From Pirellulales bacterium (GTDB lineage Bacteria; Planctomycetota; Planctomycetia; Pirellulales; UBA1268): 50,690 bases of DNA. Positions 1 through 50,690 of the stretch are shown in pieces. Position numbers and translations under genes: made by a program. The stretch spans positions 1 to 50,690 of the forward strand of contig JAQWMC010000002.1 of NCBI GenBank assembly GCA_029246985.1, in the 5' to 3' direction. Numbering within the stretch: the first letter of the stretch is position 1; each line of letters starts with the position of its first letter. The notes below the pieces were generated by a model, which was not told the DNA's origin, did not search any database, and saw only the letters and a program-made list of their open reading frames with translations.

Positions 1-189
1 GGACTGATTCATGGTTCTTCTGATTCGATAGCAGCAGAGCCATTTGATAGCCCGGTCACAATCGAGGATCTTGCAACAACGGTCTACCATTGCCTCGGAA
101 TTGTCGCGGAAAAGGAACTGATGGCTCCTGGAGCGCGTCCGGTTGAGATTGTTGATGGCGGGAAGGTTCGGCACGAGCTACTCGTCTGA
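1..189 (+). CDS. DUF1501-family protein, C-terminal fragment (5' truncated by window)
   Basis: Frame 1 reads GLIHGSSD..P..PVTIEDLATTVYHCLGI...APGARPVEIVDGGKV..LV then TGA at 187-189, a typical DUF1501 C-terminus; lies upstream of PPC and DUF1553 genes as is usual. Confidence 0.8.
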   Translation, partial: GLIHGSSDSIAAEPFDSPVTIEDLATTVYHCLGIVAEKELMAPGARPVEIVDGGKVRHELLV

Positions 190-251
190 CCCGTCACTGC
201 TGTATGGATGTGTATTTTCTGATCCACCCCCCTCTTTAAGAAAATAGTCCC

Positions 252-2801
252 GTGATAGAAAATAGGAAAAGTTGTAAGCAAGTTGTGCGAATCGCTGCAG
301 CTACTCTTTGTAGTTTCGTGCTTCTCCCTCATGTATGCCGAGCCGCGCCAACGATTGGGAAAATTGTGCCCGCTGGTGCAACGCAAGGAAGTGAAGTTGA
401 AGTACTTGTGTTTGGCACAAATCTGCACGACCCACAGGCTCTTTTTTTTGAAGACGGAATTGTTCAGCAGACAAAGATCGAATCCGTTAACGATAAGCAG
501 TTGAAAGTGGTTCTGAACGTTCCGAAGGATGCTCCTTTTGGCAACCACCGCTTTCGAATTCGTACTAAAAAAGGTCTTTCACTGCTTCGTACTTTTCGAG
601 TGGGACCTTTCCCACAGGTGATTGAAGCGGAAACTGATTCGTCCCAGAAAAAGCCTTCAAACAACACAGTAGAGGAAGCGCAAGCGATTCAAGTCCCGCA
701 GGCTGGTGGTCTGACAATTGCTGGGGTCGTGGAGAAAGAAGACGTCGACTGTTATCAGGTAAGGCTCAAGAAGGGCAATCGTCTCTCGGTTGCTGTGGAC
801 GGCGTTCGGCTCAATTACACGCCCTTTGACCCCTATATCGACATTGTTGACAGCGATGGTTTTGTACTCACCGCGAGCGATGACCATCCGTTGATGGAAC
901 AAGATGCGATTATGGCGTTCACGGCCCCCGAAGACGGGAGCTTTTTTGTTCGGGTCCGTGAAAGTGCCTACGGTGGCAGTTCGGCTTGCAGCTATCTTCT
1001 GCATGTTGGCCGATTTCCAACACCATCAGTCGGACTTCCTCCGGGAGCAAACCCGGGGTCTGAGGTTGTCGTGAAATGGCTTGGTGATCCAGCAGGTGGA
1101 TTTGAGTCAAAAGTAAAAATCCCCAACGCGTTCCCTCGTGCGTCCTCTGAAATAAGCCGTTTGCTCTCGGTGCATCCGCGACGTGACGGAGTGATTGCAG
1201 CTGAAGCCGTTCCACTTCGAGTGACAAATCTTCCGGTGAGCAAGGAGACCGACTCCAATGATTCACCCGATGGGAATCCATCTGTCCCTGCCCCGGCTGC
1301 TATCTGGGGGCTTCTTGAAAAGGAGAACGACACTGACTGGATACGAATCGAAGCACCAAAAGGATCAAAATGGTCTGTGAAGGGATGGGGCAGACGTGTT
1401 GGTTCACCGATTGATTTGACGCTCAACGCGTATCGGGATAACGAAAAGCATGCTCGAATAACTGGTAATGATGATTCGGGTGGTCCAGATAGCTTGATGA
1501 ATGTAACAACTCCGGAAGAGGGCTCATTTCTCATTCGTGTGAGTGACCATCAGAAGCGCGGGGGTGATACTTTTGTTTGGTGGATCGAGGTTGAGCCGAT
1601 TGTGCCTCTTGTGAAACTTTCAGTGCCTCCGTCTCAAACAAAATCTCAAAATGACTTGTTTCCTCAAGTTCCCCGTGGGAATCGCACGACCGTAATCCTT
1701 AATGCCTCACGAAGTAACTTTAATGCTGAGTTAAAGTTGCTTTCTGAGAATCTTCCCAAAGGTGTTACTGCGACATGCCCGAACTTTCAAAATGGTGCAC
1801 CGGGGAGTTTTGTTGTATTCGAAGCGGTAAAGGATGCACCACTTTCCGCAGCGATGGCTGAATATAGAGCCGTAGACGCAGCTGATCAAACAAAAGTACT
1901 GGGCGGTCTGCAGCAAGGGACCGAGATGATTCATGGCAATCCGAATCGTACTCCATGGCGATACAGTCGAAGTACAGAAATGCCCGTGGCCGTTGTTGAA
2001 GAAGTCCCAGTTTCTCTGGAGCTCATTCAGCCTGCCGTTCCGCTTGTGAAAAATGGAAAAGCAGATCTTCTGGTTCGTGTCCATAAAGACGAAGGATTCA
2101 AAGGAAAGGTCCGACTCTTCTTTCCCTTCAAGCCACCTGGAATCGGAGCTGCATCTGGCGTCGATGTACCCGCTGATAAAAGTGAAGTGGTGTATCCGAT
2201 TAATGCAAGCGATAAGGCTCCTATTCATGATTGGGATGTTGTGGTGTCTGCAACTGTGACGTTTGAGGGAGAAGATGCCAAGGGTCGTCCGACGATACGA
2301 ATCTCATCTCGACCCGTAAAAATCACTGTGGCTGAACCATTTGTTCAAGTGGCACTCGACAAGGGAATGGCAGAGCAGGGACAGAACACAACATTCACCG
2401 GTACAGTTACCGTCCCAACAGCCTTCACGGGTGAAGCAAAGGCTGTTCTGCTGGGACTTCCTGCGAAAACAACGTCTGAGCCCCTTGTGATCACAGCAGA
2501 GAGTAAAGAGGTTGAGTTTGCAGTCGCCGTAGCCGCTGATGCTCCAGCTGGTAGGCATGCAAACATTGTCTGTGAAGTGCATGTTCCTCAAGAGGGACAT
2601 CAGATTGTTCACCGCATGGCGGCGACTGAATTTCGAATCGATAAGCCACTGCCAGCGAAGGTATCGGCTGCTCCAAAACCGGAGCCACCAAAGCCAAAAC
2701 AACAGAAGAAAAAAGTTTCACGTCGCGAGCAATTACGAATTCAGGCACGGGCGGTTTCACAGTCTGGTCCATCGCAAGAATCCAAAGGAGCCGCTCAGTG
2801 A
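252..2801 (+). CDS. Secreted PPC (pre-peptidase C-terminal) domain protein, planctomycete type
   Basis: Signal peptide, P.G...G..VEV N-terminus, two E.E.N / DVDCY / DTDWI and NDD PPC-like repeats, basic C-tail (VSRREQLR); no protease catalytic motif seen; start codon uncertain. Confidence 0.75.
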   Translation: MIENRKSCKQVVRIAAATLCSFVLLPHVCRAAPTIGKIVPAGATQGSEVEVLVFGTNLHDPQALFFEDGIVQQTKIESVNDKQLKVVLNVPKDAPFGNHRFRIRTKKGLSLLRTFRVGPFPQVIEAETDSSQKKPSNNTVEEAQAIQVPQAGGLTIAGVVEKEDVDCYQVRLKKGNRLSVAVDGVRLNYTPFDPYIDIVDSDGFVLTASDDHPLMEQDAIMAFTAPEDGSFFVRVRESAYGGSSACSYLLHVGRFPTPSVGLPPGANPGSEVVVKWLGDPAGGFESKVKIPNAFPRASSEISRLLSVHPRRDGVIAAEAVPLRVTNLPVSKETDSNDSPDGNPSVPAPAAIWGLLEKENDTDWIRIEAPKGSKWSVKGWGRRVGSPIDLTLNAYRDNEKHARITGNDDSGGPDSLMNVTTPEEGSFLIRVSDHQKRGGDTFVWWIEVEPIVPLVKLSVPPSQTKSQNDLFPQVPRGNRTTVILNASRSNFNAELKLLSENLPKGVTATCPNFQNGAPGSFVVFEAVKDAPLSAAMAEYRAVDAADQTKVLGGLQQGTEMIHGNPNRTPWRYSRSTEMPVAVVEEVPVSLELIQPAVPLVKNGKADLLVRVHKDEGFKGKVRLFFPFKPPGIGAASGVDVPADKSEVVYPINASDKAPIHDWDVVVSATVTFEGEDAKGRPTIRISSRPVKITVAEPFVQVALDKGMAEQGQNTTFTGTVTVPTAFTGEAKAVLLGLPAKTTSEPLVITAESKEVEFAVAVAADAPAGRHANIVCEVHVPQEGHQIVHRMAATEFRIDKPLPAKVSAAPKPEPPKPKQQKKKVSRREQLRIQARAVSQSGPSQESKGAAQ

Positions 2802-5302
2802 AAGATGAAGCTGGAGCAATTACATACTCGATGAGATGCCGTGTTTTTTGGAAATGTATCGGGCCAGTACTTTGTTGTCTTGCCACAACCTCTTTGTCGG
2901 CTCAAGAAAAAGCAGTCGTGGGAATAAAGGTTTTCCCTCCCGCAGTGCGGCTCGATTCAGCACGAGACTTCCAGACAATTATCGTGCAGGCAACGCGGGA
3001 AGATAGTGTGACTGAAGACGTAACACGTGCCGCCAAGATGGCTTTCAAAAATCCGGAATGTGCCACGCTTGAACGAATTGAGGGTGATGCCGGTCTTTCC
3101 ATTCGGCTTTCTCCGAAACAGGATGGCGATACTGTGCTGGTGATTACATATGGTGAGCATCAAGCCGAACTTCCAGTTAGCGTGCAATCAGCAGCAAAGG
3201 AACCTCCGCTGTCTTTTCGTTTGGACGTCATGCCCGTATTTGCCCGTGCCGGGTGCAATATGGGAAGTTGCCATGGGGCAGCTCGCGGGAAGGATGGATT
3301 TCGACTTTCCTTATTCGGTTTTGACCCGGCTGGTGATTACCACCGATTGACGCGTGAAATGCCCGGGCGGCGAATCAATCTTGGGAATCCCGAGGGGAGT
3401 CTGGTTGTTCAGAAAGCAGTCGGTGCGGTTGCTCATACAGGCGGGAAGCGTTTTGAGAAAGATAGCGAACTTGCAGACCGTCTCATTCGTTGGATTACAG
3501 CAGGGGCACAGGACGATCCAAATGCGGGTAAAGATATTCCAAAATTACAGGCGGTCGATCTGTATCCGCCCACAACTCTTCTTGAAGGCGAGCAAGCTAC
3601 TCAGCAATTGGTTGCCGTTGCCCGATTCTCAGATGGTACTGATAGAGATGTGACAGATCTCGTCTGGTATGGATCAAATAATGATGCATCTGTAGGCATC
3701 ACGTCGTCTGGAAATGCTGCTAGCGGCCAGCGAGGAGAGTCATTTGTCATGGCTCGATACGACACCATAACAGTCGGCGTTCCAGTTGTGGTCATTCCAA
3801 AGAATCTCACTTTCGAGTATCCCGAATCAGAGGGAAATACCTGGGTTGATGACCTCGTGGATACGAAGCTCAAGAGCCTTCGTATTGCACCCTCTCAAGT
3901 TTGTGGCGATGAAACATTTTTGCGTCGGGTCAGTATTGATCTTGTTGGGCTTCTTCCTACCCAAGAAGAAAGGGATGCTTTTCTTGCTGACAAGTCCCCA
4001 CAAAAAAGATCAGAGTACGTTGAACATTTGCTTGGTCGCAAAGAGTTTGTTGATCTTTGGGTGATGAAATGGGCAGAAATCCTGCAAATTCGCTCTATCA
4101 ATAATATTGTGGATAAAAAGGGTGCCTTGCTGTATCACCAATGGCTTGATCGCCGCATCGCCTCAAACCAGCCGGTTGATCAAATGGTACGAGACTTGGT
4201 AACGGCTTCTGGTGGGACTTTTGAAAATCCTCCCACCAATTATTATCAGGCTGAAAGAAATACCCTGAAGTTGACCGAAAATGTTGCGCAGGCCTTCTTG
4301 GGAATGCGGATTCAATGCGCGCAGTGTCATAATCATCCATTTGATCGATGGACAATGGATGACTACTACGGATTCGCAGCCTTCTTTGCCCAAATCGGAA
4401 GAAAGAGGGCAGATGATCCACGGGAGACCATCATCTACAACTCTGGTGGTGGTGGGATGAAGCATCCTGTGTCTGGCCAGACGGTGGCACCAAAATATCT
4501 AGGGGCAGGTGAAGCAGAGGTCACGAATCGAGACAGGCGAGAAGCTGTTGCAGAGTGGCTGGTATCACCCGAAAATCCATTTTTCGCAAAGCGAATTGCC
4601 AACCTTGTGTGGACTCATTTTCTTGGCAGAGGCATTGTTCATGAGCCGGATGATTTTCGTGTAAGTAATCCACCAGTGAATGGCCCGTTGCTTGATGCCC
4701 TGGCAAGCCATCTCGTGAAGTCAAAGTGGGATTTCAGAGAACTTGTCAGGGAGATTGTAAATTCAAAAACATATCAGCGAGCGTGCGACACAAACGATAC
4801 AAATGTGCTTGATAACTCAAATTTCTCACATTCGGCTGTGCGACGAATTCGGGCGGAGGTGCTTCTTGATATTCTTGCGCAGGTAACCGAAACAAAAAAT
4901 AAGTTCCCAGGTCTTCCTGAAGGAGCTCGGGCGGTTCAGGTGGCCGATGGTCGTACATCGACCTACTTTCTAACCACTTTCGGAAGGGCTACTCGGGAAG
5001 AGGTCTGTTCCTGTGCGGTGAGTATGGATCCAAGTCTATCGCAGGCACTCCATCTGCTTAATGGAGATGTTGGGAATCAGAGAATTCAGAAGGGTGGCGT
5101 TATTGATCGTTGGATTAAAGAAGGACGACCCGATACTGAAATTATTGATGAGCTCTTTGTTCGATGCTACGGAAGATTCCCCCAGGAGCGAGAGCGCGTC
5201 GAGACACTCGTAGCCGTTCAGGCTGGTACAGGGCGTAAGCAGTCCCTCGAGGATGTTTTCTGGGCACTTTTAAATTCACCTGAATTTATTTTTAACCATT
5301 AG
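2798..5302 (+). CDS. DUF1549/DUF1553 protein with Ig-like (Big_2) domains
   Basis: SFRLDVMPVF..AGCNMGSCHG, FLRRVSIDLVG, FLGMRIQCAQCHNHPFD, LGRGIV, EDVFWALLNSPEFIFNH; GTGA overlap with upstream stop. Confidence 0.9.
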   Translation: MKDEAGAITYSMRCRVFWKCIGPVLCCLATTSLSAQEKAVVGIKVFPPAVRLDSARDFQTIIVQATREDSVTEDVTRAAKMAFKNPECATLERIEGDAGLSIRLSPKQDGDTVLVITYGEHQAELPVSVQSAAKEPPLSFRLDVMPVFARAGCNMGSCHGAARGKDGFRLSLFGFDPAGDYHRLTREMPGRRINLGNPEGSLVVQKAVGAVAHTGGKRFEKDSELADRLIRWITAGAQDDPNAGKDIPKLQAVDLYPPTTLLEGEQATQQLVAVARFSDGTDRDVTDLVWYGSNNDASVGITSSGNAASGQRGESFVMARYDTITVGVPVVVIPKNLTFEYPESEGNTWVDDLVDTKLKSLRIAPSQVCGDETFLRRVSIDLVGLLPTQEERDAFLADKSPQKRSEYVEHLLGRKEFVDLWVMKWAEILQIRSINNIVDKKGALLYHQWLDRRIASNQPVDQMVRDLVTASGGTFENPPTNYYQAERNTLKLTENVAQAFLGMRIQCAQCHNHPFDRWTMDDYYGFAAFFAQIGRKRADDPRETIIYNSGGGGMKHPVSGQTVAPKYLGAGEAEVTNRDRREAVAEWLVSPENPFFAKRIANLVWTHFLGRGIVHEPDDFRVSNPPVNGPLLDALASHLVKSKWDFRELVREIVNSKTYQRACDTNDTNVLDNSNFSHSAVRRIRAEVLLDILAQVTETKNKFPGLPEGARAVQVADGRTSTYFLTTFGRATREEVCSCAVSMDPSLSQALHLLNGDVGNQRIQKGGVIDRWIKEGRPDTEIIDELFVRCYGRFPQERERVETLVAVQAGTGRKQSLEDVFWALLNSPEFIFNH

Positions 5303-5357
5303 TAGTTGAAAGCGTGTTCTCATCTCACACTGAGACACGTTTTGAGAATCTAAATCA

Positions 5358-7445
5358 ATGAATAGATATTTCAATGCGATGAAAAGAAATCACCGGCGAG
5401 GATTGCCATGTTCACGTACGTGGCAGTTTCTGAATGCTATGCTTTGTGTACTTCTTTTTTCTGCATCAACAGCAATGGCGGAGGACAAGCCTCCGACGTA
5501 CGAGGATCATGTGTTACCAGTTTTTCGTGAGAAGTGTTGTAGTTGTCACAATGCAGATCGAAAGGCTGGCGGGCTTGATTTGACGAGCTACCAGCAAATG
5601 ATGGCCGGCGGTAATTCGGGTGATGTCGTTGCTGGTGGAGATGCTGATGGATCCTATCTATGGCAGGTTGTCAGCCATGAATCAGAGCCAACGATGCCAC
5701 CTGATGCCGACCGTATTCCTGATGCGATGTTGAAGGTGATAAAGGAATGGATAGCTGGTGGAATTATTGAGCGGGATGGGGCAAGGCCTGTTGCTCAGAA
5801 GGCAAGTTCTTCGCTCGCTCTTGATTCCGGTTCAATTGTGAAGCCTAGCGGCCCACTGATTATGCCACCTCGCTTGTCACTCGAGCCATGTTTTCACGGA
5901 CTGCGGCCAACAACAATTCGGTCAATCGACGCCTCGCCTCATGGTGATCTTGTGGCAGTTGGAAGTAGCCAGCAGGTTTTATTGTTTGAGCCACGAACAC
6001 GTGAATGTATTGGTGTGCTGCCTTTTCCTGAAGGCGAGTGTACGAACCTTCGGTTTTCTCGGAGTGCAAAACTTCTTCTTTCGGGAGGAGGTATTGCTGC
6101 CAAAAGTGGTCGGGTGGTGATTTGGGATGTAGCCAGTGCTCAGCGAGTAATGGAACTCGGAGATGAGTTTGATGAGGTATTGGCTGCGGACCTGTCTGCT
6201 GATCAACGTCTGGTCGCTTTGGGAGGGTCGGCGAAGGTTGTACGTCTTCTTCAGACATCAAATGGTGTCGTAGAGAGTGAAATAACAAAACACACGGACT
6301 GGATAACCAGTGTTTCCTTTTCTCCTGACAGCGTGCTGCTCGCAACAGGTGATCGTGCAGGCAATCTTTTTCTGTGGGAGTCATTCGGTGCTCGCCATTG
6401 GGGAGATCTCAAAGGCCAAAAAGCTGGTATCACTGCAATTGACTGGCGAGCTGATGGGATTGTGCTAGCGACAGCGTCTGAGGATGGCACGATACATCTC
6501 TGGGAAGCCGATACTGCTAAGAAGGTGAAGTCCTGGTCTGCCCATGGCGGTGGAACAACCGATGTAAGGTGGCTTAACGATGGTCGGCTTGTATCAACGG
6601 GTCGTGATCGGAAAGTAAAACTATGGAAAGCTGACGGTACTCTTGAGAATGAACTTGGAACTCTTCCGGATATCGGTACAAAAGTGGCGGTTACCTCTGG
6701 GATTCCCCTTGTGATTGCCGGAGACTGGTCGGGTCAAATAACGATTTATGACGTTGCCAAACCAGCACAACTGGGCGTGTTGGATTCCAATCCAGAGCCA
6801 CTCTCGCAACGCGTAGATCGTGCCCAGAAAGCAACCGTTGCTTCAAAAAAGAAAGCACAGGAGGTTCTTTTAGAAAAAGAAAAGGCAGTAAAGACTGAGG
6901 CGAATCTCATTTCCCAGCTCGCCGCAGCCAATAAAAGTCTCGGTGTTACAGGCGGCGAAGAGAAAAATAAGAAGTCTCTAGCCGAAGTAGCTGCTGATGG
7001 AGTGAAAACAGTAGAGGCTCGACTGGTTGTGGTAAAAGCAAAGGTGAAGAAGGCGACCGAGATAGTCTCATCTCTTGAGAGCACGGTGAATGATACGAAT
7101 GGAAGTGCAGAGAAAGAGATTGCTGGAAAGATTCTGAATGCCGCAAAGAAAACATTAATAGAAACCCAGGCATCAGTCGTACGTGCTGAACAAGAGCTTC
7201 AGGAATCACGAAAGACAAACGCCGCTGCTATTAGTGAGCAGAAGGCTGCAGAGAAAAAGCTTGCTGATGTAAATTCACAAGTTAAACAACTCAATGAGCA
7301 AGTGGAAAATGCAGTAAGCAAACGAAAAACGCTCAGCGAAAAATACGCCAGCCTCGCGGGGGAATGTAAGGTGTGTGAGAAAATCCTGAAAAAGTGGCAA
7401 GACGAACTTGCCTTTTCACAGGGTGCTGGTCGTACATCCGAGTGA
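5358..7445 (+). CDS. Planctomycete cytochrome c (PSCyt1) + WD40 propeller + coiled-coil protein
   Basis: YEDHVLPVFREKCCSCH...GLDL...MPP...WI..G, then WD40 repeats (HTDWITSVSFSPD, LATASEDGTIHLWE) and a long A/E/K-rich coiled coil; signal peptide ends at AMA. Confidence 0.88.
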   Translation: MNRYFNAMKRNHRRGLPCSRTWQFLNAMLCVLLFSASTAMAEDKPPTYEDHVLPVFREKCCSCHNADRKAGGLDLTSYQQMMAGGNSGDVVAGGDADGSYLWQVVSHESEPTMPPDADRIPDAMLKVIKEWIAGGIIERDGARPVAQKASSSLALDSGSIVKPSGPLIMPPRLSLEPCFHGLRPTTIRSIDASPHGDLVAVGSSQQVLLFEPRTRECIGVLPFPEGECTNLRFSRSAKLLLSGGGIAAKSGRVVIWDVASAQRVMELGDEFDEVLAADLSADQRLVALGGSAKVVRLLQTSNGVVESEITKHTDWITSVSFSPDSVLLATGDRAGNLFLWESFGARHWGDLKGQKAGITAIDWRADGIVLATASEDGTIHLWEADTAKKVKSWSAHGGGTTDVRWLNDGRLVSTGRDRKVKLWKADGTLENELGTLPDIGTKVAVTSGIPLVIAGDWSGQITIYDVAKPAQLGVLDSNPEPLSQRVDRAQKATVASKKKAQEVLLEKEKAVKTEANLISQLAAANKSLGVTGGEEKNKKSLAEVAADGVKTVEARLVVVKAKVKKATEIVSSLESTVNDTNGSAEKEIAGKILNAAKKTLIETQASVVRAEQELQESRKTNAAAISEQKAAEKKLADVNSQVKQLNEQVENAVSKRKTLSEKYASLAGECKVCEKILKKWQDELAFSQGAGRTSE

Positions 7446-7481
7446 AATGCAGCAGAGACGATGTATCACTGCTTCTAAGCA

Positions 7482-7514
7482 GCGTGCGGTTGTCAACCAG
7501 CACGCAACCTTTTT
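7482..7514 (+). terminator. Probable intrinsic terminator of the DUF1501 module
   Basis: gcgtgc-ggtt/gtc/aacc-a-gcacgc hairpin followed by aaccttttt, about 36 nt after the stop. Confidence 0.5.
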
Positions 7515-7724
7515 CAATGTGATTCCCAGCGAGTGCAGGCTATCGATATGCCTAATACTTCCTGTTTGGATAACTCTCATATGTGCTGAAAACCATGCCA
7601 GCCTTTTTAGTATCAGTTTATCTGTTACCAGAGGCTATCGCTCGTTCAAGCAGATTCCATACTTATAAAAAGACGAACCAGCCCAGGCATGCAATCCGGA
7701 CTGGTTCGTGTAGGTGTAAGTGCA

Positions 7725-8495
7725 TTAGTTGGTCTGAGAAGCTGGTTTTTGCTCAGCTGGAAGATCACCGCGAAGCAATCCTTTAATCGGAGCTCTCGAA
7801 GGGTCGTTCTCCATTTTCTTAATAAGAGCAATCCCAGAAATAATAATCTCTCTGTGGGCTTTTTCGTGATCCGTAAGGCCTTCATTCGCTGAAAGCCGAC
7901 TTACATAAGCCGAAATCTCATTCGTGCCAGACTCAAACTCTTTCAGGTTTTCCTCGATGATGATCTCGATCATTTTTCGAAGGTTCGGAGCAATTTTACC
8001 AACCGCTGCTTCGAGTTCACCTTCTCTTGCCAGGTCAATCTTTTTCTCTTTTGCTTGAGTGATGACGTCATTAAATCCTTCATGGATGACGTCGTAAGCC
8101 TTCTTCTCAATTTCTTCAAACTCTTTCTCAAAGAAGCTAACAATGAAGGAATCAGCCTGATCAAGAACTTCTGGTACAGCGTCGAGAATCATTTTCTCAC
8201 TTTTTTTGACTACCATTGGTGCTTGCGCCTCCAGTGACTCGGTAAGTTGCGCGGGTGCTTGTTGAAGACGAGGCTCAACTTGATCGGCAACGAGTTGAAC
8301 AAGAGTCGGGGCCTCAGCGACAGAAGCGATGGTCGTAGATAAGAAACGTAGGTAGATCCCGACTCCTACAAGAAGGCATGCCATAACAAGAACCGTAAGC
8401 ATAAAGCGACTCTTTGCTTTGCTCGCGGTCTTCCCAACCCGATCCTCTAGTGCCCGTAAACGGTTCTCTATAGTAGATAAATCTGAATTAGACAT
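7725..8495 (-). CDS. Hypothetical single-TM protein with long alpha-helical domain
   Basis: 256 aa; short N-terminal coiled coil, TM FMLTVLVMACLLVGVGIYL, E/K/A-rich helical remainder. Confidence 0.8.
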   Translation of the reverse strand: MSNSDLSTIENRLRALEDRVGKTASKAKSRFMLTVLVMACLLVGVGIYLRFLSTTIASVAEAPTLVQLVADQVEPRLQQAPAQLTESLEAQAPMVVKKSEKMILDAVPEVLDQADSFIVSFFEKEFEEIEKKAYDVIHEGFNDVITQAKEKKIDLAREGELEAAVGKIAPNLRKMIEIIIEENLKEFESGTNEISAYVSRLSANEGLTDHEKAHREIIISGIALIKKMENDPSRAPIKGLLRGDLPAEQKPASQTN

Positions 8496-8563
8496 TGCTT
8501 GAAATCTCCATGAAATGAAAAGTGTTAATAAATAAAAGGATGTGATGGTAGAGGCTCATTGTT

Positions 8564-9331
8564 CTATAGGTCATCACTCGATAGAAAAGGAGAGTCTGTC
8601 TTGAGAACCGACATAGTAGGTGCGACAGTGCGATCAACAATGAGTAGAATGTTGTGCATGAATCGCTGTTGAAGGAGTTCTTCATTCATGGCCATTGCAG
8701 CCTCAATAGGAAGCGTGTCCAGCAGTTTGCTGATACGTTCGACTTCGTCCTTCGTGAGAGAGTGCAGCTGTTCCTGAAGTTTTTCGCTTTCTATCGCCAT
8801 TCCCTCTACGGTAATGTCAGAGAGTCTTTTGACGTTTTCCGGTGTGAGATTAGGAAGTTCACTTTTGACATCAGCTGCTACTTTATCGGTGACTCGCTGT
8901 AGGCTTTCATTTGCTTTTTCTTGCAACATGGTGGGCATGCGATCAGCCATTGATTTTGCTTCTTTTGTAATCATTTCCTGAAGCTTAGGACGAAGCGTCT
9001 TCAATCGCTCCAGTGCTAATGCACGATACGTTGGGACAGCTGCCATAGCAGCTTTCGTAAACTTTTCTTGAAGATCAGGGAGTAATTGCTCAGCCTTCTC
9101 CTGTAAGGCAGCCTGTAGTGTGTCCTCATTGAGCTGATTTTTTAGTGTTTTGAACAAAGTGAATCCAAAAATAAGAATCATTGAAAGAAGAGCAAGAGAA
9201 CCGACCAGAACAGTTATACGGCCAGAACGTTGGGAGCGGCTAATGCTGTCTAGGTTTTTCTCAAGACTATCAATTGCTCTGGAAAGATCTGCGGGAGTTT
9301 TCTGTGTATCAGAACTTTGATTATCGGTCAT
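8564..9331 (-). CDS. Hypothetical single-TM protein with long alpha-helical domain
   Basis: 255 aa; same architecture as neighbour (coiled coil, TM ITVLVGSLALLSMILIFGFTLF, helical domain); purine-rich RBS-like aagggtagg upstream. Confidence 0.8.
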   Translation of the reverse strand: MTDNQSSDTQKTPADLSRAIDSLEKNLDSISRSQRSGRITVLVGSLALLSMILIFGFTLFKTLKNQLNEDTLQAALQEKAEQLLPDLQEKFTKAAMAAVPTYRALALERLKTLRPKLQEMITKEAKSMADRMPTMLQEKANESLQRVTDKVAADVKSELPNLTPENVKRLSDITVEGMAIESEKLQEQLHSLTKDEVERISKLLDTLPIEAAMAMNEELLQQRFMHNILLIVDRTVAPTMSVLKTDSPFLSSDDL

Positions 9332-9538
9332 TTGCCTACCCTTTTAGTGTTGAGAATTCGTAAAAATGAACGGAAAGCGAAAATGTTTATGAGAAGAAAT
9401 CAACATGACTGAAGTAGCAAATATGTTGGTCCCCACTTGCAGAAAAGTAATATTCTTGAAATAGGCCATGTTAGGATGAATAAATCCTGCACCTAATATC
9501 CCCTCCCCACCATGATTTTGTACTTCTAGTAGTTTTCA

Positions 9539-10801
9539 ATGTCAAATCGCCAACCTGAGGATGCTGCTGTTGGGTTAAAAAAGAGTCAGTTTTTTGTTTC
9601 ACGACTTACTCCGTCACAACCAGGGGCACTCGGCATTGTTGGCCTGTATGGAGCCAAAGCGTGTCCGACTCTCAAAGCGTATTTTCATGCGTTCAAAGGC
9701 ACCTCGATCGAATCATTAGCTATTGGTCGTATTGCAGTTGGCCAATGGCATCACGAATTCTTGACCGGCAGGGAAGGTGTTCGTTCATTGGAGAGGGAGG
9801 GCGGTCAGCCTCAGGAAAGCCAGGAATGTGTTGTCTTGGTTCGAACAGGAGAAGATAGCTGGGAAATCCATTCTCATGGTGGCAGGGCTGTTGTTCATTC
9901 TTTTTTAGAGATTTTTGTGGCATCAGGTGCTGATGAAGTCTCATGGAATACGTGGCATGCCCGCTTACAAAAAGACCGTCGTGATACCACCATTCGAAAA
10001 CAGCTTGCTCAAGTTGATGGATCGTATGCAGCCCAAATACTTACGAGGCAGCTCGCGGGTTCCTTTCAGAAAGATATCAGACGAATTAAGCAAACACTCG
10101 ATACGACTCCGAGATGTATGGACCAAATCGTTGTTGCAAAAGCGGTTATCGACCGTTTGGAACGTGCTTCCCGAATTGGCTTACGTTTAGCACAACCTTG
10201 GCGAGTCATTTTATTGGGTCCGGTAAATGCTGGGAAAAGTAGTCTGATAAATGCACTGGTGGGATATGATCGAAGCATTGTTTCCCCCCATGCCGGAACA
10301 ACACGTGACGTGCTGGAGACGCGAGCTGTTATTGATGGGTGGTCAGTTAATTTCATCGACACAGCAGGTTTCCATATTGTCGACAATCAAAAGCAAGAAA
10401 TTAATGGAATTGAACAAAAGGGAATAGATCGAGCTGCGGTGGAAGCATTGAATGCTGATCTTATATTGCATGTTCAATCATTAGACCCATCGGCAGTAGA
10501 TGGTTTTTCAACAGCACAATTAGGCGATGCTCTTCCGCCATATATCAGCGTTGGTACAAAATTAGATTTATGCAGCAACAAGCAGTTATCTGAGCAGCCT
10601 CTTTCAGAACCAATGGTTCCAACATCTGCTCGCACTGGTCAAGGAATAGAACGTCTTATACAAGTCGTACTCGAAAAACTTGTTCCAGAAATAAAACATC
10701 AGCCAGATTGTTTTCTGGAAGGTGTCCCAGTATCACGAGAAGATATTGATGTCGTGAGAAAACTCCATCAACAAGTAGACGCTTACTCACGAGATTTGTG
10801 A
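9539..10801 (+). CDS. MnmE/TrmE-like GTPase, C-terminally divergent
   Basis: TrmE_N-like TPSQPGALGIV and WEIHSHGG; G1 GPVNAGKS, G2 GTTRD, G3 DTAG, G4 TKLD; no terminal FCxGK. Confidence 0.8.
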   Translation: MSNRQPEDAAVGLKKSQFFVSRLTPSQPGALGIVGLYGAKACPTLKAYFHAFKGTSIESLAIGRIAVGQWHHEFLTGREGVRSLEREGGQPQESQECVVLVRTGEDSWEIHSHGGRAVVHSFLEIFVASGADEVSWNTWHARLQKDRRDTTIRKQLAQVDGSYAAQILTRQLAGSFQKDIRRIKQTLDTTPRCMDQIVVAKAVIDRLERASRIGLRLAQPWRVILLGPVNAGKSSLINALVGYDRSIVSPHAGTTRDVLETRAVIDGWSVNFIDTAGFHIVDNQKQEINGIEQKGIDRAAVEALNADLILHVQSLDPSAVDGFSTAQLGDALPPYISVGTKLDLCSNKQLSEQPLSEPMVPTSARTGQGIERLIQVVLEKLVPEIKHQPDCFLEGVPVSREDIDVVRKLHQQVDAYSRDL

Positions 10802-12123
10802 TTACGCACTAAAAGTTTTATTGGTACTTCAGTAAATGGAGCATTCTTTCGGAGTGATGAAAGAAGGTACCTTTTGTAAGGTGCACTGAGGCTTTCAGGA
10901 GAGCTCGTCGAAAGAACAATTGTTGGTGGAGCAGTATCAACCTGCGTAGCGAAATAGATGCGTACAGGCCGGCCTCGGCGATCGGCAGGGGGTCGGGTAG
11001 CTTGAGTGGCCGCGTGAATGATTGTATTCAGCGCCGCTGTTGGGACTCGAGCCTGACTCTGGCGAAAGAGTCGTTGCGTTGTGTCGATTGCTGCTTTGAC
11101 ATTACGTCCGGTCGTGGCGGTCACAAATGCAATAGGAGCCCACGGCATTGTACGGAACGTGTCACGAAGGTATTGCGCCCATTCACTTCTTTCTACATCT
11201 CCAGCGTATAAGTCCCACTTGTTGACAACAAAAAGAACAGGTTTCTGCTGCTCGACAATGAGATCAACGAGTTGTTTGTCAACTTTTCCCACGGGCTCTG
11301 TTGCATCGAAAAGCATGAGAACTACATCAGCGCGGCGAATACTTCTTTCGGCGCGGTGGGTTGAGTAAAAGTCGATATCACTTTTGCGGCTTTTGGTTCT
11401 CCGAAGTCCGGGCGTGTCAATTGCAAGGAAAGAGTGCCCGTCTACTTCAAAACGAACATCAATGCTGTCGCGTGTAGTCCCTGCGATCGGGCTGGCAATT
11501 ACTCGTTCTTCTTTTGCGAGAGCATTCACAAACGTACTTTTTCCAACATTTCTGCGGCCAACAATTGCTACCTTCATTTCTGGAAGAGCTGTTGTGGTCG
11601 CGTCGTCATTTCCTATGGTTGCCGGAAGAAGTGTTGTAATTGCTTCAACTAATTCATCGCGGTGACGGTTCTGTTTCGTACTTGTAACAATTGGCGAACC
11701 AAATCCGAGTTCATCAAAGTCATGACCTAAGACATCATATTTTTCATCATCAGACTTATTTGCTACCAGAAGAACATTGGCGCCTGACTGTCGCAGTCGT
11801 AGAGCTACTTCTCCATCTGCCGGAACACGACCAGTTCGGATGTCAACTACGAAAACCACTACTCCAGCTGTAGCCAAGCCAGCTTCTATCTGCATGTCGA
11901 TCTGCTCAGTCAATCCATCTGGGTCGTCAAAGCCCATGCCACCGGTATCTATGAGATCAATTATCTTTTCACCACATTCAATCCGTTGGGTGAGACGGTC
12001 TCGAGTAACACCTGCAGTCGGATCTTCAATTGCGATTCGTCGCTGAGAAAGCCAATTGAAAATACTCGATTTTCCAACGTTTGGCCTGCCGACGATAACG
12101 ACCTGCTGAGTAGAAGAGGACAT
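10783..12123 (-). CDS. der: Ribosome biogenesis GTPase Der (EngA)
   Basis: Two tandem G domains (GRPNVGKS/GVTRD/DTGG/NKSD and GRRNVGKS/GTTRD/DTPG/NKWD) plus KH-like C-terminus. Confidence 0.96.
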   Translation of the reverse strand: MSSSTQQVVIVGRPNVGKSSIFNWLSQRRIAIEDPTAGVTRDRLTQRIECGEKIIDLIDTGGMGFDDPDGLTEQIDMQIEAGLATAGVVVFVVDIRTGRVPADGEVALRLRQSGANVLLVANKSDDEKYDVLGHDFDELGFGSPIVTSTKQNRHRDELVEAITTLLPATIGNDDATTTALPEMKVAIVGRRNVGKSTFVNALAKEERVIASPIAGTTRDSIDVRFEVDGHSFLAIDTPGLRRTKSRKSDIDFYSTHRAERSIRRADVVLMLFDATEPVGKVDKQLVDLIVEQQKPVLFVVNKWDLYAGDVERSEWAQYLRDTFRTMPWAPIAFVTATTGRNVKAAIDTTQRLFRQSQARVPTAALNTIIHAATQATRPPADRRGRPVRIYFATQVDTAPPTIVLSTSSPESLSAPYKRYLLSSLRKNAPFTEVPIKLLVRNHKSRE

Positions 12124-12164
12124 GCTTTGAGTGTTCGCAGGGAGGTTTTGTTTATCTAGTACGG

Positions 12165-13244
12165 CTAGGGGCAGTCGGTTAGTACCGCTGCAACTGTTTG
12201 TTCATTTACATTTCTAATAATACCACGCTCGGTGATTATCGCTGTGATGAGGTGAGCTGGTGTGACGTCGAAGGCCGGATTATAGCCGCGAGCTGATGCT
12301 GGAGTAGATTGAAAGCCAAACGGCTGAAGGATTTCATTTTCGTCGCGTTCTTCGATCGGTATTTCATCGCCGGCTTGAAGGGTGAGATCAAATGTACTCG
12401 ATGGGGCTGCAACAAAGAATGGAACATTGTGAGCCTTGGCTAATAAAGCGAGACCGTACGTCCCAATTTTATTAGCAGTATCTCCATTTGCTGTGATCCG
12501 ATCAGCTCCAACAATACAGCAGCCTATGTGCTTTGTTTTCAAAAGGTGCGCGGCAGCTGCATCTGCAAGCACAGTTACTGGTATTTTTCGTTGGGTGAGT
12601 TCCCAGGCGGTAAGCCGAGCGCCTTGCAGCAAAGGCCGGGTTTCATCGGCGAATACGTGAAAACGATGACCTTGCTCCCAAGCAGTGACAATCACACCAA
12701 GTGCAGTGCCAATGCCACCAGTTGCCAAAGCTCCTGTATTGCAATGGGTTAGAAGGTCGCCATCAGGAAGAATTGAAGCACCATGCTCACCAATTTTTTC
12801 ACAGAGATGCTGGTCTTCTTCCTGAATTCGCTTCGCTTCGGCAAGCACAGCCTTTGATAAGTTTGAAAACTCTGGATTTTCGCCTGCATTTAAAATGAGA
12901 CGTTCAATTCGCTGGATCGCCCAGCGGAGGTTTACAGCAGTCGGCCTCGAGGTTGCAAGATCCTCTGCACGTTGTTGAATGTATGCAATCTTTTTCTTGC
13001 TTGAATCCTCAAGGAGCATCGCCTGATGAACTGCCAGTACCATTCCATAGGCGCCGGCAATACCGATTGCAGGTGCACCTCGCACTCTCAATAATTTAAT
13101 CGATTCAACTACCGCCGGAACATCTTTGCAGACAATATTTTTGATCTGAGTTGGAAGTTTGGTCTGATCGAGGATTTCAAGGTGGCCGTCACTATCACCC
13201 TGCCAGCAGACAGTGTTAATTTCATTCGAAAGGTGTGTGTTCAT
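12165..13244 (-). CDS. mtnA: S-methyl-5-thioribose-1-phosphate isomerase
   Basis: LDQTKLP, VRGAPAIG, SRPTAVNL, THCNTGALATGG.GTALG, ETRPLLQGARLTAWEL, NPAFDVTP. Confidence 0.95.
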   Translation of the reverse strand: MNTHLSNEINTVCWQGDSDGHLEILDQTKLPTQIKNIVCKDVPAVVESIKLLRVRGAPAIGIAGAYGMVLAVHQAMLLEDSSKKKIAYIQQRAEDLATSRPTAVNLRWAIQRIERLILNAGENPEFSNLSKAVLAEAKRIQEEDQHLCEKIGEHGASILPDGDLLTHCNTGALATGGIGTALGVIVTAWEQGHRFHVFADETRPLLQGARLTAWELTQRKIPVTVLADAAAAHLLKTKHIGCCIVGADRITANGDTANKIGTYGLALLAKAHNVPFFVAAPSSTFDLTLQAGDEIPIEERDENEILQPFGFQSTPASARGYNPAFDVTPAHLITAIITERGIIRNVNEQTVAAVLTDCP

Positions 13245-13331
13245 TGTGATTGAATTAATCCGTTACTGATTTCCGATGATTGTTGCTGGCTGAAAAGGCT
13301 GCTGTACTAGAATAATGCAGTGCATCGGTGC

Positions 13332-14447
13332 TTACTTGTTGGAGAAAGGATTTGGGCTGCAGGGGAGATTAAATGATTTTGCTACAGCAGGCTCAATAAG
13401 TTTGCCATCGAAGACGTTGACAGCCGTCTGAATTGCTCGGCTTGTACGTGCGGCGTCCATGATCCCTTCGTTAGCAAGTGTGAGAACGTAGGGGTGTGTA
13501 GCGTTACACAGGGCGTACGTGCTTGTCCGTCCGACAGCGCCTGGCATATTTGTCACACAATAATGAACTACGTTATCAACAACAAATGTTGGCTCGGCAT
13601 GTGATGTTGGGCGGCTCGTGGCAATACAGCCACCTTGGTCAATTGCGACATCGATAATAACAGACCCGGGTTTCATAAGACGCAAATCATTGCGTTCAAT
13701 AAGGTGTGGTGCACGGGCGCCAGGGATCAGCACACTGCCGATTATGAGATCAGCACGGCCAAGCCATTCTCGGATGGTATGACGATCAGAATACAAGCAA
13801 TCAATATTTGGCGGAGTGACGTCATCGAGATAGCGAAGCCGTTCAAGATTCGTATCCAGGAGACCAATGTTTGCACCAAAACCCGCTGCTACTTTTGCCG
13901 CGTTGGCCCCAACGGTACCGGCTCCAAGGACAAGAACATTAGCAGGCGGTACACCCGGGACACCCCCGAGCAGAATGCCTCGTCCCATTTGAGGTTTCTC
14001 AAGGTACTTTGCACCTTCCTGGATACTCATTCTTCCAGCCACTTCGCTCATCGGTTTCAGCAGTGGTAACGCTCCCTGTTCGTCACGAAGTGTTTCGTAT
14101 GCGACGGCAGTGGCCCCTGTCTCGAGGAAACGTTCTGTCAATTCCTGATCAGCAGCGAAATGAAAGTACGTGAATACAATCTGCTGAGGCCGAATAAGTG
14201 ATATTTCTTTTGGTTGGGGTTCTTTGACTTTGACAATGAGATCAGCTGAGCCGAAAACTTCATCCGCGGTGTCAACTAGAAGCGCACCGCACTCTTCGTA
14301 CGCACTGTCAGATAGTCCGGAGCCACTCCCTGCTGTTTTTTGCAGCGTAACAGTATGGCCGGCCCGCACCAACTCTTCGACCCCAACAGGAAGAATCGCG
14401 ACGCGATATTCGTCCTTCTTCGTTTCCTTTGGGATACCAATTTTCAT
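13332..14447 (-). CDS. ald: Alanine dehydrogenase
   Basis: MKIGIPKE..E.RV, KVKEP, LL.PMSEVAGR, DVAIDQGGC, HYCVTNMPGAV; SD ggagg upstream. Confidence 0.96.
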   Translation of the reverse strand: MKIGIPKETKKDEYRVAILPVGVEELVRAGHTVTLQKTAGSGSGLSDSAYEECGALLVDTADEVFGSADLIVKVKEPQPKEISLIRPQQIVFTYFHFAADQELTERFLETGATAVAYETLRDEQGALPLLKPMSEVAGRMSIQEGAKYLEKPQMGRGILLGGVPGVPPANVLVLGAGTVGANAAKVAAGFGANIGLLDTNLERLRYLDDVTPPNIDCLYSDRHTIREWLGRADLIIGSVLIPGARAPHLIERNDLRLMKPGSVIIDVAIDQGGCIATSRPTSHAEPTFVVDNVVHYCVTNMPGAVGRTSTYALCNATHPYVLTLANEGIMDAARTSRAIQTAVNVFDGKLIEPAVAKSFNLPCSPNPFSNK

Positions 14448-14465
14448 ACGCTGTGCCTCCGTAAC

Positions 14466-15818
14466 TTAGGAGGTCATTTTCTTCGCAAGCTTATAGGTTG
14501 CTGGCATAGGCAACGAATAGTTGCCATCTTTATCCGGAACGACAGGTGGAGTTGACTCCCAGGTCAGGTTATCAGGCATCAGGTTGTAATCAGCAGCCAG
14601 AAGCTTCTCATATTCCTGTGGCTTGCCACTGTACGTTGCCGTTCGACCAAGAACTGCGGAAAAGGTTGAGGTTGCCCCATAGTAGGCGTTGTTGAGTGGC
14701 GTATCGTTACGAATAGCTGCCTGAAGTTCGTTGTGTTCAACCTGATACGGGTTCGTGGAGCCACCGGCATCTTTACTCTTTGACTTGGTCGGTCCTTCGT
14801 ACTTCCAAAGAACTTTGCCAGAATAATCTGTTATTTCACCAATTTTCACAAATCCCTTTGTTCCCTGGAATTCTTCATTCACGCGGTTCTGGCCACCCGG
14901 GAATTGTCGGCATTGACTGGCAATGCGGACGCCATTGGGATAACTGAAATTCACAGCATGGTGATCATAAATCTCACTTGGCTGTCCAACCACTCTGTTC
15001 TGCTTTCCTCCAACGCCGTAGGCCGATTCAGGAAGCATGTCCAGGAACCAGTTTGCAACGTCAATGTTATGAACATGCTGTTCACAAATGTGGTCACCAC
15101 AGAGCCAATTGAAGTGATACCAGTTGTGAACCTGGAATTGCATTTCATTCATATCGGCTTCTCGTTTTCGGTACCAGATGCCGCTGCCATTCCAGTAAAC
15201 TTGACCACCGATAATATCACCAACCATACCATCACGAACGCGTTTGATTGTTTCCCGATAGCTAGCCTGATAGTGACGCTGCAGTCCAACAACGACCTTT
15301 CGGTTCATTTCATCAGCCTTCTTTGCAACCTCGAGCACAAGACGAGCTCCAGCACTGTCAACACAAACGGGCTTTTCCATGAACACATGTTTGCCTGCGT
15401 TGATAGCGGCTTCGAAGTGGTACGGACGAAAGCCAGGAGGAGTAGCAAGAATGACAAGATCACAATGATCAAGAACCTTCTTGTACGCATCGAGTCCATG
15501 GAACTGCCGCTCTTTCGGGAGATCGACTTTGTCTTTCATTTTCTCCACTGCTCGAAGCGTCCGGCTAATATTGCTTTCGAAGGCATCCGCAACAGCAGTC
15601 ACTTTGATATTTGAACCATTTACGCTCAGAGCCTGCGTTAAAGCTCCAGTGCCTCGTCCGCCGCAACCAACGAGACCGATTCGAATAACTTCGGTGGACT
15701 GAGTTTGGGCATGTACTCCTCGCATCGAAGCAATTGCTCCGCCAGCAACGGTGGCAATCTTTACGGCATTGCGTCTGGAAAAACGCGGACTATCAGAGTT
15801 TGGTGCGCTGCTGGACAT
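14466..15818 (-). CDS. Tat-exported Gfo/Idh/MocA oxidoreductase
   Basis: SRRNAVK twin-arginine leader, GLVGCGGRG, HVFMEKP, GDHICEQHVHNID. Confidence 0.92.
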   Translation of the reverse strand: MSSSAPNSDSPRFSRRNAVKIATVAGGAIASMRGVHAQTQSTEVIRIGLVGCGGRGTGALTQALSVNGSNIKVTAVADAFESNISRTLRAVEKMKDKVDLPKERQFHGLDAYKKVLDHCDLVILATPPGFRPYHFEAAINAGKHVFMEKPVCVDSAGARLVLEVAKKADEMNRKVVVGLQRHYQASYRETIKRVRDGMVGDIIGGQVYWNGSGIWYRKREADMNEMQFQVHNWYHFNWLCGDHICEQHVHNIDVANWFLDMLPESAYGVGGKQNRVVGQPSEIYDHHAVNFSYPNGVRIASQCRQFPGGQNRVNEEFQGTKGFVKIGEITDYSGKVLWKYEGPTKSKSKDAGGSTNPYQVEHNELQAAIRNDTPLNNAYYGATSTFSAVLGRTATYSGKPQEYEKLLAADYNLMPDNLTWESTPPVVPDKDGNYSLPMPATYKLAKKMTS

Positions 15819-15975
15819 GGTCGTCTCCTGCGAGGATATTTGACTTGGGAAAATCCGTTTTAAGGCAATTCAAAAGAAAATGTCATGAGCAGTCGAGGCT
15901 TACAGCCCCGACCGCAAGATTCGTAACAAAGATACCGGCTTGCCAGCCACTTGCACAGGTGGCAGCCAAACATCC

Positions 15976-16314
15976 CTAGTATGCAGGGATTGAAGAATCA
16001 ATTTCATTCCTCCACGCTTCAATGCCGCCCTTGAGACTCTGGGCATTGTCAAAGCCGTGTTCTCGTAGCCATTTCGCTACACGGAGGCTCCGGACTCCGT
16101 GGTGGCAGTGCACAACGAGACGTTTTTGCTTCCAAGGCTCTAGTTCATCCAATCTTCCGGGGATTTCCTGCATCGGGATGAGCTTGGATTGAGCAATTTT
16201 TGCTATCGAATATTCTTCTTCTGTTCGGCAGTCAAGCAAGAGGCAATCAGCTTGTTTTGAAGTATCAAGCAGTGTTGAGGCGTCGCTTGGAATAATTTCT
16301 GTTGGTAAAGTCAT
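15976..16314 (-). CDS. Single-domain rhodanese (sulfurtransferase)
   Basis: LLDCRTEEEY, active loop CHHGVRS, LKGGIEAW...ID..P.Y; start moved to ATG 16314 to avoid overlap with the divergent gene. Confidence 0.88.
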   Translation of the reverse strand: MTLPTEIIPSDASTLLDTSKQADCLLLDCRTEEEYSIAKIAQSKLIPMQEIPGRLDELEPWKQKRLVVHCHHGVRSLRVAKWLREHGFDNAQSLKGGIEAWRNEIDSSIPAY

Positions 16315-16421
16315 AGTTAAAAGTTTATCGAAATACGGATCGTCACGGCTAGTGGGTGCTGTTGATTGTACGCTCAATGTATCCACAATGGTGAGAATAT
16401 ACTGAAAGGTCAAGCTGCAAG

Positions 16422-17684
16422 ATGCCACTCAGTCACATTGATCCTATTGCTGCCCGTATGTTTGCTGTCGAGGTTGTAGAGAAACTTCGACAGCAAGGAT
16501 ATGAAGCAGTGTGGGCTGGGGGATGTGTTCGTGATCAGTTATTAGATCGAGTCCCGATGGATTATGACGTCGCAACGTCTGCCCACCCGGATAGCGTCAG
16601 AGAACTTTTTGGTCGTAGGCACACGATCGCTATCGGCGCTGCATTTGGTGTGATCACAGTAATCGGATCGAAAGCATCTGGGAATGTAGAGGTTGCGACA
16701 TACCGTTCTGATGCCGAGTACATTGATGGACGTCGTCCGATAGGAGTCACTTTCTGCAATGCGCAGGAAGATGCTCTTCGCCGTGATTTTACAATCAATG
16801 GCCTCTTCTTTGATCCGGTTGGAGGAGTTGTTGTTGACTACGTGGGGGGGCAGCGGGATTTGCACGAAGGAATTATTCGTGCTATCGGTGACCCAGCCAT
16901 GAGATTTGGAGAGGATCATCTCCGAATGTTACGGGCTGTGCGTTTTTCAGCAAACTTTGAATTTCCATTGGAATCTCAGACTCGGGATGCCATCGATCGG
17001 TTCGCATATCAACTTGCATTAGTCAGCCCAGAACGGTTGGCTGCGGAGCTTCGGTTGATGTTTTCACGGGAAGGCCGTGGTCAGGCGCTACGGCTTCTGG
17101 TAGGCACCGGCCTCGTGAATCCATTGTTCGGTGGCCGATTGAACAAAACCGAGTCTTTCTGGTCGAGTGCGTCGGATGCTCTTGATGCCCTTTGTGAGCC
17201 GAGTCTGCCATTGGCCATGGCAATTCTTTGCCGCGAGGAGCCTGAATCAGTTGTTGCAATATGTAATCATCTCCGACTCTCAAATCTTGAACGAAGGCTT
17301 GCAGTTTGGTTAGTCAAGGCACTTTCTGTTTTTCGATCAAAGGATTTTGTGTCTAATTATGCACGTGCCCCGTGGTCTCTACTTCAGCCATGGCTGGCCC
17401 ACGAATGGCGATTTCATTTAGCTGATCTCATGGCATCACTTGCCGTGAGTAATTACTTTTCATCAGAAAATGTGGCATGGGTTAGTAATCAGGTGCAGCG
17501 GACTGACGCCGAACTCAATCCTTCCCACCTGCTCCGTGGCAATGATTTACTACAAATCGGTGTTCCATCAGGACCACTTGTTGGACATCTTTTGAATCAA
17601 TTGCGATTGTTGCAACTTGATAAAAAAATCGAATCACGCGAGGCTGCCGTTAAGTGGGTGGAGCAACAGTGCGTCAATGAGTAA
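16422..17684 (+). CDS. cca: Class II tRNA nucleotidyltransferase (CCA-adding type)
   Basis: GGCVRD..D.DVAT, EDALRRDFTIN, EDHLRMLRAVRF; lacks the poly(A) polymerase GRRF signature and an HD domain. Confidence 0.8.
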   Translation: MPLSHIDPIAARMFAVEVVEKLRQQGYEAVWAGGCVRDQLLDRVPMDYDVATSAHPDSVRELFGRRHTIAIGAAFGVITVIGSKASGNVEVATYRSDAEYIDGRRPIGVTFCNAQEDALRRDFTINGLFFDPVGGVVVDYVGGQRDLHEGIIRAIGDPAMRFGEDHLRMLRAVRFSANFEFPLESQTRDAIDRFAYQLALVSPERLAAELRLMFSREGRGQALRLLVGTGLVNPLFGGRLNKTESFWSSASDALDALCEPSLPLAMAILCREEPESVVAICNHLRLSNLERRLAVWLVKALSVFRSKDFVSNYARAPWSLLQPWLAHEWRFHLADLMASLAVSNYFSSENVAWVSNQVQRTDAELNPSHLLRGNDLLQIGVPSGPLVGHLLNQLRLLQLDKKIESREAAVKWVEQQCVNE

Positions 17685-17708
17685 TACCGCCGTATGCTAA
17701 TTCAATAG

Positions 17709-18497
17709 TCATCGCGGTGGCTCATGTGGATCAGGAAGATCAGAGAGGGAACGGAGTTGGAAAACTTCGAGGAATCGTGGTGTCGTACGATAGCACGGTA
17801 TCTCTTCTTGACCATCGTCACGTGGAAGTTTGACTAGCTCGAGTAAACCACGACGCACCAGTTGTCGCATAACCGCAGGAGTGGCATCACATCCGAGTCG
17901 TGTCAAATCGTCTCGGGCCACTGGTTGGTTCCAGGCGACAACAGCCAAAGCATCAAGTGCTCCTGCATCAAGTCGTACACGACGGGTTTTGGCCTCGAGG
18001 ACGGCACCGTATTGACGAAACTCTTTTCGGAGTCGAAGCAACCAGCCTGTTCCCTCAGACACAACTTCGTAAGGGCACCCATTGGTTTCGTAATGATGAG
18101 CAAGATCTCGGGCAAATTCATCAATTTCTGTCGAACGAACTCCCCGCATGAGGCTCGCGACCCTTTCACTTGAGAGTGGTTGCCCCTCGGGTAAACCAAC
18201 AAATAGAAGAGCTTCAAGAATCGATTGTGGGTTCACACGGCATGAAGGTGTGTGTGATACATCGACATCGCTTCCCAACTCGTCAAGGTCTGGTGACGTG
18301 TCGACCTCAACGACCTCTTGAGTGCCTTTTATTGCCGTCTCGTACGGGTCTTGCTCACCCATCATGGCGGCAAAAGCCTGTGCTAATCGATCGATCGACA
18401 GTCCTCCTTCAGCCGGAGGCCCATCAAATCCACCCGGTGTTTTTTTTGCCTTCCGTGGCTCATCTGTCACGAGTTGCATTCCTGTTCTTTTCGGCAC
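17709..18497 (-). CDS. scpB: SMC-Scp complex subunit ScpB with N-terminal extension
   Basis: ILEALLFV, LAVVAWNQPV.R, YRTTPRFLEVFQLRSLSDLP. Confidence 0.88.
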   Translation of the reverse strand: MPKRTGMQLVTDEPRKAKKTPGGFDGPPAEGGLSIDRLAQAFAAMMGEQDPYETAIKGTQEVVEVDTSPDLDELGSDVDVSHTPSCRVNPQSILEALLFVGLPEGQPLSSERVASLMRGVRSTEIDEFARDLAHHYETNGCPYEVVSEGTGWLLRLRKEFRQYGAVLEAKTRRVRLDAGALDALAVVAWNQPVARDDLTRLGCDATPAVMRQLVRRGLLELVKLPRDDGQEEIPCYRTTPRFLEVFQLRSLSDLPDPHEPPR

Positions 18498-18536
18498 TCA
18501 TTGAGTGAGTCCGTAACCCGTCGAGGTCACGTCTGA

Positions 18537-19388
18537 TCACTTCCAGCGTCTGTCGACGTTGGTTTTCATGAATTTCAGCGCATCGCTGGCGAGTTGTTCC
18601 TCTGTTGAGTACATCTTCCGCCAGATTTTTGTAGCTGCAACAATTGCTGGAAGTGCCAGGCCAAACGCTTCGACGACCATCCAGCCATCCCAGTTCGTTT
18701 TCTTGATGGCATCAAACGTTTCATCCCATGCAACATGTCCTTGTCCTGGAGTACTCCGATCATTTTCTGAAATATGAACGATTTTTGTCCAAGGCATTGC
18801 AGCATCGATAGCATCTGTCAGATTTTTTTCTTCAATATTTGCATGAAATGTGTCGTACATCATTCTGACATTTGGATGATCAACTTCGCCAACAAAAGAA
18901 ACAGTTTGGGCGACGCTCGTAAGGAAATAGTTTTCAAATCGATTGAGATACTCAACGACAATCGTGACATCGGCAGTGGAGGCATACTCGGCAACCTGCC
19001 GCATTGTTTCAGCGCCCCACTTTATTTCGTCGTCTGTTGGTCCGCACCCTGAGAATTCACCAAGAGCAGAGTGAGTTGGTCCAGCCAGGAGTTTCACACC
19101 GGAAGCATGGCAACAGTCGATGGTTTTTTTCATTGCATCAACTGCTGCAGATCGTACGCTCGCGGACGGACTTATTGGATTGTCTTCAGCTCCCCGAATG
19201 GTGACAGCGGTTCGCTCCAAGCCAATGTCATCGAGTTTTTTTCCCCATTCTTCATAGAGCTGTCTGTTTGGGTCGAACAGTGGCATTTCCACACCGTCAT
19301 AGCCCATCTTTTTGATGGTCTCAACCGTGGGTATGAGACCGTCATGCATCGAGTCGGTCCAAAGAAGCAGATTAATTCCGTATTTCAT
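18537..19388 (-). CDS. Sugar phosphate isomerase/epimerase (D-tagatose/psicose 3-epimerase family)
   Basis: EYLNRFE, YDTFHANIEE, VHISENDR.TPG.G, VVEAF metal and catalytic motifs all intact. Confidence 0.9.
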   Translation of the reverse strand: MKYGINLLLWTDSMHDGLIPTVETIKKMGYDGVEMPLFDPNRQLYEEWGKKLDDIGLERTAVTIRGAEDNPISPSASVRSAAVDAMKKTIDCCHASGVKLLAGPTHSALGEFSGCGPTDDEIKWGAETMRQVAEYASTADVTIVVEYLNRFENYFLTSVAQTVSFVGEVDHPNVRMMYDTFHANIEEKNLTDAIDAAMPWTKIVHISENDRSTPGQGHVAWDETFDAIKKTNWDGWMVVEAFGLALPAIVAATKIWRKMYSTEEQLASDALKFMKTNVDRRWK

Positions 19389-19498
19389 AATGAAGTGCTT
19401 TGCTGAAGGAGGAGTGTTCCAGGGCCCGATACGAGCTATTCGATCATTTATTCAACACCGTTCGGTACAAGAAGGCAAGTGCGAAAGAAAAGGTGTTG

Positions 19499-20440
19499 TT
19501 ATGACTTTGTTCGACGGCGGCGAGAAGGCTTTTTGAGAGGTCTACCTTGTGGCGTGGAGGGCACACTTTTGAGTGGCTCAGGGGATCCGTCAAGCGCCTG
19601 ACCGTTCTTGATGGACGCCAGCCGTTTTCGAATATGTGCAACATAATCTGCGGAGAGTTCAAATCCGAGGTATGAACGATCAAGTTTCTTTGCGGCAGCA
19701 AGCGTTGTGCCACTTCCAGCAAACGGATCAATGACGAGATCTCCTGGGTGGCTTGATGACCGAATGATCCGTCCAAGAAGTTGTTCGGGCATCTGGCAGC
19801 CATGCCAGCCAGACCGTTCCTTAAATGTCCCACACACTCGAGGAAAGTACCATGTGTCGTCATCTGTATTGAAGCCGCTTGTTAGGTCCTGAGGTCGCAA
19901 GATCCAGGTGTCATCCGGAAGTCGTCCTTTTGGATTTGCTCTGCGATCACCGTAGACCAATTCCCTTGCTGATGGCACTCTGATCGCATCGGCGTTGAAG
20001 GTGAAGGACTTTGGGTCACAGACAAAGTGGAACAAGTGGGCATGTGAGCGATTGAATTTCTGCTGACAATTTACGCCGAAAGTGTAGTACCAGACGACCC
20101 AACTACGGCATACAAAACCGAGATCTCTTGTAGCAATGACCTTGAGTTCAGCAGCGTATTCATCACCTATGGCGAGCCAAAATGTTCCATCGGGTCGTAG
20201 GACGCGATGGATTTCACTCATCCAACGAGTGGACCAGTCGAGATAGTCATCAGTTGAACGGCGGTCATGATAGGTGTCGTATGAATAGCCTATATTAAAT
20301 GGCGGGTCAGCAAATGCGAGGGGAATGCTATCTGTTGAAACACGACTTAATAATTCAAGACAGTCGCCCTCACGGACTCGGCTTGGTATCCGTTTGGAAG
20401 ATAGCTGTCGACGTACCGTTTTCTTTTTCTTAGTCGTCAT
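19499..20440 (-). CDS. Orphan N4/N6 DNA methyltransferase (beta class)
   Basis: Catalytic DPPF motif precedes SAM-binding DPFAGSGTT; H.CQMPE.L; no restriction gene adjacent. Confidence 0.9.
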
Positions 20441-20542
20441 GATCTAGGGAATGTACGTGCCACATAGCTTGCCGTCTATCTGAGTAGGTGCTGGTGCTGT
20501 GTTTTTCGGTCTGAAAACCAATGGGGGTTTTGAAGTATTGGC

Positions 20543-21676
20543 TCAATCACCTATCCATCGCATGATACGTTCAGCAGTTGGTACACGATATTTATCAATG
20601 ATGAGAAATGCCGGGATAACAAGAGCACAGAAGAAAAGGGCAAGTGTCGTCGAAAAGATGACGGGTAGGGTTTTTTGCCAATGAGCGGTGGGTTCTCCCA
20701 CTGTCATAAGCCCATAAATCCAGAGCGGCCAAAGATGAATCATGTGATGTATGAGGTAGATCGAGAGGGAGTGTTTGCTGACGACACGAAACCATTTTGC
20801 AAGATCTTCGAAGGCGTGAGAGTGGGTTGTCTCATCTTCTTTTTTGTCAACGATCCTATGGAGTGCGAATAGGCTGAGAGTAGACAGACCGATCGCTCCA
20901 AGGAGATAGCTAGTGGAGGCTGGAAACATTGTCTTTCGATAAATAAGAGGAGACAAGAAAGTGATTTGTTGTAATACGACCGATGCTGCAATGCATCCAA
21001 TGCTCAAACAAGTCGTTAAGAGCAGTTTAGAAGGCCGCTGTCCTCGAGAGTGCGTTGCAGCCGATGGAAAGAGTATGGGTGCAATAACAAACCCGATAGC
21101 CGGAAAAATGATCCAAGGAAAAATTGGGAAATATCCGGTTGCAAGGTATCCAAGGACGATATCAGAGAGAATAAAGTCGTACTCGAAATATCCATTAACC
21201 CAGAAAGCGTAGTAGTCGCTGATTCCCTGAAGAGCGGGGCTAATGATAGCCACAAGAATAATGCCGAAAACCAATACTTCTGTCGGTATCTTGCGGATGA
21301 TGTTTAAGAAGATGAGTGCGGATCCAATAAAGGTGAGGATGTCCCAATTGAATGTGTCTTCTGGTAGCCAGACGAATACGTTGAATGCAAAGCCAATTCC
21401 AATAAGGAAAAGGCCACGACGAACAGTTCGTTTTGAGATTGTGCGATCGTCGATTCCTCTATCTCTTTGAAGGGTCAGCCAAGAGTAATAACTCACGCCG
21501 GCCAGTAACGTGAAGAGTGGCGCCGCCAAGCCAACCGGTAGCCACCAGAGATGTTCTCGAGAAGCCGGGCCAGCAACTGATGGGCTGTACTGAGCCGAAA
21601 GGTTTTCTACAAAGTGGACTAGCACCATCATTCCAATAGCTGCAGTTCGCAGAATATCAATAGACAGAAGTCGCAC
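20543..21676 (-). CDS. Multi-TM acyltransferase-like protein (DUF1624/heparan-alpha-glucosaminide N-acetyltransferase/DUF418 type)
   Basis: R..SIDILR..A...M...H, LF.LLAGVS, WDIL..IG, YFPIFPW, HSLSIYLIH. Confidence 0.8.
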   Translation of the reverse strand: MRLLSIDILRTAAIGMMVLVHFVENLSAQYSPSVAGPASREHLWWLPVGLAAPLFTLLAGVSYYSWLTLQRDRGIDDRTISKRTVRRGLFLIGIGFAFNVFVWLPEDTFNWDILTFIGSALIFLNIIRKIPTEVLVFGIILVAIISPALQGISDYYAFWVNGYFEYDFILSDIVLGYLATGYFPIFPWIIFPAIGFVIAPILFPSAATHSRGQRPSKLLLTTCLSIGCIAASVVLQQITFLSPLIYRKTMFPASTSYLLGAIGLSTLSLFALHRIVDKKEDETTHSHAFEDLAKWFRVVSKHSLSIYLIHHMIHLWPLWIYGLMTVGEPTAHWQKTLPVIFSTTLALFFCALVIPAFLIIDKYRVPTAERIMRWIGD

Positions 21677-21680
21677 GATA

Positions 21681-22463
21681 TCAATTTCCTGCGGTTGAGA
21701 TCAAATCAACGAGCAGCAGTACGATTTCTGCTGCGAGCAAGAAAACGATCGCCCAGATTAAAACATATTCTCGCTGTGCCAACACGTATTCGCTCACGCG
21801 TTGCCCTGTGGTTTCATAGAGACGAATAATGGTGTCAAGCTGCTCGCTGGCAAATTCTTCACGGTCGACCAGTCGAGAGCGATCTCGGAGTCGCTCACCA
21901 AGTTGGCCAGCGAGAGTCGGTGGGTGTTCAGGTGCTAAATGAATGTGGGGTGAGAGTCTGGAAAGTTTTCCTGCCAGTGACATCGCTTGCTTATACCGAT
22001 GAGCTAGAGCGGCGGCAGATTCTTTGTCTGAATCATGAAACAAGAATCCGCTTGATAAGTCATTCTCGTAGTGTTCCCATGCTGAAGGAAGTGCATGTTC
22101 AATAGCACTGACTTCAAATACCGTTGTTGTGAAATCTAATATGGCCTGCTCGGCCTTCTTGAAGTGCCGCGGTGCCGTGACTAAGACCATTCGTATTGGT
22201 GTCCAGACGACAAGCGTGCCATACAGTTCAAGAACAATCGGTTTGTCACATGATTGACCGCTGTTGACCCAGGTGATGCAGTCATTGAAATGACTTTCGA
22301 TAGGATCGTCAGTAGCGATTTTTAAAAATTCAACTGCTTTTTGCTCAGATATCGATGGAAAACGAACCTCCTCCACATGTCTACCATGGTGAGAATTCGT
22401 GGATGCATTTGTGCTTCCTGCTGGGTCATCTTCTTGGGAATCAGGTGGAACGTTTGTGTTCAT
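21681..22463 (-). CDS. Hypothetical protein, RMD1/DUF155-like, with C-terminal TM
   Basis: Helical domain then R..F..EQLD...LYE...EYVLIWAIVFLLAAEI, resembling the DUF155 C-terminal LEWIIIxLIxxEI; start set at ATG 22463, 7 nt past the upstream stop. Confidence 0.6.
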   Translation of the reverse strand: MNTNVPPDSQEDDPAGSTNASTNSHHGRHVEEVRFPSISEQKAVEFLKIATDDPIESHFNDCITWVNSGQSCDKPIVLELYGTLVVWTPIRMVLVTAPRHFKKAEQAILDFTTTVFEVSAIEHALPSAWEHYENDLSSGFLFHDSDKESAAALAHRYKQAMSLAGKLSRLSPHIHLAPEHPPTLAGQLGERLRDRSRLVDREEFASEQLDTIIRLYETTGQRVSEYVLAQREYVLIWAIVFLLAAEIVLLLVDLISTAGN

Positions 22464-22470
22464 ACTTATC

Positions 22471-23844
22471 TTACTCTTGGGCTGCTGCCATCGTTGTGAT
22501 CCAGCCTGCAGCATAATCGGCAGAATCTAGTACGCCATTCAATGTGGAGTCAAACAGGTAATCCCCAACTACGAGTAGGTGTGGACACGTGCCAGTATCA
22601 GGGCAATGCTTTAGATCAGTTCCACGTTGTTGGAAGCCACCTGGCTGAGCACTTACTGCGCCGATCCAGCGATGTATTTTGGCCTCACAGAAAAGTTTTT
22701 TCGCCTCCTCTTGGTGAGATGGGAGTGATTTGAGTGCCGCAGATATAAGTTCCTCATCACTGTATTCGGCCATCGTTTGAGCAGCAGTGCCTCCGAGCAG
22801 CCAGCCGAGGACTCCATACTGTGCTTCCGGTATTCGTGACGATTCGTCATAGAGGCAACAGCCGTCAAAAGCATCAAGCATGCAGTACGAATCATGGAGC
22901 CATGATTTCCAGAATGGTTTCTCAAAGAGGATTGTGATCCGAAGGTAATCAGCAGGGTGATCATGGTGCGCAATGTGGTTTTGCATTGCAGAGGCAAGGG
23001 AGCTGTCGAGAAACACCAGTTTCTTCAGTGGCTCAATTGGGAGAGCGACGACAACAGCATCGAATTCTTCACTCTGATGACCATCTTCTGTGTTCCAAGA
23101 GAGTTCAAGTGTATTTTGTTTGCTCTTTTTGACAGTTGTTACTTTGGTATTCAATCGAACGCCTGCAGAGAGGCGACAGGCGAGAGCATGGACGAGAAGA
23201 TCATTGCCCCCAGTAATGCTGTACAGCTGCATATAAGCGGGATCGTTCATGAGATAGTTGTCGAGCCCATATCGATGGCTTGTCTGAGCAGGCTCAGCGG
23301 CAAGGTCGCTATGGATGTGCTGCTGAAGATACTCTTTGGTTTTTTTTGGTAGGCGATCTAGCGATGTGCTGAATCGCTCTTCTTGAAGACTCGTGCCCAA
23401 AGCATTGATGTGAGAAGTCGAAGTGCCGTCATAAAACTGCCGCGGTGAGACTTCTGATTTCGCGCGGTTGTTGAACCGTAGGAATTCGTGAAGAGCACCC
23501 TCACCAAGACTGTCGTGTGCATCCTCAATTGTTCCTAAGACCTTGTTTTCTTGGACTATTGATGTGCCGCCCATCGACTGCGTTTGAAGACCAAAGTGTT
23601 CAATGAGTTCTCGAAGCGGATCTTCATCTATCAGGGAGTAATCATAAAACTCAGCGGCACCAGCTTCGTACTGTATGCCTTTGGATGAAAAATGCTCAGT
23701 CAACAATTTCCCTCCGAGTCGATCGCTTGACTCGAAAATAGAAATGTTGAGAGGTGTGGAGCAGAGCTGCTCGAGACGATAGGCAGTAAAGAGGCCGCCC
23801 GGCCCTCCACCAATAATCCCAATATTCCACCGAGGTATGTTCAT
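22471..23844 (-). CDS. Flavin monoamine oxidase family FAD-dependent oxidoreductase
   Basis: GGGPGGL Rossmann motif, E.SDRLGGK, EAGA, F.KPFW, VGDY...TLNG...S. Confidence 0.88.
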   Translation of the reverse strand: MNIPRWNIGIIGGGPGGLFTAYRLEQLCSTPLNISIFESSDRLGGKLLTEHFSSKGIQYEAGAAEFYDYSLIDEDPLRELIEHFGLQTQSMGGTSIVQENKVLGTIEDAHDSLGEGALHEFLRFNNRAKSEVSPRQFYDGTSTSHINALGTSLQEERFSTSLDRLPKKTKEYLQQHIHSDLAAEPAQTSHRYGLDNYLMNDPAYMQLYSITGGNDLLVHALACRLSAGVRLNTKVTTVKKSKQNTLELSWNTEDGHQSEEFDAVVVALPIEPLKKLVFLDSSLASAMQNHIAHHDHPADYLRITILFEKPFWKSWLHDSYCMLDAFDGCCLYDESSRIPEAQYGVLGWLLGGTAAQTMAEYSDEELISAALKSLPSHQEEAKKLFCEAKIHRWIGAVSAQPGGFQQRGTDLKHCPDTGTCPHLLVVGDYLFDSTLNGVLDSADYAAGWITTMAAAQE

Positions 23845-23945
23845 TATGGTATGAAACGTCGTGGCACGGAAAAAGTTGTGTTGAGACGAGTGATAAATCA
23901 GTCAGGGAAGACGAAGTGCTTTGCTGAAAGAAAATGAAACGGAGT

Positions 23946-25229
23946 CTAATCCATCGTGGCTAGCATAATCGCAGTTTGGCATGCAGCCTTATAGGTTTTC
24001 AGGTCCAGCCATTCATTGGTTGTATGGATGTCATGCTGTCCGCAGCCAAGAGTGACTGTCGGTATGCCATTGGCTGCCATCCAATTGGCATCCAAGCCTC
24101 CATTGGAAATGTCGTAGTATGGTGTGTGACCGAGGGCCTGGAGTGCCCTGTGTGCAGTTGTAATTGAGGGATCGTTTTTTGTGAGCTGAAAAGCTTCGTA
24201 GTCGAGCCGTTTTGATATTGAAACAGTTCCTTTACGACCGCTCGCCGATTTCACTTGATTTGCGGCTTGTTTAAATGCCTTCTCGATTGCTCGAACAATC
24301 CTATTTCGAAACGCGGTGTCATGTCCTCTTGCCTCCGCCCGCAGAGTTGCTCGCTCTGCAACAACGTTGGTAGCAGCACCGCCATGAATCACCCCAATGT
24401 TGCTCGTTCCCCTCTTCGACCCTTTCTCAACTAACCCATGCCAGCCGTCTTCATGCAATGATGCGATGGCAAGTGAAGCGATTGCAATTGCTGAAACGCC
24501 GTGTTCTGGGGCAACTCCGGCGTGGCTTGGGATTCCTTCGATGGTGATGTCGAGACGCTCACCACCGGTTGCCCCAATCGTCAACTTGTCCACATTCCCA
24601 CCGTCAAAATTAAACGCTAGCTTTGGTTTTCCGAGGTCGATTGCCTTGACTGTACGAGCGCCCCACAGCCCCACCTCCTCCTGTATTGCAAAGAAGAATG
24701 TAAGTGGTGGATGATCAATTTTTTGACGTAAGATTTCAAGCGCAGTTGAGAGTACGACGCCACAGCCGGAACGGTCGTCCGCCCCAAGACCCGTCGCTGG
24801 ATTGCCGCTTTTTACGATGTCTCCACGAAGAACAGGTTTTGTTCCTTCACAAACAGGGACAGTATCCATGTGTGCCATAAGCAGTCGGCGTGGTCCTCTT
24901 CGCGTCCCCGGAAATTTTACGATTAAGTTTCCACAGTTACCTTTCAGAGGTGTTTTTTTATGTGCCTGATCAAATGAGATGATGTTTTTTGAGCAGCCAG
25001 CGTCGAGTAGTTTTTTTCGAATGGCTTCAGCGACTTGTTTTTCCTGCCCTGAAATGCCAGGAATCTTTAAAAGATCAAGAACAGTTTTTTGCGCTCGTGC
25101 CAAATCAATCTCGGGTATGTTTGACGAGTCTTGTGCAACAGATTGTGCAGTGCGTGTTACCTTCGTGCGTGGTCTTTTTTGGGGCACGGGACGAGAAGTT
25201 TTTCTTTTTGTTGATGTGGAGTGTGCCAT
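23946..25229 (-). CDS. M20 family metallopeptidase (peptidase T-like)
   Basis: AHMDTV, GADDRSG, QEEVGL.GA, HAG.APE.G.SAI, GGLDAN, IHT..E; start could instead be GTG at 25187. Confidence 0.9.
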   Translation of the reverse strand: MAHSTSTKRKTSRPVPQKRPRTKVTRTAQSVAQDSSNIPEIDLARAQKTVLDLLKIPGISGQEKQVAEAIRKKLLDAGCSKNIISFDQAHKKTPLKGNCGNLIVKFPGTRRGPRRLLMAHMDTVPVCEGTKPVLRGDIVKSGNPATGLGADDRSGCGVVLSTALEILRQKIDHPPLTFFFAIQEEVGLWGARTVKAIDLGKPKLAFNFDGGNVDKLTIGATGGERLDITIEGIPSHAGVAPEHGVSAIAIASLAIASLHEDGWHGLVEKGSKRGTSNIGVIHGGAATNVVAERATLRAEARGHDTAFRNRIVRAIEKAFKQAANQVKSASGRKGTVSISKRLDYEAFQLTKNDPSITTAHRALQALGHTPYYDISNGGLDANWMAANGIPTVTLGCGQHDIHTTNEWLDLKTYKAACQTAIMLATMD

Positions 25230-25671
25230 GAAAATTTTTCTTGCGGGGATTATGCAGGGGTCGCATGTTTCGGCTTGTGTGCATGATCAATCATATCGTG
25301 ATTCATTACACGATATTGTACAGGGACACTGGCCAAAGGCAGAAGTCTATGATCCATTTGCGAACCACACCGAATCAGTCGGGTATAGCAGTGGTCATGC
25401 TCGGGACGTGTTTTGCCAGCATATCCGAATGTGTCAACAGTTTGATGTGTTGATCGCGTACGTTCCTGAGGCTTCAATGGGAACATCAATTGAAATGTGG
25501 GAGGCACATATGAACGCAAGATTTGTGATAACAATTACACCGCTTATCCATAATTGGGTGGTCCAGATCACGAGCAATGTAGTTTACGGAACCGTGCCAG
25601 CATTCGTTGAATCGCTTCGGTCTGGTGAGATTGATAAACTGATACGACACGAACAAATTTCTCATGATTAG
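25228..25671 (+). CDS. Nucleoside 2-deoxyribosyltransferase (NDT)-like protein
   Basis: MKIFLAG, VYDP, D.LIA, SMGTSIEMWEA matching S.GT..E..A of the NDT/RCL fold; GGAG SD at 25218-25221. Confidence 0.7.
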   Translation: MKIFLAGIMQGSHVSACVHDQSYRDSLHDIVQGHWPKAEVYDPFANHTESVGYSSGHARDVFCQHIRMCQQFDVLIAYVPEASMGTSIEMWEAHMNARFVITITPLIHNWVVQITSNVVYGTVPAFVESLRSGEIDKLIRHEQISHD

Positions 25672-25709
25672 TTTGTAGCGAGAGTCACCAGGCCGAATCA
25701 AAGGACGAG

Positions 25710-26225
25710 CTATCCGTAGGAATGCATGAGAGTCTTAATCACGAAAAGTGTACAGGCTGCAAGGCCAGCAGCAGCCCAGTCATCGGCCATGATGCCGAGA
25801 CCTCCAGGAAGATTTTCAAGCTGTCGACAAGGAGGCGGTTTTGTGATGTCAAACAATCGAAAGAGCAGGAAAGCGAGAAGCATGATCAGCCATGTTCGCT
25901 CTTGGGGAGGAACAACAAGAAGAACAAATGGCATTGCAGCAAATTCATCAAGGACGATGGATGACGGGTCTTTTTTTCCTCCGAGTTGCTGTGAAGCAAT
26001 CGTGCAGACCGGAATAGCAATGCAGCAGATTGTCACCCATAACTGCAATTCGAGAAAGAAAGGAATCTGCACAAATGAAAGTGCTGCAATAATTGGTAAT
26101 GCAGCTGCAGACCCCCACGTTCCGGGTGCTGGACGGACTCTGCCGATCCAAAAACATGTTGCCAATACCACGGCTGGATGCCTCCAGGCAGCAGACTTGG
26201 TTGCATCAGACGGTTCGGTATTCAC
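25710..26225 (-). CDS. pgpA: Phosphatidylglycerophosphatase A
   Basis: PAPGTWGS, DPSSIVLDEF, FRLFDITKP.P, GGLGIMADD. Confidence 0.93.
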   Translation of the reverse strand: MNTEPSDATKSAAWRHPAVVLATCFWIGRVRPAPGTWGSAAALPIIAALSFVQIPFFLELQLWVTICCIAIPVCTIASQQLGGKKDPSSIVLDEFAAMPFVLLVVPPQERTWLIMLLAFLLFRLFDITKPPPCRQLENLPGGLGIMADDWAAAGLAACTLFVIKTLMHSYG

Positions 26226-26258
26226 GGGGTGGTTCCTGTTGGCAGGCTAAGAAAACAG

Positions 26259-26265
26259 TATTATA
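26259..26265. promoter_or_regulatory. Possible bidirectional -10 element between pgpA and def
   Basis: tattata gives TATAAT on the minus strand (26265-26260) and TATTAT on the plus strand (26259-26264) in a short divergent spacer. Confidence 0.35.
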
Positions 26266-26319
26266 TAAGAAGTGTTCTTTCGGAAGGAATGTTTTCGTTT
26301 CAAGCGTATAGGTTTTTCC

Positions 26320-26961
26320 GTGTCCTCTTCACAAAATCCTGAATCCCAACCGTCTGCCGAGTCTTCCATCGGCACGCTTCGTTTGGTTGAATATCCACAC
26401 CCGGCACTCTTTCGGAAGTCAAAGCCACTTCTCCGTATTGATCAAGGGGTCCGTGATGCCGTCGAACAGATGTTTGATATCATGTATGAATCTCAAGGGG
26501 TGGGGTTGGCTGCTAATCAAGTCGCCCTGCCGTATAGAATGTTTGTAGTCAATGCTACGGGTGATCCAAATTCGGGTGAGGAGCTGGCCTTTCTGAATCC
26601 AATTTTAACTCGGCCGCGTGGTACTGCGATACAAGAGGAAGGATGCCTCAGCCTTCCGGGGCTACGAGCCGATGTTCGACGGCCACAGCAAGTGGTAGTT
26701 GAGGCTTGGAGTGTAGACGGTCAGCCAATACGTATCGATCTGGATGGTTTTTTGGCCCGTGTTGTTCAGCATGAATTTGATCATCTTGAAGGACGTCTTT
26801 TTACGGACAGACTCCCTGATGCAGCGGGTCTCGAAGTGAAGCGAGACCTCGAATTACTTGAAGATATTTATCATGGAAAGCAATCCCGTGGTGAGTTGCC
26901 TCCAGAAGATACAATCATGGCGGAATTGGATCGGCTCGAAGACCAGCGTTGTAAGTCATGA
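26320..26961 (+). CDS. def: Peptide deformylase
   Basis: GVGLAANQV, EGCLS, QHEFDHLEG; start set at in-frame GTG 26320 (uncertain). Confidence 0.95.
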   Translation: MSSSQNPESQPSAESSIGTLRLVEYPHPALFRKSKPLLRIDQGVRDAVEQMFDIMYESQGVGLAANQVALPYRMFVVNATGDPNSGEELAFLNPILTRPRGTAIQEEGCLSLPGLRADVRRPQQVVVEAWSVDGQPIRIDLDGFLARVVQHEFDHLEGRLFTDRLPDAAGLEVKRDLELLEDIYHGKQSRGELPPEDTIMAELDRLEDQRCKS

Positions 26962-27998
26962 GTACATTGGATTCCAGTCAAGGATTATCTGTTGTGGTCA
27001 TGGGAACGGGGCCCTTTATCCTGCCGTCATTCGAGTCACTTTTGGCATCAAGGCATCGCATAGTTGCAGTTGTTACCCGTCCAGCTCGAGCTGCTCGTGG
27101 AAGGCGAGCGCCAGTAAACCCTATGCGTGAAGCTGCGGAAAAAGCTGGATTTCCATTACTTGATCCACCGGATGTAAACGCTGTGGATGTGCAAGATGTA
27201 ATTAGAGCGAGTGGCGCTGACATAATGTTGGTTTGTGATTACGGCCAGATACTATCAGCAGATACTCTTGGTACAACGCCTCTAGGTGGCATCAATCTGC
27301 ACGGTTCGCTCCTCCCACGGCATCGTGGCGCAGCACCCGTTCAATGGGCTATTCTTTGTGGCGACAAGCAAACGGGGGTGAGTGTCATTCATATGACACC
27401 AAGGCTTGATGCTGGTCGTGTCATTGCAACTCGCTCTACGCTGATTGGATCAAAAGAATCATCCGCTCAGTTGGAGGCTCGGTTGGCTCAACTTGGAGTT
27501 GAAGTGGTTCTAGACTCCCTCGATAGTCTGGAAGCAATGAAAGACACCTCCAACGAGGCAGGCATGGTAATCGGACAGGTTCAGGATGAGAAAAAAGCGA
27601 CAGTGGCACCAAGAATTACAAAGCAAGATGGTGTTATCAATTGGGAGATGACCGCCACTGAAATTGATCGCCGTCGAAGGGCCTTTGATCCATGGCCTCG
27701 ATTGACAGCGTTTGTTCCACACATGAACGTTTTTCGCAGGCTCGTATGCTTAGAAACGGAAGTTGTTGCAGGTCAATCAGACAACTCTTCTATTCCGCCA
27801 GGAGTAGTTGTTGAGATTCGTGCAGAATGTCTGGTTGTCACTTGTGGTAGAGGAAGTCGGCTAGCAATACAGCGAGTGATACCAGAAGGAAAGCGAGCTA
27901 TGCCAGCAGCCGATTTTATTCGTGGAAGTTCCCTGCGAGTAGGCTCCCAATTGCCTGTTTCGGTTGCCCATGGAGACACTCCGCAATCCTTAGGATAA
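26958..27998 (+). CDS. fmt: Methionyl-tRNA formyltransferase
   Basis: MGT..F, INLHGSLLP.HRGAAPVQ.AI, LDAG; ATGA overlap with def. Confidence 0.95.
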   Translation: MSTLDSSQGLSVVVMGTGPFILPSFESLLASRHRIVAVVTRPARAARGRRAPVNPMREAAEKAGFPLLDPPDVNAVDVQDVIRASGADIMLVCDYGQILSADTLGTTPLGGINLHGSLLPRHRGAAPVQWAILCGDKQTGVSVIHMTPRLDAGRVIATRSTLIGSKESSAQLEARLAQLGVEVVLDSLDSLEAMKDTSNEAGMVIGQVQDEKKATVAPRITKQDGVINWEMTATEIDRRRRAFDPWPRLTAFVPHMNVFRRLVCLETEVVAGQSDNSSIPPGVVVEIRAECLVVTCGRGSRLAIQRVIPEGKRAMPAADFIRGSSLRVGSQLPVSVAHGDTPQSLG

Positions 27999-28008
27999 GA
28001 TCGAGAGA

Positions 28009-29514
28009 ATGTCTTCTTCGAAACGATTATTTATTGAGACCGTTGGCTGTCAGATGAATGTTCTTGATAGCGAGCTTGTCGTAGCTGCATTACGTCGTCA
28101 GGGATGGGATATGACGTCTACGATGGCCGACGCCGATGCGATCTTCTTTAATACATGTAGTGTTCGTCAGCATGCCGAGGATAAAATCTATTCAGCCCTT
28201 GGACGAGTGCGAAAACAAAAGCAAAAATCCCCAGAACTAATCGTTGGTGTCCTGGGATGCATGGCGCAAAAAGATCAGGAAATGATCCGTGCGCGAGCTC
28301 CGTGGGTTGATCTCGTTGTTGGCCCTGGGCAACTCCATAAAGTGCCCTCTCTTGTTGATTTGATTCAGACGGGAAGTGGGCCTCAGCTTGAAGTGAGTCT
28401 CGATCGTAAATCAGGCAGTCGGCTAGAGGTCGTAGACAGCTTTGAGAGTTATGATCCTGATCGAGATGCGACGATGCGGCCGACGCCATTTCAGGCATTC
28501 GTTCGGACGCAGACGGGCTGTGACAAATTTTGTGCCTTTTGTGTTGTGCCAAGAGTACGAGGGCCAGAGCAGGCCCGGCCACCACATGCCATTATTGCTG
28601 AAGCTGAGAAACTGGTTGCGGAGGGTTGCAGGGAAATAACACTTATCGGGCAGACGGTGAACAGCTATCGGTGGTCTGATGGAGGAAAAACGTCCCGTTT
28701 ATCTGACTTATTGCTGGGACTGAATGCAATTGATGGACTGGATCGTATTAAGTTTGTCACAAATTACCCACGTGACATGACGACGGATTTGATTGATGCA
28801 GTTCGCGATCTTCCAAAGGTCTCGCATTCTATTCATGTGCCAGCTCAGCACGGTTCAGATGATGTTCTTAAGCGTATGAAGCGAGGGTACACCATAGGGC
28901 AGTACATGGAAATGCTCGGTCGCCTGAGGGAAGCAATTCCTCATGCTGCTGTGTCGAGTGATTTCATTGTTGGTTTCTGTGGGGAGACAGAAGAAGAATT
29001 CGCATTAAGTGTCGAGCTTACAAAGACGGTGAAATTCAAAAATAGTTTTATCTTCAAGTACAGCCCGAGACCGGGGACAAAAGCATTTGATAGGCAAGTA
29101 GATGATGTGCCAGAAAGCGTGAAAAAGGAAAGAAATCGTCTTCTTCAAGAGGCTCAGGCAGTCGTAAGTCTTGAAGGGAATCGACGGTTCGTCGGCTCAC
29201 GACAGCAGGTCCTCGTTGAGGGGCTTTCAACGCGTGATGAGAGGCAGGCTGTAGACCCCGGTCCAGATGGTCTTGCGCAACTTACAGGCAGGACGATGTG
29301 CGATCGGATTGTAGTCTTCGACGCACCTCTTCGCCTGATTGGTAGAATGGTCGATGTGGATATTATTTCCGCCGGTGCTTGGAGTCTTGCTGGAGACGTA
29401 GCCGATGACTTGGCGAATGCTGTCCCTCTCGATCGTTTAGAACAATCCGGTCCAACAGTACACCAGATTCAGGTTCCCTCGCAGTCTCCACCACAGATTG
29501 CACAAAGGTCGTAA
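28009..29514 (+). CDS. miaB: tRNA-2-methylthio-N6-isopentenyladenosine synthase MiaB
   Basis: GCQMNVLDSE, NTCSVR..AE.K, GCMAQ, CDKFCAFCVVP, YSPRPGT, TRAM domain. Confidence 0.93.
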   Translation: MSSSKRLFIETVGCQMNVLDSELVVAALRRQGWDMTSTMADADAIFFNTCSVRQHAEDKIYSALGRVRKQKQKSPELIVGVLGCMAQKDQEMIRARAPWVDLVVGPGQLHKVPSLVDLIQTGSGPQLEVSLDRKSGSRLEVVDSFESYDPDRDATMRPTPFQAFVRTQTGCDKFCAFCVVPRVRGPEQARPPHAIIAEAEKLVAEGCREITLIGQTVNSYRWSDGGKTSRLSDLLLGLNAIDGLDRIKFVTNYPRDMTTDLIDAVRDLPKVSHSIHVPAQHGSDDVLKRMKRGYTIGQYMEMLGRLREAIPHAAVSSDFIVGFCGETEEEFALSVELTKTVKFKNSFIFKYSPRPGTKAFDRQVDDVPESVKKERNRLLQEAQAVVSLEGNRRFVGSRQQVLVEGLSTRDERQAVDPGPDGLAQLTGRTMCDRIVVFDAPLRLIGRMVDVDIISAGAWSLAGDVADDLANAVPLDRLEQSGPTVHQIQVPSQSPPQIAQRS

Positions 29515-29573
29515 CGGGTTATTAAGGCCAACAAAACCCTCAGATATTATTTGCTTGAACTGATCAGGCCACC

Positions 29574-32500
29574 ATGCCAATGCCAGATCGAACGAACTTC
29601 AGCAAAGTCACGCACTTCCTTGAAGACCGGTCCGCACTTGACCGGTGGGCACGTGGTATTGGACTCACTGATGGTGAAAATGCGAATCAGTGTTTTAAGA
29701 AATTAGGAGAACAGGACGTAGACTTCGATCTACTCAGGTTTCTCATCGAAGGTCTTGAGCGGCTGCTACCTCTGTACGGTGAGGCAGATCGACTCCTTGT
29801 CACATTGGATCGATTTCTTCAAGCTGTTCCAAGCCCAGACGCGACAATTGCATTATTCGAACAAGAGCCGGAGTCTCTGGATGCACTCCTGGCGATTCTT
29901 GCTACAAGTCCATTTCTTGGTGAGATTGTGATTGCTGAGCCGGACGTTTGGGAACGTATTCGGTGCGGTGGTGGAAGACCAGAAAAGCGAGAGTCTCTTC
30001 GGGATATTTTGAGATCTGAGGTAGGTGACTCGCTGGACGCTGCTTTTGTCATGCAAGTTCTTCGACGGTTTAAGCGCCGAGAGATTCTCCGCGTCGCCTA
30101 CGGTGATATTGTTAAACAGCAACGACTAGAAACCGTTGTTGATCAGATTTCAGCAATTGCGGACTGTATTGTCGATGAAGCTCTGCGAGTTTCGATTTTA
30201 CAGCAGGAACAACGTCGCGGTATTCCCCTCGGGAGAGACAATCAGCCAGCAACAATTACAGTGATAGCTCTTGGGAAACTGGGTGGAAATGAACTGAATT
30301 ATTCGAGTGATATCGACCTTGTGTTCTGTTACTCCGAAGACGGTGATATCGCGGGATCAAAGACCTATACAACCAGTGAATTCTTTGAGCGTATTGTTCA
30401 GGAAGTAACCCGTCTGATTGCCGATCAAACAGAGTTAGGGGCTGCATATCGCGTTGACTTGCGGTTGCGACCGTATGGAGGCCGAGGCCCACTTGTTTTA
30501 CCGCGTGCCGCGCTCGAGAGATATTACGACAGGCAGGGCAGAACATGGGAAAGGCAGGCGTGGGTAAAGGCTCGGTGTGTTGCGGGTGACATGCAATTGG
30601 GTGAAGACTTGCTTAGTAGCCTTCGTCCCTGGGTCTACAGCCGTTGGTTGCCGCGGACTGAAATTAGTGGTATCCGAGCGTTGAAACGGCAAATTGAGCG
30701 TCGGTCCATTCGTGAAGGCATCGATTCTGCTGATTTGAAGACAGGCCGCGGTGGAATACGTGATATTGAGTTTACTATTCAATTTCTTCAGTTACTCAGC
30801 GGTGGTGATGAGGCCGGGGTCCGAGTTGGAAACACAATTGAGGCAATTCGACGTCTTGCAGCAAATGGAAGCCTGAATGATCAAGAGAGGGAAATCCTCG
30901 AACGGAACTACCGGCTTCTCAGAACAGTAGAGCACCGACTCCAAATTCTTTACGACAGACAGACACATCGGTTACCAGAAAATGAGGATGAGTTTGCTCG
31001 CTTAGCAGGCCGTCTTGGGTATGGTAGGCAGGTGAATGCTGCAACGGAACTGCGTAGAGATCTTGACGCAGCAACTCGACTGAATAGAAGAATTCTAGAC
31101 CACCTTCTCCATGATGCCTTTCCGGGTGAGGTGACACCAGAAGCCGACGTTGATCTTATTCTTGATCCAAAACCACCAAAAGAACTCATCGATAGCGTAC
31201 TAGTTCCTCGTAGATTTCGTGACGTGACGCGAGCGTATCGAATGGTGACGGCATTGAGTGAAGAATCATCTCATTTTCTTTCAAGTCGCCGATGCCGACA
31301 TTTTTTTGCCTCAATTTTGTCACGATTACTCGATCGGATAAGCGCAACACCGGATCCAGATGCAACATTGAATACGCTTAATGCTGTAAGTGAATCACTT
31401 GGTGGAAAGGGCATGCTCTGGGAGCTTCTGAGCGAATCACCAGGAGCCCTTGATCTCACTATACGTTTCTGTTCTTCCGCACCTTTCCTGGCAGAACTTC
31501 TCGTAAAAAACCCTGGAATGATCGATGAACTTCAGGACAGTCTTCTGGGTGGTGGTATGGCAACCCGAGATGACTTAACGAATGAATTATGGGAGCTGTG
31601 TGGAAGGCATTCGGTAGATGTCCTGCCGAGTCTCATCGCATTTAAGGTTTCGAAACAATTGCGAATCGGTATCAATGATCTTTTAGAACAGCAGTCACCA
31701 CATGTGATTACTGCATCTTTATCTGATTTAGCAGAATCACTTTTACAGTTCGTTGTCTCTAGCCAGAAGCCGATACTGCCTCAAAAGATGCGGTTTATGA
31801 AAAAGGGTGACAATTCGATCGAATGCATGGGGTTTGTAGTACTGGCAATGGGCAAGTTTGGTGGGCGCGAAATGAATTATGCGAGTGACGTTGATGTTGT
31901 TTTTCTTTACGACGAAAAAACGGCGGGAGAGTGCTTAGGTGAGTGTTCTGATTCTGAGTTTGGTTTCTTGTTTGGTGAAATAGCAAATAAAGTTTTACAA
32001 GTATTTAATCGGTTTACTCCCCAAGGTCGTCTCTATGAAGTTGACTCAAGACTTCGACCAGGAGGAAGGAGTGGGCCAATCGTTAGTTCATTGGAGGCCT
32101 TTCAGCGATACTTTTCTTCTGAAGGGCCAGCTGCTGTCTGGGAGCGGCAATCGCTTACCAAAGCTCGTGTTGTCTTTGGTGGAGAAGCTGCTGTTCAGCG
32201 GGCCAAGTCAGTTGTTCATGCAGCAGTCTACGATCACTGCTGGAAGGAGTCTGATGTGAAAGAAATTTATTCAATGCGACTACGAATGGAGGAAACCGCA
32301 GCCAAAGATAACCTCAAGCGTGGGCCTGGTGGTGTCATTGATATTGAGTTTCTTGTTCAGGCACTACAACTGATATACGGAAAAAATAATGTTGATCTTC
32401 AAACACCAAACACACTTGCCGCTCTTGATTCTCTTGCTCTTGCGGGGATCATAAAAAATGAAATGGCACAATCTCTACGTGATGCATACGACCTGTTGCG

Positions 32501-32714
32501 GAAAATCGAGGGTAGGCTCAGGCTTCTTGATGTACGTTTGGGACATGTATTTCCTAATGGAAATCAAGAACGTAACCAGTTGGCGAATTTGTTGAATCGT
32601 GAGAATGGAGAGGCACTAGCTGACGAAGTGTTTCAAACAACTACTTGGGTACGCAGTGTCTTTGATAAAATATTTTCTAGTATGCAGTCTGATCTGGCTC
32701 AAAAAAATACCTAG
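29574..32714 (+). CDS. glnE: Glutamine synthetase adenylyltransferase/deadenylase GlnE
   Basis: Two nucleotidyltransferase domains: LGKLGG.ELNYSSDIDL/VDLRLRP/WERQA/GGIRDIEF and MGKFGG.EMNYASDVD/VDSRLRP/GGVIDIEF. Confidence 0.95.
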   Translation: MPMPDRTNFSKVTHFLEDRSALDRWARGIGLTDGENANQCFKKLGEQDVDFDLLRFLIEGLERLLPLYGEADRLLVTLDRFLQAVPSPDATIALFEQEPESLDALLAILATSPFLGEIVIAEPDVWERIRCGGGRPEKRESLRDILRSEVGDSLDAAFVMQVLRRFKRREILRVAYGDIVKQQRLETVVDQISAIADCIVDEALRVSILQQEQRRGIPLGRDNQPATITVIALGKLGGNELNYSSDIDLVFCYSEDGDIAGSKTYTTSEFFERIVQEVTRLIADQTELGAAYRVDLRLRPYGGRGPLVLPRAALERYYDRQGRTWERQAWVKARCVAGDMQLGEDLLSSLRPWVYSRWLPRTEISGIRALKRQIERRSIREGIDSADLKTGRGGIRDIEFTIQFLQLLSGGDEAGVRVGNTIEAIRRLAANGSLNDQEREILERNYRLLRTVEHRLQILYDRQTHRLPENEDEFARLAGRLGYGRQVNAATELRRDLDAATRLNRRILDHLLHDAFPGEVTPEADVDLILDPKPPKELIDSVLVPRRFRDVTRAYRMVTALSEESSHFLSSRRCRHFFASILSRLLDRISATPDPDATLNTLNAVSESLGGKGMLWELLSESPGALDLTIRFCSSAPFLAELLVKNPGMIDELQDSLLGGGMATRDDLTNELWELCGRHSVDVLPSLIAFKVSKQLRIGINDLLEQQSPHVITASLSDLAESLLQFVVSSQKPILPQKMRFMKKGDNSIECMGFVVLAMGKFGGREMNYASDVDVVFLYDEKTAGECLGECSDSEFGFLFGEIANKVLQVFNRFTPQGRLYEVDSRLRPGGRSGPIVSSLEAFQRYFSSEGPAAVWERQSLTKARVVFGGEAAVQRAKSVVHAAVYDHCWKESDVKEIYSMRLRMEETAAKDNLKRGPGGVIDIEFLVQALQLIYGKNNVDLQTPNTLAALDSLALAGIIKNEMAQSLRDAYDLLRKIEGRLRLLDVRLGHVFPNGNQERNQLANLLNRENGEALADEVFQTTTWVRSVFDKIFSSMQSDLAQKNT

Positions 32715-33394
32715 TGGTCTCGAAGAAAACTGATTGCATAAACACCAATAAGTACAAGCAGCCCAAAAAGTAAGGTTACTCTTTCAAGGTACTTGTCAAG
32801 AATATCGCGAGCCTGTTTGCCAAATAATCTCATGATGGTAGCAACCAAAAAAAAGCGACCACCTCGTCCAATGGAAGATGCAATTATGAGAGTAGGGAGT
32901 GGTACAGAGCAGGCGCCGGCTGCGATTGTAAAAATCTTAAAGGGTATTGGTGTGAATGCTGAAAGTATGAGCCAAAGAAAAGCATTGTCTTGGTAAAGAG
33001 ATTCAACATAGTTAAATTTTTCAGACGTAAAGCCAGGAATGACACTGTAAAAAAAAGTATCTACGAATTGCCACAGTCCCCACCCAATTGCCCAGCCTGC
33101 AACAGCTCCGAGAACACTTGCGACCACTGATACGGCTGCAAAAAGATAGCTTTTTTTTGGCTTGCTGACAGAGAGTGCAACTTGCAGAACATCTGGTGGG
33201 ATTGGGAAAAAAGAACTCTCTGCAAATGATATTCCAGCCAAAGCAATCAAGCCGTGTGGAGAATCTGCCCAAGAAAGAACCCAGTTGTAAAGTCGTCGGA
33301 GTAGTCCGCGAGGTTTCGGGGTGTCCACCGCGGAGGCATCTGCATGTGCCTGCTCAATAATAGGAGTTTCAGAAGACGTCGGTGAGAAAGGCAT
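32711..33394 (-). CDS. YqaA/DedA (VTT, SNARE-associated) membrane protein
   Basis: SFAESSFFPIPPD, FTPIPFKIFTIAAG, GRGGRFF; start ATG 33394 with aaggaa SD. Confidence 0.88.
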   Translation of the reverse strand: MPFSPTSSETPIIEQAHADASAVDTPKPRGLLRRLYNWVLSWADSPHGLIALAGISFAESSFFPIPPDVLQVALSVSKPKKSYLFAAVSVVASVLGAVAGWAIGWGLWQFVDTFFYSVIPGFTSEKFNYVESLYQDNAFLWLILSAFTPIPFKIFTIAAGACSVPLPTLIIASSIGRGGRFFLVATIMRLFGKQARDILDKYLERVTLLFGLLVLIGVYAISFLRDH

Positions 33395-33444
33395 GCTGTT
33401 TTCCTTTAGATTGGGAAAATCATAGCATGTGCCAAAGCATGACG

Positions 33445-34545
33445 TTAGGCCGTTTCCGGCTGCGTTGATAGCCACTCGCAAAGAACTTCGTGAGCTGGAG
33501 TTACAACGAGATAGACAAGGAGTGAAAGAAGGGCGAGGTCACGAAAGTGAGCAGGGCTTGAAAGACTCCACCACGCTACTCCAAGTAAAATCCATGTAGG
33601 AAGGAGTAGAGGCATCGCTGCTTTATGGACGATGAGGACCTGTCGTAAAGGGTGTATTTCCACACTGGGTGAGGTGAAGTGGCTTGCAAGTGCAGGCATT
33701 TGCTTCCAGCTGTGAAAAGCTAAGAAGTATATTCCAATACCAAAAAGTGGAGATGCAATGAGTTCGAGGACGCCAATAAGGCAATATGAAACAAAGACAC
33801 CTCCTGTTTTCATGAGTTTCTTCGTACCGTGTTTCTTTGAATATCGAGCCGAATGAATGAAAATTAAACACCAGCAGAAACTTGCAATCGCAAGAAGTGC
33901 GAGGCCTGTAATGGCAATATGCAATGGTGAGTAAATCGGATGCGCGAGTAAAGGCAATCCGATGAGAGAACGAGCCGGCTCAACGAGGGTTATGAGTTCT
34001 GTTGCAACAGAAGACGTAGCAGCTGGCCAAGCTGCAAGCGGCGTGCCTATAACAATGCCGCCTTTCGCGAAGCCCATGAGAAGATGCTCATAGGAAATCC
34101 CAGATTCAATGGGTTTTGGGTTTTCAGAACTCCCAAAATGCCAGATGCTGAGAATGATAAAACCGACGAGGCTTGTTCCAGGTGCAAGTATAAAGATTGT
34201 AAATACACCGATCATCGAGACGACGTACCATAAAAAAGCTTCCCATACTTTTCGCCCTTCTTTCTTGGATTGAAGTACAGCAAGATCTGCTGCACCATGA
34301 GGCATGCCTACAAAGAAGAGTGCAATAAGCCACGGAAGCACTTCAATTTCTTTGGGTGTCGCCTGTTTGTAGAACAAGGAAAACCCAATCGTGGCCCCAA
34401 TCAGAAATAAAGGCAGCACAGTAAACCACACTGTCTGCCGAGCTGTACGGACATCTTTTTCACGGACCCTACTCGCAAAAAAAAGTTTCCGTTGAGCAGT
34501 CTGACTTATCGCGAACATGGCAACGATCCCGTGAGACACAGTCAT
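33445..34545 (-). CDS. blh: Brp/Blh beta-carotene 15,15'-dioxygenase (retinal-forming)
   Basis: Four Fe-ligand His motifs GMPHGAAD, SIWHFG, AFHS, TPAH in a multi-TM protein directly downstream of the rhodopsin; true start may be 34518 or later. Confidence 0.88.
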   Translation of the reverse strand: MTVSHGIVAMFAISQTAQRKLFFASRVREKDVRTARQTVWFTVLPLFLIGATIGFSLFYKQATPKEIEVLPWLIALFFVGMPHGAADLAVLQSKKEGRKVWEAFLWYVVSMIGVFTIFILAPGTSLVGFIILSIWHFGSSENPKPIESGISYEHLLMGFAKGGIVIGTPLAAWPAATSSVATELITLVEPARSLIGLPLLAHPIYSPLHIAITGLALLAIASFCWCLIFIHSARYSKKHGTKKLMKTGGVFVSYCLIGVLELIASPLFGIGIYFLAFHSWKQMPALASHFTSPSVEIHPLRQVLIVHKAAMPLLLPTWILLGVAWWSLSSPAHFRDLALLSLLVYLVVTPAHEVLCEWLSTQPETA

Positions 34546-34547
34546 TC

Positions 34548-34580
34548 GGAATGGCGGTGATCAGGGATCACCGCCATTCC
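34548..34580. promoter_or_regulatory. Perfect 15-bp stem-loop between rhodopsin and blh
   Basis: ggaatggcggtgatc-agg-gatcaccgccattcc; no U-tract on the coding (minus) strand. Confidence 0.8.
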
Positions 34581-34592
34581 TTGAGATAATGA

Positions 34593-35348
34593 CTAAGCTG
34601 TCTGCTTTGATGAATGACTCAAAGCTTCAATGCCCCAATAAGCCGCCAGGCCAAAGCCAACCTTATTGATTACATCAGCGACATTGTAAAAGATTTCACG
34701 AACTTCACCTAAGCCACCATAAGCCATGAGGAATCCAATTGGGTAAATTGCCCATCCGATCAGGATGAACAACCTCATCGTATCAAGCGCCTTGGCAATA
34801 GGAGCTGGAGCTGCTTTTATGGCAGAGCCAAGACCTGTGTAGAGAGTTGCAACAATTAAAAGTTCCAGGACGCACGCGACCAGGAAGAATCCCCACCACT
34901 CGTTTGAAGCAACTGGTGAAGTCTCTGCAATAAAAGCACAAACAATCATTCCGATGTCAAGCGTTACAAGCTGTACAAAAAACTTTTTACCTTTGTCACC
35001 AAGCCGCAGCAAGAGTGGGAACTTAATGAGCATCAAGGGCGTCGTAAAGAGCCAGTCGATGTAGCGCAAGGCTGTTGGGAATTGACCGCCAGAATCTTGA
35101 TATACATGTGTCATTTTAAAATAATGAAAACATGCAATGCCGCACACGAGACCTGCACATACCATTGTGCTTCGATAGGCCACATCGACATTGTTTCGCA
35201 TGAGCAGAAAGTAAGCTGCTCCCGCACCCATCGCGACTGTTCCTGCAAAGAATAGATAAAGGGTAACTGACTGTAACGGTGCGTTTTGCGACCAGTCATA
35301 CGAAAGTGCTGCCAGCGTTCCGGCAACATTAGCAAACAGAGCAATCAT
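34593..35348 (-). CDS. Type 1 microbial rhodopsin, DTK motif (proteorhodopsin/ESR-like proton pump)
   Basis: 7 TM; helix B FHY, helix C RYIDWLFTTPLMLIK, helix F GWAIYP, helix G DVINKVGFG with Schiff-base Lys; start ATG 35348 with AAGGAG SD; 251 aa. Confidence 0.96.
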   Translation of the reverse strand: MIALFANVAGTLAALSYDWSQNAPLQSVTLYLFFAGTVAMGAGAAYFLLMRNNVDVAYRSTMVCAGLVCGIACFHYFKMTHVYQDSGGQFPTALRYIDWLFTTPLMLIKFPLLLRLGDKGKKFFVQLVTLDIGMIVCAFIAETSPVASNEWWGFFLVACVLELLIVATLYTGLGSAIKAAPAPIAKALDTMRLFILIGWAIYPIGFLMAYGGLGEVREIFYNVADVINKVGFGLAAYWGIEALSHSSKQTA

Positions 35349-35439
35349 CTGAAACTCCTTGTAACTTGAATTTGAGGAACAGTGCCGAACACTAGCAAAA
35401 GTTCCCCGTGGTGTACTGGTATGTGCCAATATTCCAGAC

Positions 35440-35482
35440 ACCTTACCGTTTTTTGAATAATAGCGTCAAAATTGTTTTTGAC
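35440..35482 (-). promoter_or_regulatory. Putative sigma70 promoter of the rhodopsin gene with overlapping palindrome
   Basis: Minus strand TTGACG (35469-35464)-N18-TAAGGT (35445-35440); inverted repeat GTCAAAA-N4-TTTTGAC at 35465-35482. Confidence 0.45.
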
Positions 35483-35514
35483 ACCCTAGATCAACAGGGT
35501 GTTTTCAGCCAAAA

Positions 35515-36468
35515 TTAAGGTTTGCCCTGACGCATCTTTCCGATTCGAGCCTGCTCTACGAGATCAAGACCCACGTTTTTAGACCAGGCGTTAAGGAGTT
35601 CATGAAAGACTGGGCCTGGGACGCCTTTCCCAATTGGGTTTCTATCAATTTGCACTGCCGCCAGTACACACCAGGGTGTACTGGTCAGAAAGACTTCGTC
35701 GGCAGTCAGAAGTTCATCTCTTTTAAATGATCGTGATTCCCAATGAAAGCCTGCATTCTGGGCTAAACTTTTGAGGTAAAGCATACTTATACCAGGCAGG
35801 GCGTCTCGTTCAGGGGGTGTGACGATAGTCCTTCCATGCAAAGCGGCGACATTTGCAGTTGATGTTTCACTGATACGTCCATCTGCATGGGATAAGAGGG
35901 GGCGGGAACCTTTTTCGGATATGGAAGCCTCCTGCTCGGCGAGGAAGTAATGAAGTCGACTACGCACTTTGGCAGTGATCGGCCAGCATTCTTCTGGAAC
36001 TTGTTGGATACCAACACATTGAAGATGTATGCCAGATTCATAGGAGTCGGCCCATAGGCTGTAAGCAAGCGGGAATGTGTGGACGGTTAAGGAGGGTTTT
36101 CCAGTCAAACCATTATTCTGTGCTGGCAATAGCCCTGGAGTAATAAAAATAATCACGCCGAGGTCGTAGTCTGTCGGCTTCTTGTTTTGCGTGAGCAGCC
36201 TGTGATTATGCGATGCGACTTGATTTGCAGCAGAGAAAATCGACTGCATGGTCTTGTTTGGATCAATGCCTACTTCGTGAAGTGAATTTGCCAGCCTTTT
36301 AGCATGATCATCAGGAAGGAAAATCTCACCGCGGATAGTGCGTAACTGTTCGGTTACAGTGGCTCCCAGCACAAATCCAGCATCACCTGGCGCAATGGAG
36401 AGTTGATCACGGGGCAAAAGTTTTCCATCTTGCCAAGCAATCTCCGACGAATATACCTGCCGATTCAT
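35515..36468 (-). CDS. Class IV aminotransferase (BCAT/PabC-like)
   Basis: D.GF..G....E.LRT, H..RL..S, catalytic Lys in AKVRS, E.STANV, LPGI, ADEVFLTST; start moved to ATG 36468 because the longer ORF runs through the tRNA. Confidence 0.88.
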   Translation of the reverse strand: MNRQVYSSEIAWQDGKLLPRDQLSIAPGDAGFVLGATVTEQLRTIRGEIFLPDDHAKRLANSLHEVGIDPNKTMQSIFSAANQVASHNHRLLTQNKKPTDYDLGVIIFITPGLLPAQNNGLTGKPSLTVHTFPLAYSLWADSYESGIHLQCVGIQQVPEECWPITAKVRSRLHYFLAEQEASISEKGSRPLLSHADGRISETSTANVAALHGRTIVTPPERDALPGISMLYLKSLAQNAGFHWESRSFKRDELLTADEVFLTSTPWCVLAAVQIDRNPIGKGVPGPVFHELLNAWSKNVGLDLVEQARIGKMRQGKP

Positions 36469-36553
36469 GAAATACTCAACAGCCAGCAGTGCCTTTCGAT
36501 CGTAAAGTTTCCGCTGACTCGCAGAAACTTCTTTGTATGTGGGCAAGTTGGAG

Positions 36554-36626
36554 TGGAGGATAGGGGACTCGAACCCCTGACCTTCTGGCTGCCAGCCAGA
36601 CGCTCTCCCAACTGAGCTAATCCCCC
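36554..36626 (-). tRNA. tRNA-Ala(GGC), CCA not encoded
   Basis: GGGGGAT-TA-GCTCAGTTGGGAGAGC-G-TCTGG-CTGGCAG-CCAGA-AGGTC-AGGGG-TTCGAGT-CCCCT-ATCCTCC-A; G3:U70 and A73 Ala identity elements. Confidence 0.97.
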
Positions 36627-36849
36627 TCGTAAGGTACTCGCTCACATGGTTCCATGCTCAAACAGAACCTTTCCAGCATTCTGTAACTATCAAACCTATC
36701 GTGCCCTTCTATCAGTGTCAACGTGACAGTTCGGGTTCGGCTCGAAAGCGTTCTAAGAAAAATGTGCGATGCTCTGGTGTAAGCCAAGGATGTCAATCAG
36801 ACTGGATAAATCGGTTGAAAACAAATAGGTGCGAAGTTGGAAATGACTT

Positions 36850-37473
36850 ATGTTTTTAGAACAGAACAAACATTCTAAAAGAGGCTCGTGGGGAGAAATG
36901 CCACGAGCATGTGCCACTGTTTTTTTGGCAATTTATTTTACTGGTCTTGGCCTTACTGTGGCGTGCAATACCAGTAGTGGTTCTTCTTTGCTGTTGAGTG
37001 TCGTCAAAGGAAAACTATTTTCTTTTTGGCTCGTACCTCCCTGGCTTGATCTTGGCTTTGATTATCCTCTTTCATATGGCCAGCAGGCGGACGCCGCTCA
37101 CTACCTTGAACTTCGAGAATATGGTCAAGAGAAATGGATAAAACTTTCAGGGATCGATGGAAAACATTCGCAATCGATCCGTTGGCAACGATTGCTTCAT
37201 TCGGTTATTGCCAGTGAAGAAGAGGCAGGGAGAGAAGGTCTCTTGCCAGCAGGGTTTTCCGAAGCAGCTTTCTCACTATGTGAAAGTGATGATATCGTTC
37301 TACGGATTCTTGTTCAGCCTCGACCTGAGCGACAATTGCCCCTAGGGAATCCTGCCCCAATTGTTCTCTATGAGGCCCGGCTTCGTAAACTTTCTGGTGG
37401 TGATATTCAACTGATCAAGAGTGAGCATCACCGAGAAATGGCACCGGTCATTTCTGGAAGTGGTGGTGCATGA
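36850..37473 (+). CDS. Hypothetical membrane-anchored protein, partner of the HTTM gene
   Basis: N-terminal hydrophobic helix; ATGA overlap with the downstream HTTM gene; start may be ATG 36898. Confidence 0.7.
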   Translation: MFLEQNKHSKRGSWGEMPRACATVFLAIYFTGLGLTVACNTSSGSSLLLSVVKGKLFSFWLVPPWLDLGFDYPLSYGQQADAAHYLELREYGQEKWIKLSGIDGKHSQSIRWQRLLHSVIASEEEAGREGLLPAGFSEAAFSLCESDDIVLRILVQPRPERQLPLGNPAPIVLYEARLRKLSGGDIQLIKSEHHREMAPVISGSGGA

Positions 37474-38387
37474 TGGGCAATTCACATAGTACTTCCGCTG
37501 ACCAAAGTTCAGAGGGTGCACTCGAGCAGGCATGGGAAGCCTATTGGTTCTTGCCTACAGTCAGCTGTTCACTTGCTGTTGTACGTGTCGTGACGGGTGT
37601 TCTTGGCTTACTTTTGTGCGCAACCTACGGAACGGATCTTTCTGGATGGTTTGGGCCTCGCGGCTGGCTACCTATTGATTCGGTGATTGCCTGGCGATCG
37701 TCATTTGCCTATTCGATATTTGACGCATGCGAGACAAACACTCATCTCTCGGTTGCTTTTTACGGTCTGGTCTCTCTTTTTGGCTTTCTTACTATTGGTT
37801 TTCTTACCCCAGTCACGTCACTTCTGGCTGCTCTTGGATGGGCCTCATTGCTTCATCGCGGTCCAATGCTGGCTGGTCCTGCAGATGATGGTATGGCGAT
37901 CCTTCTTTGGTGTCTTGTCATTGGCTCTTCAGGAGAGTATTTTTCCATCGATGCGATATTGCACAGGCGTCTTGGTTGGTATGCCAGTCGACCTCGAGTT
38001 CGAACTCGCATTGCGGTAGGGCTATTACAGGTGCATGCGGCAGTCATTTCTCTGGCTGCTCTTCTTGCCCAACTCAAGGGTGATGTATGGTGGAATGGCA
38101 CGGCCGTGTGGTGGATTGCAACACGAAAACCAGGGCAAGTAGTTGATATAACAGGTTTTCTTTCTCAGTCGGAATATCTATGCAATATCCTTACGCACGG
38201 AGTGATAGCCTGGGAAGCGTTCGTGGCAGTCGGCATTTGGTTTACGTTCTCACAGAAAATCGTTGCGCGAGCCGGCCTTGTCGTATGGCCAATCATCGGT
38301 GTCTTGACGGCTTGTCCACTGTGGGGATTGGTGATGGCTACGCTAACTATTCCACTCACGCAACTTGTTGATGGAGCTAAGTCATGA
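37470..38387 (+). CDS. HTTM-domain membrane protein (VKGC/SdpB-related), divergent
   Basis: AWEAYWF.P....LAVVRV..G, FSIDA, LLQVH.....L.G..WWNGTA, multi-TM. Confidence 0.75.
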   Translation: MMGNSHSTSADQSSEGALEQAWEAYWFLPTVSCSLAVVRVVTGVLGLLLCATYGTDLSGWFGPRGWLPIDSVIAWRSSFAYSIFDACETNTHLSVAFYGLVSLFGFLTIGFLTPVTSLLAALGWASLLHRGPMLAGPADDGMAILLWCLVIGSSGEYFSIDAILHRRLGWYASRPRVRTRIAVGLLQVHAAVISLAALLAQLKGDVWWNGTAVWWIATRKPGQVVDITGFLSQSEYLCNILTHGVIAWEAFVAVGIWFTFSQKIVARAGLVVWPIIGVLTACPLWGLVMATLTIPLTQLVDGAKS

Positions 38388-38414
38388 ATGCGTGTTCTGC
38401 TGAAATAAACCAAA

Positions 38415-40762
<2,348 letters not shown>

Positions 40763-41096
40763 GCCATAAGTATAGCTGCTCAAGCAAAGCGATCAGGCAA
40801 CGTTTGTTAAGTACGTTTCAAGATTCAACCGCCGAGAACACCCGATATGCGACAAGTTTGATTCGAACCAACGGTATGGCCCTGAACAGATCCTTCTAGG
40901 ATGAAAGAAAGTTGAAAAGCCTGATCATTGAGGTATTTAGGGCTTTATTTGCCTCAGTGTGGAATTGAAGGGAAATTTGGTTTGGGAATATTCAGTGACA
41001 CATTTTGCTACGCCTGAGGTGGAACGCTAGTACCCTTGATCCCCGAAAATTGCTGTTGTTGGGATAAGCCGTATCACTCTTTAGGCACTAGCGGTT

Positions 41097-42197
41097 TCAG
41101 GATGTGTTTATTGAAGGGCCATCAGCATGACTTTCGATGCCTGCAAAGTCGCATAAGAGAGACTCAGTGACAGATTGTGGGCAACTCCATACCAGAAAAA
41201 ACATGGACTCACGTATGAGTCGCTCGATTGGATGCCCTTGTACAAAGCCGGCTCCTTTCGATGCAGTAAGTGCGGCCTGCGCTGTCCGGGTGACTAATGT
41301 GTTTGCTTGCTGCCGAAGTAGATTTCGTTCCTGCGTACCAATGCCGTATGTCGTGGCTTCAAAGAGAGTAACTTCAATTGCAGAAACTTCTTTCTCAAGT
41401 TCAGCCGTTATTGGTTTAAGGGCGTCTCTTCGGAAGGATTCTTGCTCAAGTATCGCGAGTGAGGCTCGAGCGCTTCCTATGGCTAAGGCGGTTGTTCCCA
41501 GCCCTCCAGTCTGAGGACCGGTCTCAGTTTGCGGTGTGATCTCGGCTTCCGTTGATACATCCTTCAAGTCGATGCTCGATGTACGGCTCCCTGTCAATGC
41601 AAGTAAGTCCATTGGAGGAGCCACTTGTATGCCGGAGCTGTTCATTCTGAGGATGAAGAAATGCGGAGTCGCTTGAGAATCTTTTGAATTCATGGGTACA
41701 GCACCTGTAACAAGAGTATTCACACTGTCGGCGCCAGTAACCCAGGGACACTTGCCATTGAGAGACCAGCCCATGTCTGTTCGTCTTGCTGTCAGGATGG
41801 GCCGTCCTAGATGCTGTCGGCTGGTTGTTAGTTGAGATATGCCAACAGTTGTAAATTGTCGGCCTGCCGCGAGGTCAGGAAGAAAACTCGCTCGAGTTTC
41901 CTGACTTCCTCGAGAGACGATACGAACAGCGCTCGCCCATTGCGTGAGGGCTAATGCAGTAGTGAGACAACAAGATGCAATGGAAACCAGAAGTTGCATA
42001 ATTTCGGTTTCCGAAGCCTCTGTTCCACCATCATTATTCTTAATCCAGCCTGCCAAGCAGCCGTGAGAAGCAAGTTTCGAAAAGGCGCCACTTTCCCAAG
42101 GCCCTGATTCTCTTGTTTTTGCATCAACCGATTTGACCTCCTGGCAGAGTTCTGCGAGTGACGAACCGGTCGGAAATTGAGGGGGAATAATCGACAT
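41097..42197 (-). CDS. Acyl-CoA dehydrogenase family flavoprotein
   Basis: LNGKCPWVTG, A....G..GF....P.ERL.RE; substrate unknown. Confidence 0.82.
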   Translation of the reverse strand: MSIIPPQFPTGSSLAELCQEVKSVDAKTRESGPWESGAFSKLASHGCLAGWIKNNDGGTEASETEIMQLLVSIASCCLTTALALTQWASAVRIVSRGSQETRASFLPDLAAGRQFTTVGISQLTTSRQHLGRPILTARRTDMGWSLNGKCPWVTGADSVNTLVTGAVPMNSKDSQATPHFFILRMNSSGIQVAPPMDLLALTGSRTSSIDLKDVSTEAEITPQTETGPQTGGLGTTALAIGSARASLAILEQESFRRDALKPITAELEKEVSAIEVTLFEATTYGIGTQERNLLRQQANTLVTRTAQAALTASKGAGFVQGHPIERLIRESMFFLVWSCPQSVTESLLCDFAGIESHADGPSINTS

Positions 42198-42355
42198 GGA
42201 TTAGCTTAATATAACCTGTTTTGTGAATGCACGAGCGACTGATTCTATAGGTTTCACCCAGCACGTGCTGACCCAAGCAGTTTGTGGCGTACCACGATAT
42301 ACTATTCACGCAGGCTGGTGCCCTACCATCTCCTTTCCTCACTTGGAGTTACACC

Positions 42356-44572
42356 GTGAGCCGTATCGACGACATAGTTGATCACACTGTAGAACCGAAC
42401 ATCACTCAGCAGACGCTTGCTCTGGATGAACTTTCTCCTCAGTCACTGTATGCAAAGTGCACAACATTGGCTCAGAATCTGTGGTGGAGTTGGCATCCAG
42501 AAGTGACGAATCTATTTCGGGATCTGGACCCAATTCGCTGGAGGCAACTTGATCATAACCCAATTGCATTATTGGCAGAGTTTACTCCTGATCGTCTCGA
42601 GTCTCGCGCAGCCGAACTTGTCTTGTACAGTCGAATCAATCAAGCACATAGACGACTCAAAGAGTATCTTTCGGCTGATTCGACATGGAGTAATGTGCAC
42701 GCAGGCGTTCTTGGTTCAAATCCGGTTGTTTATTTTTCTGCTGAGTTTGGTATTCATGAGTCAGTACCAATTTATTCCGGAGGCCTGGGCGTCTTGGCTG
42801 GTGACCACGTGAAGAGTGCGAGTGGCCTTGGTATTCCCCTCGTTGCAGTTGGTCTTTTCTATAACCAGGGCTACTTCAGGCAACAGCTAGATGGTGACGG
42901 ATATCAGCATGAAGAGTATTTGGACTCTCGGGTTAATCTGCTACCAATCAAATCGGCCACTGACAAACACGGAGCCCCCATTACAGTCACAGTAGAAACT
43001 CGGTCAGGCCCGATACATGCGAAGGTTTGGCAAATGGCGGTTGGTCGTGCCAAACTCTTTCTTTTGGATTGCGATATTGATGGGAATGATTCTGAAGATC
43101 GTGAGTTAACGAGTCGGCTTTATGGTGGTGACACAAGGACTCGGATTCGACAGGAAATGGTTTTGGGTGTTGGAGGCGTCAAGGCTATTCGAGCCCTTGG
43201 TATTGTTCCAGGCGTGTATCACCTCAACGAGGGCCACTCGGCATTCGCTACGCTCGAAGCCGTTCGTGGTCGCATGGACCGAGACGGATATTCGTTTGAT
43301 GATTCAGTCAGTCAGGTGGCTCGTCAAACCGTTTTTACAACACATACGCCGGTGCCGGCTGGTCATGATCGATTTGATAATGGGCTGATCGAGGAACATC
43401 TTGGCCCAACTCGTGATGCACTTGGTATTTCGCATGATCAACTGATGTCGTTTGGACGCGTTGAACCCCATAATCACGAGGAGCCATTCTGCATGACTGT
43501 GCTCGGGCTTAAGTTGTCACGTCGTGCTAATGGAGTGAGCGCTTTGCATGGTCATGTAAGTCGACGAATGTGGTCAGGTCTGTGGCCTTCACGAGTCGAG
43601 GAGGAAGTGCCTGTTGGGCATATAACTAACGGTGTACATGTACAAAGTTGGCTTTCGTGGCAGATGCTTCAGCTTTATGATCGTTTGTTTCCTTCTGGAT
43701 GGATTGGCCGCATGGGCGAGCCAGATGTTTGGCAAAAAATCTACGATGTTGATCCTGGGGAACTATGGGAAACCCATTATGCATTGAAGAACCTCTTGCT
43801 CCAATTCGTTCGGCGGCGAGTAACAAGGCAATGTAATCGCCGTGGAGAGAATAACGAATCGATCGAATCCGCTCGTACGGTCCTCGACCCAAATGTGCTC
43901 ACTATCGGATTTGCGAGACGTTTTGCAACCTATAAAAGGGCAGCACTGTTTCTCACTCAGCTTGATCGGCTCCATGATTTAGTTTGTGACAAGAACAGGC
44001 CGATTCAGATTATCTTTGCGGGAAAGGCTCATCCTGCAGATGAACCAGGGAAAGCCCTCATACAAAAAATTGCAAACCTACGACACGATTCTCAGATGGC
44101 AGGAAGAATCGTCTTTGTTGAAGATTACGATATCAATGTGTGTCGGCATCTTATTCAGGGTGTTGATGTATGGCTCAATAATCCAAGACGTCCTCTCGAG
44201 GCCTCTGGAACAAGTGGCCAAAAAGTTGTTCTCAACGGTGGTATCAACTGTTCGATTCTCGATGGCTGGTGGGCTGAAGCGTTTAATGGTCGGAATGGGT
44301 TTGCGATCGGCCGCGGAGAGACACATGCCCAAGATGACATCACCGATCAGAGAGACGGAGAGGCCTTGTTCGATGTGCTTCAGCACGAAGTTATCCCACT
44401 ATTTTATGAACGAGACGTGGATGGACTTCCCCGCGCCTGGATCAAAATGATGATGCACTCTATTTCATCATTAGCGTGGAGGTTTAGTGCACATCGAATG
44501 GTGATGGACTATGCCAAGAACTGTTATGTTCCTGCAGCTGGTGGTTTGTCCTGTGACATGAATCACCGCTAA
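42356..44572 (+). CDS. glgP: Alpha-glucan (glycogen/maltodextrin) phosphorylase
   Basis: YFSAEFG, YSGGLGVLAGD, HLNEGH, FTTHTP, ARRFATYKR, EASGTSGQK (PLP Lys); start set at GTG 42356 with GGAG SD. Confidence 0.94.
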   Translation: MSRIDDIVDHTVEPNITQQTLALDELSPQSLYAKCTTLAQNLWWSWHPEVTNLFRDLDPIRWRQLDHNPIALLAEFTPDRLESRAAELVLYSRINQAHRRLKEYLSADSTWSNVHAGVLGSNPVVYFSAEFGIHESVPIYSGGLGVLAGDHVKSASGLGIPLVAVGLFYNQGYFRQQLDGDGYQHEEYLDSRVNLLPIKSATDKHGAPITVTVETRSGPIHAKVWQMAVGRAKLFLLDCDIDGNDSEDRELTSRLYGGDTRTRIRQEMVLGVGGVKAIRALGIVPGVYHLNEGHSAFATLEAVRGRMDRDGYSFDDSVSQVARQTVFTTHTPVPAGHDRFDNGLIEEHLGPTRDALGISHDQLMSFGRVEPHNHEEPFCMTVLGLKLSRRANGVSALHGHVSRRMWSGLWPSRVEEEVPVGHITNGVHVQSWLSWQMLQLYDRLFPSGWIGRMGEPDVWQKIYDVDPGELWETHYALKNLLLQFVRRRVTRQCNRRGENNESIESARTVLDPNVLTIGFARRFATYKRAALFLTQLDRLHDLVCDKNRPIQIIFAGKAHPADEPGKALIQKIANLRHDSQMAGRIVFVEDYDINVCRHLIQGVDVWLNNPRRPLEASGTSGQKVVLNGGINCSILDGWWAEAFNGRNGFAIGRGETHAQDDITDQRDGEALFDVLQHEVIPLFYERDVDGLPRAWIKMMMHSISSLAWRFSAHRMVMDYAKNCYVPAAGGLSCDMNHR

Positions 44573-44586
44573 GAGATCCGCAGATT

Positions 44587-45705
44587 TTACGCTGCCTGAG
44601 TGCGACGTATCTCGTGGTATGGCGTGGACTTTAGAAGGACACATCCACGAAGCACTTCAGGCTTCCCAGGGCTACCAACGGCAGCTGTTGGGCAAGCGAT
44701 AATACCACTAAGTTGATCCCATGTTTCTCGGAGGGCGAACGGAACCGAGCAGGCACTAACATTCCCAGCTCGTTCAGTCAGCCCGTTTATAAGCTGACCA
44801 CCGATCCCGTACTCTTCGAGCTTCATTCCTGTAAAGCGGACAATGCCAGTACCCGCTTGGTGGGGAACAACATAGTCAACGTCATCTCCGCAGAGACTTG
44901 AGGCTTTGAGTGCTGATGCAACAGCAGCCGACATCTGACGGGGGGCCGTGTCGGCAATAGCCATACCATCGAGTGTGTACACAATCCGTTCATCTGCGTG
45001 TGCAACTCCACCATTTGGTAATGGTATTGGGACGTTTTCTCGCCTCTCAAAGTTAAACGCAGGGTGCTCAATCTGTTCACGACGAGCATCTGCGTGTAAG
45101 AGTTCGAAGTGTGCAGGGTGCCGTTGACTTGTTAGTGGAGCAAGGAGTGTTGCTGAGGCCATATCGCCAAAGAGGCCAGCAGTTTGGCTACAGCTGTAAT
45201 CTGTGATTCGACTTATACGACTTGCTGCTACAACAAGGATGAATTCATTATTTTGTAAATTAAGGCGAGGAGCCCAACGCTTTTGAATCAGGCTTAACGA
45301 TCGACTGTACCCGCAACAAAACCAGTTGATCCCAAGAGTTCGTATATGTGGCACATTCAGCCGCTTAGTTAATTGGCGGGCTGCATGTTGCGGTCGTTCA
45401 TGCTTGGCTTGTGACTTTCCAAGAAAACGATCAGCAATTGATGGTGGTAAAAAAGAGGGCGAAGCAAATAAGATGCCCCGGCAGTCGGCGAGGTTGCAGC
45501 CGGTCTCAGCCTGCAATTTCCGAACAACTCGTACACCCATTGTTACTTCATCTTCTAAGGAAATAGCCCTCGACTCAATGCCGGTATGCCGGCTGAATTT
45601 CCTTGGCATCGTCTCGCCAAACCATGCGTTATTCAATATCCAAGATGGTCGGTGTACGGAAACAGCCGAGATACCAAAGCGATTTGTGTCTTCTTGTATG
45701 TCCAT
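44587..45705 (-). CDS. Divergent 3-oxoacyl-ACP synthase III (FabH-like) condensing enzyme
   Basis: TGI..R, FCCGY (Cys), LFGD.A.A, VPHQAG (His), GNVSACS (Asn); start set at ATG 45705. Confidence 0.8.
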   Translation of the reverse strand: MDIQEDTNRFGISAVSVHRPSWILNNAWFGETMPRKFSRHTGIESRAISLEDEVTMGVRVVRKLQAETGCNLADCRGILFASPSFLPPSIADRFLGKSQAKHERPQHAARQLTKRLNVPHIRTLGINWFCCGYSRSLSLIQKRWAPRLNLQNNEFILVVAASRISRITDYSCSQTAGLFGDMASATLLAPLTSQRHPAHFELLHADARREQIEHPAFNFERRENVPIPLPNGGVAHADERIVYTLDGMAIADTAPRQMSAAVASALKASSLCGDDVDYVVPHQAGTGIVRFTGMKLEEYGIGGQLINGLTERAGNVSACSVPFALRETWDQLSGIIACPTAAVGSPGKPEVLRGCVLLKSTPYHEIRRTQAA

Positions 45706-45916
45706 CGAGCTTTCTGACCTTTTATAAAACGTAAGGCGGCTAGATACTGGCAATCCGAAACATCTGGTGCTAGCCGAAAAAACATTTATTTCTGTGATTT
45801 AGGTTGTTTTCCATGCATGAATGACCTGAAACGCGTGCAATACTTACTTCGGGAATACTTCCGATTCTTCAGTAACGCAAGTTTTCCAGCAAAAAGGCAT
45901 TCTTTCCCGGGGAAAA

Positions 45917-46495
45917 TTGATGGTTCGTGCTGTATTGACTGTGTTAGTAGTCGCGGGATTCTTCATTACTGGAGATATTCCATCTGTCATCACGGGATGC
46001 CAGCAGGGGTTGATGGCTGTTCAAAATCACGCTCAGTCCATGTGCTGGCCAACAGAGTCAACGATCTCTTCGGGACGCGGCAAACACGAACAGCAGCATC
46101 TTCTCGACAAGGACGTAACTTCTGGAATGACGGGCTCGGTGTCACCTTCATGGGAACGGCTTCCACCAGAGGCAATGCGGTCAATTGACCAAAGAGAGTT
46201 AGTCGCCGGGAGTCGTCTAGTTCTGTGGCTTGTCAAAAAAGACACAGTCTCTGCAACGCAGGTCGATGTTATTGATCCCCAGACAGGAGAGGTCTTACTC
46301 ACGCCCAAAGATGCCCCTTCCTGCTCACCGAAAAGGGGCCGTATCGACATGAATGCTCTTCGAGAGGGTGGCGAAGTCTCGGTGCGTTATAACCACAAAC
46401 AACAGTCACATTTCAGGAATTCTGGCACCGTAGCGCAGCATGAACCTTTGGGAGCAGTCCTCGGAATTGAGCACAATCGTTCCGGACAGAAATAA
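45917..46495 (+). CDS. Hypothetical exported protein
   Basis: 192 aa filling the gap between genes; hydrophobic N-terminus, beta-rich C-half. Confidence 0.55.
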   Translation: MMVRAVLTVLVVAGFFITGDIPSVITGCQQGLMAVQNHAQSMCWPTESTISSGRGKHEQQHLLDKDVTSGMTGSVSPSWERLPPEAMRSIDQRELVAGSRLVLWLVKKDTVSATQVDVIDPQTGEVLLTPKDAPSCSPKRGRIDMNALREGGEVSVRYNHKQQSHFRNSGTVAQHEPLGAVLGIEHNRSGQK

Positions 46496-46509
46496 GTCAG
46501 CAGTCAAAG

Positions 46510-48246
46510 TTAGCTGTCACTCGGTGTTTCTGCCTGTGATGTTTCTGCCGGTGTAGCTTCTGCCGGTGTAGCTTCTGCCGGTGCCGAATTTTCAGAATCG
46601 GAAACCTGTTTCTTGGAGAGTCCAATTTTTCGTTCTTCAATATCAACACGAAGAATCTTGACATCAATTGGATCACCGACCTGAACTAATTCCTCTGCAT
46701 TTTCGATCTTATCATCTGACAGTTCCGAAATATGCAGGAGCCCCTCAAGGCCGTCTTCAAGGCCAACAAAGACACCAAAATTGGTAATTTTGGTAATCGT
46801 TCCATGAACAACATCATCAACCTTGTATCTATCAGGGATATCAGCAGTCCACGGATCGTCCTGCATCTGCTTCAGGCCCAACGCAATACGCCGCCGCTGT
46901 TGATCGACAGATAGAACCTTACATTCAATCTCCTGGCCCTTATCAACCATTTCACTTGGATGGGTGACTTTGCGTGTCCAGGACATATCTGTGACATGGA
47001 GGAGGCCATCGATGCCCTCATCGATTTCAATGAAGGCTCCGTAATTTGTCAGATTTCTGACAACACCTTTAACAATGGCACCTGGTGGATAATCTGCCGC
47101 CACTTTTTCCCAAGGATTCTGCTGTGTTTGCTTCATTCCCAGTGAGATCTCTTGTTTGTCCTCGTTAATAGCAAGAACAACAACTTCGACTTCATCTCCA
47201 GGCGAAACAAGTTCACTCGGGTGGCTTACTCGCTTCGTCCAACTCATTTCACTAATGTGAACGAGTCCTTCGACGCCGTCTTCAAGTTTCACAAACGCGC
47301 CGTAGCTCATTACGTTTACGACAGCACCCTTACAAATGGTTTCAACAGGATATCTCTCGGCAACCTTTGCCCATGGGCTCGGTGTTCGCTGCTTCATGCC
47401 CAGTGCAATTTTCTCACGATCACGATCAATGTGTAGCACCTGCACTTCGATTTCCTGATCAATCGAAACCATTTCACTTGGGTGACCAATTCGTCCCCAA
47501 CTCATGTCTGTAATGTGCAGTAGGCCGTCGATGCCTCCGAGATCGACAAACGCGCCGAAGTCAGCAATGTTCTTCACAATGCCTCGGCGGACCTGTCCGA
47601 CCTCAAGTGTTTCCATGAGTTGCTTCTTACGCTCAGATCGTTCCTGTTCGATAAGTGCTCTACGGGAAACGACAATATTTCGACGAGCTTCATCAATTTT
47701 CAGGACGAGGCACTGGATTGCCCTGTTGCAATAGTCGCCTATGTCAGCGGGCCGCCTGATATCAACTTGGCTAGCTGGGAGAAAGACATTCACTCCAGCG
47801 ATATCAACGAGGAGGCCGCCTTTAATTTTTCGAAGGACAAATCCCGTTACAACGTCATCTTCACGAACACTTGACATGACACGCAGCCAGTCTTCGATTC
47901 GACGGGCCTTGCGTTTCGAGAGAGTTATGAGGCCTCGGTGCTCATCAACAATATTTTCTTCAATGTCTTCGAGAAGAACCTTGATGACATCCCCAATTTC
48001 TGGGGCAGGTTCTGTTTCATCCCATTCATTTCGTGGGATATGGCCTTCACTCTTGTACCCAACATCAACAAGAACGAATTCATCGTCAACTCGTAAAATC
48101 TTTCCTTCAACAACACTATTGATTGCAAGAGAGGGAGCCTGGCCAACATCAAAATCGGCGGCATCACTTCCGCCCATTGCCAGATCTATTTCTTGTTCGA
48201 GTTCATCTCCTAAATCAAGTTCACGGATAAGATTTCGGTTGACCAT
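46510..48246 (-). CDS. rpsA: 30S ribosomal protein S1
   Basis: Six S1 domains (DVGYKSEG, FLPASQ, FGAFVDLGGIDGLLHITDMSW and others). Confidence 0.97.
   Translation of the reverse strand: MVNRNLIRELDLGDELEQEIDLAMGGSDAADFDVGQAPSLAINSVVEGKILRVDDEFVLVDVGYKSEGHIPRNEWDETEPAPEIGDVIKVLLEDIEENIVDEHRGLITLSKRKARRIEDWLRVMSSVREDDVVTGFVLRKIKGGLLVDIAGVNVFLPASQVDIRRPADIGDYCNRAIQCLVLKIDEARRNIVVSRRALIEQERSERKKQLMETLEVGQVRRGIVKNIADFGAFVDLGGIDGLLHITDMSWGRIGHPSEMVSIDQEIEVQVLHIDRDREKIALGMKQRTPSPWAKVAERYPVETICKGAVVNVMSYGAFVKLEDGVEGLVHISEMSWTKRVSHPSELVSPGDEVEVVVLAINEDKQEISLGMKQTQQNPWEKVAADYPPGAIVKGVVRNLTNYGAFIEIDEGIDGLLHVTDMSWTRKVTHPSEMVDKGQEIECKVLSVDQQRRRIALGLKQMQDDPWTADIPDRYKVDDVVHGTITKITNFGVFVGLEDGLEGLLHISELSDDKIENAEELVQVGDPIDVKILRVDIEERKIGLSKKQVSDSENSAPAEATPAEATPAETSQAETPSDS
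46543..46583. repeat. 15-bp tandem repeat (about 2.7 copies) encoding PAEAT in the S1 C-tail
   Basis: ttctgccggtgtagc x2 plus ttctgccggtg. Confidence 0.9.
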
Positions 48247-48261
48247 ACGTTCGCGGGGTTA

Positions 48262-48303
48262 GAGGAATGAATTAGGTTGAAATGCTTTCAGAGAGTATTC
48301 CTC
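48262..48303 (-). promoter_or_regulatory. Structured rpsA 5' leader hairpin
   Basis: gaggaat/attcctc outer stem and tgaaa/tttca inner stem 15 nt upstream of the ATG; no SD before the start. Confidence 0.45.
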
Positions 48304-48448
48304 ACCGACAATAGCCGTTGGGTTTCCTCTCTCATGCAAGTCTCGAAGTCTAGCAGGAGGACCAATGCTGAACAATTGATGTGTATTCCGTGCGATTAAA
48401 AGACAAAGACTCATTCCCCAGACTTCCCAATCGCACCCATACAGGATC

Positions 48449-49492
48449 ATGGTGTCGAACGGGTCAGGACTTGCCGATTGCTCAAATATGACTCAATTTT
48501 CCCTCCAAAGCCGCAGTTTTGAAGATCTCTGCCGACGAGATCTTTTGCGGGTACTTGCAGCGACAACTGGAGGAGCGATTTCATGTAGGCAACTACTTAG
48601 TCAGTTTCAAGAGACGTCTTTGAATAGTCATGCTCCACAGTTTGGCGTTTCAGGGATTCAGCGATACCGGGTGGGTGTTCGTGTTGTAGCTCAAGGCGGA
48701 CGATGTCGAGATATCTACGCGACGTTGCCTGTGCCGATGGATTGGCCAGAGCAGGGAGTGCGAATAGTCGACGAAGATACGACGACCGATATTCGTCGAT
48801 TACGGTTCCGGGATCTTCATGGTGCAGCTCGACAAATGATTGTTGAGATACCCGATCTGGCTGCTGGAAGGGAAGCAAAAGCAATAGTGACATATGAACT
48901 CGAGCGTTCTGCAATCTTGGCACCACAAACAACAGATAATTTGAAACTGCCATTGAAGTCCGAACATGATCTGAGAGTATTCCTTCGACCAAGTCCCTAC
49001 ATTGAAAGCCGCAATACTTCGATTGTGCGGCTCATGCGTGAGACAACAAAAGACGTAGAGGGCTGGAGCAAGGTAGAGGCCATTTATGATGTTGTACGCC
49101 AGCGTGTCGAATATCGTAATGGTGAATTGAAAGGCGCAGCTCGTGCTCTGGCAGATGGGTGGGGAGACTGTGAGGAGCTCACCTGTTTGTTTATTGCGAT
49201 GGCAAGAGCAGCTGGTATTCCTGCAAGGACGGTTTGGGTTGAGGGGCACTGTTACCCAGAGTTCTACCTGGTTTGCTCAGATGGCAATGGGTACTGGTAC
49301 CCGTGTCAAGCAGCTGGAGCTCGGGCCTTTGGCAGCATGCCCGATCTCCTTCCGATCTTGCAGAAGGGTGATAACTTTCGGGACCCGGATCGTCCTGGTC
49401 GAAGTCTTCGATATGTTTCAGAGTTTATTCGAGGCTCTGCAATTGGGGGCGCGGGCTCTCCTCGCGTTATCTGGGTTCGCGAAGGAGCCTGA
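48449..49492 (+). CDS. Transglutaminase-like domain protein, possibly Tat-exported
   Basis: GDCEE..LF.AM.RAAGIPAR, GHCYPEFY; RRDLL leader; start may be ATG 48488. Confidence 0.82.
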   Translation: MVSNGSGLADCSNMTQFSLQSRSFEDLCRRDLLRVLAATTGGAISCRQLLSQFQETSLNSHAPQFGVSGIQRYRVGVRVVAQGGRCRDIYATLPVPMDWPEQGVRIVDEDTTTDIRRLRFRDLHGAARQMIVEIPDLAAGREAKAIVTYELERSAILAPQTTDNLKLPLKSEHDLRVFLRPSPYIESRNTSIVRLMRETTKDVEGWSKVEAIYDVVRQRVEYRNGELKGAARALADGWGDCEELTCLFIAMARAAGIPARTVWVEGHCYPEFYLVCSDGNGYWYPCQAAGARAFGSMPDLLPILQKGDNFRDPDRPGRSLRYVSEFIRGSAIGGAGSPRVIWVREGA

Positions 49493-49512
49493 CTACGAAC
49501 GAAACACTCGGG

Positions 49513-50493
49513 TCAGGCATCAGTTGTTTGTGGTGCAGTTGATTCCGACGATTTGTCTGATTCTTCGTTGAGTCCTAAGACTTCTGCGTTATTTGGTTCC
49601 TGTTCATCAGTAACTGCTGGAGCAAACCACCGCGGCACGATAGGAAGGCCAGCATCTTTCCAGAATGTTTCAAGGCGATCGCCGGCCAAACGTACAATTC
49701 GTTCGCGGCCGATACCCTTCAGAGCTTCTCGGGTAGCCCACGGTGTAACAGGCCCTTCGAAGCCTGCCTTCTCAGCAATATTGAGAAGTTCTACGGAGGT
49801 AATCACTCCAGTTTCGCCGGGCATGAGTCTTTGGCTCGCAACAAGTTCATTCGCTGTTACATCTGTTGGAGCATCAGAGATCCGCAATTCGACAATACGA
49901 TTTGCCGGTAATTGTGAAATCACAGACGCGGACTCACCGCCGAGGTGAAGTGCCCAGTTATCAACAACCACTCCAATTGAATCATGAGAACTCGAAATGA
50001 GTCCGAGTAGTCCTTCATAATTATGGATAAATTCATGTGAAAAATCTGCTCTCCGCTCGGCTTCAGGAACAATGGCAAGTCCAACTGCCACATCATGCTT
50101 TGCAGCCATGCTGCCAATCTGATCAAGACGACTGCGATGAAGCTCAAAAAGATCCTTGAAGGCATGCTCATCTGAACCAGGAACTACCGTTGCCGTGGCA
50201 CGGCTACATTCAGTTGCTTGGGCCATCTCAAATAGTTTAGGAAGTTGTTCGGCCTCTGAAGCGAATGTTGCATCGTCCCCAGCAAGTGTAATCGGCAGAT
50301 GAATTGAGGACGCCTGGAGTCGTGCACTCACCATCAGTCGGCGAGCATGGTCCACACCGTAGATCTCGGCTTGTTGGCAGAAGTCAAGGATATCGATATC
50401 CATGCCGTCGAAGCCAAAAGATAAAGCGAGTTCAATAAGTTCACTTGGACGTCCTGACAGCGGAAGGCCAATCGTACTGAGGTTCCTGAACAC
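49513..50493 (-). CDS. Xylose isomerase-like TIM-barrel protein, degenerate active site
   Basis: LA...GFDG.D, R.MPGETG, GFEGPVT fold markers; GTG start. Confidence 0.78.
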   Translation of the reverse strand: MFRNLSTIGLPLSGRPSELIELALSFGFDGMDIDILDFCQQAEIYGVDHARRLMVSARLQASSIHLPITLAGDDATFASEAEQLPKLFEMAQATECSRATATVVPGSDEHAFKDLFELHRSRLDQIGSMAAKHDVAVGLAIVPEAERRADFSHEFIHNYEGLLGLISSSHDSIGVVVDNWALHLGGESASVISQLPANRIVELRISDAPTDVTANELVASQRLMPGETGVITSVELLNIAEKAGFEGPVTPWATREALKGIGRERIVRLAGDRLETFWKDAGLPIVPRWFAPAVTDEQEPNNAEVLGLNEESDKSSESTAPQTTDA

Positions 50494-50690
50494 GGAGGGG
50501 GGGCTCCTCTAACAAAAAGGGTAGAGAAATGAATGTTTGTCAAAACGAAAACACTCATGACTCGCTGGATATACAAGCAGCCAAGATTATGCACAATTAC
50601 GGATCATTTTAGAAGCGGTCGCATTTTGATACGACCTGCTCCGCGAGGGTGAGCATTTTGCGACGCAGCGAAGCATTTTGCGTCAATTTT

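Follow-up and report, generated by a model that had tools for sequence, protein, structure and literature searches.

A DTK-type rhodopsin gene with an adjacent blh gene in a planctomycete genome

The rhodopsin gene and its surroundings

The window analyzed here, a stretch of DNA of 50,690 nucleotides taken at its full length, carries on its minus strand a rhodopsin gene at exactly the place given by the initial annotation (Table 1), and the translation from ATG 35348 is stop-free. The longest open reading frame starts at GTG 35441 and would encode 282 aa; the start at ATG 35348 was preferred because a strong Shine-Dalgarno sequence precedes it and because the 251-aa homologues share the same initial Met. 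The promoter-like site further upstream was not used as evidence, since three such sites occur in the region versus 4.9 expected by chance. The GC content of the opsin gene (46.3%) is within one standard deviation of the window mean (48.2%, sd 2.1) and gives no sign of recent transfer.

The encoded protein matched the Pfam family PF01036 (Bac_rhodopsin) over residues 31-235 with an E-value of 3.4e-42 (144.9 bits versus a cut-off of 24.6) and its best counterpart of known structure, 4hyj, with an E-value of 4.6e-49 (HMMER), both of which are far beyond chance. It is the sole PF01036 gene in the 2.45-Mb genome, which is 79.5% complete. The AlphaFold2 model, calculated from a 50-sequence alignment, had a pLDDT of 93.4 and a pTM of 0.88, and its helices (residues 24-53, 56-85, 92-114, 119-143, 149-172, 182-210, and 214-250) fit seven transmembrane helices. 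In a Foldseek comparison with the PDB, 350 chains matched at E<=0.001, the best 40 of which were all rhodopsins. We concluded that the 251-aa protein is a type-1 rhodopsin encoded by an intact gene. Its helix C contains R95, D98, T102, M106, and K109, a D98-H75 pair is predicted from the alignment, and D225 stands four residues before the Schiff-base lysine K229.

Table 1. Features of the rhodopsin locus (positions in the window)
Feature	Position	Strand	Remarks
Rhodopsin gene	34593..35348	-	251 aa plus stop TAG 34595-34593; open frame; PF01036
Helix C motif R95-K109, RYIDWLFTTPLMLIK	35022..35066	-	Located by script; ungapped versus ESR R82-K96
H75 codon	35124..35126	-	Helix B, predicted partner of D98; aligned to ESR H57
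Codons D225-K229	34662..34676	-	Helix G, predicted second counterion and Schiff-base lysine; aligned to ESR D221/K225
blh (Brp/Blh beta-carotene 15,15'-dioxygenase family)	33445..34545	-	366 aa; PF15461, E 9.9e-35
VTT/DedA-type membrane protein gene	32711..33481	-	PF09335, E 2.8e-9; overlaps the 3' end of blh
Perfect hairpin	34548..34580	-	15 bp, 3-nt loop; between opsin stop and blh start
Shine-Dalgarno AAGGAG	35360-35355	-	6 nt upstream of ATG 35348; direct sequence reading
Promoter-like site GTGTCA-16-TATTAT	35484-35457	-	Weak; annotation only

The immediate neighbors of the opsin gene encode a class IV aminotransferase, the Blh protein, and the VTT protein, whereas the wider surroundings consist of housekeeping genes. 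A spacer of 47 nt separates the opsin stop codon from blh, which scored 122 bits against TIGR03753 (cut-off 95.25). Of the 67 related loci with at least 1100 nt of flanking sequence, 52 likewise have blh as the next gene after the opsin on the same strand; opsin and blh are very probably co-transcribed. A VTT/DedA gene follows blh in ten of the related loci (L002-L006, L009-L011, L014, and L055) and lies downstream of the opsin in another, L029, which has no blh match.

The 3' arm of the intergenic hairpin stops 2 nt short of the blh ATG. The predicted fold has an energy of -34.5 kcal/mol (z -7.19), and none of 200 shuffled sequences folded as well. Across ten related sequences, 97.3% of the cells were paired and 4 of the 15 base pairs changed on both sides. 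The hairpin was also considered as a repeated genomic element and rejected as such, its 10-nt core forming an inverted pair only at the opsin-blh locus. It may serve to limit read-through or to occlude the start of blh.

A scan of the genome collection confirmed 555 relatives, from which 79 loci were kept. The opsins of the top ten loci are 89-98% identical to the query, the nearest (98%) being from a Pirellulales bacterium metagenome-assembled genome (MAG), and the titles of these ten name Pirellulales, Planctomycetaceae, or Planctomycetota MAGs. The neighboring genes of the close loci are common with those of the window at 57-92% identity, and the window itself encodes PSCyt1, PSCyt2, and PSD1 domains. 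On these three lines of evidence the planctomycete origin of the window, as assumed by the initial annotation, is well supported. Of the 2660 candidates in a word-index protein search, 607 proteins matched at E<=0.001; the best 120 of the 607 are 94-56% identical to the query, and their named sources comprise Pirellulales, Planctomycetia, Planctomycetaceae, Gemmataceae, and Lacipirellulaceae MAGs and Stratiformator vulcanicus.

In DNA runs from nine studies, at least half of the words of the window were present, the labels of these runs including sponge metagenome, marine metagenome, metagenome, food metagenome, and two coded organisms. The source sample of the window may itself be among them, and runs with a small share (X17-X20) were left out of the naming of habitats. 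The opsin is also covered, with hardly any differences, by contigs of marine metatranscriptome libraries from two studies; this attests presence in RNA libraries and is no proof of transcription. In run X15, an 812-nt contig spans 34663-35454 with one difference and has a poly-T loose end at 35454; in X17, two pieces over the opsin have 0-2 differences. The contigs of X15 and X16, which cannot show levels, starts, or absence, leave blh and the aminotransferase gene uncovered.

Relation to Exiguobacterium sibiricum rhodopsin and other rhodopsins

The best sequence match in the PDB, 4hyj, is the Exiguobacterium sibiricum rhodopsin (ESR; 170.8 bits), followed by the marine actinobacterial rhodopsin 5jsi (117.5 bits) and green proteorhodopsin (111.7 bits). 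Foldseek likewise ranked 4hyj_A first (E 4.8e-14, TM 0.83/0.88, 43% identity), before MAR/MacR, xanthorhodopsin, and the proteorhodopsins. The HMMER alignment to 4hyj has no gaps across helix C and, by residue counting along the chain, places H57, R82, D85, T89, K96, D221, and K225 of ESR opposite H75, R95, D98, T102, K109, D225, and K229 of the query. The initial annotation had assigned D98, T102, and K109 together with H75, D225, and K229; all of these positions, located here by script, pair one-to-one with ESR, and the ESR-like arrangement that it had proposed agrees with the first rank of 4hyj by both sequence and fold.

The query has FPLL after the lysine and RE before helix G, features described for DTK pumps in the available text of PMC10519204. 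Across 50 aligned sequences, F110 and P111 do not vary, and R217 and E218 hardly do. The pump motif FPLLxG is nevertheless not reproduced exactly, as the query has FPLLLRLG, with the Gly two residues later, and VRE before helix G. Further differences separate the two proteins. The identity between them is only 43-46% (45-46% at the Exiguobacterium loci), the B-C, D-E, and F-G loops of ESR contain insertions that the query lacks, and the tuning-site residue of ESR is L93, where the query has M106. The hosts of ESR belong to the Bacillota, whereas the host of the query is a member of the Planctomycetota; and blh, adjacent to the opsin in the window, was not detected by locus comparison at the Exiguobacterium and Alkalicoccus loci L072-L079.

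Green proteorhodopsin (7b03, 2l6x, and 8cnk; TM 0.78-0.79) has the fold, the His-Asp pair, the Asp/Thr residues, and a hydrophobic tuning residue in common with the query, but its donor is a Glu (E108), which lies opposite K109 in the alignment with 7b03. As for xanthorhodopsin, the small residue at its carotenoid antenna site is Gly156. A BLASTP search through a xanthorhodopsin-like representative suggested G153 of the query as the matching position. We make no claim for this candidate, as the local alignments differ in register: the BLASTP alignment has a gap there inside a helix, the HMMER alignment to proteorhodopsin is shifted against it, and anchoring on helix E leads to F154 or F155 instead.

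The phylogenetic comparison with proteorhodopsins, xanthorhodopsins, and ESR that the initial annotation had called for was performed on the results of an exhaustive search of representatives, which gave 980 matches at E<=0.001. A quick 127-row tree had an open backbone and set the query clade beside xanthorhodopsins plus MACR (SH-aLRT 84). For a careful tree, 70 of the 127 rows were picked by hand to represent each clade, and the groups were named via a PDB search of one representative (P0130 for ESR, P0174 for xanthorhodopsin, P0181 and P0137 for proteorhodopsins); P0150 was taken as marine actinobacterial rhodopsin from its length and matched range. In the 70-row tree, the query clade (21 rows from Planctomycetota, Verrucomicrobiota, and one Acidobacteriota; support 100/100) is the sister of the ESR clade (14 rows; 100/99) with UFBoot 89 and SH-aLRT 88. 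This support is moderate, and the 127-row quick tree disagreed with the relation. Together with further DTK lineages the two clades form a weakly supported group (76/87) apart from PR, XR, and MACR. The proteorhodopsin group is a separate clade (100/99), and the query lies outside the strict DTE proteorhodopsins.

The clade of the query has a publication record. In the available text of PMC5673642 (2017), a verrucomicrobial rhodopsin is assigned to 'a new clade' that has Exiguobacterium as its nearest neighbor and may be characteristic of the PVC superphylum, and PMC6040077 (2018) presents the first marine members of the PVC rhodopsin clade. Five green-light rhodopsins of freshwater Planctomycetes are reported in PMC6461901 (2019), the DTK motif of the clade in planctomycetes is stated in a 2023 preprint (bioRxiv 10.1101/2022.08.01.502354), and the text available from PMC13043013 (2026) describes a branch that ends at E. 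sibiricum and has a divergent position 96. A term search of a 2025 review of the phylum returned no mention of rhodopsin or retinal.

Leu or Met at the position of proteorhodopsin residue 105 is treated as green-tuning in excerpts of two of these sources (PMC5673642; bioRxiv 10.1101/2022.08.01.502354), in line with the association between Met and green absorption made in the initial annotation. Met is the minority residue at this site, found in 17 of 120 proteins among the matches listed and in 13 of 77 loci, and among the close loci it is limited to the subgroup of the window (L002-L011).

The published work on the PVC clade, as far as its available text goes, thus agrees with the query in the closeness to Exiguobacterium, the green tuning by Leu or Met, and the DTK motif in planctomycetes, and the query lies inside the 100/100 clade. 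That work started from freshwater members, whereas the subgroup of the query occurs in runs with marine and sponge metagenome labels and has Met at the tuning site; we see no essential difference between the two. Because the literature already covers the clade, its closeness to ESR, the green tuning, and the DTK motif, and near-identical sequences (94-98% identical proteins) are public, the finding is already known: the DTK rhodopsin of this planctomycete is an unexceptional member of a described clade, and the novelty implied for it in the initial annotation does not stand.

Predicted proton pumping and the role of the donor-site lysine

From the match to ESR in sequence, fold, and key residues we infer that the protein would form a pigment and would quite probably operate as a green-absorbing, retinal-binding pump of the DTK type that exports protons in the light, with an ESR-like mode of working. 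Light would isomerize the retinal bound to K229, and the Schiff-base proton would pass to D98, with H75 holding this acceptor and R95 and D225 backing it. K109, at the site occupied by Asp or Glu in other pumps, would then assist in returning a proton to the Schiff base from the cytoplasmic side. The product of blh would cleave beta-carotene to supply retinal for the opsin, and the hairpin between the two genes may hold the expression of blh low relative to that of the opsin.

The role of K109 in this scheme was considered against the relatives. DTK is present in 116 of the 120 proteins with helix C (from a set of 121, among the matches listed), with DTT in three and DTQ in one of the others, and in 73 of the 77 loci with helix C among the 79 kept, the others having DTT (two) or DTE (two). 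Within the 21 rows of the query clade in the 70-row tree the donor site varies as well (17 DTK, 3 DTE, 1 DTT). The Thr and Gln residues at this site would suit a protein that pumps protons outward with K109 not a true donor, reprotonation proceeding via water as in the donor-less DTG/DTS pumps and the lysine being structural or tuning access. In a joint conservation alignment of 200 rows, of which 1-2 are gapped per column, K109 is nevertheless kept in 191 of 199 rows, next to D98 (198 of 198), T102 (198 of 198), H75 (194 of 198), and D225 and K229 (199 of 199 each), and the lysine recurs across several deep DTK lineages.

According to its title, a 2013 study by Balashov reportedly found that lysine 96 of ESR facilitates reprotonation. 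In the available text of PMC4871484, this lysine is described as the putative donor, and ESR and its close homologue E17R share it together with the acceptor D85 and the partner His57; ESR is named a functional proton pump in PMC13043013. Pumps without a carboxylic donor do exist, as reported in PMC8927995. On balance, a pump in which K109 is no true donor seems quite unlikely to us, and the ESR-like role of the lysine is preferred.

A photosensor or other non-pump function, comparable to that of the proteorhodopsin-related sensory rhodopsins nearest to the DTK pumps, has two points in its favor: sensory rhodopsins most similar to DTK pumps are reported in the available part of PMC10519204, and the ESR-side clade of our tree includes DTI, DTV, DTM, or DTN rows in which the histidine is missing. 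The query, in contrast, keeps the acceptor Asp, its His partner, and the Lys, the Asp being present in all 21 rows of the query clade and the His in 20 of them; and the profile search of the window found no transducer-like gene among the opsin neighbors, which are the aminotransferase, blh, and VTT genes. We therefore regard a non-pump role as highly improbable and retain the proton pump as the preferred reading.

Pumps with a lysine donor are exceptions to the 'carboxylate donor' rule for proton-pumping rhodopsins, and ESR and E17R were the only ones with cited experimental work found in our literature search. The same kind of search, with subscription journals and supplementary trees outside its scope, returned no paper in which a member of the planctomycete and verrucomicrobial clade was expressed. 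This clade is large (the 607 protein matches above) and, in the source texts available, is reported from freshwater and marine samples; one of its members would be a fair choice for asking whether the mechanism of ESR generalizes.

Carotenoid genes and the supply of retinal

Among 151 sampled genomes of the order, ten had a rhodopsin match, and seven of these belong to the family of the window. The seven genomes, which are related to one another, are of two types: the DTK type, with the genome of the window (G000), G107, G120, and G062, and the DTE type, with G043, G079, and G132, whose xanthorhodopsin-like opsins have the helix C sequence RYADWILTVPLLMVE. The DTE opsins resemble the query in host family and gene order, since blh follows the opsin directly in both types. 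In contrast to the DTK genomes, those of the DTE type also have a lycopene cyclase gene, full-length in G043 and G079 and in two adjacent pieces in G132, and a third SQS_PSY copy, both on the opsin contig; in G079 and G043, a CrtI homologue lies between them.

In the DTK type, two adjacent SQS_PSY genes were found in G062 and G120 and one partial gene in G107, whereas the profile search of the 79.5%-complete genome G000 gave none. Neither a full-length PF05834 match nor any PF18916 match (these being the two cyclase families searched) nor a third SQS_PSY gene was found in these four genomes or in G001-G004, whose opsins are 91-98% identical to the query and which show the DTK-type pattern of carotenoid genes too. 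The tandem SQS_PSY pair of G001 fits best as hpnC (above the cut-off) and hpnD (below the cut-off) and is followed by hpnE; planctomycetes are reported, in the text available from PMC9907078, to make C30 carotenoids from squalene via HpnCDE.

A tblastn search with the CrtY and CrtB proteins of relatives had no match in G000 at E<=1e-5, and among loci L002-L080 matches were obtained in L071 and L080 only. Two candidates for a lycopene cyclase were rejected. The PF05834 matches in the eight DTK genomes do not reach beyond position 143 of the 380 profile positions, a stretch that represents the FAD-binding N-terminal part, and a 482-aa open reading frame on contig C150 is a protoporphyrinogen oxidase.

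As judged from gene content, the DTK hosts are probably unable to make beta-carotene themselves. Since blh is present and neither lycopene cyclase nor phytoene synthase was found, the chromophore precursor may need an outside source. The description of the host as a photoheterotroph in the initial annotation is therefore carried in part only: the presence of blh is in its favor, while G000 and the seven DTK relatives yielded neither of the two biosynthetic enzymes. We tentatively suggest, at somewhat less than even confidence, that the DTK lineages of this small-genome family live by phototrophy on borrowed carotenoid, with an opsin, a hairpin-linked blh, and no recognizable beta-carotene synthesis. 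Their carotenoid genes comprise just those of the squalene route (hpnCDE) and the CrtI family, whereas the DTE sister genomes have the complete opsin-blh-crtY-crtI-crtB cluster. Under this suggestion, and with the same reserve, Blh could cleave beta-carotene scavenged from algae or hosts, an unrecognized cyclase could be at work, or the chromophore could be non-canonical. If true, bacteria with opsin and blh and without beta-carotene synthesis would be dependent on the carotenoids of other organisms; the question of retinal supply is the more useful, ecological lead from this locus, albeit of modest interest.

The same absences, both of the cyclase and third SQS_PSY genes in the eight genomes and of CrtY/CrtB matches in G000, could be read as signs that the opsin is a largely idle remnant in a cell without chromophore synthesis, working only when retinal or beta-carotene is supplied. 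This is rather unlikely in our estimate. Both the opsin gene and blh are intact, and many genomes have conserved the two as a pair; the hairpin between them has been kept through compensatory changes, the opsin sequence is present in the RNA libraries of two studies, and the cyclase search covered two families only. A functional pump remains the preferred interpretation of the gene. The genome of the window also has, on contig C45, two CrtI-family genes beside a glycosyltransferase gene.

Carotenoid genes in the DTK and DTE genomes

The blh gene, located next to the opsin gene in the window (Table), was retained in the DTK-rhodopsin genomes of the window's family. Neither a full-length lycopene cyclase (PF05834, PF18916) nor a phytoene synthase was found in the window's own genome, G000, or in the genomes of its DTK relatives G001-G004, G107, G062, and G120. 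Where SQS_PSY genes were present in the DTK genomes, they formed adjacent pairs, with two full genes each in G001-G004, G062, and G120 and one partial gene in G107, while none were found in G000. The pair from G001, which was the pair scored, best matched hpnC/hpnD. In contrast, the opsin-blh contigs of the DTE (xanthorhodopsin-like) family members G043, G079, and G132 also contained a lycopene cyclase gene and a third SQS_PSY gene. Two CrtI-family genes were located elsewhere in G000. By NCBIfam, the amine-oxidase-family flavoprotein of the window is not a carotenoid desaturase.

Coordinates of the described features (window positions unless another contig is named)
Feature	Position	Strand	Remark
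PSCyt2 + PSD1 (DUF1549/DUF1553) ORF and following ORF	2798-7445		PSCyt2 and PSD1 in one ORF; PSCyt1-WD40 propeller fusion in the next
Amine-oxidase-family flavoprotein	22471-23844	(-)	Weak prenylcysteine-lyase match
Opsin and blh	33445-35348 (opsin 34593-35348)	(-)	
Hairpin	34548-34580	(-)	Perfect, 15 bp; between opsin stop and blh start codon
Aminotransferase class IV	35515-36645	(-)	
ORF	36850-37473	(+)	No Pfam family
ORF	37470-38387	(+)	No Pfam family
Two CrtI-family genes	4382-7769		G000 contig C45

The opsin-blh hairpin and neighboring genes

The hairpin separating opsin from blh was kept in ten related loci with compensatory changes and is not a genome-wide repeat; it may act by attenuation or by masking blh from translation. 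Many of the clade's loci carry the aminotransferase gene and both Pfam-less ORFs upstream of the opsin gene, conserved at 33-92% identity. The PSCyt1, PSCyt2, and PSD1 domains of the window are of the planctomycete type and are taxon markers.

Tuning-site residue and the ESR-side clade

Comparison of the related opsin loci L002-L080 revealed that Met at residue 106, the spectral tuning site, marks the window opsin's own subgroup (L002-L011) and also occurs in a few distant lineages (L058, L071, and L080), with Leu in all remaining loci of the clade.

Within the ESR-holding clade of the 70-row tree, both the lysine and the histidine were lost in 7 of the 14 rows (P0133, P0136, P0139, P0141, P0146, P0157, and P0188), which carry DTI, DTV, DTM, DTN, or DTE motifs. 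Such a loss would fit the proteorhodopsin-related sensors that PMC10519204 describes.
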